Assembly: GCA_944391485.1 (NCBI GenBank)
Contig: CALXTQ010000014.1
Location: 679 to 64,678, forward strand
Direction of reading: 5' to 3'
DNA length: 64,000 bases
Source: an uncultured Alphaproteobacteria bacterium
Lineage (GTDB): Bacteria > Pseudomonadota > Alphaproteobacteria > RF32 > CAG-239
Part shown: positions 1-64,000 of the stretch, in pieces
How the letters are laid out: each line of letters opens with the position of its first letter
Numbering within the stretch: position 1 is the first letter of the stretch
Notes under the pieces: generated by a model
What the model was told of the DNA's origin: nothing
Database searches by the model: none
What the model saw: the letters and a program-made list of their open reading frames with translations, nothing else
Translations under genes and position numbers: made by a program

Positions 1-1582
1 GCTTTTCGCGGCTGCCCAGCTCGCGCACCGTCGTGGTGGTTATGTTGCCTTCCGTCGCTTTTTCTACCTTAAAATGATTGTTGCCCTTGGAGGCGACCTG
101 CGGCGAATGGGTTACAACCAAAACTTGTACCTTTTCCGCCAATCTGGCCAGTCTGTCGCCGACGGCCTGCGCCGTGGCGCCCCCGACCCCGGCATCCACC
201 TCGTCAAAAATCATGGTCGACACACTGGAACTCTGCGCCAGATTGACTTTCAGCGCCAGCATAAAACGCGACAGTTCGCCGCCCGAAGCGATTTTGTTAA
301 TCGGCCCCTGCGGCGAATTGGGATTGGTGGCAACCGTGAACGACACGCTGTCAAATCCGTTTTCCGACCAGCCGCTTTCATCCAGTTTGTCAATCGCCGT
401 TACGAATTTGGCCTTTTCCATTTTGAGCGGCGGCAACTCCGCCATAACCTTGTTGTCCAGCTTTAACGCCGCGGCTTTGCGACGCGAGCTCAGCTCGTTG
501 GCCGACTGCACGTAGTCCAGCTTTGCCTGCTCTTCTTCGCGGCGCAGGCTGTTGATCCCCTCTTCGCCCAGCTCAATGCTGCTGAGGCGGCTGCGAAAAT
601 CCTCCAGCGTGCCGGCCAGATCTTCTACCGTTACCTGATGCTTGCGCGCCAGTCCTTTCAGCGTGAACAGCCGGTTTTCGATATTTTCCAGCTCATTCTG
701 GTTGAGGTTGATATTCTGCGAAGCGGCTTCCACCTCGTTGACAACCTCCGTGATGTCTATCAGCGCCTGATCCAGCATATTGACAATCTCGTCATATTTG
801 CCGCCGACCACGCCGTTGGCCTTGTCCATGGCCGACTGCGCCTGGCGGATGGCGGTCTGTACATCGGCGCCCTGCGTCAGCGCGCCGTAAGCATAGTTCA
901 GGCTCTCGATGATTTTCTCCGAGTTCATCAGCTCCAGACGCCTTTGCATCAGCTCTTCTTCTTCGCCCGGAACCGGATGCACTTTTTCCAGCTCGGCAAC
1001 CCAGTGGCGCAGCGCGTCTTCATCGCTTTTGGCCTTTTCAATATTCGCCTCGGCTTCTATGCGCGCCGCTTTTGCCGTTTTGTAAGCCTGATATTTTTCC
1101 CTTACCACCGCCAGCAGGTTTTTATAATCGCCGTACGCATCCAAAATGTCGCGGTGATTGGCAGGATTTAACAGTCCCTGATTGTCAAACTGGCCGTGAA
1201 CCTCCACCAGATTGCGGCCGATTTCCTTCAGCAGTTTGGCGCTGACCGGCTGGTCGTTGAAAAAGATTTTGCCTTTGCCGTCGCGGTTCAGCGTGCGCTT
1301 GATACAGATTTCGGAGCCGGTTTCCAGCTCAAACTCCTCGCACAGCGCAAACAGCGGATTATTTTTGTCATTGACCTCAAAAACCGCCGACACGCTTAAT
1401 TTGTCTTCTCCCTGACGGATGAGCGAGGTTTCGGCGCGGCTGCCCAGTACCAGCCCCAGAGAATCCAGCAGAATGGACTTTCCGGCGCCGGTTTCGCCCG
1501 TCAAAACGCTCAGGCCAGGCTTGAAGTCCAAGTCCAGCTTGTCTATCAGAACAACATTGCGTATCGACAGAGACTGCAGCAT
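1..1582 (-). CDS. recN: DNA repair protein RecN (3' end runs off the window)
   Basis: Not in the ORF track. The reverse strand from ATG at 1582 reads MLQSLSIRNVVLIDKLDLDFKPGLSVLTGETGAGKSILLDSL (RecN Walker A). lpxC-bamD-recN synteny. Confidence 0.95.
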   Translation of the reverse strand, partial: MLQSLSIRNVVLIDKLDLDFKPGLSVLTGETGAGKSILLDSLGLVLGSRAETSLIRQGEDKLSVSAVFEVNDKNNPLFALCEEFELETGSEICIKRTLNRDGKGKIFFNDQPVSAKLLKEIGRNLVEVHGQFDNQGLLNPANHRDILDAYGDYKNLLAVVREKYQAYKTAKAARIEAEANIEKAKSDEDALRHWVAELEKVHPVPGEEEELMQRRLELMNSEKIIESLNYAYGALTQGADVQTAIRQAQSAMDKANGVVGGKYDEIVNMLDQALIDITEVVNEVEAASQNINLNQNELENIENRLFTLKGLARKHQVTVEDLAGTLEDFRSRLSSIELGEEGINSLRREEEQAKLDYVQSANELSSRRKAAALKLDNKVMAELPPLKMEKAKFVTAIDKLDESGWSENGFDSVSFTVATNPNSPQGPINKIASGGELSRFMLALKVNLAQSSSVSTMIFDEVDAGVGGATAQAVGDRLARLAEKVQVLVVTHSPQVASKGNNHFKVEKATEGNITTTTVRELGSREK

Positions 1583-1585
1583 GCC

Positions 1586-2335
1586 CTAACCCTGATTTTT
1601 GACAATCTTTTTGGCTTTGGCCGTCCATTGGCTGCGCGGATAGTTGTAGGCCAGAATACGGTACGCGCCGCGCGCCTCGTCATCAAGCCCCAGAATGGTA
1701 TAAATCTCCACCTGGCGGTACAAGGCCTCCTCAATATGCGACGTGGTCTGATACTGGTTGACAACGACCGAAAAACGGTTGAGCGAAGACAGGTAGTTTT
1801 CCTGACTCAGGTAATAGCGCCCGACTTCCATCTCCTTGCCAGCCAGATGGTCATAAGCCAGATCCAGCTTGAGGCGGGCGTCTTTGGCATATTCGCTGTT
1901 CGGGAACCGCGCGATAACCTGCTGCAGCGCCTGCAATGCCTTCTCCGTGTTGGACTGGTCGCGGTCAACGTCGGTAATCTGCTCGTAATAGCACAGCGCT
2001 TTCAGATAATAGGCATAGGCAATGTCCTTGTTGCCGGGATGAAACTTGATGAAGCGGTCGAGGCTCATGATCGCGTCATCGTACTTTTTGTCTTTGTAAT
2101 AGGCGTAGGCTCCCATCAGTTTGGCTTTGGTCGCCCATCTGGAATAAGGGTGCTCCAGTTCGACTTTTTCAAAAGTTTCGGCAGCGCGCGCGTAAGACGT
2201 GCGATCCAGATAATCGTGCGCCTGATTATAAAGCTGCTCCGCCGTCTGCGGAACTTCCGTCTCCTTGGTGGAAGAACAGCCCGACATCCAGACGGAACAT
2301 AAGACGCAAAAAAGAGTAACCTTGATTTTTGACAT
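1586..2335 (-). CDS. bamD: Outer membrane protein assembly lipoprotein BamD
   Basis: Lipobox MSGC, TPR-like HPYSRWA and FIKFHPGN, LAGKEMEVGRYY. Start placed at MSKIK. Confidence 0.95.
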   Translation of the reverse strand: MSKIKVTLFCVLCSVWMSGCSSTKETEVPQTAEQLYNQAHDYLDRTSYARAAETFEKVELEHPYSRWATKAKLMGAYAYYKDKKYDDAIMSLDRFIKFHPGNKDIAYAYYLKALCYYEQITDVDRDQSNTEKALQALQQVIARFPNSEYAKDARLKLDLAYDHLAGKEMEVGRYYLSQENYLSSLNRFSVVVNQYQTTSHIEEALYRQVEIYTILGLDDEARGAYRILAYNYPRSQWTAKAKKIVKNQG

Positions 2336-2345
2336 GTCTTTTACC

Positions 2346-3194
2346 TTATACCAATTCATAATTCGATTTGTCGCTGAACAAAAGCTTCAGCAGCTGGTTG
2401 TTGTGATAATGCCCGGTTCTGGAGGCGGTCAGCTCACCGATAATGCGGTGCCCCGACGTATACATGTCGCCGATTGCGTCCAGAACCTTGTGGTTGACGC
2501 ATTCGTGCGGAACCTTAAAGCCGCCTTTGTTCAAAATCGTTTCGCCGTCCAGAACAACCGTGTTGTCCAGACTGCCACCTTTGGCCAGCCCCAGCGAATG
2601 CAGGTAATCCACCTGATATTTTTCGCAAAACGTGCGGCAGGGCGCAATCTCTCTTTCAAAAACCTCCGGCGTGATATCGCCGTCAAAAACCTGATGGCCG
2701 ACAATTTTGGACGGGAAATCTATCTCAAACCGGATGCGGAAAGAATCCGCCGGCCTGAGGCAGACCCTGCCGCCTTTGTCATCGGCAAAACAGACTTCTT
2801 TCAAAACCTTTAAGTCCAGACGCGCTGCCCCAAGCTCCTTCAGCCCGGCATTTTTCAGGGCATCGTAAAAAATCTTGGAGCTGCCGTCCATAATCGGCAT
2901 CTCCCGACCGTTTACCTCTATCAGCGCATTGTCTATGCCGCAGACCGACAACGCCGCCATTATGTGCTCAATGGTGGAAACGGCAAAATCATTCCCGTCG
3001 CCAAGGCAGGTGCAGTTGCGGGTATCCACAACATTAGAATACAGCGCGCGCATTTCGGGCGCTCCCGGAAGATCTGTCCGGCGGAACACAATGCCCGTAT
3101 CGGCCGGCGCCGGATATACCGCCATCTCGGCTTCCGCTCCGGAATGGATGCCTACCCCCCTGAATTTTACGCTTTGCGCTATCGTCGTCTGCAT
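2346..3194 (-). CDS. lpxC: UDP-3-O-acyl-GlcNAc deacetylase
   Basis: GVGIHSG, TIEHIMAAL, PIMDGSS and HKVLDAIGD zinc motifs. Confidence 0.97.
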   Translation of the reverse strand: MQTTIAQSVKFRGVGIHSGAEAEMAVYPAPADTGIVFRRTDLPGAPEMRALYSNVVDTRNCTCLGDGNDFAVSTIEHIMAALSVCGIDNALIEVNGREMPIMDGSSKIFYDALKNAGLKELGAARLDLKVLKEVCFADDKGGRVCLRPADSFRIRFEIDFPSKIVGHQVFDGDITPEVFEREIAPCRTFCEKYQVDYLHSLGLAKGGSLDNTVVLDGETILNKGGFKVPHECVNHKVLDAIGDMYTSGHRIIGELTASRTGHYHNNQLLKLLFSDKSNYELV

Positions 3195-3214
3195 TTCGTT
3201 CTCCTCAAATAATT

Positions 3215-3612
3215 CAGGCAGCCTGTAAGCCGGGTTCTGTACGCCTTGCGGCGCGATAGCTATTCATCTGGGCCGAACGTTGCCGTACGGCTCAACGCGA
3301 CCTACCTCTGGAGTGGATTGGAAACCATCCGTATGACCGGAGCCGAAGCTCCCGCCCTCCTAACTTGGTCTTGCTTCAGACAGGGTTTACCTGGCCGGAG
3401 CTGTTGCCAGCTCCGCGGTGGGCTCTTACCCCGCCTTTTCAACCTTACCCGCTTTCTTGCCGCCGGCTCCGGCGGCCACGGGCGGTATATTTCTGCGGCA
3501 CTTTCCCTCGGGTCTCCCCGGCCGGACGTTATCCGGTGTCTTGTTTCCTTGAAGCCCGGACTTTCCTCACGAACGGATTTTACTTTCCGCCGCGCAGCTA
3601 TCCGGCTGCCTG
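3215..3612 (-). ncRNA. rnpB: RNase P RNA (class A)
   Basis: Minus strand carries GAGGAAAGTCCGGGC, GAAAGTGCCGCAGAAA and ACAGAACCCGGCTTA. Terminal helix CAGGCAGCC/GGCTGCCTG. Confidence 0.97.
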
Positions 3613-3618
3613 TCAAAC

Positions 3619-3647
3619 AGATTAATCGCTGCGCGCCATTATTGCAA
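3619..3647 (-). promoter_or_regulatory. Sigma70-type promoter of rnpB
   Basis: TTGCAA-17 nt-TAATCT just upstream of the RNA 5' end. Confidence 0.65.
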
Positions 3648-3680
3648 GTGCTTTATGAAAAGATTGAGCAATTTTAACAC

Positions 3681-3710
3681 AAAAAAAAGAGCTCTCTCTC
3701 GAGAGCCCTT
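3681..3710 (-). terminator. Rho-independent terminator of the 248-aa gene
   Basis: AGGGCTCTC-GAGA-GAGAGCTCT followed by a U-run on the minus strand. Confidence 0.8.
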
Positions 3711-3733
3711 CTTTGTGTTTCCAACCTCATACA

Positions 3734-4480
3734 TTATGCAACGCGTGGTGGTTGGAATGTCGTTTGGCCGATTGATTTGGGTTTTCCCATCTGGTCGTCG
3801 TAAAATTCTGATTTCTCTGCAGAGAAGTAACCCAGAACTTTATAAGAGGCCAGCTTCCCATCGTTTCCCCACCAAACGATATAATTACAGCCATAAACAT
3901 CATTCATGTCCGTAATATTTATCATCGGCGTGGTCAGGAACTCCAGCCCTCCCCAAAGGACACCAAAGGTATTCACGTCGGAGTAGACCCAATATGACGT
4001 TACATTTCCTTTCGGAACATACACGTCATAGTCAAACTCCGTATGGGAGAACTCGTATTTTTTCGCCAGCACGTCTTTGGGAATGGCATAATACTCATTC
4101 TTTATGACGTTCTGGGCCGCAACCTTGGTTTCGTCAAGCTCTATTTCGTGCTCAACATAACCGTCAATCACGGTTGTCAGCTTTTCACCCGGCTTCACAT
4201 TCCGCCACACACGGATTTTCTCGGTCTTTACAGCCGCATAGACACCATGCTTGCGAAGCATCTTTTTGCCGTGCTCTTTGTAGTCTACAAAGAAGTACTG
4301 CACACCAATTTCGTTAAAAAGCGATTTCGGCATTTCTACTTCTTTTCCGTCCACAACAGCAATAGCCTTTCCATCAATCACCGTTATGTAGTTTCCTACA
4401 AAGGTCTCCGCCTCTTGTGCATTGATACGAGTAAATACCACATTGTCCGCAGTACGGAACACTTTATTAAAATTTTTCAT
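3734..4480 (-). CDS. Hypothetical protein, weak resemblance to PGDYG-type domains
   Basis: 248-aa ORF with its own terminator. Segment VKPGEKLTTVIDG...NEYYAIPKDVLAKKYE. Confidence 0.7.
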   Translation of the reverse strand: MKNFNKVFRTADNVVFTRINAQEAETFVGNYITVIDGKAIAVVDGKEVEMPKSLFNEIGVQYFFVDYKEHGKKMLRKHGVYAAVKTEKIRVWRNVKPGEKLTTVIDGYVEHEIELDETKVAAQNVIKNEYYAIPKDVLAKKYEFSHTEFDYDVYVPKGNVTSYWVYSDVNTFGVLWGGLEFLTTPMINITDMNDVYGCNYIVWWGNDGKLASYKVLGYFSAEKSEFYDDQMGKPKSIGQTTFQPPRVA

Positions 4481-4717
4481 AATTATAATCGGGCGTTTGG
4501 TTCATCTACACTCAAGAGCCCATCCTCAAGCAAGATACATATAATATTTTAACAACTAATATAATATCATATTTTCCAAGGAGTGTAAATAGACGAAATC
4601 AACAAAAATTTAGATTTAAGCAAGGGCAAAAAATTGTTATTTTTTATCCCCAAGAAATTATTTAGCTTAACCTAAAGTCTAGAGCCAAATTTGGGAGAAT
4701 CGCAGCAACCTCAATTA

Positions 4718-4732
4718 GAACAAACCAAGAAC
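4718..4732. promoter_or_regulatory. Alphaproteobacterial LexA (SOS) box
   Basis: Exact GAAC-N7-GAAC, in the context AGAACAAACCAAGAACA. Confidence 0.65.
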
Positions 4733-4733
4733 A

Positions 4734-4749
4734 GTTAACAAAATCCTAA
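4734..4749 (-). promoter_or_regulatory. Possible CtrA box
   Basis: TTAG-N7-TTAAC on the minus strand, one mismatch to TTAA-N7-TTAAC, in AT-rich DNA. Confidence 0.35.
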
Positions 4750-4754
4750 AATTT

Positions 4755-4789
4755 CCCATTGAAACCCATAAAATACCATGTTATACCAT
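4755..4789. promoter_or_regulatory. MraZ-binding direct repeats
   Basis: Four (C/A)CCAT units at an exact 10-bp period (4755, 4765, 4775, 4785), i.e. TGG(G/T) on the minus strand, upstream of mraZ. Confidence 0.7.
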
Positions 4790-4826
4790 AATACATGTTC
4801 AATATTGCGGTAAGAGGATTCGGGGT

Positions 4827-5294
4827 TTGAGAAAAACTTTTCTCTTTTTAGACACGATCATTAACAAGGTGGACGCCAAAGGGCGCGTTTCACTCCCCTC
4901 AGATTACCGCGCAATCGTTAAAGAATTATCAACCGAAATCGTCTGTTACCGCAGTCTGACGGCTCCGTGCATCGAAGGCTGCACCGAAGAACTGCTGGAC
5001 AAGCTGGCCGACGATATCGACAATGCCACTGACTTTTTCTCAGAAACGCAGGACAACCTGACCAACCTCATTTTCGGCGATGCCAGACGTTTTGGCTTTG
5101 ATTCGACCGGCCGCATTGTTCTGACCGAAAAACTGATGAAACACGCCGGTATTACCGATACGGCCGTTTTTGTGGGCAAAGGGCGTAAATTTCAAATCTG
5201 GAATCCCGACAATTGGGCCAGAGAGGAAACCCGGATCCGCGCCGAAGCCCTGAAAAATCGCCCCAGTCTGGCGCGCAAACCGGAGAATGACTGA
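4827..5294 (+). CDS. mraZ: Division/cell wall cluster regulator MraZ
   Basis: Paired DAKGRVSLP and DSTGRIVL motifs, GKGRKFQIWNP. Confidence 0.95.
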   Translation: MRKTFLFLDTIINKVDAKGRVSLPSDYRAIVKELSTEIVCYRSLTAPCIEGCTEELLDKLADDIDNATDFFSETQDNLTNLIFGDARRFGFDSTGRIVLTEKLMKHAGITDTAVFVGKGRKFQIWNPDNWAREETRIRAEALKNRPSLARKPEND

Positions 5295-6208
5295 TGGAAA
5301 CACGGCAGAAACATATTCCGGTTATGCTGAAAGAAGTGCTGGAAAATCTGGCGCCGCAGGACGGCGAAGTTTATGTTGACGCTACATTCGGCAACGGCGG
5401 CTACACCGAAGCCATTTTGAAAATCGCGGCCTGTAAAGTCATCGCTCTCGACCGGGATCCGACTGTTCTGCCGCGGGTCGGAGAGCTTAAGGCAAAATAC
5501 GGCGACAGATTTGACTTTCGCGCCGGATGCTTCGGCGATTTTCAAACTCTTGTCGGACAAAAGATAAACGGCGCCGTATTTGACATCGGCGTTTCTTCCA
5601 TGCAGCTGGATCAGGCAGAGAGAGGCTTTTCCTTTTCCAAGGACGCGCCTTTAGACATGCGGATGTCCTGCGCCGGACGCTCCGCCGCCGATATTGTCAA
5701 CACTATGCCGGAAAAGGAACTGGCAGACCTGATTTATAAATACGGCGAAGAACGTAAATCCCGCCAGATTGCGGCGAAAATTGCCGAATACCGCCGCACA
5801 AAACCGATTGAAACCACAAAAGAACTGGCAGAGATCATCTATACCGTTATTCATAAAACCCCCAACGCCATTGATCCGGCGACAAGGACTTTTCAGGCCC
5901 TGCGCATCGCCGTCAACAATGAACTTGAGGAACTTGAAAACGGGCTTAAAGGTGCCGTCGACTGTCTGGCCGCGGACGGACGCCTTGTCGTCGTAACTTT
6001 CCACTCTCTTGAAGACAGGATCGTTAAGACATATTTCAAAGAACAATGCGGACAAACGGCCCGGGCATCCCGATATATGCCCGAGCTGCCGCAGACTGAC
6101 GACGTAAGCTTAAAAGCCTGCTCCCGAGCAATCGCCCCGTCTCAGGAAGAGACCGAGGCCAACCCCCGGGCACGCTCTGCAAAACTGCGGCTTGCCGTCA
6201 AGAAATAA
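5294..6208 (+). CDS. rsmH: 16S rRNA m4C1402 methyltransferase
   Basis: HIPVML, DATFGNGGY, GVSSMQLD, FQALRIAVN, NPRARSAKLR. Confidence 0.97.
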   Translation: METRQKHIPVMLKEVLENLAPQDGEVYVDATFGNGGYTEAILKIAACKVIALDRDPTVLPRVGELKAKYGDRFDFRAGCFGDFQTLVGQKINGAVFDIGVSSMQLDQAERGFSFSKDAPLDMRMSCAGRSAADIVNTMPEKELADLIYKYGEERKSRQIAAKIAEYRRTKPIETTKELAEIIYTVIHKTPNAIDPATRTFQALRIAVNNELEELENGLKGAVDCLAADGRLVVVTFHSLEDRIVKTYFKEQCGQTARASRYMPELPQTDDVSLKACSRAIAPSQEETEANPRARSAKLRLAVKK

Positions 6209-6239
6209 CAACACGCAAACCTAGAAAGGATATGCGACC

Positions 6240-6626
6240 ATGAATAGTACAAAAACTGCAACTCTGAGCCTTTGGGTAACTCTTACCTGTCTGGTCGGTT
6301 TTGGTATGTTCGTCATGAAAAATCAGGTGCAGAATCTGGAAAGCCAGCTTGCCGGTATCAACCGCAATATTCAGGACGATATTAAAACTATTCATATTCT
6401 GAAAGCCGAATGGAGCCATCTCAACACTCCCTCCCGTCTCAGATCCCTCGCCATGAAACATATTTCGCTGAATCCGGTTAAGGCTGAACAAATTATTAAC
6501 TATTCTGCGTTACCATTTGAATATGAATCGGGCGAATCTGGCAGAAGGCTTCTCGCCCAGAAAAACATTAGCAATCAGGCTGAGCGTAATAAAAGGCTGA
6601 AAAGACTCGTAAAAGCTCAGCGCTAA
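6240..6626 (+). CDS. ftsL: Cell division protein FtsL-like
   Basis: N-terminal TM, coiled coil, LKAEWSHLNTPSRL. Lies between rsmH and ftsI. Confidence 0.85.
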   Translation: MNSTKTATLSLWVTLTCLVGFGMFVMKNQVQNLESQLAGINRNIQDDIKTIHILKAEWSHLNTPSRLRSLAMKHISLNPVKAEQIINYSALPFEYESGESGRRLLAQKNISNQAERNKRLKRLVKAQR

Positions 6627-6673
6627 CTGAATAATCCGGACCAACCGGAACAAAATTTAGGGCAGAAGCATTG

Positions 6674-8419
6674 ATGTTGGGAAAGTACTTTTCTGGCGAA
6701 AGGAAAAAAAACTTTTATCTCCCCGGAGAAGAAATCAAAATCGATAAAAGTTTTTCTTTCAACAATTATACCTGCGAAAAAGATCCGCTGGCTACCTGCA
6801 AAAGCCGGGTCGCCTTTGCTTCGCTCATGTTTATGCTCGTCTATGTCGTCATTTGCGGCAGATTGTTTTCAGTCTGTATTTCAACCGACACTTCTTCCGC
6901 TAAAACTTATGACGAAACAGACCATTTGCGCGCTTATGCCGCAAATCCCATTAAACGAGCGGATATTGTCGACAGAAACGGAACTATTGTCGCCACGTCG
7001 CTGCCAACCGTAAACCTCTATGCTAATCCCAAAAAAATTCTCAATGCAAAAAAAGCCGCCGCAGAATTAAGCCGTATTCTGCCCGATATCAGGTATGAAG
7101 ATATTCTCGACAAACTGCAGCGGCGGCGGTCGAGTTTTGTATATATCAAACGCAACCTTTCTCCGTCCCAGCAGTACCAGATCAACTATCTCGGCATTCC
7201 CGGCCTCGAATTTGAAAACGGCGAAAAAAGAATTTATCCGCACAAAAACCTTTTCGCTCATGTTTTAGGAAACACCAATATCGACAATATCGGCATCTCC
7301 GGTATTGAAAAACAGCTCAACGAAAGGCTGACGCAATCGGATATTCCTCTTACCCTGACAATAGACGCCGGCGTTCAGGATACTATCAGAGAGCAGCTGG
7401 CCGCCGCTGTCCGGCAGTTTAAGGCGGAAGGAGCCGCAGCAATTCTGATGGATGTCAGAAACAGTGAAATTATCGCGATGATCTCCCTGCCGGATTATGA
7501 TCCCAATCTCAACAACTACAAAACGGAACGGGCGCAGTTTAATTTTGCTACCAAAGGTGTGTACGAACCGGGATCTGTGTTGAAAATCTTTAATGCGGCC
7601 CTCGGCCTCGAAAGCGGAAAAGTTAAAGTAACAGACAGTTTTGATGCTACAAAACCCCTAAAGCTGAAATACAACACCATCAAAGATTACCGGGGCGAAA
7701 ACCGCTGGCTGACAGTGCCCGAAATTCTGATCTATTCGTCCAATATCGGCTCGGCACAAATTGCCCTGAAAGTAGGCCGACAGGAACAGCAGAACTTTTT
7801 GGAAAAACTCGGATTTTTTGCGCCCGTGCAAAGCATTGAAGTGGCAGAAAAAGGACACCCTCTGGTACCGCGCCGCTGGGGAGAAGAAACAATCGCCACC
7901 GTCGGCTACGGTTATGGCATTTCCGTGACGCCGCTGCATCTGGTTACGGCGTTCTCCGCCATTGTCAACGGCGGGGTTTATCATGCTCCGACCCTGGTTA
8001 AAGACCATCCCGGCGAGGATACGCACAGGGTCGTTTCTTTCAATACGTCAAAAGAAATCCGCAAACTGTTAAGAGGTGTCGTCGTCGAAGGTTCCGGAAA
8101 ACGGGCAAATGTTCCCGGTTATGAGGTTGCGGGCAAAACCGGAACCGCCAACAAGCTTGTCAACGGCAAATATGTCGACAAAAAAGTCATGACCTCTTTT
8201 CTAGCAACCTTTCCGGCCTCTGCACCACAATACGCCCTGTTCCTGATGATGGACGAACCGAAAGCCACAAAAGAAACCTGGGGCTTTGTAACTTCCGGCT
8301 GGAATACGGTTCCGACCGCCGGAAAAATCATTTCGGCCATTGCTCCGCAGCTTAATATCAAAGCCAATTATGATATCGACGAATTGCGCCGCAACAGAAT
8401 TATCGAAGCTTCTTACTGA
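6674..8419 (+). CDS. ftsI: Penicillin-binding protein 3 (septal transpeptidase)
   Basis: RADIVDRNG, EPGSVLK (SxxK), YSSNIG (SxN), GKTGTA. Confidence 0.95.
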   Translation: MLGKYFSGERKKNFYLPGEEIKIDKSFSFNNYTCEKDPLATCKSRVAFASLMFMLVYVVICGRLFSVCISTDTSSAKTYDETDHLRAYAANPIKRADIVDRNGTIVATSLPTVNLYANPKKILNAKKAAAELSRILPDIRYEDILDKLQRRRSSFVYIKRNLSPSQQYQINYLGIPGLEFENGEKRIYPHKNLFAHVLGNTNIDNIGISGIEKQLNERLTQSDIPLTLTIDAGVQDTIREQLAAAVRQFKAEGAAAILMDVRNSEIIAMISLPDYDPNLNNYKTERAQFNFATKGVYEPGSVLKIFNAALGLESGKVKVTDSFDATKPLKLKYNTIKDYRGENRWLTVPEILIYSSNIGSAQIALKVGRQEQQNFLEKLGFFAPVQSIEVAEKGHPLVPRRWGEETIATVGYGYGISVTPLHLVTAFSAIVNGGVYHAPTLVKDHPGEDTHRVVSFNTSKEIRKLLRGVVVEGSGKRANVPGYEVAGKTGTANKLVNGKYVDKKVMTSFLATFPASAPQYALFLMMDEPKATKETWGFVTSGWNTVPTAGKIISAIAPQLNIKANYDIDELRRNRIIEASY

Positions 8420-8599
8420 CCTCGCCTTTTCCGATAACGGCAAAAAATTTCAGATAACAAAACCCGGGATTTTTTGTAAAACATCAACAGTCTTCCGCGG
8501 ATGACTTTACGATACTTTTCCACAGAGCCCGGACAAGCGCACCGGCAGGAACTGTTTCGGTATTATTTATACGCCGCGGCAGCAGCTTTTTTGATAAAG

Positions 8600-8628
8600 A
8601 AAAAGGCCGCGAATTTTCTATCGCGGCC
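8600..8628 (-). terminator. Terminator downstream of yacG
   Basis: GGCCGCGA/TCGCGGCC hairpin with an adjacent A-run on the plus strand. Confidence 0.7.
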
Positions 8629-8633
8629 GTTTC

Positions 8634-8855
8634 TTATTCTTCGGGAGGATTTTGCCTGTTGAGCTCCTTTTCCAGCTCCTCATAATCCTCGTCGTCCATT
8701 TCCTGCGCCGGAATCCGGTAACTTTCGTTGAACCAGTTGCCCAAATCTATATCGGCGCAGCGTTTGGAACAGAAAGGCTTATACTTGTTTGCAGGAACGA
8801 CTTTTTTGCAAATTGGACATTTGTACAGCTTTACAACTTTTTCGTCGCCGCTCAT
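8634..8855 (-). CDS. yacG: DNA gyrase inhibitor YacG
   Basis: CPICKK...[15 protein letters not shown]. Start at MSGDE overlaps the rng stop. Confidence 0.93.
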
Positions 8856-10021
8856 CCCGCAATTCTCCCCGTTCCCTGACAGGCTTCGCATTCAACCGTC
8901 AGAACATCCGAGAGCGTCGGACGGCGGCGCACGCGAAGAATCTCAACATTGCCGGCCCGGCTTACGCCCAGAACCCTGGCTTTCAGGGGATCGTCCGCCA
9001 AAGCTTCTTCCAAAGCTTCGACTACCGGCTTCAAAAATTTGTATTCGGACGAACCGGCGAAATCAATGATTATTTTGCCGGATAAATTCCGCAGGCGGAT
9101 CTGGCGGGCAATTTCTTCGGCAGCTTCAATATTCAGGCGCGAGATGGACCCGTTGCCGCGGTCATCGCCGCTGTCTACGTCTATGGCGACCAGCGCTTTG
9201 GTCTCCTCAATGTGGATGCGGCCGCCGCTCTTCAGTCCGACTGTTTTCTGCAGCGCTTCGTAAACGGCATCTTCTATTCCGTATTCCTTAAACGGGTCTG
9301 CTTTGATTTCAACCGCAAAACGATCGCCGTATTTTTCCTTAATTTCAGCTTCCATATTGCGGGAATTGGTTACAACTTTGGAAACGGTCTCCATGTCGCG
9401 ATTCAAATGCTCAAAAAGAGAATCGGCCTTGCTGTAAAGCAGGCTGGGCGCCTTGGCGCTGCGGGCCCTGACGCGGATTGCCTCATAGGCGCCGCGCAGC
9501 TCGGTCATCTCCGCCGCAATTGCAGCAAAAGGAACTTCTACCGATGACGTGCGCAGTATCCAGCCTTCCTGACCGGTGGTATTTTCCAAAACCTTTTCCT
9601 TATATTCCGCAAGCTTTTCTTTGTCTTCTATGCGGGAAGAAGCCTCTACCGTCAGGCGGTACGGGCAGTAAACAATATGGCTGCCGACAAGCTGCACGCC
9701 GCGGATAACCCGGGCGCCTTTTTCGGCGCGCTTTTCCTGAATAACCTGCACAACGATACTCTGGCCTTCAGTCATATTCGCTTCCCGCATGCCGGCTTCC
9801 TCTGCATTCAAAAAAGCATCATGGCCGTCATTGATATCTATAAAAAAACCGACTTTGTCATGAGCCAAGTCGATTTTGCGGGTTATTTTTCCAAGGTAAA
9901 TGTTACCTTCGGCGGCTTTGCCGTCAGCGGTGATTTCCAGTTCGCAGAGCCTGCCTCCCGACAAAAGGGCAATGCTTGTCTCTGCATTTTTTTTCTCATA
10001 AAGCACAGTATCTATTTTCAT
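8852..10021 (-). CDS. rng: Ribonuclease E/G family protein (short, RNase G-like)
   Basis: S1 domain, [31 protein letters not shown]. Confidence 0.88.
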
Positions 10022-10587
10022 TTTACACCAACCCCATTCAGCAGATTTTTTGTTTCATACAGCGGAAGCCCGATAATCCCGGAATATGAACCGATTATCT
10101 TTCTGACATAAGCTTCCATATCCTCTATGCGGTAGCCGCAGGCTCCTTTCCAGCTGCCGGAGGCAACATAGCCACGGATTTCGGCCGCCGTAAACTTTTT
10201 CATTAATATCCGGGTGGAGACGCTCCTGACCGACAGGCGCCCTTTTCCGTCCATGACGCAAACGGCGCTGATAACCCTATGAGCCTTGCCGGACAATGCC
10301 TGCATGACTTTTGTCTGTTCTTCTTCCGTCCGGGCTTTGTGCAGAATCTTTGTTCCGACAACGACAACCGTATCGCAGGCAAGAACATTTTCGCCGGGAT
10401 TGCTCTCGGCAACCCGGCGGGCTTTTTCTACCGCCATGCGTTTGACATAAGCCGTGGCTTTTTCAAAACGTTTTTCGCTTTCGTCAATATCCGCAGGCTG
10501 TATTTTTTTGGGAATAAAGCCAATTTGCGCCAACAGCTGCTTGCGCTGAGGAGAACCGGACGCCAGAATAAAGTCCTTTGTTTCCAT
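10018..10587 (-). CDS. maf: Maf family nucleotide pyrophosphatase
   Basis: ILASGSPQRKQLL, LACDTVV, LSGKAH, IIGLPL. Real start taken as METKDF. Confidence 0.9.
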   Translation of the reverse strand: METKDFILASGSPQRKQLLAQIGFIPKKIQPADIDESEKRFEKATAYVKRMAVEKARRVAESNPGENVLACDTVVVVGTKILHKARTEEEQTKVMQALSGKAHRVISAVCVMDGKGRLSVRSVSTRILMKKFTAAEIRGYVASGSWKGACGYRIEDMEAYVRKIIGSYSGIIGLPLYETKNLLNGVGVK

Positions 10588-10600
10588 GACGATACCCGGC

Positions 10601-11026
10601 TTAAGCTTCGTCGTCGTAAGTTTTTTCCATTCTTTCGTGGCGCTCCTGAGCCTCAATCGAAAGCGTCGCAACCGGGCGGGCTTCCAAACGGTCGATGCCG
10701 ATCGGCTCGCCGGTTTCCTCGCAATAACCGTAAACGCCGTCTTCAATGCGCTTCAGAGCTTCGTTGATCTTGCTGATGAGCTTGCGGGCGCGGTCTTTGG
10801 TGCGAAGATCCAGGGCCTTGTCTGCCTCGAGAGAGGCACGGTCAAGCTGATCGGGCTGGTTCAGGCCACCCTGACGCAGATCTTCCAGCGTGTCTTTGGA
10901 CTGCTCCAAAAGAGATTTTTTCCAGCTTAAAAGCTTCTGGCGGAAATACTCAACCTGATACTCGTTCATATACTCTTCGTCGGGCGAAGGTCTGTAATCA
11001 GGGGGAAGAATTACTGCGGTATCCAT
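10601..11026 (-). CDS. dksA: RNA polymerase-binding protein DksA (one-Cys alphaproteobacterial type)
   Basis: PDQLDRA coiled-coil tip, YGYCEETGEPIG, RLEARPVATLS. Confidence 0.95.
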   Translation of the reverse strand: MDTAVILPPDYRPSPDEEYMNEYQVEYFRQKLLSWKKSLLEQSKDTLEDLRQGGLNQPDQLDRASLEADKALDLRTKDRARKLISKINEALKRIEDGVYGYCEETGEPIGIDRLEARPVATLSIEAQERHERMEKTYDDEA

Positions 11027-11122
11027 CTTAATCTACTCCTTTGGATTTATAATTTTTTTCATATAGCAAGCAAAATACAGATTTCAATTACTAACTGCAA
11101 GCAAAAAATCGTTTAATCACAG

Positions 11123-11542
11123 CTATTTCATTAATTTTGCCAACTCGACCTCAACTCTTAATTCTATCTCTTCGATAATCTCTTTCAGACGCTCATCGGC
11201 TCCTTCAAAACGGCGGTCTTTTACAAAGCGCGAAATCTCTATCAGCTTGTCTTTGGAAATATAACCCGCCAGCAGACCGTCTCTGATGTCTTCCAGTTTT
11301 TCCAGAAGCGTCGCGCCGCGTTTGACCATTTTGCGGCGCATTTCGCGCTCTTCCTCGCCATTGACCATCTGCGCCGCAAAAATCGCGTCATTGACGGAAA
11401 TGCCGGACGCCCCGCCGACCGGCGAGCCGGAATTCTGCATGCTCTCGCGCAGATAGAGGGAAAAACTGTCCCTCGACGAACTTTTCTTTACCTTTCCGGC
11501 GTTCAGCTCCGCCGCCTTGTTTACGTCATTAACTTTTATCAC
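11123..11542 (-). CDS. fliX: Flagellar assembly regulator FliX
   Basis: RGATLLEKLEDIRDGLL and EIELRVEVELAKL. fliX-dksA synteny. Confidence 0.9.
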   Translation of the reverse strand: MIKVNDVNKAAELNAGKVKKSSSRDSFSLYLRESMQNSGSPVGGASGISVNDAIFAAQMVNGEEEREMRRKMVKRGATLLEKLEDIRDGLLAGYISKDKLIEISRFVKDRRFEGADERLKEIIEEIELRVEVELAKLMK

Positions 11543-11556
11543 CCTATGCGTTTCCC

Positions 11557-12105
11557 TTACTGAAATTCCCAGTTAATCTGATTTTCGTCGCTGTCCTGAC
11601 AAGCAGCTGCCGCCTCGCTCATCTCCACCGGAAGCGTTTTGGTTCCTGTCGCCACCCAAGGCCATTTATAAACGGTATCGTTAACCTTCAGCGTTACCAG
11701 ATCAGACGTATTGTCAACAGTCCAGGTCATAATAGCCAGTTCCAGACAAGCCTTATAAGGCAGGCTCATAAAGCGGATATCAAAAGTCTCCTCACTGCCC
11801 GCGAGCCGCACTTCGCCGCGAAAAACATGATGAAGAGCATCCTCTCCCTGAATCATGTCTTTGGGCGCCACGCGTTCCGATATCAGGCTAGATACGGAAA
11901 GCTTTTTGTAATTGCCGTCCGCCACATAACGGTTGTTTATTACCTTTTTCAGCTCCTCAACCTGCTGGCCGATGCGGCTGAGGCGATATTTGTCATACAT
12001 GGACGTTACCAGCGAGGCGATACTGACGGACATCGCCCCGAGGAAACCAAGGATGAGAATAATTTCCACCATCGTATGACCTTTTTCGTTCGTCCGTTTC
12101 AGCAT
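11557..12105 (-). CDS. Type IV pilin-like protein (PilS-like)
   Basis: Class III signal NEKG|HTMVE followed by a hydrophobic helix. Two C-terminal Cys (KACLEL, AACQD). Confidence 0.7.
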   Translation of the reverse strand: MLKRTNEKGHTMVEIILILGFLGAMSVSIASLVTSMYDKYRLSRIGQQVEELKKVINNRYVADGNYKKLSVSSLISERVAPKDMIQGEDALHHVFRGEVRLAGSEETFDIRFMSLPYKACLELAIMTWTVDNTSDLVTLKVNDTVYKWPWVATGTKTLPVEMSEAAAACQDSDENQINWEFQ

Positions 12106-12257
12106 TACCCGTCTCCTGTTTGCGCTTTGTTCATTTTATTACAATAAAGATTTTCGGTAAACAATAAAATTTATAATATTAAATTCTTTATTTTTGGGAA
12201 AAATCCGCTATATTATGTGTTGTGTTATATAAGCTTTGTTTTATAAAGGATTTTATC

Positions 12258-12812
12258 ATGAAAAAAATTTCCGCCCTTTTGACCGCAATTTCGGTTTTTG
12301 CCCTGAGCAGCACCGCCCGCGCCGAAGATCTGAACGAATACATCCCCTATGTCGGCGTTGACTATACCTATACCGACGGCGTCGCCAAATTCGAACGGCC
12401 GCATTTTAATTCCGGTTCCGTCAACGTCGGTACTTATTACAACCGCTATTTCGGAACGGAATTGTTTTACCAGTATTCGGACGATTACAAAGACGGACAC
12501 GGCGCCGACCGCTTCAAAACGTCTTTTCAAGCTTACGGCCTGGACCTGATGGGATATCTGCCTTTGTGGTGCGATAACGTGATTTCTCTTGTCGGAACGG
12601 TCGGTATCGGCGAATATACCTTTCATCATGAGTTCAGCAATGCCAAAGACCGCCGCGACCACGGCTACGGCTATCGCGCCGGCATCGGACTGCTTTACAA
12701 CTTTACCGAAAACTGGGGCGTCCGCGCTATGGTCCGTTATGTCGGCCTCGACCAGATTGAAGATTTTGACCATATGATGGAATATTCCGCCGGCATCCGG
12801 TATACTTTTTAG
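12258..12812 (+). CDS. Small outer membrane beta-barrel protein
   Basis: Sec signal, alternating beta-strand pattern, C-terminal IRYTF. RBS AAGGA upstream of ATG 12258. Confidence 0.85.
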   Translation: MKKISALLTAISVFALSSTARAEDLNEYIPYVGVDYTYTDGVAKFERPHFNSGSVNVGTYYNRYFGTELFYQYSDDYKDGHGADRFKTSFQAYGLDLMGYLPLWCDNVISLVGTVGIGEYTFHHEFSNAKDRRDHGYGYRAGIGLLYNFTENWGVRAMVRYVGLDQIEDFDHMMEYSAGIRYTF

Positions 12813-12830
12813 GCTTAAGCGGAGGCACGC

Positions 12831-13355
12831 ATGAAAAAACTTTCGGTTCTTCTGGCTTTGACCCTGCTTTCCGCCGCCTGCTCCGATTCCGGGAAAGAAG
12901 CTGAAAACGCTCCTCTTTCCGAAAATCAGGCTGAGAAACAAACGGTGGAATCCGGCGAAACAATTGTCGTAAAACCCGAATATGACGTTAAATATGAGGA
13001 AACGACATACAGTTATGCCGCAGGGGCTCTGCCCGCGCAATGCGACAAAGGCAGCGACATCATCTGCGCCATTGAACAGATGGCCAAATGCACGATTGAT
13101 CCCAAACAGGAAGAATGCCTCGCGGCAAAGCTTCCAAAGTTTGTATTTATGCCGGATGAAGAAAGCCTGCAGCGGCCTTCCGAGATGAGCTTCCGCGTAA
13201 CCAAGATCAAACCTGTTTCTGCAGACATGATAGAAGTTTATACGGAAAGCAGCTGCAACGGCGTCTGGTTCGGGCTCTGCAAAGGCAACATCATTTATGT
13301 TCTCAGCAACAAAAGCGGAAAATGGGTTGTCAAAGACGTTTATGCCAGAGAATAA
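12831..13355 (+). CDS. Hypothetical lipoprotein, Cys-containing
   Basis: Lipobox SAAC, GGAGG RBS. Confidence 0.8.
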   Translation: MKKLSVLLALTLLSAACSDSGKEAENAPLSENQAEKQTVESGETIVVKPEYDVKYEETTYSYAAGALPAQCDKGSDIICAIEQMAKCTIDPKQEECLAAKLPKFVFMPDEESLQRPSEMSFRVTKIKPVSADMIEVYTESSCNGVWFGLCKGNIIYVLSNKSGKWVVKDVYARE

Positions 13356-13367
13356 ATTATTCATCTG

Positions 13368-13396
13368 AAAAAAGGAGGCTGACGCCTCCTTTTTTT
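13368..13396. terminator. Bidirectional terminator
   Basis: AAAAAAGGAGGC-TGAC-GCCTCCTTTTTTT between convergent genes. Confidence 0.9.
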
Positions 13397-13796
13397 AATT
13401 GATACTTTCGTCGACTTCGTAAGTTGAAACTGTCGGAGAAGTTGTTTCGGTAACCGTCTCATCGACAGTAACGTTACTCGGATTGTTCTGCATCGGAGCC
13501 ACCGTCTGTCCGGCCGGAAGCTGGCTGGAATTGTTGACCGCCGCAGGCGCCGGAATATCCGCCGGCGCAACATCTACGCCGGGATCCCCCGGAAGCGGTT
13601 TCATATCGTTATTCTGGTTGACGGGAGCGGCAGGCGCCGGAGAGATAACCTCATATCCTTCTTCCACAACCAGAATATTGGCGGAATCAGGATTTCCCAC
13701 ATCCGAAGAAACCTGCGTCTGGGCATTGGCATTTTGAGAATCGCATCCCATCAGAGCCAAGGCCGAAACGCTTAACAGTGCCAGTGTTTTTTTCAT
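13395..13796 (-). CDS. Hypothetical low-complexity lipoprotein
   Basis: MKKTLALL...LMGC lipobox. P/A/T-rich. Confidence 0.75.
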   Translation of the reverse strand: MKKTLALLSVSALALMGCDSQNANAQTQVSSDVGNPDSANILVVEEGYEVISPAPAAPVNQNNDMKPLPGDPGVDVAPADIPAPAAVNNSSQLPAGQTVAPMQNNPSNVTVDETVTETTSPTVSTYEVDESIN

Positions 13797-14030
13797 ATCA
13801 AACCCCTTTGTGTAATTATAAACAGTCATCAGAGCTGATATATGCCTTAATCTACCTTATTCAATAGCCAGAAAAAGGTTTTCCGCCGTTTCAGAAACGA
13901 ATCATAAGGCCTCAGGAATCTTGTCCGCCGCGGATTGCGGGGAGACCAGAAACATATAAATTTTATGGTTGACGATACTGCCGGATATGTTAGAATTATT
14001 GGGTTTGAACAACAAGAATGGAGAAGACAG

Positions 14031-14747
14031 TTGACGCTGCGCAAGAAAGCAATCATTTGGGATCTGGACAATACCCTTTACCGTATTACCCCGGAATTTG
14101 CAGATACTCTCGACGAGGTTATGGCTCAGGCTCTAGTTGAGGATCTGGGCGTTAAGATGGATTTGGCCAAAGCCAAGGCAAAAGTAAAAGAATCTTACAG
14201 AATTTACCGCGACGGCGGCGAACTGTTTTACCGTGAAGACGGTATTAACCCGTGGGATTTGTTTGAAGCATATCACAAACGCAAACCGGTAGAACTGATT
14301 GTGCCTTTTGAAGGACTGGCGCAAAAACTGGCTACTCTTCCCGTCGAACAGTACATATTCACGACCAGCAGCCACTCAACGGCCGAAAAAATACTGAAGC
14401 AAATCGGGCTGTACGAACTGTTCAAAGGACGTTTTTATTCTGTAGAGGATTTTAATACTCTGAAGAAAAACGAAAGCGCCGATGTTTATCAGCAGCTTTG
14501 CGACAGAATCGGACTTAAGCCGCAGGACTGCGTTTTTGTCGACGACAGTTATTCAAACCTTGAGTTTCCCAAAGAGTTGGGCATGACGACCGTCAGAATT
14601 TACTATAATGAAAATTCCGCAAAGGACAAAACATACATCGACGCGGCATACAAAGGCATCAACAGTTTTCTGGACGCCTTTACGGCGGAAACAGCCTCCG
14701 ATACCGCTTCCGTAAAATTCGGTAAACAGTCTATGGCCTGCGGTTAA
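14031..14747 (+). CDS. HAD family hydrolase (pyrimidine 5'-nucleotidase-like)
   Basis: WDLDNTLY motif I and FVDDSYSNL motif IV. TTG start after GGAGA. Confidence 0.88.
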   Translation: MTLRKKAIIWDLDNTLYRITPEFADTLDEVMAQALVEDLGVKMDLAKAKAKVKESYRIYRDGGELFYREDGINPWDLFEAYHKRKPVELIVPFEGLAQKLATLPVEQYIFTTSSHSTAEKILKQIGLYELFKGRFYSVEDFNTLKKNESADVYQQLCDRIGLKPQDCVFVDDSYSNLEFPKELGMTTVRIYYNENSAKDKTYIDAAYKGINSFLDAFTAETASDTASVKFGKQSMACG

Positions 14748-15456
14748 ATTTCCGGCACAGATCGTTTTCAAACTTATAGTTTGTGTGGTTATCCAATTTT
14801 CCCTGCTCCTGCATCAGTTCTTTTTTGAAGTGCTGTATGAGCGGGGAAATTTCTTTTATATAATCTTCAGTCAAACGGTTGGTCGCTTCATCTATTTCAG
14901 AAATTCCGCCGACCGGGATGGGACTGATATGTCCGGATATTTCGGAAACCGACCGGCGCAGTCCGGGAATAAAATACTCCAGCGCCGCGGCGTTAATCTG
15001 ATGATGCGTCTGCTCATGTCTCATCACAACATTATAATCACAGCTGTCCGGCACAAGCTGATTGGAAATAAATATCACGGGGTCCTGATATCCGATAAAT
15101 ACTTCCAGCTTTTCCGGCACAACGCAGATTATACCGTCATCAGCGACTCTGCCGGCCGTTTCCAGCTGTATTTCCCAGTTAACGCCGATGACCGCCAGAC
15201 CAGAAGCAAACAGCCCCTGTTCCACAATGCCGTATTGCTTTCCGAGTTCTGTCAGTTCTTTCTGATTCATGGAGAAATCATAACGAAGACGCCCGTACGA
15301 AGTTTTAAATACAATCTCCGGTTCGGAAATCAGTTCCGCGCAGGGGCCGGCGCCGGGATTAAACGGATTTTTGCCGTCATCTGCCCGGCTTTTATCTGCC
15401 AGACCGCCGCAAAGCAAAAAAAACAAAACCGTTAATATAAAAAAAAGCTTTTTCAT
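14731..15456 (-). CDS. Secreted putative Zn-peptidase (DUF922-like)
   Basis: Signal peptide, HEQTH (HExxH), four Cys in the mature region. Confidence 0.65.
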   Translation of the reverse strand: MKKLFFILTVLFFLLCGGLADKSRADDGKNPFNPGAGPCAELISEPEIVFKTSYGRLRYDFSMNQKELTELGKQYGIVEQGLFASGLAVIGVNWEIQLETAGRVADDGIICVVPEKLEVFIGYQDPVIFISNQLVPDSCDYNVVMRHEQTHHQINAAALEYFIPGLRRSVSEISGHISPIPVGGISEIDEATNRLTEDYIKEISPLIQHFKKELMQEQGKLDNHTNYKFENDLCRKFNRRP

Positions 15457-15499
15457 GTATTTTATTATAGGAAATATTTATTAAAATAGGGTTGAGAAA

Positions 15500-16273
15500 A
15501 TGTGGAAAACACATCTTGCTTTTGGAATCGCTGCGGCGCTTATTGCCTCAGCCGCTTTGGCGCAGCCGGGCCGGTATGTCCGCAAGCAGCTGAAGCCGCA
15601 GTTTTTTATTCCCGAAAAAGAGCTTAACCGGCAGGAAGAACTGCCAGAATTTAACTATTATCCTTTGGGCGGACAAACAGGCGCCGATGAAGCGCAGGCG
15701 GCTCCGCAGCCCGGACAAGACGACCTTTCCGCGGCGTCCGGCAATATTTTGCAACAACCGGAAGAAACGGTGGCAACCGCAACGGCCGACAATCCTGAAA
15801 AGATGGCAGAACAGCTTCCGCCGCCGTCTCTGCCGGCAGAAAACACGACCGAAAGCGCCTTTAACAATTATGACAAGCAGGAACTGGCATCGCTGCCCGA
15901 ATACAAACAAAAATACACCGATTACGTTCATGATCTGAAAATTATCGCACAGACGGGAAAAGCTCCCGATAACCCGCGGGTGTTGAAAGATCTGGCGAAA
16001 ATGAACTCCAATGACAGAATAACCGTTGACGATACTTTCGGCCTGATGCCCCGTGCGGAGACAAACAGCAAAAACAGTTCGGCCACGGCAGACAGAAGTC
16101 TCCCGGAAACAGCCACCCAAACGAAACCGGCCGAAAGCACCCCAACAGGACTTGAAGAGAACCGCGTAGCAATATCCGCCACCGAGGAAGAGAAACATCC
16201 TGAAACAGCTGCTCAAACAGAACCGACCGAAAGCACCCCGGCAGAACCAGCTAAGCAAAAAAACTTTTTATAA
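15500..16273 (+). CDS. Secreted hypothetical protein with low-complexity segments
   Basis: Signal peptide ending ALA. The 3' end overlaps dapE. Confidence 0.75.
   Translation: MWKTHLAFGIAAALIASAALAQPGRYVRKQLKPQFFIPEKELNRQEELPEFNYYPLGGQTGADEAQAAPQPGQDDLSAASGNILQQPEETVATATADNPEKMAEQLPPPSLPAENTTESAFNNYDKQELASLPEYKQKYTDYVHDLKIIAQTGKAPDNPRVLKDLAKMNSNDRITVDDTFGLMPRAETNSKNSSATADRSLPETATQTKPAESTPTGLEENRVAISATEEEKHPETAAQTEPTESTPAEPAKQKNFL
16103..16246 (+). repeat. Intragenic duplication (about 48 bp, 96-bp period)
   Basis: PETATQTKPAESTPT at 16103 and PETAAQTEPTESTPA at 16199. Confidence 0.8.
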
Positions 16274-17384
16274 ATTCAAAATAGATATTTGTCAGCTTTT
16301 CGATATTTTCAACCGTTTCGCACTCATTGGTTTTGTGAATGCTGCCATTGGTCAGTCCAAACTCGACGACAGGACAGTATTTTTTCACAAAACGGGCATC
16401 CGATGTGCCGCCTTTGGTTGAATACTCTGGTTGAATGCCGCTGACTTTCCGAACGGCTGCCGACAGTTTTTCAACATCGGGACTGATTTTGCTCAAAAAA
16501 GCCTCGCCGGCAATTTCGTAATCCAGCTTAAACCGTCCCGGCGCACGGCTGATAATTTCTTCCACCCATCTGACAATCGACGTCCCGCTGTGGCTGCTGT
16601 TGAAACGAATGTCAATCTGGGCAAAAGCCTCGGCTGGTATGACGTTTGACGCCAGATTTCCAACATCTACCGTCGTAATCTGAAGCGTTGACGGATCAAA
16701 AAACTCATTACCGTTATCGAGCGGAGACCGCGTCAGCTCTGCTAGCAGAGTTACCAGATTGTGTATCGGATTGACGGCCAGGTGCGGATAAGCCGTGTGT
16801 CCGGCCTCGCCGTATGACGTTATTTTCAGCACAATATCACCGCGGCGGCCGATTTTTATTTCCTCGCCGATCCGCCGCGGATTTGACGGTTCGCCGACAA
16901 GGCAGAAATCAAATTTTTCTCCCCGGGCAGAAAGGCGTTCCAGCATTTTATCCGTCCCGTCAACCAGAGGCTCTTCCTCATCGCCGGAAATAAGCAGGCT
17001 TATCCGCCCAGCACCGCCCGACGCAAGATATTTCTTTGCCGCCGCCGCGAAACAGGCCGTGCCGCCTTTCATATCGGCAATGCCGCGGCCGTAGAGAATA
17101 CCGTCTGCTACTACGGCATCAAAGGGCGGATATTTCCAACCAGAAAAATCGCCGGCCGGAACCACATCCATATGTCCGGAAAAAAGAAGATGCCGGCCGC
17201 CACTTCCCGCCGTTGCAAAAAGATTGCCGACTTTCTGACCGCCGGGAGCGTCAATATCCGTGATTTTCCCGGAAAAGCCCGCTTTTTTCAAAACCGACAG
17301 CAGATATTCCAAAGCCGGCCCGACATTATTCTCATCTGTTTTGAAACGAACCAGTTCCCGGCATAATTCCAGCGCTTCCGACAT
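16251..17384 (-). CDS. dapE: Succinyl-diaminopimelate desuccinylase
   Basis: GHMDVVP, GRGIADMKG, GDEE, VGEPS, GHTAYPHLA, GGTSDAR. Confidence 0.95.
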   Translation of the reverse strand: MSEALELCRELVRFKTDENNVGPALEYLLSVLKKAGFSGKITDIDAPGGQKVGNLFATAGSGGRHLLFSGHMDVVPAGDFSGWKYPPFDAVVADGILYGRGIADMKGGTACFAAAAKKYLASGGAGRISLLISGDEEEPLVDGTDKMLERLSARGEKFDFCLVGEPSNPRRIGEEIKIGRRGDIVLKITSYGEAGHTAYPHLAVNPIHNLVTLLAELTRSPLDNGNEFFDPSTLQITTVDVGNLASNVIPAEAFAQIDIRFNSSHSGTSIVRWVEEIISRAPGRFKLDYEIAGEAFLSKISPDVEKLSAAVRKVSGIQPEYSTKGGTSDARFVKKYCPVVEFGLTNGSIHKTNECETVENIEKLTNIYFEFIKSFFA

Positions 17385-17433
17385 AATTTTTCCTCCGTAT
17401 TCTGAAAAAAAATTATAGAAGCGCCAAATTTAT

Positions 17434-17461
17434 TTGACAACTAAAATATCGGCGTTATCAT
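17434..17461 (+). promoter_or_regulatory. Sigma70 promoter of the leader-GNAT transcript
   Basis: TTGACA-16 nt-TATCAT. Confidence 0.7.
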
Positions 17462-17488
17462 AAAAAACAGATTTGTAAAGGATTTAAT

Positions 17489-17554
17489 ATGTTTGATATT
17501 GCATTGCACATTGCCCGCCGAGGGACTCTTCGCAAAAATAACTTGCGACGATGA
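17489..17554 (+). CDS. Putative leader peptide MFDIALHIARRGTLRKNNLRR
   Basis: AAAGGA RBS upstream of the ATG, 21 codons, five Arg, ends CGA CGA TGA. Too short for the ORF track. Confidence 0.7.
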   Translation: MFDIALHIARRGTLRKNNLRR

Positions 17555-17590
17555 TTTATGCGTTTTAAACACACAAATAAATTCAGTTGC

Positions 17591-17620
17591 AAGATTTGAA
17601 GAAATTCAAATCTTTTTTTT
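17591..17620 (+). terminator. Attenuator terminator between the leader and the first GNAT gene
   Basis: AAGATTTGAA-GAAA-TTCAAATCTT followed by a T-run, ending 25 nt before the GNAT start. Confidence 0.8.
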
Positions 17621-17645
17621 ATTTTCAGACAAAGAAGAGAACCTT

Positions 17646-18425
17646 ATGAAAAATTTAGAAAACCTACAATTCAAAAAACTGCAAATGACAATCCGGGACC
17701 TGCGGAGCCTGCTGGATCTGCAGGATAAGATTATTGCCAACTTCAAACCCGAAGAGCAGAATTTTATTCTGCACAGAACAATCGACGACTTCAGCAACGC
17801 CCTGAAAAGCGACCATATGTACGTTTTCGGATTATATGACGGCGACAGACTTGTTTCGCAATCCATTCTCTCCCTGCCCGGGAACAAAGACAAAAGAGAT
17901 CTGCCGGAGTTTGCCGGCGAATACAAAAATTCTGAAATTGCCGTTTATAAAGCCGTTTTGGTTGATCCTGAATATCGCGGGCACGGCCTGATGAAAGTTA
18001 TGCTGAGGGAACGGGAAAGGGTCGCCAAAGAACACGGCCGGAAACTGGCCATCACCCAGATTGCGGCAAAAAACCCGGCCAGCTGGGTTAACGCCGTCCA
18101 ATACGGCATGCAGATTATGCGGGCCGCGCATGACCCGGAAGACAACGCAGAGGTCATCTATCTGCAAAAACGGCTGGACGGAGAAAAAGATCCGCGGCTG
18201 ATGACGGATAAAACCTATGCCATCAAATACAGCAAAGAAATTCCCTGGGAAATTCTGTTCAACAAAATGGTCAATATCTCAAAGGCCGGCTGGGTCGGAA
18301 CAGCATGGGACAAGGAAAACAACAATATTCTGTGGCACCGGCGGGCCAGCACCGCCGAAAAGGTCTTGTGCGGACAACGCAACAGTAATTTTTGCTGGGG
18401 AAAGGTAAGCAGCTATGTTAAATAA
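17646..18425 (+). CDS. GNAT family N-acetyltransferase
   Basis: VLVDPEYRGHGL acetyl-CoA motif and KNPAS. Start at MKNLE. Confidence 0.88.
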   Translation: MKNLENLQFKKLQMTIRDLRSLLDLQDKIIANFKPEEQNFILHRTIDDFSNALKSDHMYVFGLYDGDRLVSQSILSLPGNKDKRDLPEFAGEYKNSEIAVYKAVLVDPEYRGHGLMKVMLRERERVAKEHGRKLAITQIAAKNPASWVNAVQYGMQIMRAAHDPEDNAEVIYLQKRLDGEKDPRLMTDKTYAIKYSKEIPWEILFNKMVNISKAGWVGTAWDKENNNILWHRRASTAEKVLCGQRNSNFCWGKVSSYVK

Positions 18426-18972
18426 ACTGAATATGCCCGAAAAAATGGAAAATGCAGACATCAGAATTATGAAAGTCGTTCCCGACATGTGCGATGATCT
18501 TTTTGAGGCAATAGAATCTTCGCGGGAATTTCTGCGCCAGTATCTGTTCTGGGTTGACGGGGTTAAAAATCCGGCGGACGAAGCGGCCTCCATCCGGATG
18601 TTTCTCGAAAACTGGGACAAAGGAGACTCTTTCATCTATGCCGTTTATGAAAAAAACAGCGGCCGGCTTGCAGGAACCATTGACGCCCATGCCATAAACC
18701 GCAATGATCATGTTGCCTATATCGGCTACTGGCTGAGAAAGGACCAAACCGGACACGGCTTTATCAGCAAAGCGCTGGCTCCTCTGGAAAAAATTCTTTT
18801 CGATCAGGGAATTCACCGGATAGTCATCATGTGCGAGGTTTCCAACCTGCCGTCCGCCGCCGTTGCCGAGCGCAATCATTATGTTTTTGAGGGAATTGCC
18901 AAAGAGCGCATCTGGTCTTACGGCGAGTTTCATGACGCCAAAATTTACGCAAAGCTGGCATCGGCTTTATAA
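18415..18972 (+). CDS. RimJ/RimL-type GNAT acetyltransferase
   Basis: LRQYLFWV, IGYWLRKDQTGHG, NLPSAAVAER. Overlaps the upstream GNAT. Confidence 0.9.
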   Translation: MLNKLNMPEKMENADIRIMKVVPDMCDDLFEAIESSREFLRQYLFWVDGVKNPADEAASIRMFLENWDKGDSFIYAVYEKNSGRLAGTIDAHAINRNDHVAYIGYWLRKDQTGHGFISKALAPLEKILFDQGIHRIVIMCEVSNLPSAAVAERNHYVFEGIAKERIWSYGEFHDAKIYAKLASAL

Positions 18973-19057
18973 TAGGCCGGTTTTATAACGTTTTGTATTA
19001 AAATCTGACGGCACTTTCAGTTTTGAGCAAGCTCAGTTTTTTAATGAAAATGCAATT

Positions 19058-19087
19058 AAAAAAGCACCTGATTTAAGGTGCTTTTTT
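19058..19087. terminator. Bidirectional terminator
   Basis: AAAAAAGCACCT...AGGTGCTTTTTT. Confidence 0.88.
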
Positions 19088-19093
19088 ACGTTT

Positions 19094-19915
19094 TTATTTT
19101 TCAGCTTTCTTTTTGGCCGGAGCTTTTTCAGCTGCTTTTTTCGCCGTTTTTTTCTTTACCGTTTTCTCTTTTTTGACGGCCGACTTTTTTTCTTTGGCAG
19201 CTTTTTCCTTTTTGGGAGCTGCTTTCTTTTCTGTTTTGGCTTTTGCCGTCTTTTCTTTTTTCGGTGCGGCTTTTTTAACCTTTGGCTCTTTTACGGCTTT
19301 TTCCTTTTTGGCAACCGCCTTCTTAGTGGTTGTTTTCTTCGCGGCTTTTTCGGAAGTCTTTTTAGCCTTTTTGACAACCTTGACTTTCGGCTTATTGCGG
19401 TTTTTGGAAATCGTAATCGCGTTATCCAGATCCTTTTCGGAGCACAGACCGATTGCTACCGGATTCTTAGCGCGGAGATTGGCCATATCTTTATGGGTGC
19501 CGCTGCGGATAGCCTCAATCGTGGGTTTGGTTGTTCCGATAATCTTGCAAATCTGCGAATCGATAACTTCCGGACAATTTTTCAAAATCCACAAAATGGC
19601 CGCAGGTTTATCGCTACGCTGCGACGGAGACAGCATTTTCTTGGCTTTGGCGTTTTTCAGCTTAACATTGCGCTCAATCTCATTAGGAGTTAATGAAGCT
19701 CTGGGATCCGCCTCGCATCTTCTAATTTCGACAATTGTCAGCTGGTTGTTGTCAACCGGACTTACGCCTATGATATTAGACGCGACATCACCATCGGCAA
19801 TGGCCTGAATTTCCAACTCGTGCAATTCGCAAAATTCGGCAATCTGACGAAAAGTCAGGGTCGTATTCTCTACCAGCCATACCGCCGTTGCCCTGGGCAT
19901 TAAAGGAGCTGTCAT
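19094..19915 (-). CDS. trcR: DUF1013/TrcR cell-cycle regulator with a Lys/Ala-rich tail
   Basis: PLMPRATAVWLVENTTLTFRQIAEFCELHELEI, DKPAAILW, IGTTKPTI. Confidence 0.85.
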   Translation of the reverse strand: MTAPLMPRATAVWLVENTTLTFRQIAEFCELHELEIQAIADGDVASNIIGVSPVDNNQLTIVEIRRCEADPRASLTPNEIERNVKLKNAKAKKMLSPSQRSDKPAAILWILKNCPEVIDSQICKIIGTTKPTIEAIRSGTHKDMANLRAKNPVAIGLCSEKDLDNAITISKNRNKPKVKVVKKAKKTSEKAAKKTTTKKAVAKKEKAVKEPKVKKAAPKKEKTAKAKTEKKAAPKKEKAAKEKKSAVKKEKTVKKKTAKKAAEKAPAKKKAEK

Positions 19916-20029
19916 AATCTTATCCTTTCTTAATTATTTTTCTTTTTTATAAAAAAACATTCTCTATCGGAAGAATAGAGAATGTTTCGGTATTATACAA
20001 GTTATTTTTTGCTAAATTATTTCATATGT

Positions 20030-20872
20030 TTAATATTTATTGTAATTATTATAAATATTAGCCATATTGAGATAGCCGACCTGCAGCATCTGAGCCGTCG
20101 CCTGATATCTGGTCGCCTGAATTTCCAAAGCATTAACCGACGACAGCGTACCGCTGGCGCTCGTCTGGGTCAAAGGAACTTTGCTTTCCGTTTTGTTTTT
20201 GGTGTCTTCGGAGATAGTTTCTTTCATGACATAGTCATGACGATAGCTGTCTCCCTGCTGGATCTGGAGCGCGTAAGACAATTCGTCATTTTTGCCAACC
20301 GTATCGTCCCTGCTGATTTTGAAATAATAAGTCGTGTCCTTCTTGGCTTTATATTCGCCTTTCAGCATGCTTTCCAGCGCTTCCCGTTCGTCGGAGCCCT
20401 TTTCGGCGCCGCTGTCGCCGACAAGAACTTCCTTGCCGCCACGACCGACGGTATAAACCTCCAGCCTGAAGCCGGGCGCCGTCAGCGCCAAAAGATCCTG
20501 GTTAGCCTCTTCTTCTTTCTTTTTTTCCTGCTCGGCAGCCCAGCCTTCCGGATCAGTAAGTTTTTTCAGCTCGTCGAGCTTTTCTTCATATTTGGAAAGA
20601 TCCAAAACCTTTTCGTTGCTGTCATCACCGCCGCGCAGCGAAACCGACAGTTTGCCGTTTGACTGAACCTGAATTTTATAAATATCAACAGAGTCATATT
20701 TTGAGGCCAGCTGACCAATCGCCGTGGTACGGGAATAATTCAAACGGGTATAGCCGAGGTCGCGGGCATTGGCAAACGTCTCGTCAACATTGTTCATGTC
20801 CTGCAGCGTTTTTTCCCAGGCGCTGATACCATTCTCATCTTTATTGCTGGAACTAGGAATTGTGCTAACCAT
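20030..20872 (-). CDS. Hypothetical protein with a PPC-like beta domain
   Basis: ARDLG...DSVDIYKIQVQSNGKL...TYYFKISR. AAGGAG RBS, no Sec signal. Confidence 0.7.
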   Translation of the reverse strand: MVSTIPSSSNKDENGISAWEKTLQDMNNVDETFANARDLGYTRLNYSRTTAIGQLASKYDSVDIYKIQVQSNGKLSVSLRGGDDSNEKVLDLSKYEEKLDELKKLTDPEGWAAEQEKKKEEEANQDLLALTAPGFRLEVYTVGRGGKEVLVGDSGAEKGSDEREALESMLKGEYKAKKDTTYYFKISRDDTVGKNDELSYALQIQQGDSYRHDYVMKETISEDTKNKTESKVPLTQTSASGTLSSVNALEIQATRYQATAQMLQVGYLNMANIYNNYNKY

Positions 20873-20940
20873 TCAAAATCTCCTTACTGTCTCAGTTTAT
20901 ATGATATCATAAATAAATATAATTCTCAACACTTTGTTGA

Positions 20941-22530
20941 TTATTCATAAATAAGTTTATACAAGGGGACGGTTTTCCCGGTGCGCTCCAGGCTTTTGTC
21001 CCCGAGGAAATCGAAGCTGAACCTGTCATCATCGGCAAGTTTCTGCCTTGTCTCTTCATCCGTAATAATTTCTCCCGCATAGGCCTGCTCAAAAACATCT
21101 TGAACATAAGGAGACAAATTGGGTTCGTCTTCGGAAGACATAAACAAAATACTGCATTTGTTGTCAATAATCAGATTTTCATTGTCTAATTCATCCTCAT
21201 ATATTTCGACGTCCTTATAAAACTCGGTCGCAAATTTCAAAGCGTTGTTCAATTTTGAAAAGGTTACGGAAGTGATGTAATTGTCTTCAATAACGTTATT
21301 TCCCCCGAATTTGCCGATCAGATTGGAGACAATATTGCGAATTTCTCCCTTGACCTTGCCAAAATCTTCGCGGTCACCGGGCTGCGCCTCTTCATAAAAA
21401 CGAACGCTGTTCTGAATGCTGACAACACAGTTAAACATGATATCCGGCTCTTTTTTCAACTCCTCCAGCCTGTTGGCCGTTACACGGTATTTGTTCAGGC
21501 TGTTCCATTTTTCAAACGTTGCCTTCAGGATATGGGTATCAAGAGGCTTTTCGTCAATAAGCTGAGACATTAAATATGCTCCGACGCCGGTTAAAAAAAT
21601 CGCAACCTTATTATCTTTATAAGTTCTTTTGGCCTCATAAAACGCTTCTACATCGCCCATGCCGCCGTCTATAATACCAAAAGCCTCATGCAAAATGGAA
21701 TTGGCCTGCGTTATGCTGAGACCGTTATAGCGGCAGAGTTCAAAACAGCCGCCGTAAATGACAAGCTTTATGCCCAACCGCATAAAATCATCCTGCAGAG
21801 AGGCTGAACCGTCCAGATTTGAAATAACCTGACTCAGATACTCAACCATATACCGCTTATATTCCAGCGGCGCCTCAGGAAAAGCCGGGGCCAGAGCCGG
21901 TTCGAAATTGTCATTCAGATTATAGTTATGGATGATTAGATCAGCTTTATCAAAAAACTTTTTTTCACTGATGACTTTTTTGCGCTGGATTTTGCCCGAA
22001 TTAAAAACATACCACGGCACTTTTTTCAGCACCAGCGGCACGGCCAGCAGAATAAACAACGCGAAAAAAATAATAAACAAAAGAGTTCTGGTTACGCTCT
22101 CCGGCGCTATGATCTCAATAACCGGGATCAGCAGCGTTACCAGAATATTGGCAGACAGCAGACAGAAAATAATAATCGCGATCAGTTTGAAAATCGCCGT
22201 GAAAACATTCTGCCCTGACGGCGTCTGATCCGGTTCCTGAGTTACGATGGAATAATCGCTCTTCGGTTGCCCGGCAGAACCGTAACCGGATGATGAAACG
22301 GATCTTTTTTCTTTCTTTTTGGACAATCCGCTGACATATTCTACCGTTTCGTTATAGGAATTATCCTGAACATCAAAGTCTTCTTTTATGATTTTGACGG
22401 CAACTTTTTCTCGTTCCTTCTCCCGGGCAACGCGGATGGCCTCCTGCCTCTGGTCGCTGGAAAAACGATCCTCAAGCTTCCAGCCGTCTCCCCGGTCGGT
22501 ATATACCTCGTAATGTGAAATTCTTACCAT
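20941..22530 (-). CDS. Membrane protein with a degenerate class III cyclase-like C-terminal domain
   Basis: Two TM helices. C-terminal GEIITDEET...FDFLGDKSL...VPLYKL resembles the end of the cyclase fold. Confidence 0.65.
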   Translation of the reverse strand: MVRISHYEVYTDRGDGWKLEDRFSSDQRQEAIRVAREKEREKVAVKIIKEDFDVQDNSYNETVEYVSGLSKKKEKRSVSSSGYGSAGQPKSDYSIVTQEPDQTPSGQNVFTAIFKLIAIIIFCLLSANILVTLLIPVIEIIAPESVTRTLLFIIFFALFILLAVPLVLKKVPWYVFNSGKIQRKKVISEKKFFDKADLIIHNYNLNDNFEPALAPAFPEAPLEYKRYMVEYLSQVISNLDGSASLQDDFMRLGIKLVIYGGCFELCRYNGLSITQANSILHEAFGIIDGGMGDVEAFYEAKRTYKDNKVAIFLTGVGAYLMSQLIDEKPLDTHILKATFEKWNSLNKYRVTANRLEELKKEPDIMFNCVVSIQNSVRFYEEAQPGDREDFGKVKGEIRNIVSNLIGKFGGNNVIEDNYITSVTFSKLNNALKFATEFYKDVEIYEDELDNENLIIDNKCSILFMSSEDEPNLSPYVQDVFEQAYAGEIITDEETRQKLADDDRFSFDFLGDKSLERTGKTVPLYKLIYE

Positions 22531-22550
22531 CGTCGAAATTCTTTCAGTTC

Positions 22551-22586
22551 AAAAAAAACCTGCATTTATATTACAAAATGCAGGTT
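22551..22586 (-). terminator. Terminator of rpmE
   Basis: AACCTGCATTT/AAATGCAGGTT hairpin plus a U-run on the minus strand. Confidence 0.8.
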
Positions 22587-22609
22587 AATAAAGATTAAAT
22601 CTTCAGAAC

Positions 22610-22858
22610 TTATTTGTTGCCGGAAACGGAAGTATCCGTCTTCAGACCAAATGCGGCAAATTTGCTGTTGAACTTGGATACCTGACCGCCGGTATCGACC
22701 ATGCGGTGAACGCCCGTCCACGCCGGATGAGACTTCGGATCAATTTCCAAATTCATTTTATCCCCGGCTTTGCCCCAGGTAGATCTTGTTTTAAATTCTG
22801 AACCATCAGTCATCACATATGTAATCTCGTGATAATCTGGATGAATACCGTTTTTCAT
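22610..22858 (-). CDS. rpmE: 50S ribosomal protein L31 (Cys-free)
   Basis: [10 protein letters not shown]...[11 protein letters not shown]. Confidence 0.97.
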
Positions 22859-22961
22859 TTGTTTACTCCAAAAAACTTAAGTCAATGACACATAAAGTTA
22901 GCGCTTTTATACATTAGACTTACAAATTACGCAAGCATTAATTTACAATTTTTTAAATTTT

Positions 22962-23960
22962 TTATTTAAGTTCGTCTATTTCCACAATATTGCGCTTTGA
23001 CGCGTCATCCGCAATGTTGATGACCTTAATGCTGAAATTCTTGTATCCCCTGTTGAGAAGAAACGACCGAATTTCAACCGCGCGATACAGGCTGAAGCGC
23101 TTTTTCTTGAAGCTGTCTTCTCCATTGTCAAAATTATACGCCAAAATAGCAATCTTGTTGTTTTTCGGGTCCTCAAAACCATCAATAATCTTAACGATTT
23201 TGGCTTTGTTTTCTTCCGAAAGCTCGGATGAATCCTCCGGAAAGACTATCCGTCCGGAAACGCTGTCTTCTTCCGCAGAAATTGTCTGGCGCGGAAGCTG
23301 AGGAGTCGTTTGCGGCGCGGGTACAGCCTTATGAGCCTCGGACGCCGGAGCGCTCCGGCTCTCTTTCTGATCCGCGGGAACCGCGGCTGTTTCTGCTTTT
23401 ACCGGACTTTGAGAAACATTGCCTTTTATACTGTTTTCAGAAGCCTTCACAGGTTTATTCTCAGCTGGCTGTCCGACTTCGGCAACAAACTCCCGAGGCG
23501 CCGGGGCTGTTTTTGCCTCAATCCGGGTATCTGTGGCAGACGTTCCCTCTGTCCGGGCAACAGCCGCAGCAGAGTTTTCCGCCCGCGCGGCCGGAACCTG
23601 TGAAACGGCGGAAACCTCATTCCGCTTGTCCGCATCAGCAGATTCCGATGTTGTTTTCTGTTCCGGTTTGACGGCATTTGGCGCCGGCGTTGCCGCTTTT
23701 ACGACATCAGCTTCTTTTGCAACGGCAGATTTTCTGATCTTGCTCTTTTTTGTCTTACGGGTAGCTTTAGACTGCTTCTTTTTGACTGCGGGCGCTTTTT
23801 TCACAATCGGGAAAAGCGGTTCCGGGTTAATCTCCGGTCCGGCGGATACCGGCCCGAGATCGTTAAGAACAGACAAATCGACATAAACATCATCGGCAAC
23901 CGCCTGGGATGATATGGCAAATGCCGCTCCGGTCAAAGCAATAAGAAATTTTTTATTCAT
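22962..23960 (-). CDS. Periplasmic protein with an OmpA-like C-terminal domain
   Basis: Signal peptide, VYVDLSVL, long P/A/K linker, IVFPEDSSEL...SLYRAVEIRSFL. Confidence 0.75.
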   Translation of the reverse strand: MNKKFLIALTGAAFAISSQAVADDVYVDLSVLNDLGPVSAGPEINPEPLFPIVKKAPAVKKKQSKATRKTKKSKIRKSAVAKEADVVKAATPAPNAVKPEQKTTSESADADKRNEVSAVSQVPAARAENSAAAVARTEGTSATDTRIEAKTAPAPREFVAEVGQPAENKPVKASENSIKGNVSQSPVKAETAAVPADQKESRSAPASEAHKAVPAPQTTPQLPRQTISAEEDSVSGRIVFPEDSSELSEENKAKIVKIIDGFEDPKNNKIAILAYNFDNGEDSFKKKRFSLYRAVEIRSFLLNRGYKNFSIKVINIADDASKRNIVEIDELK

Positions 23961-23983
23961 TTCTTTTCCCCATCAATTAAATT

Positions 23984-24787
23984 TTACTTCTGCAACAGCT
24001 CGACCACCTTTGTATTCATGCTGGCGTTGACGGCTATCAGGTTTCCGCTTTCCAGAACCGCGTTCAGATTTTCGCTGCGGATATCCTTCTGGCGGTAATC
24101 ATAAATATACCCTCCGGCTTCCTTGACCAGAAGCATGCCGGCGGCAATATCATTCGACTGGCAGCCCAGACTTACCGCGGCATCCAGCTTGCCGGCGGCA
24201 ACATAAGCCAGATCCATTGACACGGCGCCTAAAACACGCACGTTATCAAGCTCGCGGACAATGTTATCGTGAATCCGGAGATAACCGCCGATCTCGGAAT
24301 TGTAGCTTACCGTGGCGCTGACCAACGCTTCGGTCAGATCTTTGCGGGAAGAAACGCGCAGGCGCTCATGATTGCGAAATCCTTCCTTAAACGCTCCCTT
24401 GCCCTTTTCCGCAAAATAGAGCTCGTCCGCCGCCGGATTATAGACAACGGCGGCCGTTACCGCATTGTTCTCAAAAACCGCGACGGAAACCGAAAAATGA
24501 GCAATTCCGTGAGCAAAGTTTGTCAGCCCGTCCAAAGGCGAAATCATAAAGTACGATCCCTTCGGCTTGGGCTGGCCGTTTTTGGCAAAAGCATAAGATG
24601 GTTTGATTTTGCCAAGTTCTACCTGCAGCGATTTTTCGACTCTGGTATATGCAGAGACGACAAAATCCCTGTAACTTTTGACAGACGCCTGCAGCCGCTC
24701 CACTTCGCTGAAATCGCGGTTCAGCGATGCGGAGGCCTTTTTAACAGCGTTTATCAGAAGAGTCATAAAGGGCGAAAGATAGGTCAT
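23984..24787 (-). CDS. suhB: Inositol monophosphatase family SuhB with a degenerate active site
   Basis: PLDGLTNFAHG, FAEKGKGAF, DLAYVAAG, DIAAGMLLVKEAGG. efp-suhB synteny. Confidence 0.9.
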   Translation of the reverse strand: MTYLSPFMTLLINAVKKASASLNRDFSEVERLQASVKSYRDFVVSAYTRVEKSLQVELGKIKPSYAFAKNGQPKPKGSYFMISPLDGLTNFAHGIAHFSVSVAVFENNAVTAAVVYNPAADELYFAEKGKGAFKEGFRNHERLRVSSRKDLTEALVSATVSYNSEIGGYLRIHDNIVRELDNVRVLGAVSMDLAYVAAGKLDAAVSLGCQSNDIAAGMLLVKEAGGYIYDYRQKDIRSENLNAVLESGNLIAVNASMNTKVVELLQK

Positions 24788-25350
24788 TATTTGGCTCTTT
24801 CTACATAATTGGCTTCCGCGGTGCCGACAACAATCTTGTCTCCTGTGTTGATGAACGGCGGAACCATTGTGCGGACACCGTTGTCCAGAATGGCCGGCTT
24901 ATAAGAAGACGCCGCTGTCTGCCCCTTTACGACAGGCTCCGTTTCGGCAACGGTACAGACGACCTGCAACGGCAGTTCAACGGAAATGGGCTTGCCTTCG
25001 ATAAAGTCTACATGAACAGCCATTCCGTCCGTCATAAACGGCCGGGAATCTCCTAAAATGTCAGCAGGCATGGTAAACTGCTCGAAAGTATCACTTTCCA
25101 TAAAAGTCAAACCATTGGCATCTTCGAACAAAAACTGGCAGTCTCTTTCCTCAACCATCAGTTTTTCGACGTTATCTTCCGTGCGGAAACGCTCGTTGGT
25201 CTTGGTGCCTTCCTCCACCGACTTTAATTCAACCTGCATAAAAGCTCCGCCTTTGCCCGGTTTGATGTGCATAGCCTTGACGACAGTCCAGGGCTTGCCT
25301 TTATACTCGATAACCCAGCCAATTCTGATGGATCCTGCTAACTGTTTCAT
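24787..25350 (-). CDS. efp: Elongation factor P
   Basis: KPGKGGAF, KGQTAASSYKPA, VPPFI. Confidence 0.97.
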   Translation of the reverse strand: MKQLAGSIRIGWVIEYKGKPWTVVKAMHIKPGKGGAFMQVELKSVEEGTKTNERFRTEDNVEKLMVEERDCQFLFEDANGLTFMESDTFEQFTMPADILGDSRPFMTDGMAVHVDFIEGKPISVELPLQVVCTVAETEPVVKGQTAASSYKPAILDNGVRTMVPPFINTGDKIVVGTAEANYVERAK

Positions 25351-25436
25351 ATATTTTCTCCGTATTTACAATTTTGAAATTCTGCGGATATTCGCATTCC
25401 TTGTTTCGGGCACCTGCCCGGACTTTAATTGGCAAA

Positions 25437-25982
25437 TTAATCTAAACTTTGTTTTTTAGCAACAAGAATCTTATACGAACTGTCATTTAAAATGACAATG
25501 TCCGCGGCAAGACCGGCAAAATCGACATTTTCATCCCGGATGTCGGCCGCCGACTGAATCAAAAAAAGCTCCGAGTACCATTTCAGCAGGGCTGCCGTAT
25601 TTTCATATCCGTTCTGCCAGACGCCGAAAGCCAGAAAATCCGGCTCGCATTCGCTGGCAATCATCGCCTCGTGGCGCCGGCTGCGGCTGATTATGCCGAT
25701 GACGGCATCTTTTCCCACCGTTTTTCTGGCTTTGTCAAACTCCTGTCTGATGCTATCGGCTTTGCTCAGATCCAGCAGCAAGCCGTCCAGATTATAATCC
25801 CGGCACATGCGGGCGGCCTCTTCGCCGCCGGAAAGAACAATTTTTCCGGCCGCAGACGCCTGTCCGGCAAATTTTCTGACAAAGGCCGGCGACAGACTTG
25901 AAGTCAGAAGATAACATTCCAGAGCATCGTCTTGAATCAATGCGTCATTTTCTTCGGTAATTTTGATAATAAACTTTTGCAT
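25437..25982 (-). CDS. Thiamine-phosphate synthase-like protein (divergent)
   Basis: DGLLL...SRRHEAMIASECEPDFLAFG...LKWYSELF pattern and position upstream of efp, as in alphaproteobacteria. Confidence 0.7.
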   Translation of the reverse strand: MQKFIIKITEENDALIQDDALECYLLTSSLSPAFVRKFAGQASAAGKIVLSGGEEAARMCRDYNLDGLLLDLSKADSIRQEFDKARKTVGKDAVIGIISRSRRHEAMIASECEPDFLAFGVWQNGYENTAALLKWYSELFLIQSAADIRDENVDFAGLAADIVILNDSSYKILVAKKQSLD

Positions 25983-26074
25983 AATCTCTGTTTGCCGCTT
26001 GTAATTGAATTTAAGAACATATAATATGCACTCACTATAGTGGAAGAATCTTTGAAAAGAAAGAGAAATCTGTG

Positions 26075-26344
26075 ATGGAAACAAAGAATCAGAATCTGAC
26101 CAGAACACAGGATGCCCTGGCCAGCCTCAGCGAAGCGCTTCTCAAGCTGAACGCGGCGGCCGACGCCAAAAAGGAACTGCTGAAGAAACAGAACAAACAG
26201 ACGGCCGAAACAATCGAAAACCGCGAAAAACGTCTGGAAATCCTTAAAGCATCTTCAGAAAAAATTTCGGCGCAGATTGATCATATCATAGAAAATTTGG
26301 ATAAAGTTTTGGAAAACGATGGCACAGGTAACAATAACAATTAA
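26075..26344 (+). CDS. Coiled-coil protein upstream of zapA (ZapB/DUF4164-like)
   Basis: All-helical heptad pattern, overlaps the zapA start. Confidence 0.7.
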   Translation: METKNQNLTRTQDALASLSEALLKLNAAADAKKELLKKQNKQTAETIENREKRLEILKASSEKISAQIDHIIENLDKVLENDGTGNNNN

Positions 26345-26663
26345 TTCCCGCGAATATGCGGTTGCCTGCGAGGATGGACAAGAAGTCCGCATTCTGCAGC
26401 TGGCCCGCCTTCTTGACGAGAAAGCGAAACTGCTGACCCAAGCCAGCGGCCAGGTCAACGAAAACATGCTTCTGGCCATGGTCGGACTGCTTCTGGCCGA
26501 TGAACTGAGCGAGCTCAAGAAAAACGGCGCGGCACCAGCCCCGGTCGAAATCCAGTCCGCTAATGCCACACTCAGCGAAGAAATCGACGCCGGTCTGGCA
26601 GAAAAAATAAATCAAATCGCACAAGAAATAAATTCTGTTGCAAAAAAAATCGAATCAATGTAA
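26319..26663 (+). CDS. zapA: Cell division protein ZapA
   Basis: VTITINSREYAVACEDGQE...LLAMVGLLLADEL. Confidence 0.95.
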   Translation: MAQVTITINSREYAVACEDGQEVRILQLARLLDEKAKLLTQASGQVNENMLLAMVGLLLADELSELKKNGAAPAPVEIQSANATLSEEIDAGLAEKINQIAQEINSVAKKIESM

Positions 26664-26675
26664 ACTTATCGCATA

Positions 26676-26834
26676 GAGGGTGAGCTGTCCGGTACGTAAT
26701 ATCCGCAGATCTTCCGAGCCAACGTTATTTTACAGGGAGCCGTCCCTGACACGACCGAGGTCCTGTTATATGGCGCCCACCTTATGAGAAGCGGTTCGAT
26801 AAGAATGTTAAGGTACGGCTGAGACGGCACCCTC
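26676..26834 (+). ncRNA. ssrS: 6S RNA
   Basis: Follows zapA. Terminal helix GAGGGTG/CACCCTC and alphaproteobacterial 6S-like segments GTCCCTGA, GGTCCTG, ATGGCGCCCACC. Confidence 0.88.
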
Positions 26835-26888
26835 CAAATTTTTAAATCCCAGGCGGGATTTTTGTGTTTTAAATTCAGGAAGAAAAAC

Positions 26889-27671
26889 GTGAAAATTATA
26901 TACTGCGGAGACGTTGTCGCCCGGGCCGGCAGAGAAGCTGTTCTGAACAACATCGACACTTTGAAAGACACTTATCATCCCGACATCCTTATCGTTAATG
27001 TTGAAAACGCCGCTCACGGTTTTGGCGTTACTCCGGGAATCTGCAGAGAATTTTTGGACAAAGGTGTTGATGTTCTGGTAACGGGAAACCATGTCTGGCA
27101 GCAAAGAGAACTTATCCCTTTTCTGGCGGAAAACAAAAGGATTATTCGGCCGCTGAATTATCCGGAAAATCTTCCCGGAGCGGGATTTTGCGAAGTCGAG
27201 CTTCCCAACGGACGCAGAATTCTGGTTACGCAGCTTTTGGGACGGCTCTTTATGGAAGCGGTCGATTGTCCAGCTCAGGCCATAGAGAAGCTGCTTAAAA
27301 ATTATACTCTCGGCAAAAATATCGACGCTATCTTTGTCGATATTCATGCGGAAGCAACCTCAGAAAAACTGTCAACCGGATATTTTCTGGATGGAAGAGT
27401 TTCCGTCGTGGCCGGGACACATACCCATGTTCCGACCGCAGACGCGAGAATCCTGCCCAAAGGAACCGCCTATATTACAGACGTCGGCATGTGCGGCGAC
27501 TATGAATCCGTCCTGGGTTTTGACACGGAAGAACCCGTCAACCGCCTGACACGCAAATATACGGGCGGCAGACTGGTGCCAGCCAAAGGTCCGGGCACCC
27601 TGTTCGGCATTTATGTCGAAACCGACGACACCACGGGTCTGGCGCAAAGCATTGTTCAGATAAAAATCTGA
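26889..27671 (+). CDS. YmdB/TIGR00282 metallophosphoesterase
   Basis: GDVV, NVENAAHG, TGNHVW, DIHAEATSEK, GTHTHVPTAD. GTG start. Confidence 0.93.
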   Translation: MKIIYCGDVVARAGREAVLNNIDTLKDTYHPDILIVNVENAAHGFGVTPGICREFLDKGVDVLVTGNHVWQQRELIPFLAENKRIIRPLNYPENLPGAGFCEVELPNGRRILVTQLLGRLFMEAVDCPAQAIEKLLKNYTLGKNIDAIFVDIHAEATSEKLSTGYFLDGRVSVVAGTHTHVPTADARILPKGTAYITDVGMCGDYESVLGFDTEEPVNRLTRKYTGGRLVPAKGPGTLFGIYVETDDTTGLAQSIVQIKI

Positions 27672-27740
27672 CAAAATCCGAAAACCGCTATGCGGTTATC
27701 CCGTTGCCGGCGGCGAAAAAAATTCGGCCGCACAGCCTCC

Positions 27741-28922
27741 TCAGCGGAGGCCGGTGTAGATTTTGCTGTCGTCCGGGATTTTGGCGCCGATGCCTTTTTT
27801 TATCTTTTCCATCCGCACAAAACCCATTTCGCCGTTATCTATCATGACGCGGCTCCAGACTTTGTCCGGCGTATAACCGGTCAGGCGCACTGTTTTCCGG
27901 GCCGGAAGCTCTGTCATAACATCAAAATCATCCGACGGGCCGTACATAACCTTCACTTTGCCGGTTACGTGATAAAGCATGTTCAGATCTTCCGTATTGG
28001 CGGGAATTTCCAGTATTTTTGACACAACGACATCATCAACCGTCTCACCGCCGGTGCGAAATTTTACTTCCTGATAATAGGTTATCTCGTCGCTTTTGGT
28101 AAAGTTCTTCATAAATTCCGTTTCCGTTACGACTTTTCGGGACAGAGCAATAATAATCGTCCCCCCTATCAGACCGGGAATGATCAGTTGCAGAATTTTC
28201 AAAAAACGGTAATTCCAGGGCTGCGGACGACTGACGGGCCCCGGATTGACAAGCGCCATAAAACGGCGGAGCAGTTTTTTCTGATAGTCATCGGCAAACT
28301 CCTGAGCCTGCAAGGCCGAAAGATAAGCCTGAGAAAATTTTTGCTCCTGATAATAGGCCAGCGCATTATGAACCAGAAGCCTGAAATTTTCCCGACGGTT
28401 ATCGTCCAGATCTCTGATATTGTCAATAACAGCCCTTAGGCAAAGCCTGAAAGCCGTCGGGTTCCACCATCCCAAAAACCAGTTAATGAGAGATGTCTGA
28501 AAAACCGCCGCTCCGGCTTCGCGGCTGCTGCAGATTTCCTGCTCGTCTGAATAGGAATAACCGACCAGCCTGCCGATAACCTGACGCAGATGAAGTGCTC
28601 GCAGAGAGACCTCCTCGCCGCCTTTCCGGCTTTTATAAATTTTCAGGGAAAACATATCGGGAAAAGTCTCCGCCGGGTAGGCCTGCGCCAGCAAATCGTA
28701 TGTCAGGCGCAAAACATCGTCTTTGACAATATCATAAGCAACAGATAGCTTCTGAAAATTCTCAAGAGCCTCTTCACTGGTGTTATGGTCGGGATGCCAG
28801 AACTTGGCTTTATCACGGTAATTGATTTTTATCATATGTTCGTCAGCGTCAAAAGATACGCCCAATGCGGCGTAATAGCCTTTCGGATCATATGAATAGG
28901 TTTTATTTTCGCTGCGGCTCAT
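27741..28922 (-). CDS. J-domain membrane protein with a C-terminal SH3-like domain
   Basis: YYAALGV...WHPD (intact HPD), TM helix, VMYGPSDDFDVM...WSRV...GFV. Confidence 0.82.
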   Translation of the reverse strand: MSRSENKTYSYDPKGYYAALGVSFDADEHMIKINYRDKAKFWHPDHNTSEEALENFQKLSVAYDIVKDDVLRLTYDLLAQAYPAETFPDMFSLKIYKSRKGGEEVSLRALHLRQVIGRLVGYSYSDEQEICSSREAGAAVFQTSLINWFLGWWNPTAFRLCLRAVIDNIRDLDDNRRENFRLLVHNALAYYQEQKFSQAYLSALQAQEFADDYQKKLLRRFMALVNPGPVSRPQPWNYRFLKILQLIIPGLIGGTIIIALSRKVVTETEFMKNFTKSDEITYYQEVKFRTGGETVDDVVVSKILEIPANTEDLNMLYHVTGKVKVMYGPSDDFDVMTELPARKTVRLTGYTPDKVWSRVMIDNGEMGFVRMEKIKKGIGAKIPDDSKIYTGLR

Positions 28923-30559
28923 ATATAAATCCCGTTTTTCAAAAGTTCATTGCCGGTTTTATCATCACATATTTTAATAAACTTTTCCTTAACGTTCACC
29001 CGGATTGTGCCGCTGTAATCCATTTCGCGCAGCGTGGTTTTGAAAACCCTCATGATATCGGCTATCAGATCTTCGCCAATGTTCTTTTCCGTTCTGACGA
29101 CAAGATCAAAACGGCGGTCCTTTTCCAAGGAATATCCGTCGAACTGAAAGTTTCCGAGCCTGCTGAAAACCGTATCGACAACAAAGCGGGTGCCGTATTT
29201 TTCTCGTTTTGTTTTTTTGTTTTCCTCTTCTTCATCCGCTAGATTCCTGACGGCAATTCTTATTTTGCTGATAAATTCTCCCGTGTAATAGGGAATTTCC
29301 ACAATTCTCCAGGCTATGGAATCCTGCCGAGCGCCGGCAAACAGACTGCCGAGTTTGGCCGCCACTTCCCTACCCTCCGCCGTAACGGACAGCTTATCCG
29401 CAAGATCGCTGCCCAGCCAGGCGTTCACGTCATGGCGGCTAACCGCTTTCATATACGAAAACAAATTGGACAGCAGTTTATCGTTTCCGGCCGGAAGCCG
29501 GTCAATAACAGCCGCCGCCAGGGCATTCTGGCCTGACGCGCGCAACGGCTCAAGCATTTTCAGCAAATTGTCGAGAAGTCCTTCCGTTTTCGGCTGACGC
29601 GCAGACGGCGCCAAAACCTGCCGCATTCCGGGAAGCTGCATTGATCGCAGAATATTGTCAGACATTCTTTCTATGAAATCCTGCGTGTCCAGCAGAATAA
29701 TACTGCCGTTTTCAAGTTTCAGCGGCGTCTGCGGCAAGATGTCGCCCAACGGCGTCTTAAAAAACAACGGACCGCCGCCTTCCCTGATGACGGCTTCGCC
29801 CGGCAGCTGGTGGCCCTTCAGCGGCAGAAGCTCCATCTTTATCATATCTGCCAGACGGCGGATGCCGTCAGTATTCGGAAAGTCAACTGTGTGCGCCGAA
29901 AAATAATTTTTAACGGCCAGTTTGATCCTTTCTGCCGCATTTTCAAAAGGCATTTTCAACTCTGCGGCCTTATTTTCCCCGCCCAAAACAGAGGTCAGCG
30001 AAAACTCGGCAAAACTGCCGCGAAACGCATCGGCAAGAGGTTTGACAACCTGAGACGGAATCTCCAGTTCACGACCGATGTTTTCAATAAAAGCCTCCAG
30101 GCGAAGCGGGCTCAGAACCGTTTTGGGCAGCGAGGTTCCCGTTTCGCTGACTACGGCGGCGGAATATCCTGTCCGCGCTGCCGCGGCCGGCTGAAACAAA
30201 AACTTTTCCGGCGGCTGGTTATTGATGCTGCCGAGCTGAACCCTGATGGCCGCACCGCCGCCCTGGGCCTTCAGGCCGACGGACACTTCTCCATTTTCAG
30301 GCAGGGAAAGCGCCTGGCCAAGTTTCAGGCGAACCGGAATTTCTACCGTCTGCCCGCTTACGGAAAAAGAAATTTTTCCGTTGAGGCTGTTTATTTTGAC
30401 AGCTCCGTTTTCTATCATGGCTTTCAGCATCAGGCTGTCGCCGCTTTTTATCTGTTCCCTGATTTCCGGCGGCAGTTCCTCCAATGTTCCGCTGATTCCC
30501 GTATCGGCGGAAGAAGGCGGAAGAACACTGCCGGTCAGAGGCGGAAGAAGACTATCCAT
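28919..30559 (-). CDS. Hypothetical flagellar-operon protein with a FliK-like C-terminal region
   Basis: Overlaps flhG and the J-domain gene. TRFVVDTVFSRLGNFQFDG...RRFDLVVRT. Confidence 0.65.
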   Translation of the reverse strand: MDSLLPPLTGSVLPPSSADTGISGTLEELPPEIREQIKSGDSLMLKAMIENGAVKINSLNGKISFSVSGQTVEIPVRLKLGQALSLPENGEVSVGLKAQGGGAAIRVQLGSINNQPPEKFLFQPAAAARTGYSAAVVSETGTSLPKTVLSPLRLEAFIENIGRELEIPSQVVKPLADAFRGSFAEFSLTSVLGGENKAAELKMPFENAAERIKLAVKNYFSAHTVDFPNTDGIRRLADMIKMELLPLKGHQLPGEAVIREGGGPLFFKTPLGDILPQTPLKLENGSIILLDTQDFIERMSDNILRSMQLPGMRQVLAPSARQPKTEGLLDNLLKMLEPLRASGQNALAAAVIDRLPAGNDKLLSNLFSYMKAVSRHDVNAWLGSDLADKLSVTAEGREVAAKLGSLFAGARQDSIAWRIVEIPYYTGEFISKIRIAVRNLADEEEENKKTKREKYGTRFVVDTVFSRLGNFQFDGYSLEKDRRFDLVVRTEKNIGEDLIADIMRVFKTTLREMDYSGTIRVNVKEKFIKICDDKTGNELLKNGIYI

Positions 30560-31361
30560 TTATCAGTTTCCTGGCTATGGCGATGACATCTTCGGCCGCT
30601 TCGGAAGTCGGATAGCGGCTGATGAGCGGGGTCTGGTTGCGAATGGCGTCCCGCACCCGGGTATCTCTGCGGATTATACCTAATAGCTCCGGCGAGATTT
30701 TCAAGAAATTTTGGCAGGCTTTTAGAAGTGTGTCATATGTGCGCTGCCCTTCGCGCAGAGAATTGGCCTGATTTATCACGACATTGAGGCTGCACCGCGG
30801 ATACTGCATTGTCATGATTTTTATAAAGGCATAAGCATCCGTCAGTGATGTCGGCTCATCCGTGCACAGCACAATTATCTTTTCGGCCATGCCCGACAAA
30901 ATCCGCACCGGTTTTTCCACGCCGGCTCCCATATCCAAAATGACCTTATCATAAGACGAAGCCAGAATCGACAGGTCTTCTCCCAGTATCTGCAGTCGGC
31001 CGACGGGCATGGAAGCCAGACCAGCGGAACCGGAGCGGCCGGCAATAACGTCAAAATGGCCTTTGTCGCAATGGCAGACAACCTGATTGAGACTCATGGC
31101 GCCGGATATCACGCTGCCGAGATCGCTGCGAACCATCAGCCCCAGCTGAATGTCAATATTTGCCAGCCCCAAATCGCCGTCAAACAGCAGCGTTTTCTGC
31201 TGATAACCGCTCAACGCATGCGCCAGAGTTATGGAAAACCACGTTTTTCCCACGCCGCCTTTGCCCGAAGCAACGGCAATCATGTTGCGGCCCTTCCTCG
31301 TGCTGCGGGGCGCGACGCCTCTGGGCATTGTCTTTAATTCTTCCGTATTCTGTTCCACCAT
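30552..31361 (-). CDS. flhG: MinD-like flagellar number regulator FlhG/FleN
   Basis: ASGKGGVGKT, DGDLGLANID, EPTSLTDAYAFIK. Start at MVEQN after GGGGAGG. Confidence 0.92.
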   Translation of the reverse strand: MVEQNTEELKTMPRGVAPRSTRKGRNMIAVASGKGGVGKTWFSITLAHALSGYQQKTLLFDGDLGLANIDIQLGLMVRSDLGSVISGAMSLNQVVCHCDKGHFDVIAGRSGSAGLASMPVGRLQILGEDLSILASSYDKVILDMGAGVEKPVRILSGMAEKIIVLCTDEPTSLTDAYAFIKIMTMQYPRCSLNVVINQANSLREGQRTYDTLLKACQNFLKISPELLGIIRRDTRVRDAIRNQTPLISRYPTSEAAEDVIAIARKLING

Positions 31362-31378
31362 ATTTCCTCCCCGTTCAA

Positions 31379-32335
31379 TCAGGCCAGCACCAGTTTTGCC
31401 AGAGATTTGCCGTCTACTTCCGCCAATCCCGCGGCTATGCTGCCGCTGACCCCGGCAGCGCAAAAACTCATTTCACAGCAGGAAGCCACCGACAAAAGCG
31501 CCCCTATCCGGCGGGTCAGATCCAGCCGCGTCGGCAGCAGCAGCTTTGCGCCGATATTGCAAAAGATATCCGCAATTTCTACGGCTTCCAGCGTATTTTT
31601 TCCGGCATCCATAGTCAGGACGACATCCGCCCGCACCGCTTCGGACAAGCCGCTGACTTTGTCGACCTGCGCTTCGGAAAAAGGATTGATGCCCGGCGTG
31701 TCTATGAGCGTCAGGTCATAACGGCCGTTCAGGCTTTTGACCGCGTCAAACAGGCCGCGGCTGCCCGCAACCTCAAAAAAAGGCGTTTCGAGTATATCCG
31801 CAAAGGCCTTGAGCTGTGTTCCGGCCGCCGCCCGGACATTATCCGCCGAAATAATGCAGCAGCTGATATTCCGGAGTTTTGCCCTGGTTGCCACTTTGGC
31901 GATTGCCGTCGATTTTCCGGACCCAGGCACGCCCATAAACAATTTTACGGGCATTTGCGAATCCAAAATATTTTTGAAGGAAAAAATATCCGCAAAACAG
32001 AGTTCCAGAAGCTTCCGATCCTCAAAGACACCCTTTTCGGCGCTTATACGGCGGGCGGAAGACAATATCCGATCGCGGACGACATCCAAAACGCCATGAT
32101 AGTCCAGACATTCCCGGATCACGGAATCGTTAAAAATCCTGCGGGCGGGACAAACTTCCAACTCTTCCCGCTCATCGAACAGAAGCTCTTCGTCATCTTC
32201 GACGGCGGCGGTCAGCAAAATCCTGCCGTCAGGCGTTTTTTCGTGAGAAATGATGACGGCGTCCGCGCCCAGAGCCTCTTTAACCAGAGCAAAGGCTTCT
32301 GCCATGTCGGAAGCGGTAAAATTTTTTAATTTCAT
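31379..32335 (-). CDS. flhF: SRP-family GTPase FlhF
   Basis: MKLKNFTASDMAEAFALVKEALGADAVIIS, GSGKS, DTPG, TRLD. Confidence 0.9.
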   Translation of the reverse strand: MKLKNFTASDMAEAFALVKEALGADAVIISHEKTPDGRILLTAAVEDDEELLFDEREELEVCPARRIFNDSVIRECLDYHGVLDVVRDRILSSARRISAEKGVFEDRKLLELCFADIFSFKNILDSQMPVKLFMGVPGSGKSTAIAKVATRAKLRNISCCIISADNVRAAAGTQLKAFADILETPFFEVAGSRGLFDAVKSLNGRYDLTLIDTPGINPFSEAQVDKVSGLSEAVRADVVLTMDAGKNTLEAVEIADIFCNIGAKLLLPTRLDLTRRIGALLSVASCCEMSFCAAGVSGSIAAGLAEVDGKSLAKLVLA

Positions 32336-32345
32336 CCGCTACCTC

Positions 32346-34469
32346 CTAAATCTGTCCGACTGTTTTGATTTTGGCTTTCGGATGAATTTCATTCTGCGAC
32401 ATGACAACCGTCAGCGGCCGGAAACGTTCGATAATCGAACGCACAAAAGGACGAATCCCCGGGCTGGTCAACAATACGGCGCTTTCGCCTTTTATGGCCA
32501 GTTCTTCCAGAGTGTTGCGCACCTTGGTTATGAACCCCTGCAATGCCGTCGGCGCCATAGCCAGCTGGCGCTCGTCGCCTTCGCCGATGATTGCTTCCGC
32601 AAAGGCATGCTCCCATTCCGGAGACAGCGTTACAAGCGGAATTACTCCGAATTCGTTGGTATTGGCATTGGACAGCTGCCGCGCCAGACGGGTGCGGACA
32701 TGCTCCGTAATCAGCATCAGGCTGTGGGTTGTCGTAACAGCCTCGGAAATACCTTCCAGAATCGTCGGCAAATCGCGGATGGAAACTCTTTCCTGAAGCA
32801 GGTTCTGCAAAATGCGCTGAACAGCGCCCAGGCTGACCTTGCCCGGAATAAGCTCTTTGACGAGCTTCTGCTGTTCCTTGTCCATCTCGTCCAGCAGCTT
32901 CTGCGTTTCCGCATAAGACAGAAGCTCAGGCATGTTGTCTTTGACCAGTTCGGTAATATGAGTCGTAACAACCGTCGAGGGATCAACAACCGTGTAGCCG
33001 CGAAACATTGCTTCTTCCCGATACGACTGGTCAACCCACATGGCTTTCAGGCCGAATGTCGGCTCGGTGGTATTTTCTCCCGGCAGGGTTATCGGCTCGC
33101 CGCGGGGATCCATGACCAGTAGCTGCGTCGGCCGCAGTTCGCCGCGCCCGGCTTTGACTTCCTTGATGTAAATATTATACTCGTTCGCTTCCAGCTGCAT
33201 ATTGTCCTGAATGCGGATGGATGGCATGACAAACCCGAGTTCGGACGCAAGAGCCCGGCGAAGAGCCTTAATCTGATCCGTCAGTTTCCGGTTTGTCTCC
33301 TCATTGATCAACGGCAGCAGGCCGTAGCCGATTTCCAGACGGATGAGGTCAATGCGCAGAGCGTTGGCAATGGGCTCGTCGGCCGCTGCCTTGGCTGTTC
33401 CTTTCTTCTGCTCCTGTTCCATAACCTCGAGGGCTTTTTCCTGAGCGATTTTCTGCTGTTTGTTCAGGTAATAGGCCGTCGCGCCCGTCAGAGCCGCCAG
33501 CAGAACAAACGGAAAAGCCGGCGTACCGGGCAGCATTCCGAGAGCCAATGCCATAAAAGACGACATTCCCAAGGCTTTCGGATAATTGGCAAGCTGATCA
33601 AACAGCACCTTATCCGTAGCATCCGTCATACCGGCTTTGGATACCAGAATACCGGCGGCTACGGAAATAATCAGCGCCGGAACCTGAGCAACCAGACCGT
33701 CGCCGACCGTCAGTCTGGTATAGGTTTCTGCCGCGGCGGAAAAACTCATGCCATTTTGCACCATACCGATAATAATGCCGGCAACAACGTTGATAAAAGT
33801 GATAATCAAACCGGCAATGGCGTCTCCGCGGACAAATTTCGACGCACCGTCCATTGCTCCGTAGAAAGAACTTTCCTTCGACAGATCTTCACGGCGGGAC
33901 CGTGCCTCTTCTTCGGTAATCAGCCCCGAGGAGAGGTCGGCATCAATCGCCATCTGCTTGCCGGGCATGGCATCCAACGCAAAGCGGGCGGCAACCTCGG
34001 CTATTCGGCCGGAACCTTTGGTAATGACCACAAAGTTTACGATGACCAAAATGGAGAAAACAATAACGCCGATGACAAAACTGTTGCCCATAATGAAACC
34101 GCCGAACGCCTCAATAACTTCACCGGCGGCATCGGGTCCCATATACCCGTTGGCCAGAATCAGTCTGGTTGAAGCCAGGTTCAGAGCCAGTCTGTACATC
34201 GTGGTTATCAGCAAAACCAGCGGAAAAGCGCTGAACTCTATGGGCTTTTCAATAAAAATCGCCGTCATCAGCACAATACAGGCCATCGTGATGGACAAGG
34301 ACAAGGCAATATCCAGCAGCCAGGCCGGCATCGGCAAAATCAGGATAACCAGCATCAAAACTATGGCCAGGGCAAAAAAGATATCCCCCCTTTTGGTAGA
34401 GGAAACCAACAGATCCTTAAAAGACTTGCCGCCAAACATCGCGGCATTATTTTGCGGTTTTTTAGCCAT
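32346..34469 (-). CDS. flhA: Flagellar export gate protein FlhA
   Basis: VITKGSGRIAEVAARFALDAMPGKQMAIDADL, FYGAMDGASKFVRGDA. Confidence 0.98.
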   Translation of the reverse strand: MAKKPQNNAAMFGGKSFKDLLVSSTKRGDIFFALAIVLMLVILILPMPAWLLDIALSLSITMACIVLMTAIFIEKPIEFSAFPLVLLITTMYRLALNLASTRLILANGYMGPDAAGEVIEAFGGFIMGNSFVIGVIVFSILVIVNFVVITKGSGRIAEVAARFALDAMPGKQMAIDADLSSGLITEEEARSRREDLSKESSFYGAMDGASKFVRGDAIAGLIITFINVVAGIIIGMVQNGMSFSAAAETYTRLTVGDGLVAQVPALIISVAAGILVSKAGMTDATDKVLFDQLANYPKALGMSSFMALALGMLPGTPAFPFVLLAALTGATAYYLNKQQKIAQEKALEVMEQEQKKGTAKAAADEPIANALRIDLIRLEIGYGLLPLINEETNRKLTDQIKALRRALASELGFVMPSIRIQDNMQLEANEYNIYIKEVKAGRGELRPTQLLVMDPRGEPITLPGENTTEPTFGLKAMWVDQSYREEAMFRGYTVVDPSTVVTTHITELVKDNMPELLSYAETQKLLDEMDKEQQKLVKELIPGKVSLGAVQRILQNLLQERVSIRDLPTILEGISEAVTTTHSLMLITEHVRTRLARQLSNANTNEFGVIPLVTLSPEWEHAFAEAIIGEGDERQLAMAPTALQGFITKVRNTLEELAIKGESAVLLTSPGIRPFVRSIIERFRPLTVVMSQNEIHPKAKIKTVGQI

Positions 34470-34484
34470 GTTTATTTTTTATTC

Positions 34485-35801
34485 CTAAAGACCTTCCGGA
34501 ACATCAAATCCTTCGTCCTGATATTGTTTGAGTTTGTTGCGCAGAGTCCGGATAGAAATACCCAGAATATTGGCCGCCGTCGTGCGATTGCCGTAAGTAT
34601 GCTTCAGCGTGTCTATAATCAAATTCCGTTCCATGCTGGCCAGCGTATTTCCTGAAAATCCGTCCGCCGGCGAAGCGCTTTCGGCCTTTTCGATAACGGC
34701 GTCGGGACTGTTGAGGATAACGGCGTCATCGTCGATTTCTGTCCCGCCGGCGAGCAGCACGGCGCGATGTACGGTGTTTTCGAGTTCTCGGACATTTCCG
34801 GGCCAGAGATAATTCATCAGCTTTTCTTCCGCCGCCTTTGAAATCGGCTTCAGGGGAATATCGTTCAGTTCGGAATATTTTTTGGCAAAATGTTTGGCTA
34901 AGACAACAATGTCTCCCGGACGGTCTTTCAGCGGCGGAATATTAATATTTACGACATTCAGACGGTAATACAGATCCTGACGGAAAGTACCGTTTTTTAC
35001 GGCTTCTTCAAGATTGCGGTTAGACGTCGCGATAATCCTTGTATTGACCTTTACCGGCGCACGGCCGCCGATGCGATCGATTTCTTTTTCCTGAATCGCG
35101 CGCAGAAGCTTGGCCTGAATTTTGATATCCATTTCCGAAATCTCATCCAGAAGCAGCGTGCCGTCAGAAGCCTCCTCAAATTTGCCGATGCGGCGGGCGA
35201 CCGCTCCGGTAAAAGCTCCCTTTTCATACCCAAACAGCTCTGATTCAAGAAGGGTTTCGGGAATGGCGGCGCAGTTGACGGCCACAAACTTCTTATTGGC
35301 GCGTTTTGAATTGTCATGAATAAAACGCGAGAAAATTTCCTTACCGGTTCCCGACTCTCCCGTCAGGAGAATGTTTGCTTCCGAGGGGGCGATCTGTTTT
35401 GCCAGCTTTAAAACCTGCTCGGTTTTCTTATCGCCGTAAATCAGCGCGTGGTTTTCTCTTGTGGCCGCGGCCAGAACCGCTCCGATCAGCTCCGGATCCG
35501 GCGGCAGGGGAATATACTCCCTGGCTCCGGCCTTAATTGCCCGAACCGCCAGAACAGGATCATTGGCCACACCGGCCGCTACGACCAAGACGTTAATTCT
35601 CTCCTGTTCAAGGCTGGATATAAATTTGTGCACGTCAAGCTTGACATCGATCATAACCAGTTCTACGGATTTTCCCGAACGCAGGATATCAAGCGCGGAT
35701 TCTATCTTGTCGGCAATTGAAACATGCCCGCCTTGCTCGATGGCAATTTTGCTCGCCGCACCGATCTGACCGTCTAATGTTCCAACAATCAATAATTCCA
35801 T
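34485..35801 (-). CDS. flbD: Sigma54 activator FlbD
   Basis: Receiver domain, GESGTGKE, GAFTGA, Fis-type HTH. Lies between fliN and flhA. Confidence 0.93.
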   Translation of the reverse strand: MELLIVGTLDGQIGAASKIAIEQGGHVSIADKIESALDILRSGKSVELVMIDVKLDVHKFISSLEQERINVLVVAAGVANDPVLAVRAIKAGAREYIPLPPDPELIGAVLAAATRENHALIYGDKKTEQVLKLAKQIAPSEANILLTGESGTGKEIFSRFIHDNSKRANKKFVAVNCAAIPETLLESELFGYEKGAFTGAVARRIGKFEEASDGTLLLDEISEMDIKIQAKLLRAIQEKEIDRIGGRAPVKVNTRIIATSNRNLEEAVKNGTFRQDLYYRLNVVNINIPPLKDRPGDIVVLAKHFAKKYSELNDIPLKPISKAAEEKLMNYLWPGNVRELENTVHRAVLLAGGTEIDDDAVILNSPDAVIEKAESASPADGFSGNTLASMERNLIIDTLKHTYGNRTTAANILGISIRTLRNKLKQYQDEGFDVPEGL

Positions 35802-35827
35802 TTATCCCTCTGCCGTTCCGTTCCGGT

Positions 35828-36181
35828 TTATTTGGTAACCGATTTTACAATCTCGGTCATCGTGATGCCCAGTTTGTCGTCCACGACAACAACTTCGCCG
35901 CGGGCAACCAGATTGTTGTTGACATAAATGTCTATCGCCTCGCCGACTTTGCGGTCCAGTTCTATGATCGCGCCCTTGTTTAATTTCAGCAGCTGACTAA
36001 CCTTCATTTTGGTTTTGCCCAAAATGGCGGACACTTTTACCGGAATGTCATAAACCGCTTCCAAATCGCTGGCCGAGCTCGGAATGTCAAAATCATCCAT
36101 CCCGTTATCTTTCTTCAATACGGGATCATCTTCCATCGCGGAGCTTTCGCTCAATTCATCCAGTTCCAAATCTTTGCTCAT
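35828..36181 (-). CDS. fliN: Motor switch protein FliN
   Basis: DLEAVYDIPV...ARGEVVVV. Confidence 0.96.
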   Translation of the reverse strand: MSKDLELDELSESSAMEDDPVLKKDNGMDDFDIPSSASDLEAVYDIPVKVSAILGKTKMKVSQLLKLNKGAIIELDRKVGEAIDIYVNNNLVARGEVVVVDDKLGITMTEIVKSVTK

Positions 36182-36204
36182 CGTTTTTCTCCATTAAACA
36201 CGGC

Positions 36205-36900
36205 CTATTTATCAGCCAAAAGTTCCTCTACTTTCTCAACCAGTCTGCCGGTATTGCGCTCGACGCCGCCGTTCTCCCATTCAACCCTGCAGTCCGCTTT
36301 GCCGAGAGACGCATCTTTATGCAGAGAAATCTTGCCTTCAAAATCATGGCTGTTTGCCAGCTTTGCAATATTTTCCTGCACGTATGATATAATATCGGGA
36401 TGAATATAGAAAGACAATTTTGCTTCATTTTTAAAATTTTTGAAATTTTCGCTGATAAAACCGTTGACAATTTCTACGGCATGTTCTTCGCTCAGCCCGG
36501 GCACAAGCTTTTCAACAATTGTCTTGACCAGCTCCATGGATTGCTTTTCCCTTTCGGTTTCGGCCGACGACGTGTCTGCCACCAGCGCCGTCAGTTTCTG
36601 GCTGATATTTTCCAAAAGGGCCGAAACAGTCGCGTCAATCCCCTCCTGAGAAGTTTTGAAGCCGCGCTCGTAAGCATCCTGCTCGGCAGTTTTGATTCTG
36701 TCGGCAACCTCTTCTTCCGTATAGCTTTTTACTTCCGGTTCCTCCGCCGGCAGCTCCGCAAAGTCGGCATCAACAGGCTCTGAGGATTCTGGCTCGGACG
36801 GCTGCAAAAAAACTTCCGGTTCCTCCGCCGGCTCCAGCTTGTTTTTTTTGTTTTCCCCAACAACAAAATTATCAAACAAAAATTTCTTCAGCTCGCTCAT
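36205..36900 (-). CDS. fliH: Flagellar assembly protein FliH
   Basis: KKFLFDN, AYERG, DCRVEWENGGVER. Confidence 0.88.
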   Translation of the reverse strand: MSELKKFLFDNFVVGENKKNKLEPAEEPEVFLQPSEPESSEPVDADFAELPAEEPEVKSYTEEEVADRIKTAEQDAYERGFKTSQEGIDATVSALLENISQKLTALVADTSSAETEREKQSMELVKTIVEKLVPGLSEEHAVEIVNGFISENFKNFKNEAKLSFYIHPDIISYVQENIAKLANSHDFEGKISLHKDASLGKADCRVEWENGGVERNTGRLVEKVEELLADK

Positions 36901-36915
36901 CTGCCAAACCTAAAA

Positions 36916-37938
36916 TCAGTAAATCAGCTCGTCGTTGTCTTTGCCTTCGCTGATGACTATCTCGCCGGCATTGGACAATTCCTTAGTCGTCGTAACAATG
37001 TACTGCTGAGCTTCTTCAACATCGCGCAAACGCACGGGGCCCATGGCCTCCATATCTTCCTTGATGATCTTTCCGGCGCGCGACGACATGTTGTTGAAGA
37101 ACAGATCCTTGATTGTATCGGACGCTCCTTTCAGGGCTATTGCCAGTTTATCCTTATCGACATTCCGAAGCAGTATCTGAATACCCTGCGCGTCGACGCG
37201 GACCAGATCCTCAAACGTAAACATAAGAGATTTGACGCGTTCGGCACTCTCGCGGTTGCGTTCTTCCAAAGCTTCCATAAAGCGCGTTTCGGTATTGCGG
37301 TCCAAAGAATTGAAAATATCGGCGATGAGTTCGTGAGAATCCCGGCGGGTCGATTTGGAAAGGTTGGACATAAACTCTTTGCGGAGAGTCTTTTCCAATC
37401 CGTCCAATACTTCTTTCTGAACGGAATCCATGCGAAGCATGCGCATGACGATCTCCATGGCAAAATTTTCCGGTAGCAGGGCGATAACTTTCGCTGCGTG
37501 CTCCGCCTTGATTTTTGAAAGAATGACAGCAATTGTCTGCGGATATTCGTTTTTCAGATAATTGGCCAGAACATGTTCGTTGACGTTGCCGAGCTTGTCC
37601 CACATCGTACGACCGGCCGGTCCGCTGATTTCTTCCATAATCGCGGAAACGCGATCCTTGTCCAGAGCCTTGGACAGCAGGCGCTCGGTGCTTTCGTAAG
37701 TTCCTATCAGAGCGCCGGTGTTGGAAGCCTTTTCCACAAATTCCTGAAACAACTGCTCCACAACATTGGAGTTTACTTTTCCGAGGCTGGCCATAATGAC
37801 AGAAAGTTCCTTGATCTCCTCGTCATCCATCAGAGCAAATATCTGGGCTGACTTGTCTTCATCCAGCGACATCATTAAAATGGCCGCCTTCTGCTGTCCC
37901 GAAATCAGATTATAATCATCTATCACATTTTGTTTCAT
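36916..37938 (-). CDS. fliG: Motor switch protein FliG
   Basis: [29 protein letters not shown]. Confidence 0.97.
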
Positions 37939-37953
37939 ATTCTGGTCCCAACC

Positions 37954-39585
37954 TTAATTGTTATCATTGGAATAAAGCCAGCTGCGGATAAGGCTGACCG
38001 CCGCTTCAGGATTTTTCTCAACAATATCGTTGATCTTCTTGAGCGAGGAAACCTTAATACGCCCGTCGATTTTGTTCATATTAATCAGCTCTTCTATCTC
38101 ACCGTCCTCATCATTGAGGAAGTTGGACAGCAGCAGATTGTCCTCTTCGGCATTGTCGCCGAGGAGACGGCCCTCGCCGCCCTGGCGCGTCGTGTCAAAC
38201 GCATTGTTGATAAGCGGGCGGATAACCAATAAAATAACCAAAATCGCTACGATTGCAACGCCTATACCTTCGGCTATGCGGATCAGCTCGTCTTTGGTAA
38301 AGCCCAAAATGAGCGTTTCCTCAATATCCATGGCATCAGGCGCAAAATTAATAAATTTCATATTGGCGACTTCCACCATATCGCCGCGGTCGGCATCAAA
38401 GCCTACCGCCGACTTGACCAAAGAGCGGATCTGATCCATTTCTTCCGGGGTTCTGTCGCGATAAACGAGCTTGCCGGCAGCGTCTTTTTCATAAATGCCG
38501 TCAACCATTACAGCGACGCTCAGCCTTCTGACCGTTCCCGTGTTTTTGACCTTGTTGCGGACAACTTTGGATATTTCATAGTTAATCGTCTCTTCCGTAC
38601 GCGAATTCTGGGAAAAAGTTCCGGCATTGTTCAGGACATTGTCGCCGTTCGGAATATTCTGCGCCACCGTTACCGGGGACTCCCGGGTGTTGTTGGTGCC
38701 TTCTTCCGTAACCGTTGCCTGAGAACGCACGACCTGACTGTCGGGATCATAAATTTCCTCATTGGTAACAATCTGGTCAAAATCCATGTCCAGATTGACC
38801 TGAGCCCGGACTTTTCCTTCTCCGACCGTCCGCTCGAGAAGGCTCTGGACCTCCTGCGACATCTTACGCTCCTGCTCGCGCTTCAAAATCTCGTTATTGG
38901 CGGCGGAAATCGCTTCTTCATCCTCAAAATTGTTGGTCAGTAGATTGCCGGCATTGTCAACAATGGCCACATTCTTGACATCCAGCTTGGGAACGGCTGC
39001 GGCTACCAGCTTCTGGATAGACTGAATGCTCTGCAGGTTCAGTTTGCCGCTCTGAGTCTTTATGACCACAGAGGCCGTCGGTGTCTGCTCTTCGCGCGAA
39101 AACATTTCGCGTTTGGGGAGTACCAGATGAACCCTGGCGTATTTGATGTTGTCGACCGAACGAATCGTCCGCGCCAGTTCTCCCTCTAAAGCGCGTATCA
39201 GATTGACGTTCTGAACAAAATTGGTTGATCCCAGCGCATCGGTATTGTCAAAAATCTCATAACCGACATTGGCTCCTTTTGAGGCCAGAGCCAGTTCCGC
39301 CGTATCCACGCGGAGTTTGTTGACTTCATCTTGGGGAACAAGTATTTCCGTACCGTTTTTGGTTAATTTGAATTTAACGTTCGCGGCCTCCAGATTATTA
39401 ACGATCTGCTTGGCGTCTTCCAGTTCCAAATCAGTGTACAGCACCGCGTAATCGGCCGAGCTCATCTTGGTGGCCAGATAAACAAAAAAACTTATCAAAA
39501 AAATGATAATGGCAGAAATTGCAGCCAGACGCCCCGGCGACAAGTTCTTTATACTCTGCAAAAAATTATTCACTAGATTCCCCAA
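37954..39585 (-). CDS. fliF: MS-ring protein FliF
   Basis: GYEIFD, RALEGELARTI, ARVHLVLP, RRLSVAV. Confidence 0.97.
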   Translation of the reverse strand: MGNLVNNFLQSIKNLSPGRLAAISAIIIFLISFFVYLATKMSSADYAVLYTDLELEDAKQIVNNLEAANVKFKLTKNGTEILVPQDEVNKLRVDTAELALASKGANVGYEIFDNTDALGSTNFVQNVNLIRALEGELARTIRSVDNIKYARVHLVLPKREMFSREEQTPTASVVIKTQSGKLNLQSIQSIQKLVAAAVPKLDVKNVAIVDNAGNLLTNNFEDEEAISAANNEILKREQERKMSQEVQSLLERTVGEGKVRAQVNLDMDFDQIVTNEEIYDPDSQVVRSQATVTEEGTNNTRESPVTVAQNIPNGDNVLNNAGTFSQNSRTEETINYEISKVVRNKVKNTGTVRRLSVAVMVDGIYEKDAAGKLVYRDRTPEEMDQIRSLVKSAVGFDADRGDMVEVANMKFINFAPDAMDIEETLILGFTKDELIRIAEGIGVAIVAILVILLVIRPLINNAFDTTRQGGEGRLLGDNAEEDNLLLSNFLNDEDGEIEELINMNKIDGRIKVSSLKKINDIVEKNPEAAVSLIRSWLYSNDNN

Positions 39586-39820
39586 TCTATAAATATTTTG
39601 AATATAAACTCCCTAATTACTTTATCTATTAACTTAATTTTGCTTTTATTGAAACGATATTTTGAGATATTCACAACCGGAAACCGGACTAGAACAGCGC
39701 GAGGACAGAGAGGCCGGCCCGCGCTGTCAGAGAAAGGGCGTTGACTGCAGGTATGTTCATGACGAAGGTTTCCAGCCCGGGAATCGCAGAAAAAATCTAC
39801 GTCTGAATAAAATTTGTGTC

Positions 39821-39851
39821 AAAAAATGCCCTGCCTTTTCTGGGCAGGGCG
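39821..39851 (-). terminator. Terminator of flgE
   Basis: GCCCTGCC/GGCAGGGC hairpin plus a U-run on the minus strand. Confidence 0.85.
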
Positions 39852-39889
39852 GATTTTTAGGAGTTTCTCAATAATATTACCGATCAGGA

Positions 39890-42133
39890 TTAGGTCATCC
39901 GCGTCAGTTCATCCAGCATCTCGTCGGCCGTGGTGATAATTTTGGTTGCGGCCGAATACGCGCGCTGGGTTACAATCATGTTTGAGAACTCGGTAGCCAG
40001 ATCCACGGTGGATGATTCCAGCGCCTTGGAGGTGATTTCACCGGCGCCGTTGGTTCCGGCCTGTTTCAGCAGAGCCTGACCGGACGCATCTGTTTCTATC
40101 CAGGAGTTGCCCGTCAGAGAATTCATGCCGTTTGGATTGGCAAAAGTCGCCACCGGCAAAATCGCTATCGGGCGGGTTTCGCCGTTATCGAACAACGCTG
40201 TTACAACGCCGCTTTCGCTGATGCTGACACCGGAGTAGCTTCCGAACTTCGCGCCGTCCTGCTTAATGTAGTTGGTTGTGAACGAACCGGAAAGGTTGGT
40301 CAAACCATCATTGGTGCCGATATTACCCATGTCGAGCTTGATTCTGGTTCCCTGGTCGGGATCGCCGTCCATGTTTTCGGCGCCGTTGGCCCATTCAATG
40401 GCCATTTCGTCAACATTGAAGTATTTCGGCGTACCGTCGGAATTGAACCGGACAGCCGGAACAACCGCACCCTGTTCGACTTCCGTTTCGTTGACAATAA
40501 AGGTGCTTTTTAAGGTTGCTTCCTTGTTCTTTATCGACTCCCAGCCGGTTTCGGTGCGGATGGTACCGTCAATTGCCTCGCCCAGCCCCTGAGTATCAAT
40601 CGTGATATCGCCGCCGGTGGCCGTAGGCATAATTTCGAGCGACGAACCGCTGGCGACAAACCGATCCGGTTCGCTGGCGTTCAGTTTCAGGACATTGCCC
40701 AAAATGCTGACCATTTTTGCAACATCCACATTGCCGCCGCTGATGGCGTCATGGATGTCAACGGTGATCTCATCGCCGCCGGCAACGGTACCGTCGGTAA
40801 AGGTATATTTCTTACCATCAATAGTCAGGGTGTGGCCGACATAGGCCGCGGACGTCGTATCCTTGAAGTCAATGCGGGCTGTATTCTTGATGTCGTCATC
40901 AATTGCCTGGATCGTAAAGATACCTGTCGGAATTCCGGTATCCGGGCGCGGATTGGCAGCGCTCTGGACACAGGCAAGGGTCTTGCTGGCGTTAATCGTC
41001 AGTTCGGAACCGGCCACAGACTGCACGATCTGGATGCTGTTTCCATCCGCGCTGAAACGGTTTGCCGAAGGCATGTTGTTTTTCAGAGCCGTTTCAAACG
41101 CTTTGGTAAAGTCGCTGGTCGAAACAATACTGTCGGCAATATTGACGGCAATATTCTTGGTTGTTCCGTCATCAGGCGGAATGGTGGCCGTGCCGTTTGT
41201 GAAAATAAAGTTATAGGTAATGCCGGTACCCGCATCCGTAATCGCAATGCTGGAACCGTTCTGCGGAATGGAGGTAAATTCCAGCTGTCCGGCCGCATAA
41301 TAAACGTCCGACGTGGTATCTCCGGAGTTTTCTGAATTGCCGTACAATGTTACATTGGCCGCGCCGCTCGGAATCGAAGTGGACATAGCCCAGCCGTTGG
41401 AACTGGTTTTGGTATATTCCAGGCTCATGTTGCTGGCATTGCCGAGGCTGTCGTAAATCAGAGCCGATACTTTGCGTTTGCCGCCGGCAGACGCGTTGTT
41501 CGGATCATAAATCGGATCCGATGATGGCAGGTTAGCGCCGAGACTGATCTGCTGCGTCGGAGTAGCCGTACCGCCGATGTTGGACAGGTTTACCGGACGC
41601 AGGTTACGGTTATCGACAATATTGTCGTTGATGTAAATCGTATTGCCGTTTTCATCGTAATAAGCCTTCATATAGTTAATGCCGTTTACATTGACAACCG
41701 TCGCATTCGGATTGCCGTCCCAAGGCAGCAGGGACCAGGCCTGAGCATAAAAACCGCCGGTATTTTTCAGATATCCGTTTTCGTCAACGGTAAAGTTTCC
41801 GGCACGGGTATAGGCCCACAGGTCTCCTTCTCCCGGATTGGCCGCCTGGTTGACCACAAAATATCCGGCGCCGCTGATGGCCACGTCCGTCGACGAAGAG
41901 GTCGAAGACAGCAGGCCCTGAACATCTACGCCCTGTTTGGGAACAGACTGCACGCCGCCCGGGGAATATAAACTTGAATTGGTTTGTTTTGTTACCAGGG
42001 TCTGGAACGCCACATTGGTGTTTTTGTAACCCACGGTATTTACATTCACGATATTGTCAGAAATAGCCCCCATCGCGCTGGATTGGGCAGCAAGACCTGA
42101 AATACCGGATTGCATTGCACCAAAAATACTCAT
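39890..42133 (-). CDS. flgE: Flagellar hook protein FlgE (long, 747 aa)
   Basis: ISDNIVNVNTVGYK, YTRAGNF, LESSTVDLATEFSNMIVTQRAY. Follows flgD. Confidence 0.95.
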   Translation of the reverse strand: MSIFGAMQSGISGLAAQSSAMGAISDNIVNVNTVGYKNTNVAFQTLVTKQTNSSLYSPGGVQSVPKQGVDVQGLLSSTSSSTDVAISGAGYFVVNQAANPGEGDLWAYTRAGNFTVDENGYLKNTGGFYAQAWSLLPWDGNPNATVVNVNGINYMKAYYDENGNTIYINDNIVDNRNLRPVNLSNIGGTATPTQQISLGANLPSSDPIYDPNNASAGGKRKVSALIYDSLGNASNMSLEYTKTSSNGWAMSTSIPSGAANVTLYGNSENSGDTTSDVYYAAGQLEFTSIPQNGSSIAITDAGTGITYNFIFTNGTATIPPDDGTTKNIAVNIADSIVSTSDFTKAFETALKNNMPSANRFSADGNSIQIVQSVAGSELTINASKTLACVQSAANPRPDTGIPTGIFTIQAIDDDIKNTARIDFKDTTSAAYVGHTLTIDGKKYTFTDGTVAGGDEITVDIHDAISGGNVDVAKMVSILGNVLKLNASEPDRFVASGSSLEIMPTATGGDITIDTQGLGEAIDGTIRTETGWESIKNKEATLKSTFIVNETEVEQGAVVPAVRFNSDGTPKYFNVDEMAIEWANGAENMDGDPDQGTRIKLDMGNIGTNDGLTNLSGSFTTNYIKQDGAKFGSYSGVSISESGVVTALFDNGETRPIAILPVATFANPNGMNSLTGNSWIETDASGQALLKQAGTNGAGEITSKALESSTVDLATEFSNMIVTQRAYSAATKIITTADEMLDELTRMT

Positions 42134-42155
42134 TTTTTTATCTCCTAAAATTCCA

Positions 42156-43007
42156 TTATATTAATCCGAAAGCTGCGGCTTTTAATGCTGCTGCGGCCGC
42201 GGTTCCGGCAAAATCGGCAACGGCTTCTGCCACGCCGCCCTCTTCTTCAGGAGGGGTTGTTTCACTGTCATCTCCGCCTTCGCCATCACCGGGAACTTCA
42301 TCGCCGGGTTTGGTATCGTCTTTGTCAAAATAATCGTCGTTTCTGACAGTCAAAATATCGTTCAGGTTGGCGGTTACGGCATCGCCCAAGCCTACGTAAA
42401 CACCGTTTGAGTCGCTAGCGACACCCGTTACGCGGCCGAAGACAGTCGTCATGACGCTGGGGGTTCCGTTGCCGCTCTCGGCTTTGGCAGTTACCTCAAT
42501 CTGATAAGCACCGTCTTCCAGCTGGTTGCCGTCTGAATCCTTGCCGTCCCATGTAAATTCATGTGTTCCGGCCGTAATTTTTCCCTGTTCCGAATATACT
42601 ATCTTGCCGTTCATATCTTTGACGGTAATGACCGCGCTCTTTACATTCTCCTCAAACGTATAGGTAGCTTTGGCTTTTCCGCCCTCAAGCGGCATAACGT
42701 CACCCAAAACTTGCGCAACCTTGCCAATGTAGGATACGGCCTGGGCTCCCAGGTTTGCAATATTCATCGACAACAGGCTGTCCAGCTTGGTATTGGTCTT
42801 AATGGCCTGCTCAACGCTCGAATACTGAACCAGCTGGTTGGTAAATTCGGCGGTATCCATCGGATCAAGAGGATCCTGATATTTGAGCTGGGTCGTCAGC
42901 AAGGTCAGAAATGTATTCATATCTGCGGACAACTGCTGAGAATCGGCAGATGCGGTTGACATTCCTGACTGCGTGTAATAACCGTTAATAGAGTTTACAT
43001 CCGTCAT
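42156..43007 (-). CDS. flgD: Hook capping protein FlgD
   Basis: FLTLLTTQLKYQDPLDP, FTWDG. Confidence 0.96.
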   Translation of the reverse strand: MTDVNSINGYYTQSGMSTASADSQQLSADMNTFLTLLTTQLKYQDPLDPMDTAEFTNQLVQYSSVEQAIKTNTKLDSLLSMNIANLGAQAVSYIGKVAQVLGDVMPLEGGKAKATYTFEENVKSAVITVKDMNGKIVYSEQGKITAGTHEFTWDGKDSDGNQLEDGAYQIEVTAKAESGNGTPSVMTTVFGRVTGVASDSNGVYVGLGDAVTANLNDILTVRNDDYFDKDDTKPGDEVPGDGEGGDDSETTPPEEEGGVAEAVADFAGTAAAAALKAAAFGLI

Positions 43008-43019
43008 CGTTCATCTCCC

Positions 43020-44663
43020 TTAAACTCTGATGTTGAGTCCAGATTTTCCGTCCCAGGTTTGGGGCTGGAACATATCTCCGCTTACGAGATCAATACTTGT
43101 CTCTTTTTCGAAAATGTCTCCGATGAAGTTACGCAGGCCGTTTTCTCTTTCTTGATTTTGGCCGGCCTGATCCCGATAGCTGAAGCTAAAGGACCCCTCA
43201 TCGGTTTGGAAACCGGCATCGTTGAATGCCTTTTCCAAAGACTGCATTTCTTTCTGGAGAGCCTCCATTGTTTCCGGACGGCTGGAGATAATATGCGCCG
43301 ACAACTTTCCGTCTTTGCCGAGTTGCATTTTGATTTCGATATGTCCCAAATCTTCCGGTTTCAGCGAAATGTCGATTTTGTCAACGCCTTTAACGGCCGA
43401 TTTGGTAATATTGACCTTTACCTGTTCCACGACTTCGCGGCTCATGCCTTTGTAAACGTCGCGGAAAGAGGTCTGAGTATTCTGATTGGCCGCCTCGGCC
43501 CTTGCCGCCTGAACAAATTCACTTCCGGCCGCCGCGTGGGGCAATGCCGACAAAGCGCCGTCAACAACAGCGGAAACCTGCGCCTGAGCCGGCGCGGCAT
43601 CTGAACCGGCAGGCTGCTGCAGCGGAACATTTGCTTGAACGGCGGCAGCCTGCGGCTGCATCTGATACTGACTCTTATTTAAATTCGCAGGCGTATTTTC
43701 GGACTGAACAGCCGTCTTGGCAACAGGCGTTCCTTCCGAGACCAATGCGGCCTCTTCCACGGCTTTGACATCAGCCAGCAGATCGCGAGCCGATTTCAGG
43801 GAAACTTCTTCTTCGCGGGTTTCAACCGTAATTTTCATTTTCTGTTCAGCGCCAATAACTTCCGAAAGCTTAGCGGCCTGTTCCGCCGTTTTTGAATCGG
43901 CGGCGGCGCCTAAAATTTCCTTATGCAGAACAGCTTCTTTTACTTCCTTCTGCTGAGCAGCGCCGGCCTTGGCCGCCAGAACAGCGTCAAAGCTATCGTC
44001 TCCTTCTGTCGGAAGCATTCCCGAAATATCAATATTCTTCCGGTTTTCATTCGCGGGAATAATCTGCAGCGGCTGTTCTCCGCCTTCCGGCGACACAATC
44101 ATCAGCCCCGGCTCTTCAGACAACGCGGCGGCCAGTTCGGCGCCGTCAACTGCCTCAATGTTTCCGGTCAGGGGATTCAGAACATTAACAATGCCCATTC
44201 CCGCCAGTTCGGCCAGCGAGATGACTCTCGCCACATTTTCCGCCCGGTCGGTCACATCCTGCCCGGCAGCGTCGACGTCAGCGCTTTCCTTATCATTTTG
44301 CGAAGCATTTTCCTTTACTGGAGCGTTGTCTTTTTCAATACGTCCGTCCGTTTTTTCAGCCGGAGATTTTTCGGCTGCGGCGGCGGAAGCTTCTCCGCGG
44401 CTGTTTGTCTTGTCGTTTTTATCTTCCCGAGATGCTTTGGATTTTTTATCCGCGCCGGTATTTTCACGCACATTTCCGTCATTATTCCGACTGTCCGCCT
44501 TTTCCGCCCGGCGGGAAGAAGATTCCGCCTTCTGTGCAGAAACAGTCTGATCCGGTTCATTGCGAGCCAAAAGCTGGGCAAAACCTTCCCCGATCACATC
44601 GGCGGAATTTATTCTGCCCAACAACTGGTTTACGATACTGCTGTTTATTTCCTTGATTTCCAT
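43020..44663 (-). CDS. fliK: Hook-length control protein FliK
   Basis: Low-complexity N-terminus, LKPEDLGHIEI. fliK-flgD-flgE synteny. Confidence 0.92.
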   Translation of the reverse strand: MEIKEINSSIVNQLLGRINSADVIGEGFAQLLARNEPDQTVSAQKAESSSRRAEKADSRNNDGNVRENTGADKKSKASREDKNDKTNSRGEASAAAAEKSPAEKTDGRIEKDNAPVKENASQNDKESADVDAAGQDVTDRAENVARVISLAELAGMGIVNVLNPLTGNIEAVDGAELAAALSEEPGLMIVSPEGGEQPLQIIPANENRKNIDISGMLPTEGDDSFDAVLAAKAGAAQQKEVKEAVLHKEILGAAADSKTAEQAAKLSEVIGAEQKMKITVETREEEVSLKSARDLLADVKAVEEAALVSEGTPVAKTAVQSENTPANLNKSQYQMQPQAAAVQANVPLQQPAGSDAAPAQAQVSAVVDGALSALPHAAAGSEFVQAARAEAANQNTQTSFRDVYKGMSREVVEQVKVNITKSAVKGVDKIDISLKPEDLGHIEIKMQLGKDGKLSAHIISSRPETMEALQKEMQSLEKAFNDAGFQTDEGSFSFSYRDQAGQNQERENGLRNFIGDIFEKETSIDLVSGDMFQPQTWDGKSGLNIRV

Positions 44664-44705
44664 GGCGAACCATCTCCAAAACAAATTTTCACCTGAAGGA
44701 ATATA

Positions 44706-44721
44706 TGCAAACAGCGTGCCA
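44706..44721 (-). promoter_or_regulatory. Sigma54 (-24/-12) promoter of the hook operon
   Basis: TGGCAC-GCTGT-TTGCA exact consensus. A GCAA-N7-TTGC palindrome at 44788-44802 may be the activator site. Confidence 0.88.
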
Positions 44722-44888
44722 AATTTAAAAAAATGAAAAAAATATCTTTATACCGAAAGAATACGGCCACGGAAACATAAGAACCGCGCAACGGATCTTT
44801 GCATTTCCGCTTTTCTTAGCAGAGGCAAGGCACTCTCTGAACCGGCCTCATCTCCGGAGCATAAACGGCAAGAACTTTTCCGACGCAT

Positions 44889-44910
44889 AAAAAAGCGCCC
44901 TGCCGGGCGC
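44889..44910 (-). terminator. Terminator of flaF
   Basis: GCGCCC/GGGCGC hairpin plus U6 on the minus strand. Confidence 0.75.
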
Positions 44911-44941
44911 CTAAAGCAAAATCTTAAGACGACGGAACGTC

Positions 44942-45331
44942 TCATTCGCCGTTGTCGGCAAGATTATCGGTTTTACCGCCGGTCAAACCTTTAGCAATAT
45001 TCATATTGATATTAATCAGAATATTCAGATTATCGGGATTGGGTTCCGCCAAAACATTCACCGTCCGCTGGAACACGAACAGAGCAAGATTCATAATATT
45101 GGCCCGAACTTCGGCTGGCTGGGGGCAGTCGCTCTCTTTCATGGCGCTGGCAATGATCGTCCACAGGCGGCGGTTTTTCTCCAAAGCTTCCGGAAGTTCG
45201 TGTTTTCTTTCCTCCCAGTGCTCCTTTATCAGGTTGAGAGCGGAGGCCGTTCGTATCAGGGCGCGGCTTTCAAGTTCGTTCTGCCCCAGAGAAAGCACGT
45301 CGTTTGCGGAATATTGCTGCGATACATTCAT
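44942..45331 (-). CDS. flaF: Flagellar biosynthesis regulator FlaF
   Basis: ESRAL, ALEKNRRLWT, RANIMNLALFV, LININMNIAKGL. Confidence 0.93.
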   Translation of the reverse strand: MNVSQQYSANDVLSLGQNELESRALIRTASALNLIKEHWEERKHELPEALEKNRRLWTIIASAMKESDCPQPAEVRANIMNLALFVFQRTVNVLAEPNPDNLNILININMNIAKGLTGGKTDNLADNGE

Positions 45332-45380
45332 AATCTTTACCCAAAAAAACTAAATCTAAAATCTTTTTTAATATAATTTA

Positions 45381-45396
45381 GTTAAATTATGGTTAT
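45381..45396 (-). promoter_or_regulatory. Probable CtrA box upstream of flaF
   Basis: ATAA-CCATAAT-TTAAC on the minus strand, one mismatch to TTAA-N7-TTAAC. Confidence 0.5.
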
Positions 45397-45443
45397 ATTC
45401 TAGAATATATTTTGGCCAATTACAAACTTTTTAAGGTTTCGTC

Positions 45444-46292
45444 ATGACAAAATTTGCAAAATGCACGGTCTTTTTTCTTCTGGCGACGCTGTTTTCTGCC
45501 AGCGCTTTTGCTATGGTTGAAATAAAAAAAGAAAAAAACATAACTAAAGAAGAACTGAGAGTTACGTCTTTTCTCGATTATCCGCCTTTCGGCAACTATG
45601 CCAACCCGCCTTACCGCGAAACGTTTGATTCCGTATTCAGATCTCTTATTGAAGAATATGCTCCCAAACATAATTTTGAACTCGCTTACGTTATCAATAA
45701 AAACTATCCCGTGCTGGTTCGCGATGTCAGACGCGGCGAAATAGACGTCCTGCTGGGCATGTACCACGAAACGAAAATTTATAACGGTCTCGAATATATT
45801 TTTCCCGCCGTTGTCAACAACCCGCTTGTGGTCATTATGCTTCCGGGACGGATACACGAGGTTTCGACCAAAAGCGACCTGAAAAAGCTTAGGGGTGTCA
45901 TGAACGCGCACGAACATATCAGCGATTATGTCGCCGGAGAACTTAAAAGCTACAATATAAAGAAATTTGACAAGTCCGTCGACGTTTACGAACAGCTTTT
46001 TACCGGAAAAGCCGATTATGTTCTCGGCAGTCTTTATTTTAATATGATCGAGACTTCAAAACTCGGCCTGCGCAGTAAAGTAAGCTTTTCCAAACAAGCT
46101 TTATGGAATATGCCAATGTTCATCGGGGTTTCCAAACTTTCCCGCAATAAGAAAATGCTGATAAAAACTTTGGAAGCCCTTATGGAAAAACCGGAAACGC
46201 GCACCAATATCAATAACAGACTGCGCGATATGGTCATGCAGGCCGAAAAAGACTATATCGGCGTCGTTCCTCCCGCCTATACGAAAAAATAA
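45444..46292 (+). CDS. Orphan family-3 solute-binding protein
   Basis: Signal peptide, DYPPF, GEIDVLLG, GKADYVL. Confidence 0.8.
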   Translation: MTKFAKCTVFFLLATLFSASAFAMVEIKKEKNITKEELRVTSFLDYPPFGNYANPPYRETFDSVFRSLIEEYAPKHNFELAYVINKNYPVLVRDVRRGEIDVLLGMYHETKIYNGLEYIFPAVVNNPLVVIMLPGRIHEVSTKSDLKKLRGVMNAHEHISDYVAGELKSYNIKKFDKSVDVYEQLFTGKADYVLGSLYFNMIETSKLGLRSKVSFSKQALWNMPMFIGVSKLSRNKKMLIKTLEALMEKPETRTNINNRLRDMVMQAEKDYIGVVPPAYTKK

Positions 46293-46368
46293 AAGGCGAT
46301 CCTATTGACCTTTAAAATGTAATTGTTAAAATCGGAGACAAAACAACCGTAAAAACAAGGGGCATAAT

Positions 46369-47034
46369 ATGGTACTTCTGATACATCATCCGGTCTCTCC
46401 GGCGTCGCGAAAAGCGCGGATTCTAATGGCCGAGAAAAGGATGCTCTTTGTTCTGAAAGAAGAAGAGCCGTGGAATCCCTCCCCCGACATGTATAAGCTG
46501 ACACCGTCGGGCGAAGTGCCCGTGTTTATTTCCGACGGCAACGTAATCGCCGGAAATTATGCCATTACCGAATATTTGGAGGAAGTGAGCCGCGACGTGC
46601 GCCTTCTGCCGGCAGACGCCAGACAGCGGGCCGAAACACGCCGCCTGATGGAATGGTTTGACGAAAAATTTTACAAAGAAGTTTACAGAAATATTGTTCT
46701 GGAAAAAGTACATAAACGTTTTGGTTCGGGAAACCCGCCGGATTCCAGAGTTTTGAAAGTCGGTATCAATAACCTGAACTTTCATCTGGAATATGTTGAC
46801 TGGCTTGCCGAGCGCCAGAATTATCTTGCGGGGGAAGATTTTTCGCTTGCGGACATAACGGCGGCAGCGCATTTGTCGGTTATTGACTATCTGGGAGACA
46901 TCCCCTGGGACAGCTATAAAAACGCCAAACTGTGGTACTCCAAAATCAAGTCCCGTCCCAGCTTTAAAGATATCCTCAGAGATAACATCAAAGGCATACT
47001 TCCCGCAAAACACTATGCAAACCTGGATTTTTAA
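46369..47034 (+). CDS. fzlA: GST-family FtsZ-binding protein FzlA
   Basis: PASRKAR, EEPW, SLADITAAAHLSVIDYLG, KSRPSF, C-terminal HYANLDF. Confidence 0.88.
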   Translation: MVLLIHHPVSPASRKARILMAEKRMLFVLKEEEPWNPSPDMYKLTPSGEVPVFISDGNVIAGNYAITEYLEEVSRDVRLLPADARQRAETRRLMEWFDEKFYKEVYRNIVLEKVHKRFGSGNPPDSRVLKVGINNLNFHLEYVDWLAERQNYLAGEDFSLADITAAAHLSVIDYLGDIPWDSYKNAKLWYSKIKSRPSFKDILRDNIKGILPAKHYANLDF

Positions 47035-47496
47035 ATGAAAAAGACTTGTGTTATTTTTAGTTTTCTCGCTCTTTGCGCCTGCACTTCCTTTCAGGAGGGA
47101 AAAGGACAGGTCATTTATCACTGGGAAAGAGAAAATACCGGCGTCGAAAAATTTGCCCGCGACCATTCGGAATGCATGCGGCAGGCGGAAGACTTCAAAC
47201 TGCTGCCGGACGTGCGCACCTGGTTCTTTTCCGAAGAGGTCAAGATGAACATCCGCGCGGACTGGCACTCCGAAAAGGGTATCTGGGCCAGTTATGTTCC
47301 CTATCCGGGCGCCATGCCGGTTATGGTGAATAGCCTGCGCAACGATTATGATTCCAGCCCGAAAAAATACCGCCTCTGCATGGAAGATCGCGGTTACTGG
47401 CACAGAACATACAACCTGCCCAGCATTACAAACATCTTTATTTACCGTCCGCAGAGCGTTCTGCAGAATGATCCGATAAACGGCGGCGCATACTAA
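47035..47496 (+). CDS. Hypothetical lipoprotein
   Basis: Lipobox LCAC, D..EC...CMEDRGY pattern. Abuts the fzlA stop. Confidence 0.8.
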   Translation: MKKTCVIFSFLALCACTSFQEGKGQVIYHWERENTGVEKFARDHSECMRQAEDFKLLPDVRTWFFSEEVKMNIRADWHSEKGIWASYVPYPGAMPVMVNSLRNDYDSSPKKYRLCMEDRGYWHRTYNLPSITNIFIYRPQSVLQNDPINGGAY

Positions 47497-48910
47497 ATTC
47501 ATAAAATTCCGACTGATAACCGCCGCCGACAGCTTTATAATAGGCAATGATGCTCTGGTAGATGGCTCCGTTGCCGGCCGCCAGTTCCGTCTGGGCTTTC
47601 AGGAGATCCTGTTCGGCCGTCAGCATATCGCTGAATTCGATCAGTCCCTGGCGGTATTTCTGTAGCGTATACCGCATCACTTTTTTCATATTCTCCACGG
47701 ACTGATAATCGGATTTGTTTTTCTGGTATGCCTTGTCAACCGACACCATGGCATCTTTTATTTCGCCCACCGCATTCAGCAGCGTATTTTTGTAAAGCTC
47801 GACATATTCCTGCGCCGTTTCCTTTTGGAGCTGCACATTGTTAACCAGCTGCCCCCAGTGGAAAACCGGCAGAGAAATCGCCGGCGTATAGCTGAAGGCT
47901 TCGCTCGCGGGCGTAAACAGAGAAGTGCCGCGGATTGACTGATAACCGAACAGAGCGCTGATGCTGACATTGGGATACAGCTCGGCCACCGCCTGACCGA
48001 TCGCCGCGTTTTGGGCAACAAGATTCTGCTCGGCCGCCCTGACGTCTGGCCGCAGCCGGACGATCTCTGCCGGAATTTCAAACAGCGTGTCTATCTCAAA
48101 ATCGAAACGGCCGCTGACCAGATTGTGGCGGATCGGATCCAACTGGACTTCCAGCCGTCCCGGCAAAACGCCGGTAAGCACAGCCAGAGCGTTTTTGTCG
48201 GCCTCAATCTGGTATTCCAGCTGAGGAATGAGGCTTTTGGTCGTTTCTACGGCATATTGGGCCTGATTATAAGCTATGTCGTCCGTCAGACCAAAACTGC
48301 GTTTTTCTGCGACAATGCCGAAAATATCCTCCTGAAGCCGGAGATTTTGCTCCGCAATGCGCAGCTGTTCCTGAGCTATGCGCAGTTTGACATAAGTTCC
48401 CGCCACTTCGGAAACCAGCGTAACCCTGACATTGTCCAGATTGGCCGCCGCCGCCTCAAACAGCGCGCGGTTTTGTTCCGTCAGTCTACGGCCGGCACCC
48501 CAGATGTCCAATTCCCAGCTGGCGTCCAGCCCGGTTTGATAATAATTTGTTTTGATGGCCATTCCGATGTTTTTGCTCGGTTTGGCATAATCGTATTTTG
48601 TTCCGACATCAAGAACCGGCAGGTACTGCCCCGCATCAATGTTCAGAACCGTTCGCGCTTCGCGGAGTTTCTGCACCGCCACGCGTACATTCGGACTGCC
48701 GGCAATTGCGCAGTCTATCAGATAATTCAGCGTCTCGTCGTTAAATTGTTTATACCAGTCCTGCGGAATAACCCTTTTGGTTCCGTCTTTCAGCTCCAGA
48801 GATTCGCCGATCTGCTGCTCCGTCAGAAACCCCGGCCGCCGGTAATCGGGGCCGACCGTGCAGGAAGCCAGCAAAAAAGCGGGAATCATCAGCAAATATT
48901 TATTTTTCAT
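47438..48910 (-). CDS. RND efflux outer membrane lipoprotein (NodT/OprM family)
   Basis: [33 protein letters not shown]. Confidence 0.95.
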
Positions 48911-51900
48911 TTTTTACGCTTCCTTTTTTTGCAGCCGGTTTGCGGCCGAGTTTTATCCCCAGCGGGTTGCCCTTTCGAGCTGTTTCGGCCTGTACCGCGG
49001 CTTCATCCCGGCCGTGCCCAGCCCATTCTTTCAGGGTCTCAAACAACGCAAACAAAGCGGGAATAAAAATTATTCCGACAAAAGTGGCGGCAATCATACC
49101 GAAAAATACCGAAGTGCCGATGGCAATCTGGCTCGACGCACCGGCTCCCGTGGCGATAATCATCGGGAAAACGCCGAGAATAAAGGTCAGAGCCGTCATC
49201 AAAACCGCCCGAAATCTTTCGCCGGCTCCTTTTTTGGCCGCGTCCAAAATCGTATCGCCGTCGTCGCGGTAAGCTTTGGTAAACTCCACGATCAAAATCG
49301 CGTTTTTGGCGGCAAGACCTATGAGCATAATCAGTCCCAGCTGGGCGTAAATACTGAGTGACTGTCCCATCAGGTGCAGGCCTATCAGAGCGCCGAGTAT
49401 CGCAAATATCGTCGAAAACATGACGGCAAAAGCCAGCATCCAGCTTTCGTAGAGCGCGACAAGAAACAAGTAGCAGAAAACCAGCGCCAGAATAATCAGG
49501 AAAGTTGCCAGACCGGCGGCTTCCACTTCCTGCAGGCTCAATCCCGTCCAGGCAATCGAAAATCCTTTGGGAAGAAGCTTATCCGCCGACGCGCGAATGG
49601 CATCGATGGCGGTTCCGGTGCTCACGCCCGGGTTGGCCTGAGCGGTTATCGACGCGTCCGTATACTGGTTATAACGATAAATAATCTTCGGAGAGACAGA
49701 AGTTTTTACCGTTGCAAAGCTCTTGACCTTTATCAGGTTTCCGGTATTGGACCGCACATAGAGATTCTCAACGTCCTCAATGCTACGGCGGTAAGCGAAG
49801 TCCGCCTGAATGATGACTTTGTTTATCTGTCCGCTCAGAGTTATGTTATTGACGTAACGCGACCCGAGATTATTCTGCAGCGCCTCAAAAAGCGCGGATA
49901 CCGGAATATTGTAAGATTCAAGCTTGGTCCTGTCTATGTCGAGGTAAACATGCGGCGTGTCTGCCGTAAAAGTACTGAAAGCATAGGACAATTCCGGCGA
50001 GGCGTTGAGACCGCCCAAAAATTTTTCCATGACTCCGTAAAGCTCCAGAGGCGTAATATCGCCGTTTGTCGCCAGAAGTTCCAGAGACAGACCGTTGCTT
50101 TTGCCGATGCCGGGAATGGATGGCGGCGCAAAAAAGTTTATTTCAGCCCGGGAATCGCGGCCGAATTCTTCCAGCAGCCGACTGGTCAGCGCCTCGATCG
50201 ACAAGGATTTTGACTTGCGTTCCGACCAGTCGTCCAGCCCCACGACACCGAGCGCCACGTTTTCTCCGCCGCCGCCCAAAAGCGAATAGCCGGCCACGGA
50301 AATAAAATATTTGACACCTTTGATTTTCAGGGCGCGCGCCGTTACGTCATTCATGACCGCATTGGTTTCGTTAATGCCCGAAGTATCGGGAAGCTGAATG
50401 TTGGCAAAAATAATTCCCTGATCCTCTTCCGGCAGAAAAGATGTCGGTGTCAGGGCAAATCCGAGGCCGATAACGGCAATGGTTCCCACGGTAACCAGAG
50501 CCGTCGTTTTCAGGTAAGACGAAAAAAAGCCGACCACGCCGAGATATTTGTTTTTGAAAAAATCAACCGTTTCGTCGAACCATTTGAAAAAACCGCGCGG
50601 ATTTTCCCGCTGATCGCCGCGGAGGAAAATGGCGCAAAGCGACGGGCTCAGTGTCAGGGCATTGAAGGCGGAGAAAACAACTGCCGTCGCAATGGTTACG
50701 GCAAACTGCTGATAAATTTTTCCGGTAATGCCGGCCATCAGTCCGACCGGAATAAAAATCGAAAGAAGAACAAACGTCGTGGCAATAATCGCGCTGGCAA
50801 TCTGCTGCATCGCCCTGACCGATGCCGACTTGGCATCCATATTTTCGTAAACCATCAGATACTGGACGCGTTCCACAACGATAATCGCGTCGTCTACAAC
50901 CAGGCCGATGGCCAGAATCATGGCAAACAGAGTCAGAATATTAATGTCGAATCCCAGAATATAAATAACGGCGAAAGTAGCAATCAGCGAAACGGGAATC
51001 GTAATCAGCGGAATCAGGGTTGTTTTGATTTTCTGCAAAAAAACGTAAGTTACCAGCACAACCAGCGAAAACGTGATAAACAGCGTTTCGATAATACTCT
51101 GGATGGAAGCGCGAACATAGCCGGTAGAATCGTAGGCTACCTTAAATTCCATATCATCGGGAAAAGTTTCGCTTAATGTCTTTATCTCCTTGCGGACATT
51201 ATTCATAATGTCCAGAGAGTTGGAATTGGGCGTCTGACTCAGGCCGATGATGACCGCGGGGGCATTGTCAAAATGGGCATTCATATTATAAGTGTCGGCA
51301 CCGAGTTCTATTCTGGCAACGTCTTTCAGGCGGATGATGCCGCCGTCGGACGAGGTGGCGACGACAATATTTTCAAAGTCGTCCACATTGTTCAGCAACC
51401 CTTTGGCCGTCAGCGACAGCACAAGTCCAGAATCCGACGGACTGGGCGCCGAGCCGATTTCGCCAATCGAGGCCTGAATGTTCTGTGATGAAACGGCTTT
51501 GACAATATCCGTGCTGTCGAGGCCGAGAGACGATATTTTTTCGGTATTCAGCCAGATACGCATACTGTACTGCGGCCCGTAAATCGACACGTCGCCTATC
51601 CCGGGCACACGGGCCAGAGGATTTTTGATGTTGGTGTAAGCAAAGTTGCTGAGATAAAGGTCGTTGTAAGTGTTGCCGGGAGAGCGCAGCACCAGCATGC
51701 CGAGGATGTTGGACATCTGGGTGCTGACGTCTATTCCTTCCTGATTGACCAGCGCCGGCAGCTGGGACGTTACCTGTTGCAGCCGGTTCTGCACCTTTAC
51801 CTGGGCAATATCAGGATCCGTTCCGACATCAAATGTAATTGTCAGCGTATACTGGCCGTTGTCGTCCGACGTCGAGGACATGTAAAGCATGTTTTCAACG

Positions 51901-52115
51901 CCGTTCATCTGGTTTTCAATGGGAACAGCCACCGTATCGACCAAAACCTGAGCGCTTGCCCCGGGATAGGTGGTCGACACCACAATCTGCGGCGGCGTGA
52001 TCTGCGGATACTGAGAAATCGGCAAAACAGCAATCGACAACAGGCCGAGCAGAATCATTATAATGGAAATAACGCCCGCAAAACGCGGTTTATCAATGAA
52101 ATATTCAGAGAACAT
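48900..52115 (-). CDS. RND efflux permease (AcrB/HAE1 family)
   Basis: [39 protein letters not shown]. Confidence 0.97.
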
Positions 52116-53278
52116 TATTTATTCTCCCTGGAACTCTTGGCGTTTTCGGCCAGTCTGACCTTTATTTTCCGGTCCGGGGAAATCTGCCCGACCTTGTCCA
52201 AAACTATGTAATCTCCTTTTTTGAAGCCGTTGCGCACCAGATAATTGTCTCCGGAGGAGGAAATGATGTCTATTTTGACTTTGTCCAGCCGGCTGCCGTT
52301 GACAATGTATACAAAATTTCCCGAGGATTCCATATTAACCAACCGCTGCGCAATCAGGACCGCGTTTTTATAATTTTTTTCGACAATGACATCGACATAT
52401 GCGTTTGAAACCAGCTTTTTATCGGCATTTTCAAAATCGGCAAAGACGGCGATCGAACTTGTTGCCCTGTTTATTTCGTTGTCGGCAAACTGATAGGTTC
52501 CGGTTTTTTCAAAAAGACTGCCGTCGGCCAGCTTTAATTTTATTTTTTCGCCGGCAAAAAGCTGCCCTTTTCCGATTTCTTCAATGTAATCCCTGTCCGT
52601 GATGGAAAAGACAACGCGTATCGGGTCAAACTGAATCAGGCGCAGCAGCGGCTGGGACGACGGCGAAACATAATCGCCGCGCGTCAGGGTTACATTGCCG
52701 ACAATACCGGAAATCGGAGCCTGAATTACCGTATATTCGTAATTTACACGGGCCAGGTCATAATTGGCCCGGGCTTCCGCAAGCTGTGCCTCCGCAGATA
52801 GATAGGACGCCTTGGCATTGTCGATTTCGGTTTTAGACATGGCCTTTTCCCCGGCATTCCGAACTCTCTGATAATATATCCGGGCATTGTTATAGTCGGC
52901 CTGAGCCTGCAAAACAGCCGCCTTGGCCGCATTCATCCGCGCGCGGTATTCGTCCTGACGGATGACCAGCAGCGTGTCGCCCTGTTTGACCTCCTGTCCG
53001 CCTTCAACCAGAATATCCTCCAGAAAGCCGTTTATATAGGGCAGAATATTGACGTCATTAATCGGCGTTACGTAACCGATGTAATTTTTCTCGACTGTCA
53101 TGTCTCTTATGTCGAGAGGCGCCACGTTCAGCGTCAGTTCGGCCTTGTCCCGGCCGACGGCGGCAGCATTTTCGGACGAAGGCCTGTCCCGCAAGGCAAA
53201 ATATGCCAAAATCAAGGCAATAATAGCCAATACCGACAACAAAACGCCGTAAGTCTTTTTTTCTTCTTTCTGCTGCAT
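52115..53278 (-). CDS. RND periplasmic adaptor
   Basis: TM anchor, lipoyl-hairpin GQEVKQGD...IQAPISG. Confidence 0.93.
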
Positions 53279-53295
53279 CTTGCAAATCCCCGTTC

Positions 53296-53325
53296 TTAAA
53301 CTTTTTATTTATGACTAAAGTTTAA
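53296..53325. promoter_or_regulatory. Inverted repeat, possible efflux operator
   Basis: TTAAACTTT-N12-AAAGTTTAA just upstream of the adaptor start. Confidence 0.4.
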
Positions 53326-53484
53326 ATAATGGGGATTGGTTCTAATTCAAGTACAGACAAAAGATTGTTTTTTATGCGGGCGGAAGAATGCAACATACGA
53401 ATATTTCCCGGAAAAAAAGGTCCTCAAAAAGCGGAGAAAAGAAGCCGGGGCGACTGACGAAACTTCCGACGGCCGGCCTGATAT

Positions 53485-53568
53485 GACAGACGGAGAGAAG
53501 TACAACGCGTTGGCGACAGACGGGAAGAAGCACGGCACATTGGCGGCTGACGGAGAAAAAAGAGTGGC
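53485..53568. repeat. Degenerate 30-bp tandem repeat (about three copies)
   Basis: GACAGACGGAGAGAAGTACAACGCGTTGGC, GACAGACGGGAAGAAGCACGGCACATTGGC, GGCTGACGGAGAAAAAAGAGTGGC. Confidence 0.75.
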
Positions 53569-53711
53569 GGCGAATTTGCTGACGGTAAAACTGTGGGATT
53601 TTTAATATTTTTCTTTGCTGTAAGCAAAATCCGTTGTAAACTTGATGTTAAATTTGTGCCGGAACATAGGTCCGGTCACTGTCAATCAAACAAGAGGAAT
53701 ATTTTCTGAAC

Positions 53712-54872
53712 ATGGAAAAAAACAATGATACCGCGCCTGTGGTTCTGCAGGTGCTTCCGGAACTGGAAACCGGCGGTCTGGAGACGGGAACCGTCGAAAT
53801 GGCCTGCGAACTGCAAAAGCACGGCATAAAAAACTTTGTCGCGTCTCAGGGCGGACGCATGGTTCATGATCTGGAAAAGGCCAAGGTCCCGCATATTACG
53901 CTGCCCTTGAAAACCAAGAACCCCTTCAAGATGCTCAGCAACGCCAAAAAGCTGGAAAAGGTCATCCGCGAAAACGGCATCAACATTGTTCATGCCCGCT
54001 CCAGAGCTCCCGCATGGAGCGCCTACTGGGCGGCAAAGCGCGCCGGCGTCCATTTTATGACGACTTTTCATGGCACATACGGTCTCGGCCCTTTCGGCAT
54101 CAAGAAGCTTTATAACCGGGTTATGACCTACGGCGAAAGAGTTATCGCCATTTCCAACCATATCCGGAACCATATGATTAAAAACTATAAAACGGATGAC
54201 GGCAAAATCCGGCTCATCTTCCGCTGCGCGGACATTGAAAAGTTTAATCCGGCAGCCGTATCCCAGGAACGGATGATCAAAAAAATCAAGGAATACAATA
54301 TTGCTGAAGACAAACCCGTCATTCTACTTCCCGGACGCATTACGCACTGGAAAGGTCAGCACCTGCTGATTGAAGCGCTGCACCTGATGAAACATAAAGA
54401 TTATTACTGCATTATCGCCGGCGCGGAACAGGGCCGCACCGATTATCTGAACCACATCAAAAACCTGGCCCGCAAATACAATCTGCAGGATCGCGTCGGC
54501 TTCTTTGGAATTTACAGCGACGCTCCGGCGCTGATGATGGTTTCGAACATTATTCTTTCGACGGCAATCGAACCCGAGGCCTTCGGCCGCATTGCCGTCG
54601 AAGGGCAGGCAATGGGCAAAATCGTTATCGCCTCGAATATCGGAGGGTCTCTGGACAATCTGATCGACGGCAAAACCGGACGCCTGTTTGCCAGCAACGA
54701 CGCCCAATCTCTGGCCGATGCCATTGACTGGGCGCTGGACCTGCCGGAAGAAGAAAAGAAAAAAATCTCCGAAGCGGCGGTCAAAAACGTAAAAGACAAC
54801 TTCACAAAAGAAATAATGTGTGATAAAACTATCAAGGTTTATAAAGAACTTATGGCTCTTGATAAACATTAA
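53712..54872 (+). CDS. Glycosyltransferase family 4
   Basis: LQVLPELETGGLE, HARSRAPAWS, PGRITHWKGQ, EAFGRIAVE. Confidence 0.95.
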   Translation: MEKNNDTAPVVLQVLPELETGGLETGTVEMACELQKHGIKNFVASQGGRMVHDLEKAKVPHITLPLKTKNPFKMLSNAKKLEKVIRENGINIVHARSRAPAWSAYWAAKRAGVHFMTTFHGTYGLGPFGIKKLYNRVMTYGERVIAISNHIRNHMIKNYKTDDGKIRLIFRCADIEKFNPAAVSQERMIKKIKEYNIAEDKPVILLPGRITHWKGQHLLIEALHLMKHKDYYCIIAGAEQGRTDYLNHIKNLARKYNLQDRVGFFGIYSDAPALMMVSNIILSTAIEPEAFGRIAVEGQAMGKIVIASNIGGSLDNLIDGKTGRLFASNDAQSLADAIDWALDLPEEEKKKISEAAVKNVKDNFTKEIMCDKTIKVYKELMALDKH

Positions 54873-54904
54873 AACAATTTAATTTAACAAAGGAAAATTT
54901 TAAA

Positions 54905-56836
54905 ATGGTTGCGATAAAATTACCTGACGGTAGTATTTTAGAGATGGAAAGCGGGGTCAACGGTTTTGACGTCGCGAACAAGATCAGTCCGAATTTGGCC
55001 AAAGCCGCTTTGGCTGTTACTGTTAACGGAAAAACACAGGATTTGAGCACTCCCATCACTACCGACGCAACCGTAACCATCATTACCGGTAAGGATAAGG
55101 AAGGCCTGCATATCCTGCGCCACTCCTGCTCGCACGTTATGGCACAGGCGGTCAAAGAACTCTGGCCTGACGTTCAGGTTACCATCGGCCCGGCCATTGA
55201 AAACGGCTTTTATTATGACTTTGCCCGCAAAGAACCGTTTACAACCGAAGATTTTGAAAAAATCGAAAACAAAATGCACGAAATCGTCAAACGCGACGAA
55301 AAACTCGAGCGTATTGTCATGCCGCGCAACGAGGCAATCAAATACTTTAAGGATCTCGGCGAACATTATAAAGCCGAAATTATCGAAGACCTTCCGGAAG
55401 ACGAAACGATTTCGCTGTACCGCCAGGGATCGTTTACCGATCTGTGCCGCGGACCGCACGTCCCCTCCACCGGCAAAATCGGCGATGCGTTCAAACTGAT
55501 GAAAGTGGCGGGCGCATACTGGCGTGGCGATTCCAGCAAGGAAATGCTGCAGCGTATTTATGCAACGGCCTGGGTGGACAAAAAAGACCTTAAAGCTTAT
55601 CTGGAAATGCTGGAAGAAGCCGAAAAACGCGATCACCGCAAACTTGGCAAGGAAATGGACCTGTTTCATTTTGAGCCGGAATATGCTCCCGGCGCGGTCT
55701 TCTGGCATGACAAGGGCTATAAGATTTACCGCAAACTGATTGAATACATGCGCAACCGTCAGGAGCACAACGGCTACTGCGAGATCTCGACGCCGCGCAT
55801 TATGGACCGCTGTCTGTGGGAAACCTCGGGGCACTGGGACAAATACGGCGCCCACAACTATTCGGGCAGCACCGAAGACGGCAAGATGTTCTGCGTAAAA
55901 CCCATGAACTGTCCGGGCGGCCTTTTGGTTTATAAACAGGGTATAAAGTCATACCGCGATCTGCCGCTGCGTATGGCCGAGTTCGGCAAAGTTAACCGTT
56001 ATGAGGCTTCGGGATCGCTGATGGGACTGATGCGCGTCCGCGAATTTACGCAGGACGACGCCCATATTTTCTGTACGCCGGAACAGATGGAAGAAGAGTG
56101 CATCAGCACGCTGAAGCTGATTTTGGATATTTATAAGGACTTCGGGTTTGAAGACGTCAAAATCTATCTGTCGACACGCCCGGACAGCATTTACCGCATC
56201 GGTTCGGACGAAATCTGGGATATCTGCGAAAACGCTCTGGCCAACGCGCTCAATTCGCACGGTTACAAGTTTGAAATCAATGAAGGCGAAGGCGCCTTTT
56301 ACGGTCCGAAACTTGAATTTATCCTGCGCGATGCTATCGGCCGCGAATGGCAATGTGGCACGATCCAGGTAGATATGAACCTGCCGCAGCGTTTTGATAT
56401 TTCCTATATTGGCGAAGACGGAGAAAAACACCAGCCGGTTATGCTGCACCGCGCTTTGTTCGGCTCCATTGAGCGTTTTCTCGGTATCTTAATCGAGAAT
56501 CACGCAGGAAAACTGCCGCTGTGGCTGTCTCCGGAACAGGTTGTCGTCTGCCCGATTGTCAGCGATTATGACAGCTATGCCGAAGAGGTAACCCAAAAGC
56601 TAAAAAACGCCGGGTTATATGCTAAGGCAGACCTGCGCAACGAAAAGATCAATTACAAAGTGCGTGAACATTCTGTTGCCAAAATTCCGGTCATTGCCGT
56701 TGTCGGCGCCAAGGAAAAAGAAAACGGCACGGTTACCGTCCGCCGGCTGGGTTCCGAAAAGCAGGAAGTTATGAAGCTGGATGACTTTGTGACCGCTCTG
56801 GTTAAAGAAGCCCAAATGCCGCATCTGCACGAATAA
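54905..56836 (+). CDS. thrS: Threonyl-tRNA synthetase
   Basis: TGS domain, DLCRGPH, KPMNCP, FTQDDAH, HRALFGSIERF. Confidence 0.98.
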   Translation: MVAIKLPDGSILEMESGVNGFDVANKISPNLAKAALAVTVNGKTQDLSTPITTDATVTIITGKDKEGLHILRHSCSHVMAQAVKELWPDVQVTIGPAIENGFYYDFARKEPFTTEDFEKIENKMHEIVKRDEKLERIVMPRNEAIKYFKDLGEHYKAEIIEDLPEDETISLYRQGSFTDLCRGPHVPSTGKIGDAFKLMKVAGAYWRGDSSKEMLQRIYATAWVDKKDLKAYLEMLEEAEKRDHRKLGKEMDLFHFEPEYAPGAVFWHDKGYKIYRKLIEYMRNRQEHNGYCEISTPRIMDRCLWETSGHWDKYGAHNYSGSTEDGKMFCVKPMNCPGGLLVYKQGIKSYRDLPLRMAEFGKVNRYEASGSLMGLMRVREFTQDDAHIFCTPEQMEEECISTLKLILDIYKDFGFEDVKIYLSTRPDSIYRIGSDEIWDICENALANALNSHGYKFEINEGEGAFYGPKLEFILRDAIGREWQCGTIQVDMNLPQRFDISYIGEDGEKHQPVMLHRALFGSIERFLGILIENHAGKLPLWLSPEQVVVCPIVSDYDSYAEEVTQKLKNAGLYAKADLRNEKINYKVREHSVAKIPVIAVVGAKEKENGTVTVRRLGSEKQEVMKLDDFVTALVKEAQMPHLHE

Positions 56837-56855
56837 GCCGGTTCAGGCGATATTT

Positions 56856-56888
56856 AATCCCTCCGCTATTTGGCGGAGGGATTTTTTT
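56856..56888 (+). terminator. Terminator of thrS
   Basis: AATCCCTCCGC/GCGGAGGGATT hairpin plus a T-run. Confidence 0.9.
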
Positions 56889-56985
56889 ATCCTATCCTAA
56901 GATAAATCTTAAGTTTTATCTACGCTTGCCAGCGTGGCGGCAGCAATGTTTCAATCCCTGTTATGGTTTTCCGCAATGTCGCAAT

Positions 56986-57015
56986 AAAACAGCCCCGCAG
57001 TCAGCGGGGCTGTTT
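56986..57015 (-). terminator. Terminator of the Cys-rich gene
   Basis: AAACAGCCCCGC-AGTCA-GCGGGGCTGTTT. Confidence 0.85.
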
Positions 57016-57016
57016 G

Positions 57017-59329
57017 TTAATACTGGCAGAGATAGCAGGACTTGATGCTGCTGTAACTCCAGGATGATGAAGAACCGCCGCAGTTACCGTGTTTGTTGTC
57101 CCAGTCGCAGTCATAATAATCGTTATCATTTTTATTATCTGTACCAAAACCGGGGCTGATTATGTTACAGCCTTTTTTAGCTCGAACATTTCGGGTTGAT
57201 CCCTTTGTATCCGTACCACCGAGACGAATACGAGGTTCCCAACCATCGCTGAGTTTCCTGCCAAAACACATCTGGCTCCTCCAGCCACCACTATTTTCGT
57301 AGCACATATTCATATAATTCGTATAAAGCTGCGAGTGTCCCTGAAGTCTTACTTTGCCGGACGGGTTGATATTTACCCGGTTAACATCCAGTATCGCCAT
57401 ATGGTAAATAAACAGGTTGGCCGGGCCTTTAACCGAAGTATTGTTCTGATTCAGATTGATTGTTCCGCCAAGCGTCGCGTCTTTGGTAACATGCGCCGAA
57501 GAACATTCACCGACATTCAGCGTTGATATTTTTAAATCTCCCGAACTGTACGGGTGAATCTGAACAACGGAAGTATTGCTGATGTCCAGAGTCGAAATTG
57601 TTCCGCCGGTAAGATCGCCCTCCGCGCCGTCTTTAATATAAAGCGTCGACAAAGTCGCCCCTTTGCTGACAGTAACCTTGGTTGCCGCACCGTTGCCGAC
57701 ATTTGCATTGTCAACGGTTACCGTTCCGTTGATTTTTACGCCGCTGCCAAAACTGATTCTTCCGGCATGAGCAACAATTGGCCCTTCATAAGTGCCGCTT
57801 TTCAGCGTCAGATAGACGGATGAACTGTCCAAATCGCCGTATTTGATATTGCCGCTGAGGGTTGCCGCCGCGCTGCCCCATACGGCAATGGTTTTGGCCT
57901 TGTAAACCGGATTGCCGCTGGTCAGCCCGTTGACATTGAAAGTTCCGCCATCATAAACCTTAAAAACAAATCCTTTATTGGCTGCGGAACTGGCTCCGGT
58001 TCCCATCGTTATGCTTCCTTTATCAAGAATCACTACCGTTCCCGTATCCTTGAAAGTAACATTGTCCCACTTGGCCTGGAAGTCGACCAGAAATTCGTTT
58101 GAACCAGACGGCATGACATCTACGCCGTCAATGCTTTTATTGAGAAGATAAGCGCTTTCTACCGACGAAGCCGTTACCGTCGGTTTCGACAAGGAAGCAC
58201 AGGCCGGATAAGCCGTCAGCTTCGACGGGCCGTAAATATAACGGTAGTCCGAGCAAGCGGCATCTTTCCAGGAAGTGTTTTGGAAAGGCATTTTTCCGTC
58301 TTCAATAATATAGGCCTCGGCTTTGTTGGACAGGCTGTAAATGGTGCCGTTGGTATCTTCGGCAAATTTTCCGGAAGTCAAAAGCTCCGTACGGCAGCTG
58401 GCTTTACAATACTGCGTGCTGGCCGGACAATAATAATCCGAACCGAATTTTTTCGCCTCTTCGGCTGTGCAGATATTCGACGTATATCCCTGTTCCGAAC
58501 AGTAATCGGCCACGCTTTTGCATTCATTATATGTCGTAACGCCGTCTATCGTACATGACGAGGCGTTAACTGCCGGGCCATAATCGCAGTCCCTGTAATT
58601 TTCAGGACATTTGCAAGCCTGATATTTTCCATCGCATTCCTCGCCGATACCAACCTGATTATTGACGCAGGTTTCGGTATAATTATCCGGACAGCCGCAA
58701 TCGCTGTACAAAATTACCTTGCTTGTGGCATTCAGCCGGCCGCCGCTTTTGAAGAAGTTATTGCTGATACAGCTTTTGCCTTTCAGGATTTTCGGCTGTA
58801 TGCAGCTCTGAACTTGGCCGCTGTAAATGCCTCCGGAAGGAATATCGGCAGCATCGGCAATGTATTTATAGGTTGAAGGACTGCAAACGCAAATTTTGTT
58901 TCCCGTCGCCGCGCAGGTATTGGCGGCATAAGTTCCGCCGGTACAGGACTTTTCCGTTACCGAAGAAGATAAGCAGCATTCTTTATAGTAGCCGCTTTCC
59001 AAACCGCATTCGCCGACCGGCTCGGAAGAAATTCCCGAAGCTGACAAAACCGAAAAACTGCTGCTGCAGCTTTGTATTGTAAAGCCGTTTTTGGCACACT
59101 GCCCCTTGACATTATAATCGTCAGAATCCAAGCTTTCAGTGCCGCAAGTCCCATTTGAGACAAAGCAGACGCGCGCAAGCTGATAAGAGGCATCAGAATC
59201 TTGGATAGGCTTTAGCCCGATAGGTGTGTATATATGTGTGTCTGTAAAGATATGATTCTCAGAGGCGTTGCCAGGACCGGCCAATAAAATCACAACAAAA
59301 AACAAAAAGATTTTAAAAACAGCAATCAT
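57017..59329 (-). CDS. Secreted Cys-rich surface protein with a beta-helix-like region
   Basis: Signal peptide, roughly 37 Cys by hand count, G/T/S/N-rich beta-strand repeats in the middle-to-C-terminal part. Confidence 0.8.
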   Translation of the reverse strand: MIAVFKIFLFFVVILLAGPGNASENHIFTDTHIYTPIGLKPIQDSDASYQLARVCFVSNGTCGTESLDSDDYNVKGQCAKNGFTIQSCSSSFSVLSASGISSEPVGECGLESGYYKECCLSSSVTEKSCTGGTYAANTCAATGNKICVCSPSTYKYIADAADIPSGGIYSGQVQSCIQPKILKGKSCISNNFFKSGGRLNATSKVILYSDCGCPDNYTETCVNNQVGIGEECDGKYQACKCPENYRDCDYGPAVNASSCTIDGVTTYNECKSVADYCSEQGYTSNICTAEEAKKFGSDYYCPASTQYCKASCRTELLTSGKFAEDTNGTIYSLSNKAEAYIIEDGKMPFQNTSWKDAACSDYRYIYGPSKLTAYPACASLSKPTVTASSVESAYLLNKSIDGVDVMPSGSNEFLVDFQAKWDNVTFKDTGTVVILDKGSITMGTGASSAANKGFVFKVYDGGTFNVNGLTSGNPVYKAKTIAVWGSAAATLSGNIKYGDLDSSSVYLTLKSGTYEGPIVAHAGRISFGSGVKINGTVTVDNANVGNGAATKVTVSKGATLSTLYIKDGAEGDLTGGTISTLDISNTSVVQIHPYSSGDLKISTLNVGECSSAHVTKDATLGGTINLNQNNTSVKGPANLFIYHMAILDVNRVNINPSGKVRLQGHSQLYTNYMNMCYENSGGWRSQMCFGRKLSDGWEPRIRLGGTDTKGSTRNVRAKKGCNIISPGFGTDNKNDNDYYDCDWDNKHGNCGGSSSSWSYSSIKSCYLCQY

Positions 59330-59365
59330 GGCACACACCCCATAATTATCATATTGAACTAAAGC

Positions 59366-59404
59366 CTATGATTCCATGATACAGATCATAGAGCGTTTTG
59401 TCAA
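59366..59404 (-). promoter_or_regulatory. Sigma70 promoter with an overlapping inverted repeat
   Basis: TTGACA-17 nt-TATCAT. CTATGAT-N12-ATCATAG (59366-59391) spans the -10 element. Confidence 0.65.
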
Positions 59405-59442
59405 CTATTTATGGGGCGTGTTGTCTTTTTGGCTAATTGTTT

Positions 59443-59961
59443 TTAAATGAGCCCAAGTTTGCGCAGGGGTTCAAGCACTTTTTCCTTATTGCGCTTTTTC
59501 AGCGGGCGTATCGGCCGGCCGGCATAAACAGTCCAGGGCTCGAACTTGTACCGCGGCGGCACAAAACTCAGAGCGCCGATGCTGACCCCTTCAGGAATGT
59601 CGTTGTCGGGCATGATAACGGAATTGGTGCCGACGCCGGTATATTTTCCGAGAGTTACTCCGCCGGTTATTTCCGGCACATCGGGAACGGAATGCGTAAC
59701 CAGTTCGTTTACATAGTCATTGCTGGACAGCCAGATTTTGACGCCGGCGGCAAGGCTGGAATAACTGCCCATTTTGAAAGTCAGTTTTCCGTCGCCGCCC
59801 GCAATATATGCTCCCGCGGCGATTTCACAGTCAGACCCGATCTCGCAGGCACTGGATATGCGGCAGAAGTCGGAAATACGCACATTATCTCCGACCGTAA
59901 CCAGATCCGGTTTTTTGATGACTACATATTCGCCCAAAACAAAATTTTTTCCGTGTTTCAT
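59443..59961 (-). CDS. Left-handed beta-helix O-acyltransferase
   Basis: Hexapeptide repeats, IGALSFV, VYAGRP. Confidence 0.9.
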   Translation of the reverse strand: MKHGKNFVLGEYVVIKKPDLVTVGDNVRISDFCRISSACEIGSDCEIAAGAYIAGGDGKLTFKMGSYSSLAAGVKIWLSSNDYVNELVTHSVPDVPEITGGVTLGKYTGVGTNSVIMPDNDIPEGVSIGALSFVPPRYKFEPWTVYAGRPIRPLKKRNKEKVLEPLRKLGLI

Positions 59962-60067
59962 GATATCCTCCGTTTCACATTATGAAACAAGGTTATCAAT
60001 CGGCGTAGCAAAAAACAAATCACTTAAAAATAAGAGATGTTTCAATGTATGAATTTGTAAGATTTTG

Positions 60068-60394
60068 TTACTGAAGCAGCGTCAGCACCGCGCTACGCAC
60101 ATTTTTGTCCTTGCTGCGGTAACAGTTCAGAAGCTGTTTTTCCTCATCCGTTACCAGAATATCGTCCTCAACGGCTATGCCGGCAAAGAAATCCACCACG
60201 GATATGTTCATTACACTTAAGATTTTGAGCAGACGGGCGCAGGATATCCGGTTTATGCCGGCCTCATATTTCTGAACCTGCTGAAAAACAACGCCTATTT
60301 CTTTGGCCAGCCTTTCCTGGCTGAAATTCCGGAGCTCGCGAAAATAACGCAGGCGTCTGCCGAGCTCGATATCTATCTCTCCCACTTTTGACAC
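60068..60394 (-). CDS. XRE family HTH regulator
   Basis: SQERLAKEIGVVFQQVQKYEAGINRIS. GGAGG RBS. Confidence 0.92.
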   Translation of the reverse strand: MSKVGEIDIELGRRLRYFRELRNFSQERLAKEIGVVFQQVQKYEAGINRISCARLLKILSVMNISVVDFFAGIAVEDDILVTDEEKQLLNCYRSKDKNVRSAVLTLLQ

Positions 60395-60440
60395 AACACA
60401 CCTCCAAGTATCTCAAAAAACAAAAACCACCTGTAAAAGG

Positions 60441-60531
60441 TGGTCGGAGAGCTGAGAAATCACATCTATAGAAATGACATTTTAGCCTTTAAGGAAATTC
60501 CTCTGAACATCCGCTAAAATCTCCCCGACCA
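60441..60531 (-). ncRNA. C4/IsrK-like structured antisense RNA (putative)
   Basis: Closing stem TGGTCGGGGAG/CTCTCCGACCA, inner stem ATTTTAGC/GCTAAAAT, and segments complementary to an upstream site at 60612-60641. Confidence 0.6.
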
Positions 60532-60802
60532 TTTATAATCTGTCGGGTTTTACACATAAGCCTCTAGCATAAGTATTTAAAGGTTTGTGCTTTCGGTGAA
60601 ACTTGCCACCGCCATAGATTAAAGGCTTCTCAGGGCCCCGATTCTTTTACAAGAACCTTGAAAGCTGTGTCTTAAAACAGCCTTCTTTGTGTAAGATATA
60701 CGAAATTTAAAATTTTGCAAAAATTATTTAGCAATGCACAGCCGCTTTGCGCGGGAATCAAGTTCCCGTCCCGAGGGAGAAAGATTAGAACATGTTAATA
60801 TG

Positions 60803-61966
60803 TTACTTGCCGGAGCCTTTTGCCGGCACGGCAGCCTTACGCAGATTATCGTCAACATAATGACGGACAGTCCGGCCAAATGTCTGGTTAATGTAATTGG
60901 TGAGCTCCGTCGGATGTTCCGCATATTTTTCCGCTTCAGCCTGCGCCTGCAGCAGCTCGTCTATTTTCATAACCTTTTCTAGAGCGTCGCGCTTTTCGGC
61001 GGCTTTGGGCGCTCCCCGAACCGCCGCAATGTTGAACAGAACATGCGCCCGGTAAATGTCTTTCGGAAAGGCGCTACCGGTTGCCAGGATATCACCTAGC
61101 TGCGTCATGGCCTCGACATGCCCCTGATTAATGGCCATTTTCAGAAAACGCACCGCGTTGCCATAGTTTTTGGTAATGCCGTCGCCATTCAGATACATCA
61201 GCGCCAGTACATATTCGGCATCGTCATAATGAACATTCGCCGCCTCGCGAATCAGAGATACGGCTTTCTTATAGTCTTTGGGAACAACAAACCCTTTATA
61301 ATAGGCATAGCCGAGCATGAATTTGGCGGTCGGATTGTCTTTTCTGGCGGCTTGCTTAAACAGCTCCATAGCTGCCCGGCTGTTTTTTCCGACATTCTCG
61401 CCGCTCAGATAAATAAACGCCAGATTAACGGACGCCTCGACATTTCCGAGCTTGGCTGCGCGGTCAAACATGGCGGCAGCTTTCAGATAATTTTTTTCCG
61501 TGCCGATACCGCTGTAATACAGGCTCCCCACATTATTGACGGCGATGCTGTCATTCTGGGCCGCAGCCATGGAATAATAGCGAAAGGCCTTTTCATAATC
61601 TTTGGAAACGCCGTTTTCACCATAAAGGTACATATATCCCAAAGTCAGCTGGGAGTTGACATCGCCTTCTTCCGCCTGACGGGTAACCCGCTCGACAAAA
61701 CTTTCCTTTCCCTCATTGGGGCGCGCTTTTACTTTCGGCGCTTCTTTCTTTTTGCCAAAACTGAAATTCATGAATGAGAAAATGCCTTTATCCTCATCCT
61801 CTTTGTCCGCCGAGACACTTTCTTTCTCCTCTTTCAGAGAATCTACGGCATCCATGAGCGTCAGTTCCTGCTTATTATCGTTCTGTCCGATATCAAGCTG
61901 CGGCTGCGCCGCGGCGGCAGAAACGCTTCCCAGCAAAAATAAAAACACCCACATATATTTCCGCAT
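60803..61966 (-). CDS. Sel1-repeat secreted protein
   Basis: Signal peptide and about six LGxMYxxGxGVxKDYxKA repeats. Confidence 0.93.
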   Translation of the reverse strand: MRKYMWVFLFLLGSVSAAAAQPQLDIGQNDNKQELTLMDAVDSLKEEKESVSADKEDEDKGIFSFMNFSFGKKKEAPKVKARPNEGKESFVERVTRQAEEGDVNSQLTLGYMYLYGENGVSKDYEKAFRYYSMAAAQNDSIAVNNVGSLYYSGIGTEKNYLKAAAMFDRAAKLGNVEASVNLAFIYLSGENVGKNSRAAMELFKQAARKDNPTAKFMLGYAYYKGFVVPKDYKKAVSLIREAANVHYDDAEYVLALMYLNGDGITKNYGNAVRFLKMAINQGHVEAMTQLGDILATGSAFPKDIYRAHVLFNIAAVRGAPKAAEKRDALEKVMKIDELLQAQAEAEKYAEHPTELTNYINQTFGRTVRHYVDDNLRKAAVPAKGSGK

Positions 61967-61993
61967 TTTATCTTTCTCCCGACGGATTATTAC

Positions 61994-63676
61994 CTAACGG
62001 CCCGACCTGGTGGCCTTTAACCTCTGCTTTCTATAATATAAGGCAATCTCGCGTTTCGTCAAACGCTTTTCATCGCCGGTGCGCTTTCCTTTTTTCTGTC
62101 CGGCAGCCTCAGCAACGGCCCGATCGTAGTCCTGCCAGTAATTTCCAGCATAATTGTCCTTGTAGATATTTTTGTTCATCAGATCGCGGAACTTTTTGGC
62201 CTTGCCGTATCCATCCCAGTTTTTCCGGTCGGCCGCCGGATTGTATCTGGTTCCGGGAACCGCATTCAGCAGCGACGAATCTTTTTGCAATTTTTCATCC
62301 GCGTAATACTGCCTTATCTTATGATATTTTTTGGCAATAAACGGCGCATAGCGGCGCGAAATTTCATACAGGCTGCCGATGTCGAAACCGTTGTCGGAAG
62401 CCGCCGCCCTGTTCAGCGGATCTTCCGGAGAAAACTCCTTGTCTAGATCCAGAATCTTAAACGGACGAACCATATAGTCTTTTTTTATCAAATTCCGGCA
62501 AATTTCATAGGTATCGTCCGGATAATCGGCCGGAATCCGCAGCGCCTTGAAATCTTCCTCTATCCAGCGAACCTTGTCCAGAACCTGCATGTTATATTCA
62601 TGAATGGCTTTTTTGTTTGTTTTTTGCATGCCAAGTTTTTTGATGTCAATAAAAGCCTCTATCTGCCGGATCTCTTCTGGAGACATTTTATCCCGATTTT
62701 CGGCCAGATATTCTTCCCGAACCCTGATCTGCTCGTAATCATGATGCGTCAGCAAATCCGCCTTATAATACAACATATGAATTTTTATCTGCGCTTCGGC
62801 GCTGAGGGTGTCCGTTTTAATCTGATCTCCGTCCATACCCGCATTGACTTTCAGGTGCAGAAACATTTTGACATCATAATAACTTTTTTTGTTTTTCCGG
62901 TATCTTTCCTCATTTCCTTCTTTTTCCATATCCAGCTCATAAAAAGAAGTGCGGGTTTCCTCATCATTGATATTCAGGCGTTTACAGGCCCTGAAATCCT
63001 GCATTGTTTCTTCTACACCGGAATAATATTTGCGGGTAACGGTCAGGCGCAGAATATCGTTAACGCGCTCATGCGGCTTTTTAACAGCGGCAATCTCTCG
63101 TTCGTAGCGCTCCCTGTCTCCGTGGCGAAGATAATCTTCCCGAATCTTTTGCAGATCTTCCTCGTAGTCCACACGGTAACTTATTATTTTCTGAATTGCC
63201 CGTTTCGGTTTTTTCATCACGGGCAGAATTATATAAACGCCGTTATTTTCCGAATCACGATATTCGACGCGCATGCAGGTAAAAGGCGTTACATCCTTAA
63301 ACCGGTATTCACTCTCAACCGTTTTGCGGCGTTTTTTTCCGGTCCGTTTATCCGTATATGTTCTAATATGGGTCTCAACCTCTCCGGTTTCGGGATTTAT
63401 GCAGACAATCCGCTCCGGATGGCCAAAGGTTTCGTACATACCACGGTAAACCTCCCGATAGGATGCCATCCCGTCACGGTAATATTTCAGCAGGTAATCC
63501 CGTTCTTCTTCATTTATCAGGCTTTTGTAATAGGCCTCATAAATTTCCTGAATATTACGGCTGTCTTTTTTTCTTTGGATTTCGCAAATCTGTTCTTCCG
63601 ATAATCTGCGGATGTCTTTTGCCGTTATAACGGTATCTTCGTCGAAAAAATTTTTATCCATGGCTGTGTTACCCAT
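61994..63676 (-). CDS. Hypothetical protein with a RelA/SpoT-like nucleotidyltransferase domain
   Basis: Ordered motifs MKKPKRAIQK, NDILRLTV, SYYDVKM, AEAQIK, THHDYE. Confidence 0.65.
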   Translation of the reverse strand: MGNTAMDKNFFDEDTVITAKDIRRLSEEQICEIQRKKDSRNIQEIYEAYYKSLINEEERDYLLKYYRDGMASYREVYRGMYETFGHPERIVCINPETGEVETHIRTYTDKRTGKKRRKTVESEYRFKDVTPFTCMRVEYRDSENNGVYIILPVMKKPKRAIQKIISYRVDYEEDLQKIREDYLRHGDRERYEREIAAVKKPHERVNDILRLTVTRKYYSGVEETMQDFRACKRLNINDEETRTSFYELDMEKEGNEERYRKNKKSYYDVKMFLHLKVNAGMDGDQIKTDTLSAEAQIKIHMLYYKADLLTHHDYEQIRVREEYLAENRDKMSPEEIRQIEAFIDIKKLGMQKTNKKAIHEYNMQVLDKVRWIEEDFKALRIPADYPDDTYEICRNLIKKDYMVRPFKILDLDKEFSPEDPLNRAAASDNGFDIGSLYEISRRYAPFIAKKYHKIRQYYADEKLQKDSSLLNAVPGTRYNPAADRKNWDGYGKAKKFRDLMNKNIYKDNYAGNYWQDYDRAVAEAAGQKKGKRTGDEKRLTKREIALYYRKQRLKATRSGR

Positions 63677-63691
63677 CTTTCTTTAAGCCGT

Positions 63692-63722
63692 AAAAAAAGG
63701 GCGGTGATTTTCATCGCCGCCC
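63692..63722 (-). terminator. Terminator after flagellin
   Basis: GGCGATGA/TCACCGCC hairpin plus U7 on the minus strand. Confidence 0.75.
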
Positions 63723-63739
63723 CCAGTTATCTGTCTTGA

Positions 63740-64000
63740 TTAGAACAAGCTCAAGACTGACTGCGCGGCCTGAGAAGCCAGGCTCAGCGAATTAATCGCA
63801 AGCTGCTGTCTTGTCTGCAGCGCAAGCATGTTCGCAGACTCTTCGTTCATGTCCGCAAGCGTCAGTTTGTCCGCTCCTTCTTCCAGAACGTTGATCAGGT
63901 TCTCCGTGAAGTCTTCGCGGTTCTGGACTACAGAGTAGTTGTTACCGAACTCGGACGCATAGTTGCGAAGTTTGGATATCGCTCCGTCTACCGCCGTAAT
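63740..64000 (-). CDS. Flagellin C-terminus (5' part outside the window)
   Basis: Not in the ORF track. Reads ...GADKLTLADMNEESANMLALQTRQQLAINSLSLASQAAQSVLSLF followed by a stop. Confidence 0.95.
   Translation of the reverse strand: MTAVDGAISKLRNYASEFGNNYSVVQNREDFTENLINVLEEGADKLTLADMNEESANMLALQTRQQLAINSLSLASQAAQSVLSLF

Follow-up and report, generated by a model that had tools for sequence, protein, structure and literature searches.

The acetyltransferase gene GNAT1, which lies on the 64,000-nt stretch of DNA analysed here (the window), is preceded by a conserved leader that we read, with a probability of roughly 55%, as a trp-type ribosome-dependent transcription attenuator of GNAT1 sensing the supply of Arg-tRNA. 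As in trp- and his-type attenuators, a conserved upstream ORF (uORF), an enrichment of codons for one amino acid, in this case Arg, and an intrinsic terminator before the gene were found from the sequence; the controlled gene, a GNAT, does not make the sensed amino acid, as the genes of those systems do.

Layout and conservation of the leader

All elements of the leader were identified on the forward strand ahead of GNAT1 (17646..18425). A sigma-70-type promoter (17434..17461, TTGACA-16-TATCAT, 11/12 matches) is followed by a Shine-Dalgarno sequence, AAGGA (17478..17482), 6 nt 5' of the ATG of the leader ORF (17489..17554), whose 21 codons encode MFDIALHIARRGTLRKNNLRR and end in TGA. It contains five Arg codons (CGC CGA CGC CGA CGA), of which codons 10-11 (CGC CGA, 17516..17521) are the putative sensing codons, and its final codons are CGA CGA TGA. 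Region 1 (17529..17535, TTCGCAA) contains the Arg codon at position -7 counted from the stop (CGC, 17531-17533), and region 2 (17542..17559), comprising TTG CGA CGA, the TGA and 5 nt, is the 5' arm of the antiterminator hairpin A. Its 3' arm is region 3 (17577..17593, ATAAATTCAGTTGCAAG), the last 2-3 nt of which double as the base of the terminator stem. In the intrinsic terminator (17592..17620), an A/U-rich hairpin of 9 bp (17592-17613) is followed by T8 (17613-17620). A sequence-only reading of this DNA had proposed the promoter, ribosome-binding site, uORF, terminator and pairing, and all of them were recovered in place.

Promoter-like sites numbered 8 in the scanned 4-kb region, against 4.3 expected. 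Among the homologous leaders, 32/41 have a promoter with at least 9/12 matches 18-32 nt 5' of the uORF ATG, and 27/41 have a Shine-Dalgarno-like motif by a crude criterion. There is no room for a promoter between terminator and GNAT1, the gap being about 23-32 nt in most of 20 loci. The leader promoter overlaps a second promoter on the minus strand (17440 to 17412), which is divergent and faces dapE. Metatranscriptome contigs (runs X18 and X20) cover GNAT1 at 17643-17995 and 18008-18214 as well as parts of dapE; none spans the leader, and they tell neither the presence or absence of leader RNA nor its 3' end.

The reading frame of GNAT1 is open through the leader, back to 17493, and this creates an annotation trap in which an over-long ORF hides the uORF. 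One recorded protein of 310 aa, which matches GNAT1 with 99% identity along the whole of its length, is as long as the ORF that swallows the uORF. A genome-wide scan for other Arg-rich uORFs returned 56 candidates, of which 11 have a terminator-like site and none a Shine-Dalgarno sequence, but it missed the true leader because the 310-aa ORF masks it, and the scan thus counts only weakly against an Arg regulon.

A covariance model of the leader, built from nine homologous leaders, gave one match per genome with E-values down to 1e-15. The 42 strong matches (at least 42.7 bits) span 12 genera, and all 42 contain a uORF of 18-25 codons ending in [L/M]-R-R-stop and have a GNAT1 homologue (37-67% identical to that of the window) 3' of the leader. 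One 36-bit match also has the uORF and the downstream GNAT1 homologue, and nine weaker matches have neither. Of 61 relatives examined, 12 have a GNAT1 orthologue in their genome, and 11 of these have the leader as well. The genes 5' of the leader differ between the loci of the strong matches. On this comparative evidence the linkage of leader and GNAT1 is dedicated, conserved and beyond chance; the comparison is decisive for that conclusion, since the single-sequence folding statistic is weak alone (17465-17645, z = -2.28; 4/200 shuffles equally stable). An alignment of homologous leaders, a check put forward with the sequence-only reading, turned out in its favour, with the uORF conserved and the antiterminator pairing showing compensatory changes. 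A search of the plus strand of 17434-17646 against Rfam cis-regulatory families gave no match, even at E-values up to 10.

The uORF is exceptionally rich in arginine, which accounts for 27.7% of leader codons overall and 21-37% per leader, against 5.0% in 1002 long ORFs of the genome and 3.6% in 238 ORFs at the loci of relatives. Arg at positions -1, -2 and -7 is present in 37/37 unique uORFs each, and the leaders generally have an Arg cluster between -12 and -6. Judging from codon usage, the uORF is selected at the amino-acid level, because Arg -7 is encoded by CGC (27), CGT (8) or AGA (2) and Leu positions alternate between CTN and TTR codons. At -1 and -2, 73 of 74 codons are CGA, the rarest Arg codon in the genome (3.7% of Arg codons; 5.6% at the loci of relatives), and none of the 1002 long ORFs of the genome ends in CGA CGA. 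The most invariant segment of the leader is formed by its three final codons with the stop, and TGCGACGATGA in region 2 is almost invariant. That CGA is a slow codon in this host is assumed from its rarity. Work by Hayes, Bose and Sauer in 2002 reportedly identified rare Arg codons before the stop as pausing determinants in E. coli. The arrangement is alike in that two rare Arg codons directly precede the stop, whereas the interest there was in how ordinary genes come to have their products tagged by tmRNA at the end, and here the pair is a proposed dwell site in a regulatory helix. Pausing of E. coli ribosomes at clusters of rare codons and at inefficient stop codons has been described (PMC2998420).

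RNA structures and the proposed switch

In the window CTTGCGAC (17542-17549) pairs with GTTGCAAG (17586-17593), extended by TGATTTAT with ATAAATTCA. The resulting hairpin A, at about -12.4 to -13.5 kcal/mol, is more stable than the terminator (-7.9 kcal/mol folded alone, -8.8 kcal/mol in the competition analysis), which has only two G-C pairs; a consensus terminator scan missed 17592-17620 because it needs at least three. Mean energies across leaders were -16 kcal/mol for hairpin A and -9.7 kcal/mol for the terminator. Both the antiterminator pairing and the intrinsic terminator postulated earlier were borne out, the former as a helix conserved with compensatory changes and the latter as a hairpin with T8 predicted by RNAfold, the homologous stems of which are 99% paired (40 distinct leaders) with compensatory changes in 4/8 pairs. 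The U run is present in 40/42 leaders, being absent in L047 and L062. Pooled over hairpin 0, hairpin A and the terminator, the share of paired cells is 80.5%, compared with 34-42% when the partners are slid by 1-3 columns; 15/26 pairs show compensatory changes and 0/500 shuffles reach the covariation score. The 42-row alignment has one truncated row (L065), and among its 41 full-length rows the spacing between hairpin A and terminator is interrupted by a single 1-nt gap (L051), so nearly fixed while both loops vary in length. Regions 1 and 2 pair at -5.9 kcal/mol in the window (RNAfold), a pairing that would serve as anti-antiterminator. The CGCA:UGCG pairs were found by RNAalifold in 10/10 aligned leaders, without covariation because these four pairs are nearly invariant; in L053 and L054 region 1 is recoded so that the 1:2 pairing is impossible.

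From these features we infer the polarity of the switch, its signal and the pausing role of CGA-CGA-UGA as follows. Transcription would start about 20 nt 5' of the translated 21-codon leader ORF, and the transcript could take up two folds, region 1:2 with the terminator or region 2:3 (hairpin A), the latter taking the bottom nucleotides of the weak A/U-rich terminator. A ribosome at the end of the leader would sit on region 2 and prevent hairpin A, so that the terminator would form and GNAT1 would be off; the invariant rare CGA-CGA pair followed by UGA probably holds the ribosome on region 2. A ribosome delayed at Arg codons 10-11 or at Arg -7 would cover region 1 and free region 2, hairpin A would form, and RNA polymerase would pass the crippled terminator and enter GNAT1. 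Without translation, 1:2 would form first and then the terminator.

The overlap of hairpin A with the terminator differs between subgroups. In 12 leaders, that of the window among them, whose parsed terminator shares 3 nt with hairpin A, formation of hairpin A makes the terminator 5-8 kcal/mol less stable; in the window, hairpin A removes 3 nt and takes the terminator from -8.8 to -3.4 kcal/mol, the energy calculated without its two bottom pairs. In the largest subgroup (25/41 leaders) the overlap is only 1-2 nt and the cost 0.1-2.5 kcal/mol. The attenuator geometry of the sequence-only reading is supported for the subgroup of the window, where hairpin A takes 3 nt of the terminator, but less well for the largest subgroup, in which the switch would have to be kinetic or steric because the overlap is so short and equilibrium folds keep the terminator. 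The proposed comparison of folds with and without a masked ribosome footprint likewise had a divided outcome. With the footprint masked at codons 10-11, the minimum-free-energy (MFE) structure of the nascent window transcript holds the full hairpin A, which is absent from the MFE structure of the full-length leader; equilibrium folding of whole leaders with ribosome footprints masked, however, gave no switch, the terminator keeping a probability of at least 0.5 in nearly every leader and state. For the bottom three terminator pairs (41 leaders) the probability was 0.59 in the free RNA and again when a ribosome stood at -7, but 0.72 when it stood at the stop, and pairing of the terminator 5' arm in truncated transcripts gave a noisy signal (19/41 leaders). 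An anti-antiterminator in which, with the ribosome at the stop, the downstream arm of hairpin A would pair with the 5' arm of the terminator was also considered, but the constrained folds contained no such pairing.

GNAT1, its host and the probable signal

GNAT1 encodes a predicted 259-aa acetyltransferase that, according to sequence and model, belongs to the GNAT superfamily by its fold and acetyl-CoA binding loop. It matched Pfam PF00583 (Acetyltransf_1) with 26.7 bits (cut-off 20.7, E = 7e-6), its AF2 model (pLDDT 89) has a generic GNAT fold with Z-scores of 15-17 to many GNATs over residues 1-181, and Y110-R111-G112-x-G114 shows little or no variation among 31 homologues. In source records, homologues are named only 'GNAT family N-acetyltransferase'; a PDB sequence search gave no significant match, the ESM Atlas returned generic GNAT clusters only, and PADLOC gave no match. 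The sequence-only reading had taken a pair of GNAT genes to be regulated. The second, GNAT2 (18415..18972, plus strand), which overlaps the GNAT1 stop by 11 nt, is found downstream in 4/42 leader loci and is an occasional passenger, leaving GNAT1 alone as the unit. It encodes a 185-aa protein (Pfam Acetyltransf_3, E = 2e-16) that on sequence is RimL-like only and is not assigned as RimL (the L7/L12 serine acetyltransferase), as it scored 88 bits with the NCBIfam RimL model PRK10151, below the cut-off of 184. A two-way terminator hairpin (19057..19088), with a stem of 13 bp and a T run on either strand, lies at the common end of the GNAT1-GNAT2 unit and a convergent trcR-like gene. The divergent neighbour on the minus strand (16251..17384) is dapE, for succinyl-diaminopimelate desuccinylase (NCBIfam PRK13009, 428 bits; TIGR01246, 373 bits; both above cut-off), which adjoins the leader in 10/42 loci.

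The hosts of this family are small-genome gut Alphaproteobacteria, apparently unable to make arginine. Six arginine-metabolism gene families were searched, four of them biosynthetic (argJ, argB, argH and OTC), and neither these nor arcA and speA had a match in the 99.7%-complete genome, while control genomes matched. GNAT1 is therefore not a biosynthetic enzyme, and an N-acetylglutamate synthase under an Arg attenuator was rejected given the lack of argJ, argB, argH and OTC in the searched genome. A shortage of charged tRNA-Arg is, from the composition of the leader, the most likely signal, because Arg makes up 21-37% of each leader and Lys does not replace it. Two considerations stand against it. 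The terminal CGA-CGA are Arg codons too, and starved ribosomes reaching them would favour termination; and there is no evident physiological logic in Arg starvation driving an acetyltransferase in an auxotroph.

The same attenuator might respond instead to a ribosome-targeting compound or to general translation stress. GNAT1 would then modify drugs or antimetabolites, and the case would parallel that of resistance genes whose leader-peptide attenuators are induced by antibiotics. This we consider unlikely, although a stall anywhere before the last third of the uORF would have the same effect on the RNA and datasets containing the DNA of the window are labelled chicken gut metagenomes. The macrolide-arrest motif described as Arg/Lys-X-Arg/Lys (PMC12583479) occurs 5' of the terminal RR in 29/36 unique peptides (shuffled mean 22.4; 11/1000 shuffles reach 29), but it is missing from the leader of the window and six other unique peptides, and Lys, equally usable in the motif, makes up 4% of leader codons compared with 28% for Arg. 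The structural neighbours of GNAT1 include the antibiotic- or antimetabolite-inactivating GNATs tabtoxin resistance protein (Z 16.4), AAC(6') (Z 14.6) and BAR (Z 14.4), but these matches are no better than those to N-terminal or ribosomal-protein acetyltransferases, and none of the NCBIfam resistance families matches GNAT1.

An improbable elaboration of the tRNA-Arg reading would make the leader a charging sensor in an obligate arginine importer and GNAT1 a countermeasure against gut-derived arginine antimetabolites or arginyl-tRNA-synthetase inhibitors. Lowered Arg-tRNA charging would stall ribosomes on the Arg cluster, and the N-acetyltransferase would disarm the analogue. N-acyl-amino-acid deacylases beside GNAT1 (an AstE/AspA-family enzyme in 9/12 extended loci, DapE in the subgroup of the window) would hint at an amino-acid-like substrate. 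If true, an amino-acid attenuator would have been recruited for resistance instead of biosynthesis.

It is similarly improbable that uORF, hairpins and terminator form a small gene of their own, yielding an Arg-rich peptide of 18-25 aa and/or a stable RNA of about 150 nt, with GNAT1 expressed by constant partial read-through. The terminator would then set a high peptide:enzyme ratio, as it is said to do in the microcin C operon between mccA and mccB, and the peptide might interact with GNAT1 or be its substrate; several structural neighbours of GNAT1 are peptide N-terminal acetyltransferases. The strict one-to-one linkage of leader and GNAT1 fits this, as do the conserved non-Arg positions of the peptide (L at -10 and -5, L/M at -3 and a frequent K-H at -14/-13) and the coexistence of hairpin A and terminator in most predicted structures (the MFE of 22/41 leaders). 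A peptide product, however, would need neither invariant synonymous CGA CGA codons nor a stop codon within a helix abutting the terminator at fixed spacing; the peptide N-termini vary freely, and no conserved processing, export or other modification genes were found near GNAT1 at the leader loci.

Very improbable is a switch of opposite polarity or a nascent-peptide sensor, in which a stall on R-R-stop, caused by CGA-CGA, slow release at UGA or a small molecule with the nascent chain (TnaC/SpeFL-like), would free region 3 to pair elsewhere and so turn GNAT1 on. The invariance of the leader end, from the third-last codon through the stop, is compatible with it. Moreover, when a ribosome is masked at the stop in L030, L031 and L042, uORF codons from -10 to -6 pair with region 3 and with the 5' arm of the terminator, which lowers the terminator probability to 0.3-0.6. 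Yet a ribosome at the stop makes the terminator more probable in most leaders. The alternative antiterminator considered, uORF codons -10 to -8 with region 3 and the terminator 5' arm, found no support: the alternative pairing has 57.7% paired against 32-46% in slid controls, its covariation score is reached by 102/500 shuffles, and the duplex energies are on average no better than those of shuffles (mean z = -0.65). A +1 frameshift at CGA-CGA-TGA fusing leader and GNAT1 was discarded, the frame being open past the uORF stop in only 1/41 leaders.

Relation to known attenuators and significance

Leader-peptide attenuators are textbook devices of amino-acid biosynthesis operons, and in Proteobacteria they control the trp, his, leu, thr, phe and ilv operons. 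The proposed tRNA-Arg attenuator resembles them in its short uORF rich in the codons of one amino acid, in its regions 1:2 and 2:3 and terminator, and in the logic by which a ribosome at the stop would cover region 2 and an upstream stall would free it. It differs in that its codons are those of arginine and its target is a lone GNAT rather than a biosynthetic operon, in the invariant rare-codon pair and stop inside the antiterminator, and in an overlap of antiterminator and terminator of only 1-3 nt. A full-text literature search found no description of an attenuator that joins an Arg leader peptide to an intrinsic terminator, nor of one that controls a single acetyltransferase gene where the pathway itself is missing.

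The loose resemblance to SpeFL noted earlier (of HIARR type) did not hold up: the pattern H-[IT]-x(0-3)-RR, which we take to represent the SpeFL sensor motif, occurs in 1/36 unique peptides, that of the window itself, and is thus attributed to chance. The control of speF by orf34/SpeFL in Salmonella and E. coli is described as involving Rho-dependent termination, unmasking of the ribosome-binding site and RNase G (PMC6386406). As described there, consecutive Arg codons report arginine supply and alternative mRNA structures set downstream expression, as proposed here; orf34, however, has 34 codons and an ornithine decarboxylase target, whereas the present leaders have 18-25 codons, a GNAT target and an intrinsic terminator. 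The B. subtilis bmrCD, vmlR, tlrB and ytbDE leaders, which lend support to a drug signal, are reported to combine a uORF, an anti-antiterminator and a terminator; in them, too, a hairpin includes uORF sequence and stalling leads to read-through into a non-biosynthetic gene (10.1101/2025.01.13.632840). Those leaders are, by that account, drug-responsive with NusG-dependent pausing, whereas Arg codons dominate here.

The GNAT1 protein family is known only from uncultured gut Alphaproteobacteria. The 37 natural variants of this one switch are available as a source of codon-specific evidence, and the invariant rare pair and stop inside the antiterminator suggest that dwelling of the ribosome at particular codons is built into the attenuator by design. 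The leader would mark GNAT1 as a gene that matters when translation of Arg codons falters, which offers a handle on its function.

The leader and genes of the window

The gap between dapE and GNAT1, the acetyltransferase gene behind the leader, is 262 nt long and was found to hold all four elements proposed by the sequence-only reading: a promoter (TTGACA-16-TATCAT, 17434-17461, plus strand, 11 of 12 matches), a ribosome-binding site (AAGGA, 6 nt 5' of the ATG), a 21-codon Arg-rich uORF (MFDIALHIARRGTLRKNNLRR, 17489-17554, ending CGA CGA TGA) and a terminator comprising a 9-bp A/U-rich hairpin and T8 (17592-17620). A back-to-back promoter (TTGTCA-17-TATAAT, 17412-17440, minus strand, 11 of 12 matches), with a -35 region common to both, points to dapE (16251-17384, minus strand), which scored above both DapE cut-offs. 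GNAT1 (17646-18425) encodes 259 aa with a weak match to Pfam Acetyltransf_1, and the next GNAT gene, GNAT2 (18415-18972), is RimL-like with a score below the RimL cut-off. Convergent with GNAT2 lies a gene (19094-19915, minus strand) whose product belongs to the TrcR family of cell-cycle transcriptional regulators and has a long C-terminal tail rich in Lys and Ala; the two genes share a two-way terminator (19057-19088). An Rfam search of the leader gave no match, and its single-sequence fold was mildly better than that of shuffles (z = -2.28).

The GNAT1 frame reads without a stop through the entire leader, beginning with a TTG at 17493 (17493-18425), a peculiarity of this genome (1 of 41 leaders). 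The recorded 310-aa protein P0001 has exactly the length of this ORF and 99% identity across full GNAT1; the over-extended ORF conceals the uORF. DNA runs containing window positions 16900-19150 (X1-X20) were mostly labelled chicken gut metagenomes. Two chicken gut metatranscriptome runs yielded contigs within GNAT1 and dapE, one of which, given its 5 base differences, is probably from another strain.

Distribution and linkage to GNAT1

The window lies in a genome of 1.68 Mb (99.7% complete); among the 61 relatives searched, 14 had GNAT1 homologues. At two syntenic dapE-GNAT1 loci with gaps of equal length, the uORFs MNKTTLHISSRSNRRSLYLRR and MFLRISKILFRGNRRHNLRR are followed by the same terminator, and GNAT1 homologues with different upstream neighbours also carry such a leader. 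In G014, 87 nt separate dapE from the GNAT1 orthologue beside it, and the leader is absent. A covariance model built from nine leaders matched 63 of 151 family genomes (E up to 0.01); 50 of the matched sites were fetched and 51 hits examined. All 42 hits of at least 42.7 bits, and one at 36 bits, had a uORF ending in [L/M]RR-stop and, directly downstream, a GNAT1 homologue (37-67% identity); leader hits came from 42 genomes in 12 genera. The nine weaker hits proved to be terminator-bearing ends of other genes. In a second sample of 150 genomes from the order (149 from the same family), 48 matched at a single site per genome (E up to 1e-4), among them 15 new ones counted from the model match alone. 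On these comparative grounds the leader is judged a real, conserved cis-regulatory element.

Of the 42 loci, 4 have GNAT2 behind GNAT1 and 10 have dapE upstream of GNAT1. The window's GNAT1 is 59-67% identical to dapE-linked GNAT1 of other genera (G018, G029) and about 40% identical to that of its own genus (G001, G005 and G006 compared); three further genomes of the genus had neither GNAT1 nor leader. That the window's GNAT1 is nearer to other genera than to its own suggests that leader and GNAT1 have been exchanged as a cassette among members of the family.

The window's genome also carries a divergent GNAT1 paralogue, at about 30% identity (L016, contig C13, 50427-51059, minus strand), as do two relatives (L013, L017). 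Its leader is different and likewise conserved, with a promoter, a 5' hairpin containing the Shine-Dalgarno sequence, a uORF of 16-17 codons ending A-R-G-stop (for example, MYFAGFIKSSRKKPARG) and a further hairpin whose loop contains the stop codon; no intrinsic terminator was evident. In another family of the order (L014, genome G037), a GNAT1-like gene (33% identity) is preceded by an Arg-rich uORF, MKKFVTKNIRRRRVLREKP, and then a hairpin with a T7 run, so control of the GNAT1 clade by Arg-rich uORFs may extend beyond the family.

RNA structure and polarity of the proposed switch

A model-guided alignment of 42 leaders (40 distinct) supported three successive helices: a hairpin inside the uORF formed by the R-x-R-R codons; hairpin A, the proposed region 2:3 antiterminator, where region 3 pairs with the final three codons, the stop and some 9 nt beyond it; and the terminator. 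Jointly these were 80.5% paired, compared with 34-42% when partners were slid by 1-3 columns. Compensatory changes were found in 15 of 26 pairs, including all six of the upper stem of hairpin A, and the covariation score was reached by none of 500 shuffles. The terminator core was 99% paired. Both loops vary in length, and the junction between region 3 and the terminator is nearly free of indels in full-length rows, with one 1-nt gap (L051; L065 is truncated). The 4-bp region 1:2 pairing (CGCA:UGCG), a proposed anti-antiterminator, was conserved without covariation by RNAalifold. Two leaders of one genus (L047 in G008, L062 in G138) keep the uORF, hairpin A and terminator hairpin and have lost the U run; termination may be lost there, or control may work another way.

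In the window, calculated energies were -12.4 to -13.5 kcal/mol for hairpin A, -5.9 for region 1:2 and -7.9 to -8.8 for the terminator, which falls to -3.4 once hairpin A takes its two or three bottom nt. With a ribosome masked at Arg codons 10-11, the window's nascent RNA folds into hairpin A. Means across 41 leaders were -16 kcal/mol for hairpin A and -9.7 for the terminator. The cost to the terminator depended on its overlap with hairpin A: 0.1-0.9 kcal/mol for 1 nt (19 leaders), 2.5 for 2 nt (6 leaders), 5-8 for 3 nt (13 leaders including the window's, 12 with a parsed terminator) and 6.4 for 4 nt (1 leader), two more rows of the 41 being mis-parsed. Equilibrium folding of whole leaders retained the terminator in nearly all states, its bottom three pairs having a probability of 0.59 in free RNA, 0.72 when a ribosome occupies the stop and 0.59 when one occupies codon -7, counted back from the stop. 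The attenuator geometry of the sequence-only reading, with a ribosome at the stop blocking the antiterminator and one stalled earlier allowing it, is therefore thermodynamically workable within the window's subgroup; for the main subgroup to follow it, adjacency or kinetics would have to matter.

Arginine codons, possible signal and acetyltransferase

Codon use was analysed in 37 unique uORFs, leaving out L065 with its truncated model match. They have 18-25 codons, most commonly 19, and 35 end in TGA. Arginine is invariant at positions -1 (CGA in 36, CGC in 1), -2 (CGA in all 37) and -7 (CGC in 27, CGT in 8, AGA in 2) and frequent at -9 (27/37) and -6 (24/37); Leu or Met occupies -3 in 35, and Leu is encoded by CTN as well as TTR codons. 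Arg makes up 27.7% of uORF codons and Lys 4%. The background frequency of Arg is 5.0% across 1002 long ORFs from this genome and 3.6% across 238 from the relatives' loci, with CGA accounting for 3.7% and 5.6% of Arg codons, respectively. None of the 1002 long ORFs ends in CGA CGA. This pattern, set against its background, argues that the peptide's arginines are selected as arginines: judged from the alignments, the uORF is under arginine-specific coding selection, with its last two arginines additionally fixed as one rare codon.

Such a terminal pair before the stop fits a ribosome dwell site. Pausing at rare-codon clusters and poor stops is described for E. coli (PMC2998420), in an article that also cites a 2002 paper with just such rare Arg codons before a stop in its title. 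The nearest published bacterial case of uORF Arg codons reporting arginine is orf34 of speF (PMC6386406).

Shortage of Arg-tRNA would be the simplest signal, because Lys does not replace Arg and different tRNAs can decode the invariant arginine at -7 (CGY or AGA). A drug-sensing leader is a rival based on the +X+ motif, which 29 of 36 peptides contain (22.4 expected) and the window's own leader lacks. Returning to arginine supply, family searches of the window's genome found no argJ, argB, argH, OTC, arcA or speA; for this reason arginine seems to be imported by the cell, and GNAT1 does not belong to an arginine pathway.

The AF2 model of GNAT1 was confident (pLDDT 89) and predicts a generic GNAT fold for residues 1-181, on which the fold comparison chiefly rests. 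Acetyltransferases of the polyamine, antimetabolite, aminoglycoside, ribosomal-protein and N-terminal types all matched about equally well, and no named relative was found in a PDB sequence search, homologue records or the ESM Atlas. Nine of the 12 extended loci (L073-L080 and L082), all from the main subgroup, have an AstE/AspA-family deacylase gene (about 282 aa) tail-to-tail with GNAT1, 0.8-3.2 kb downstream of the leader and in several overlapping the GNAT1 3' end; these deacylases share 43-63% identity, with a Pfam check on one. The window's genome has only a 24%-identical relative (L085, contig C7), adjoining a possible ATP-grasp gene, and in the window's subgroup the GNAT1 neighbour is DapE. 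Both neighbours hint at an N-acyl amino-acid substrate, nothing more.

The attenuator hardware is well supported and the polarity of the switch moderately so; signal and physiological purpose are inferred. The preferred interpretation of the leader is a trp-type attenuator, which would sense the supply of charged tRNA-Arg and control a single acetyltransferase.
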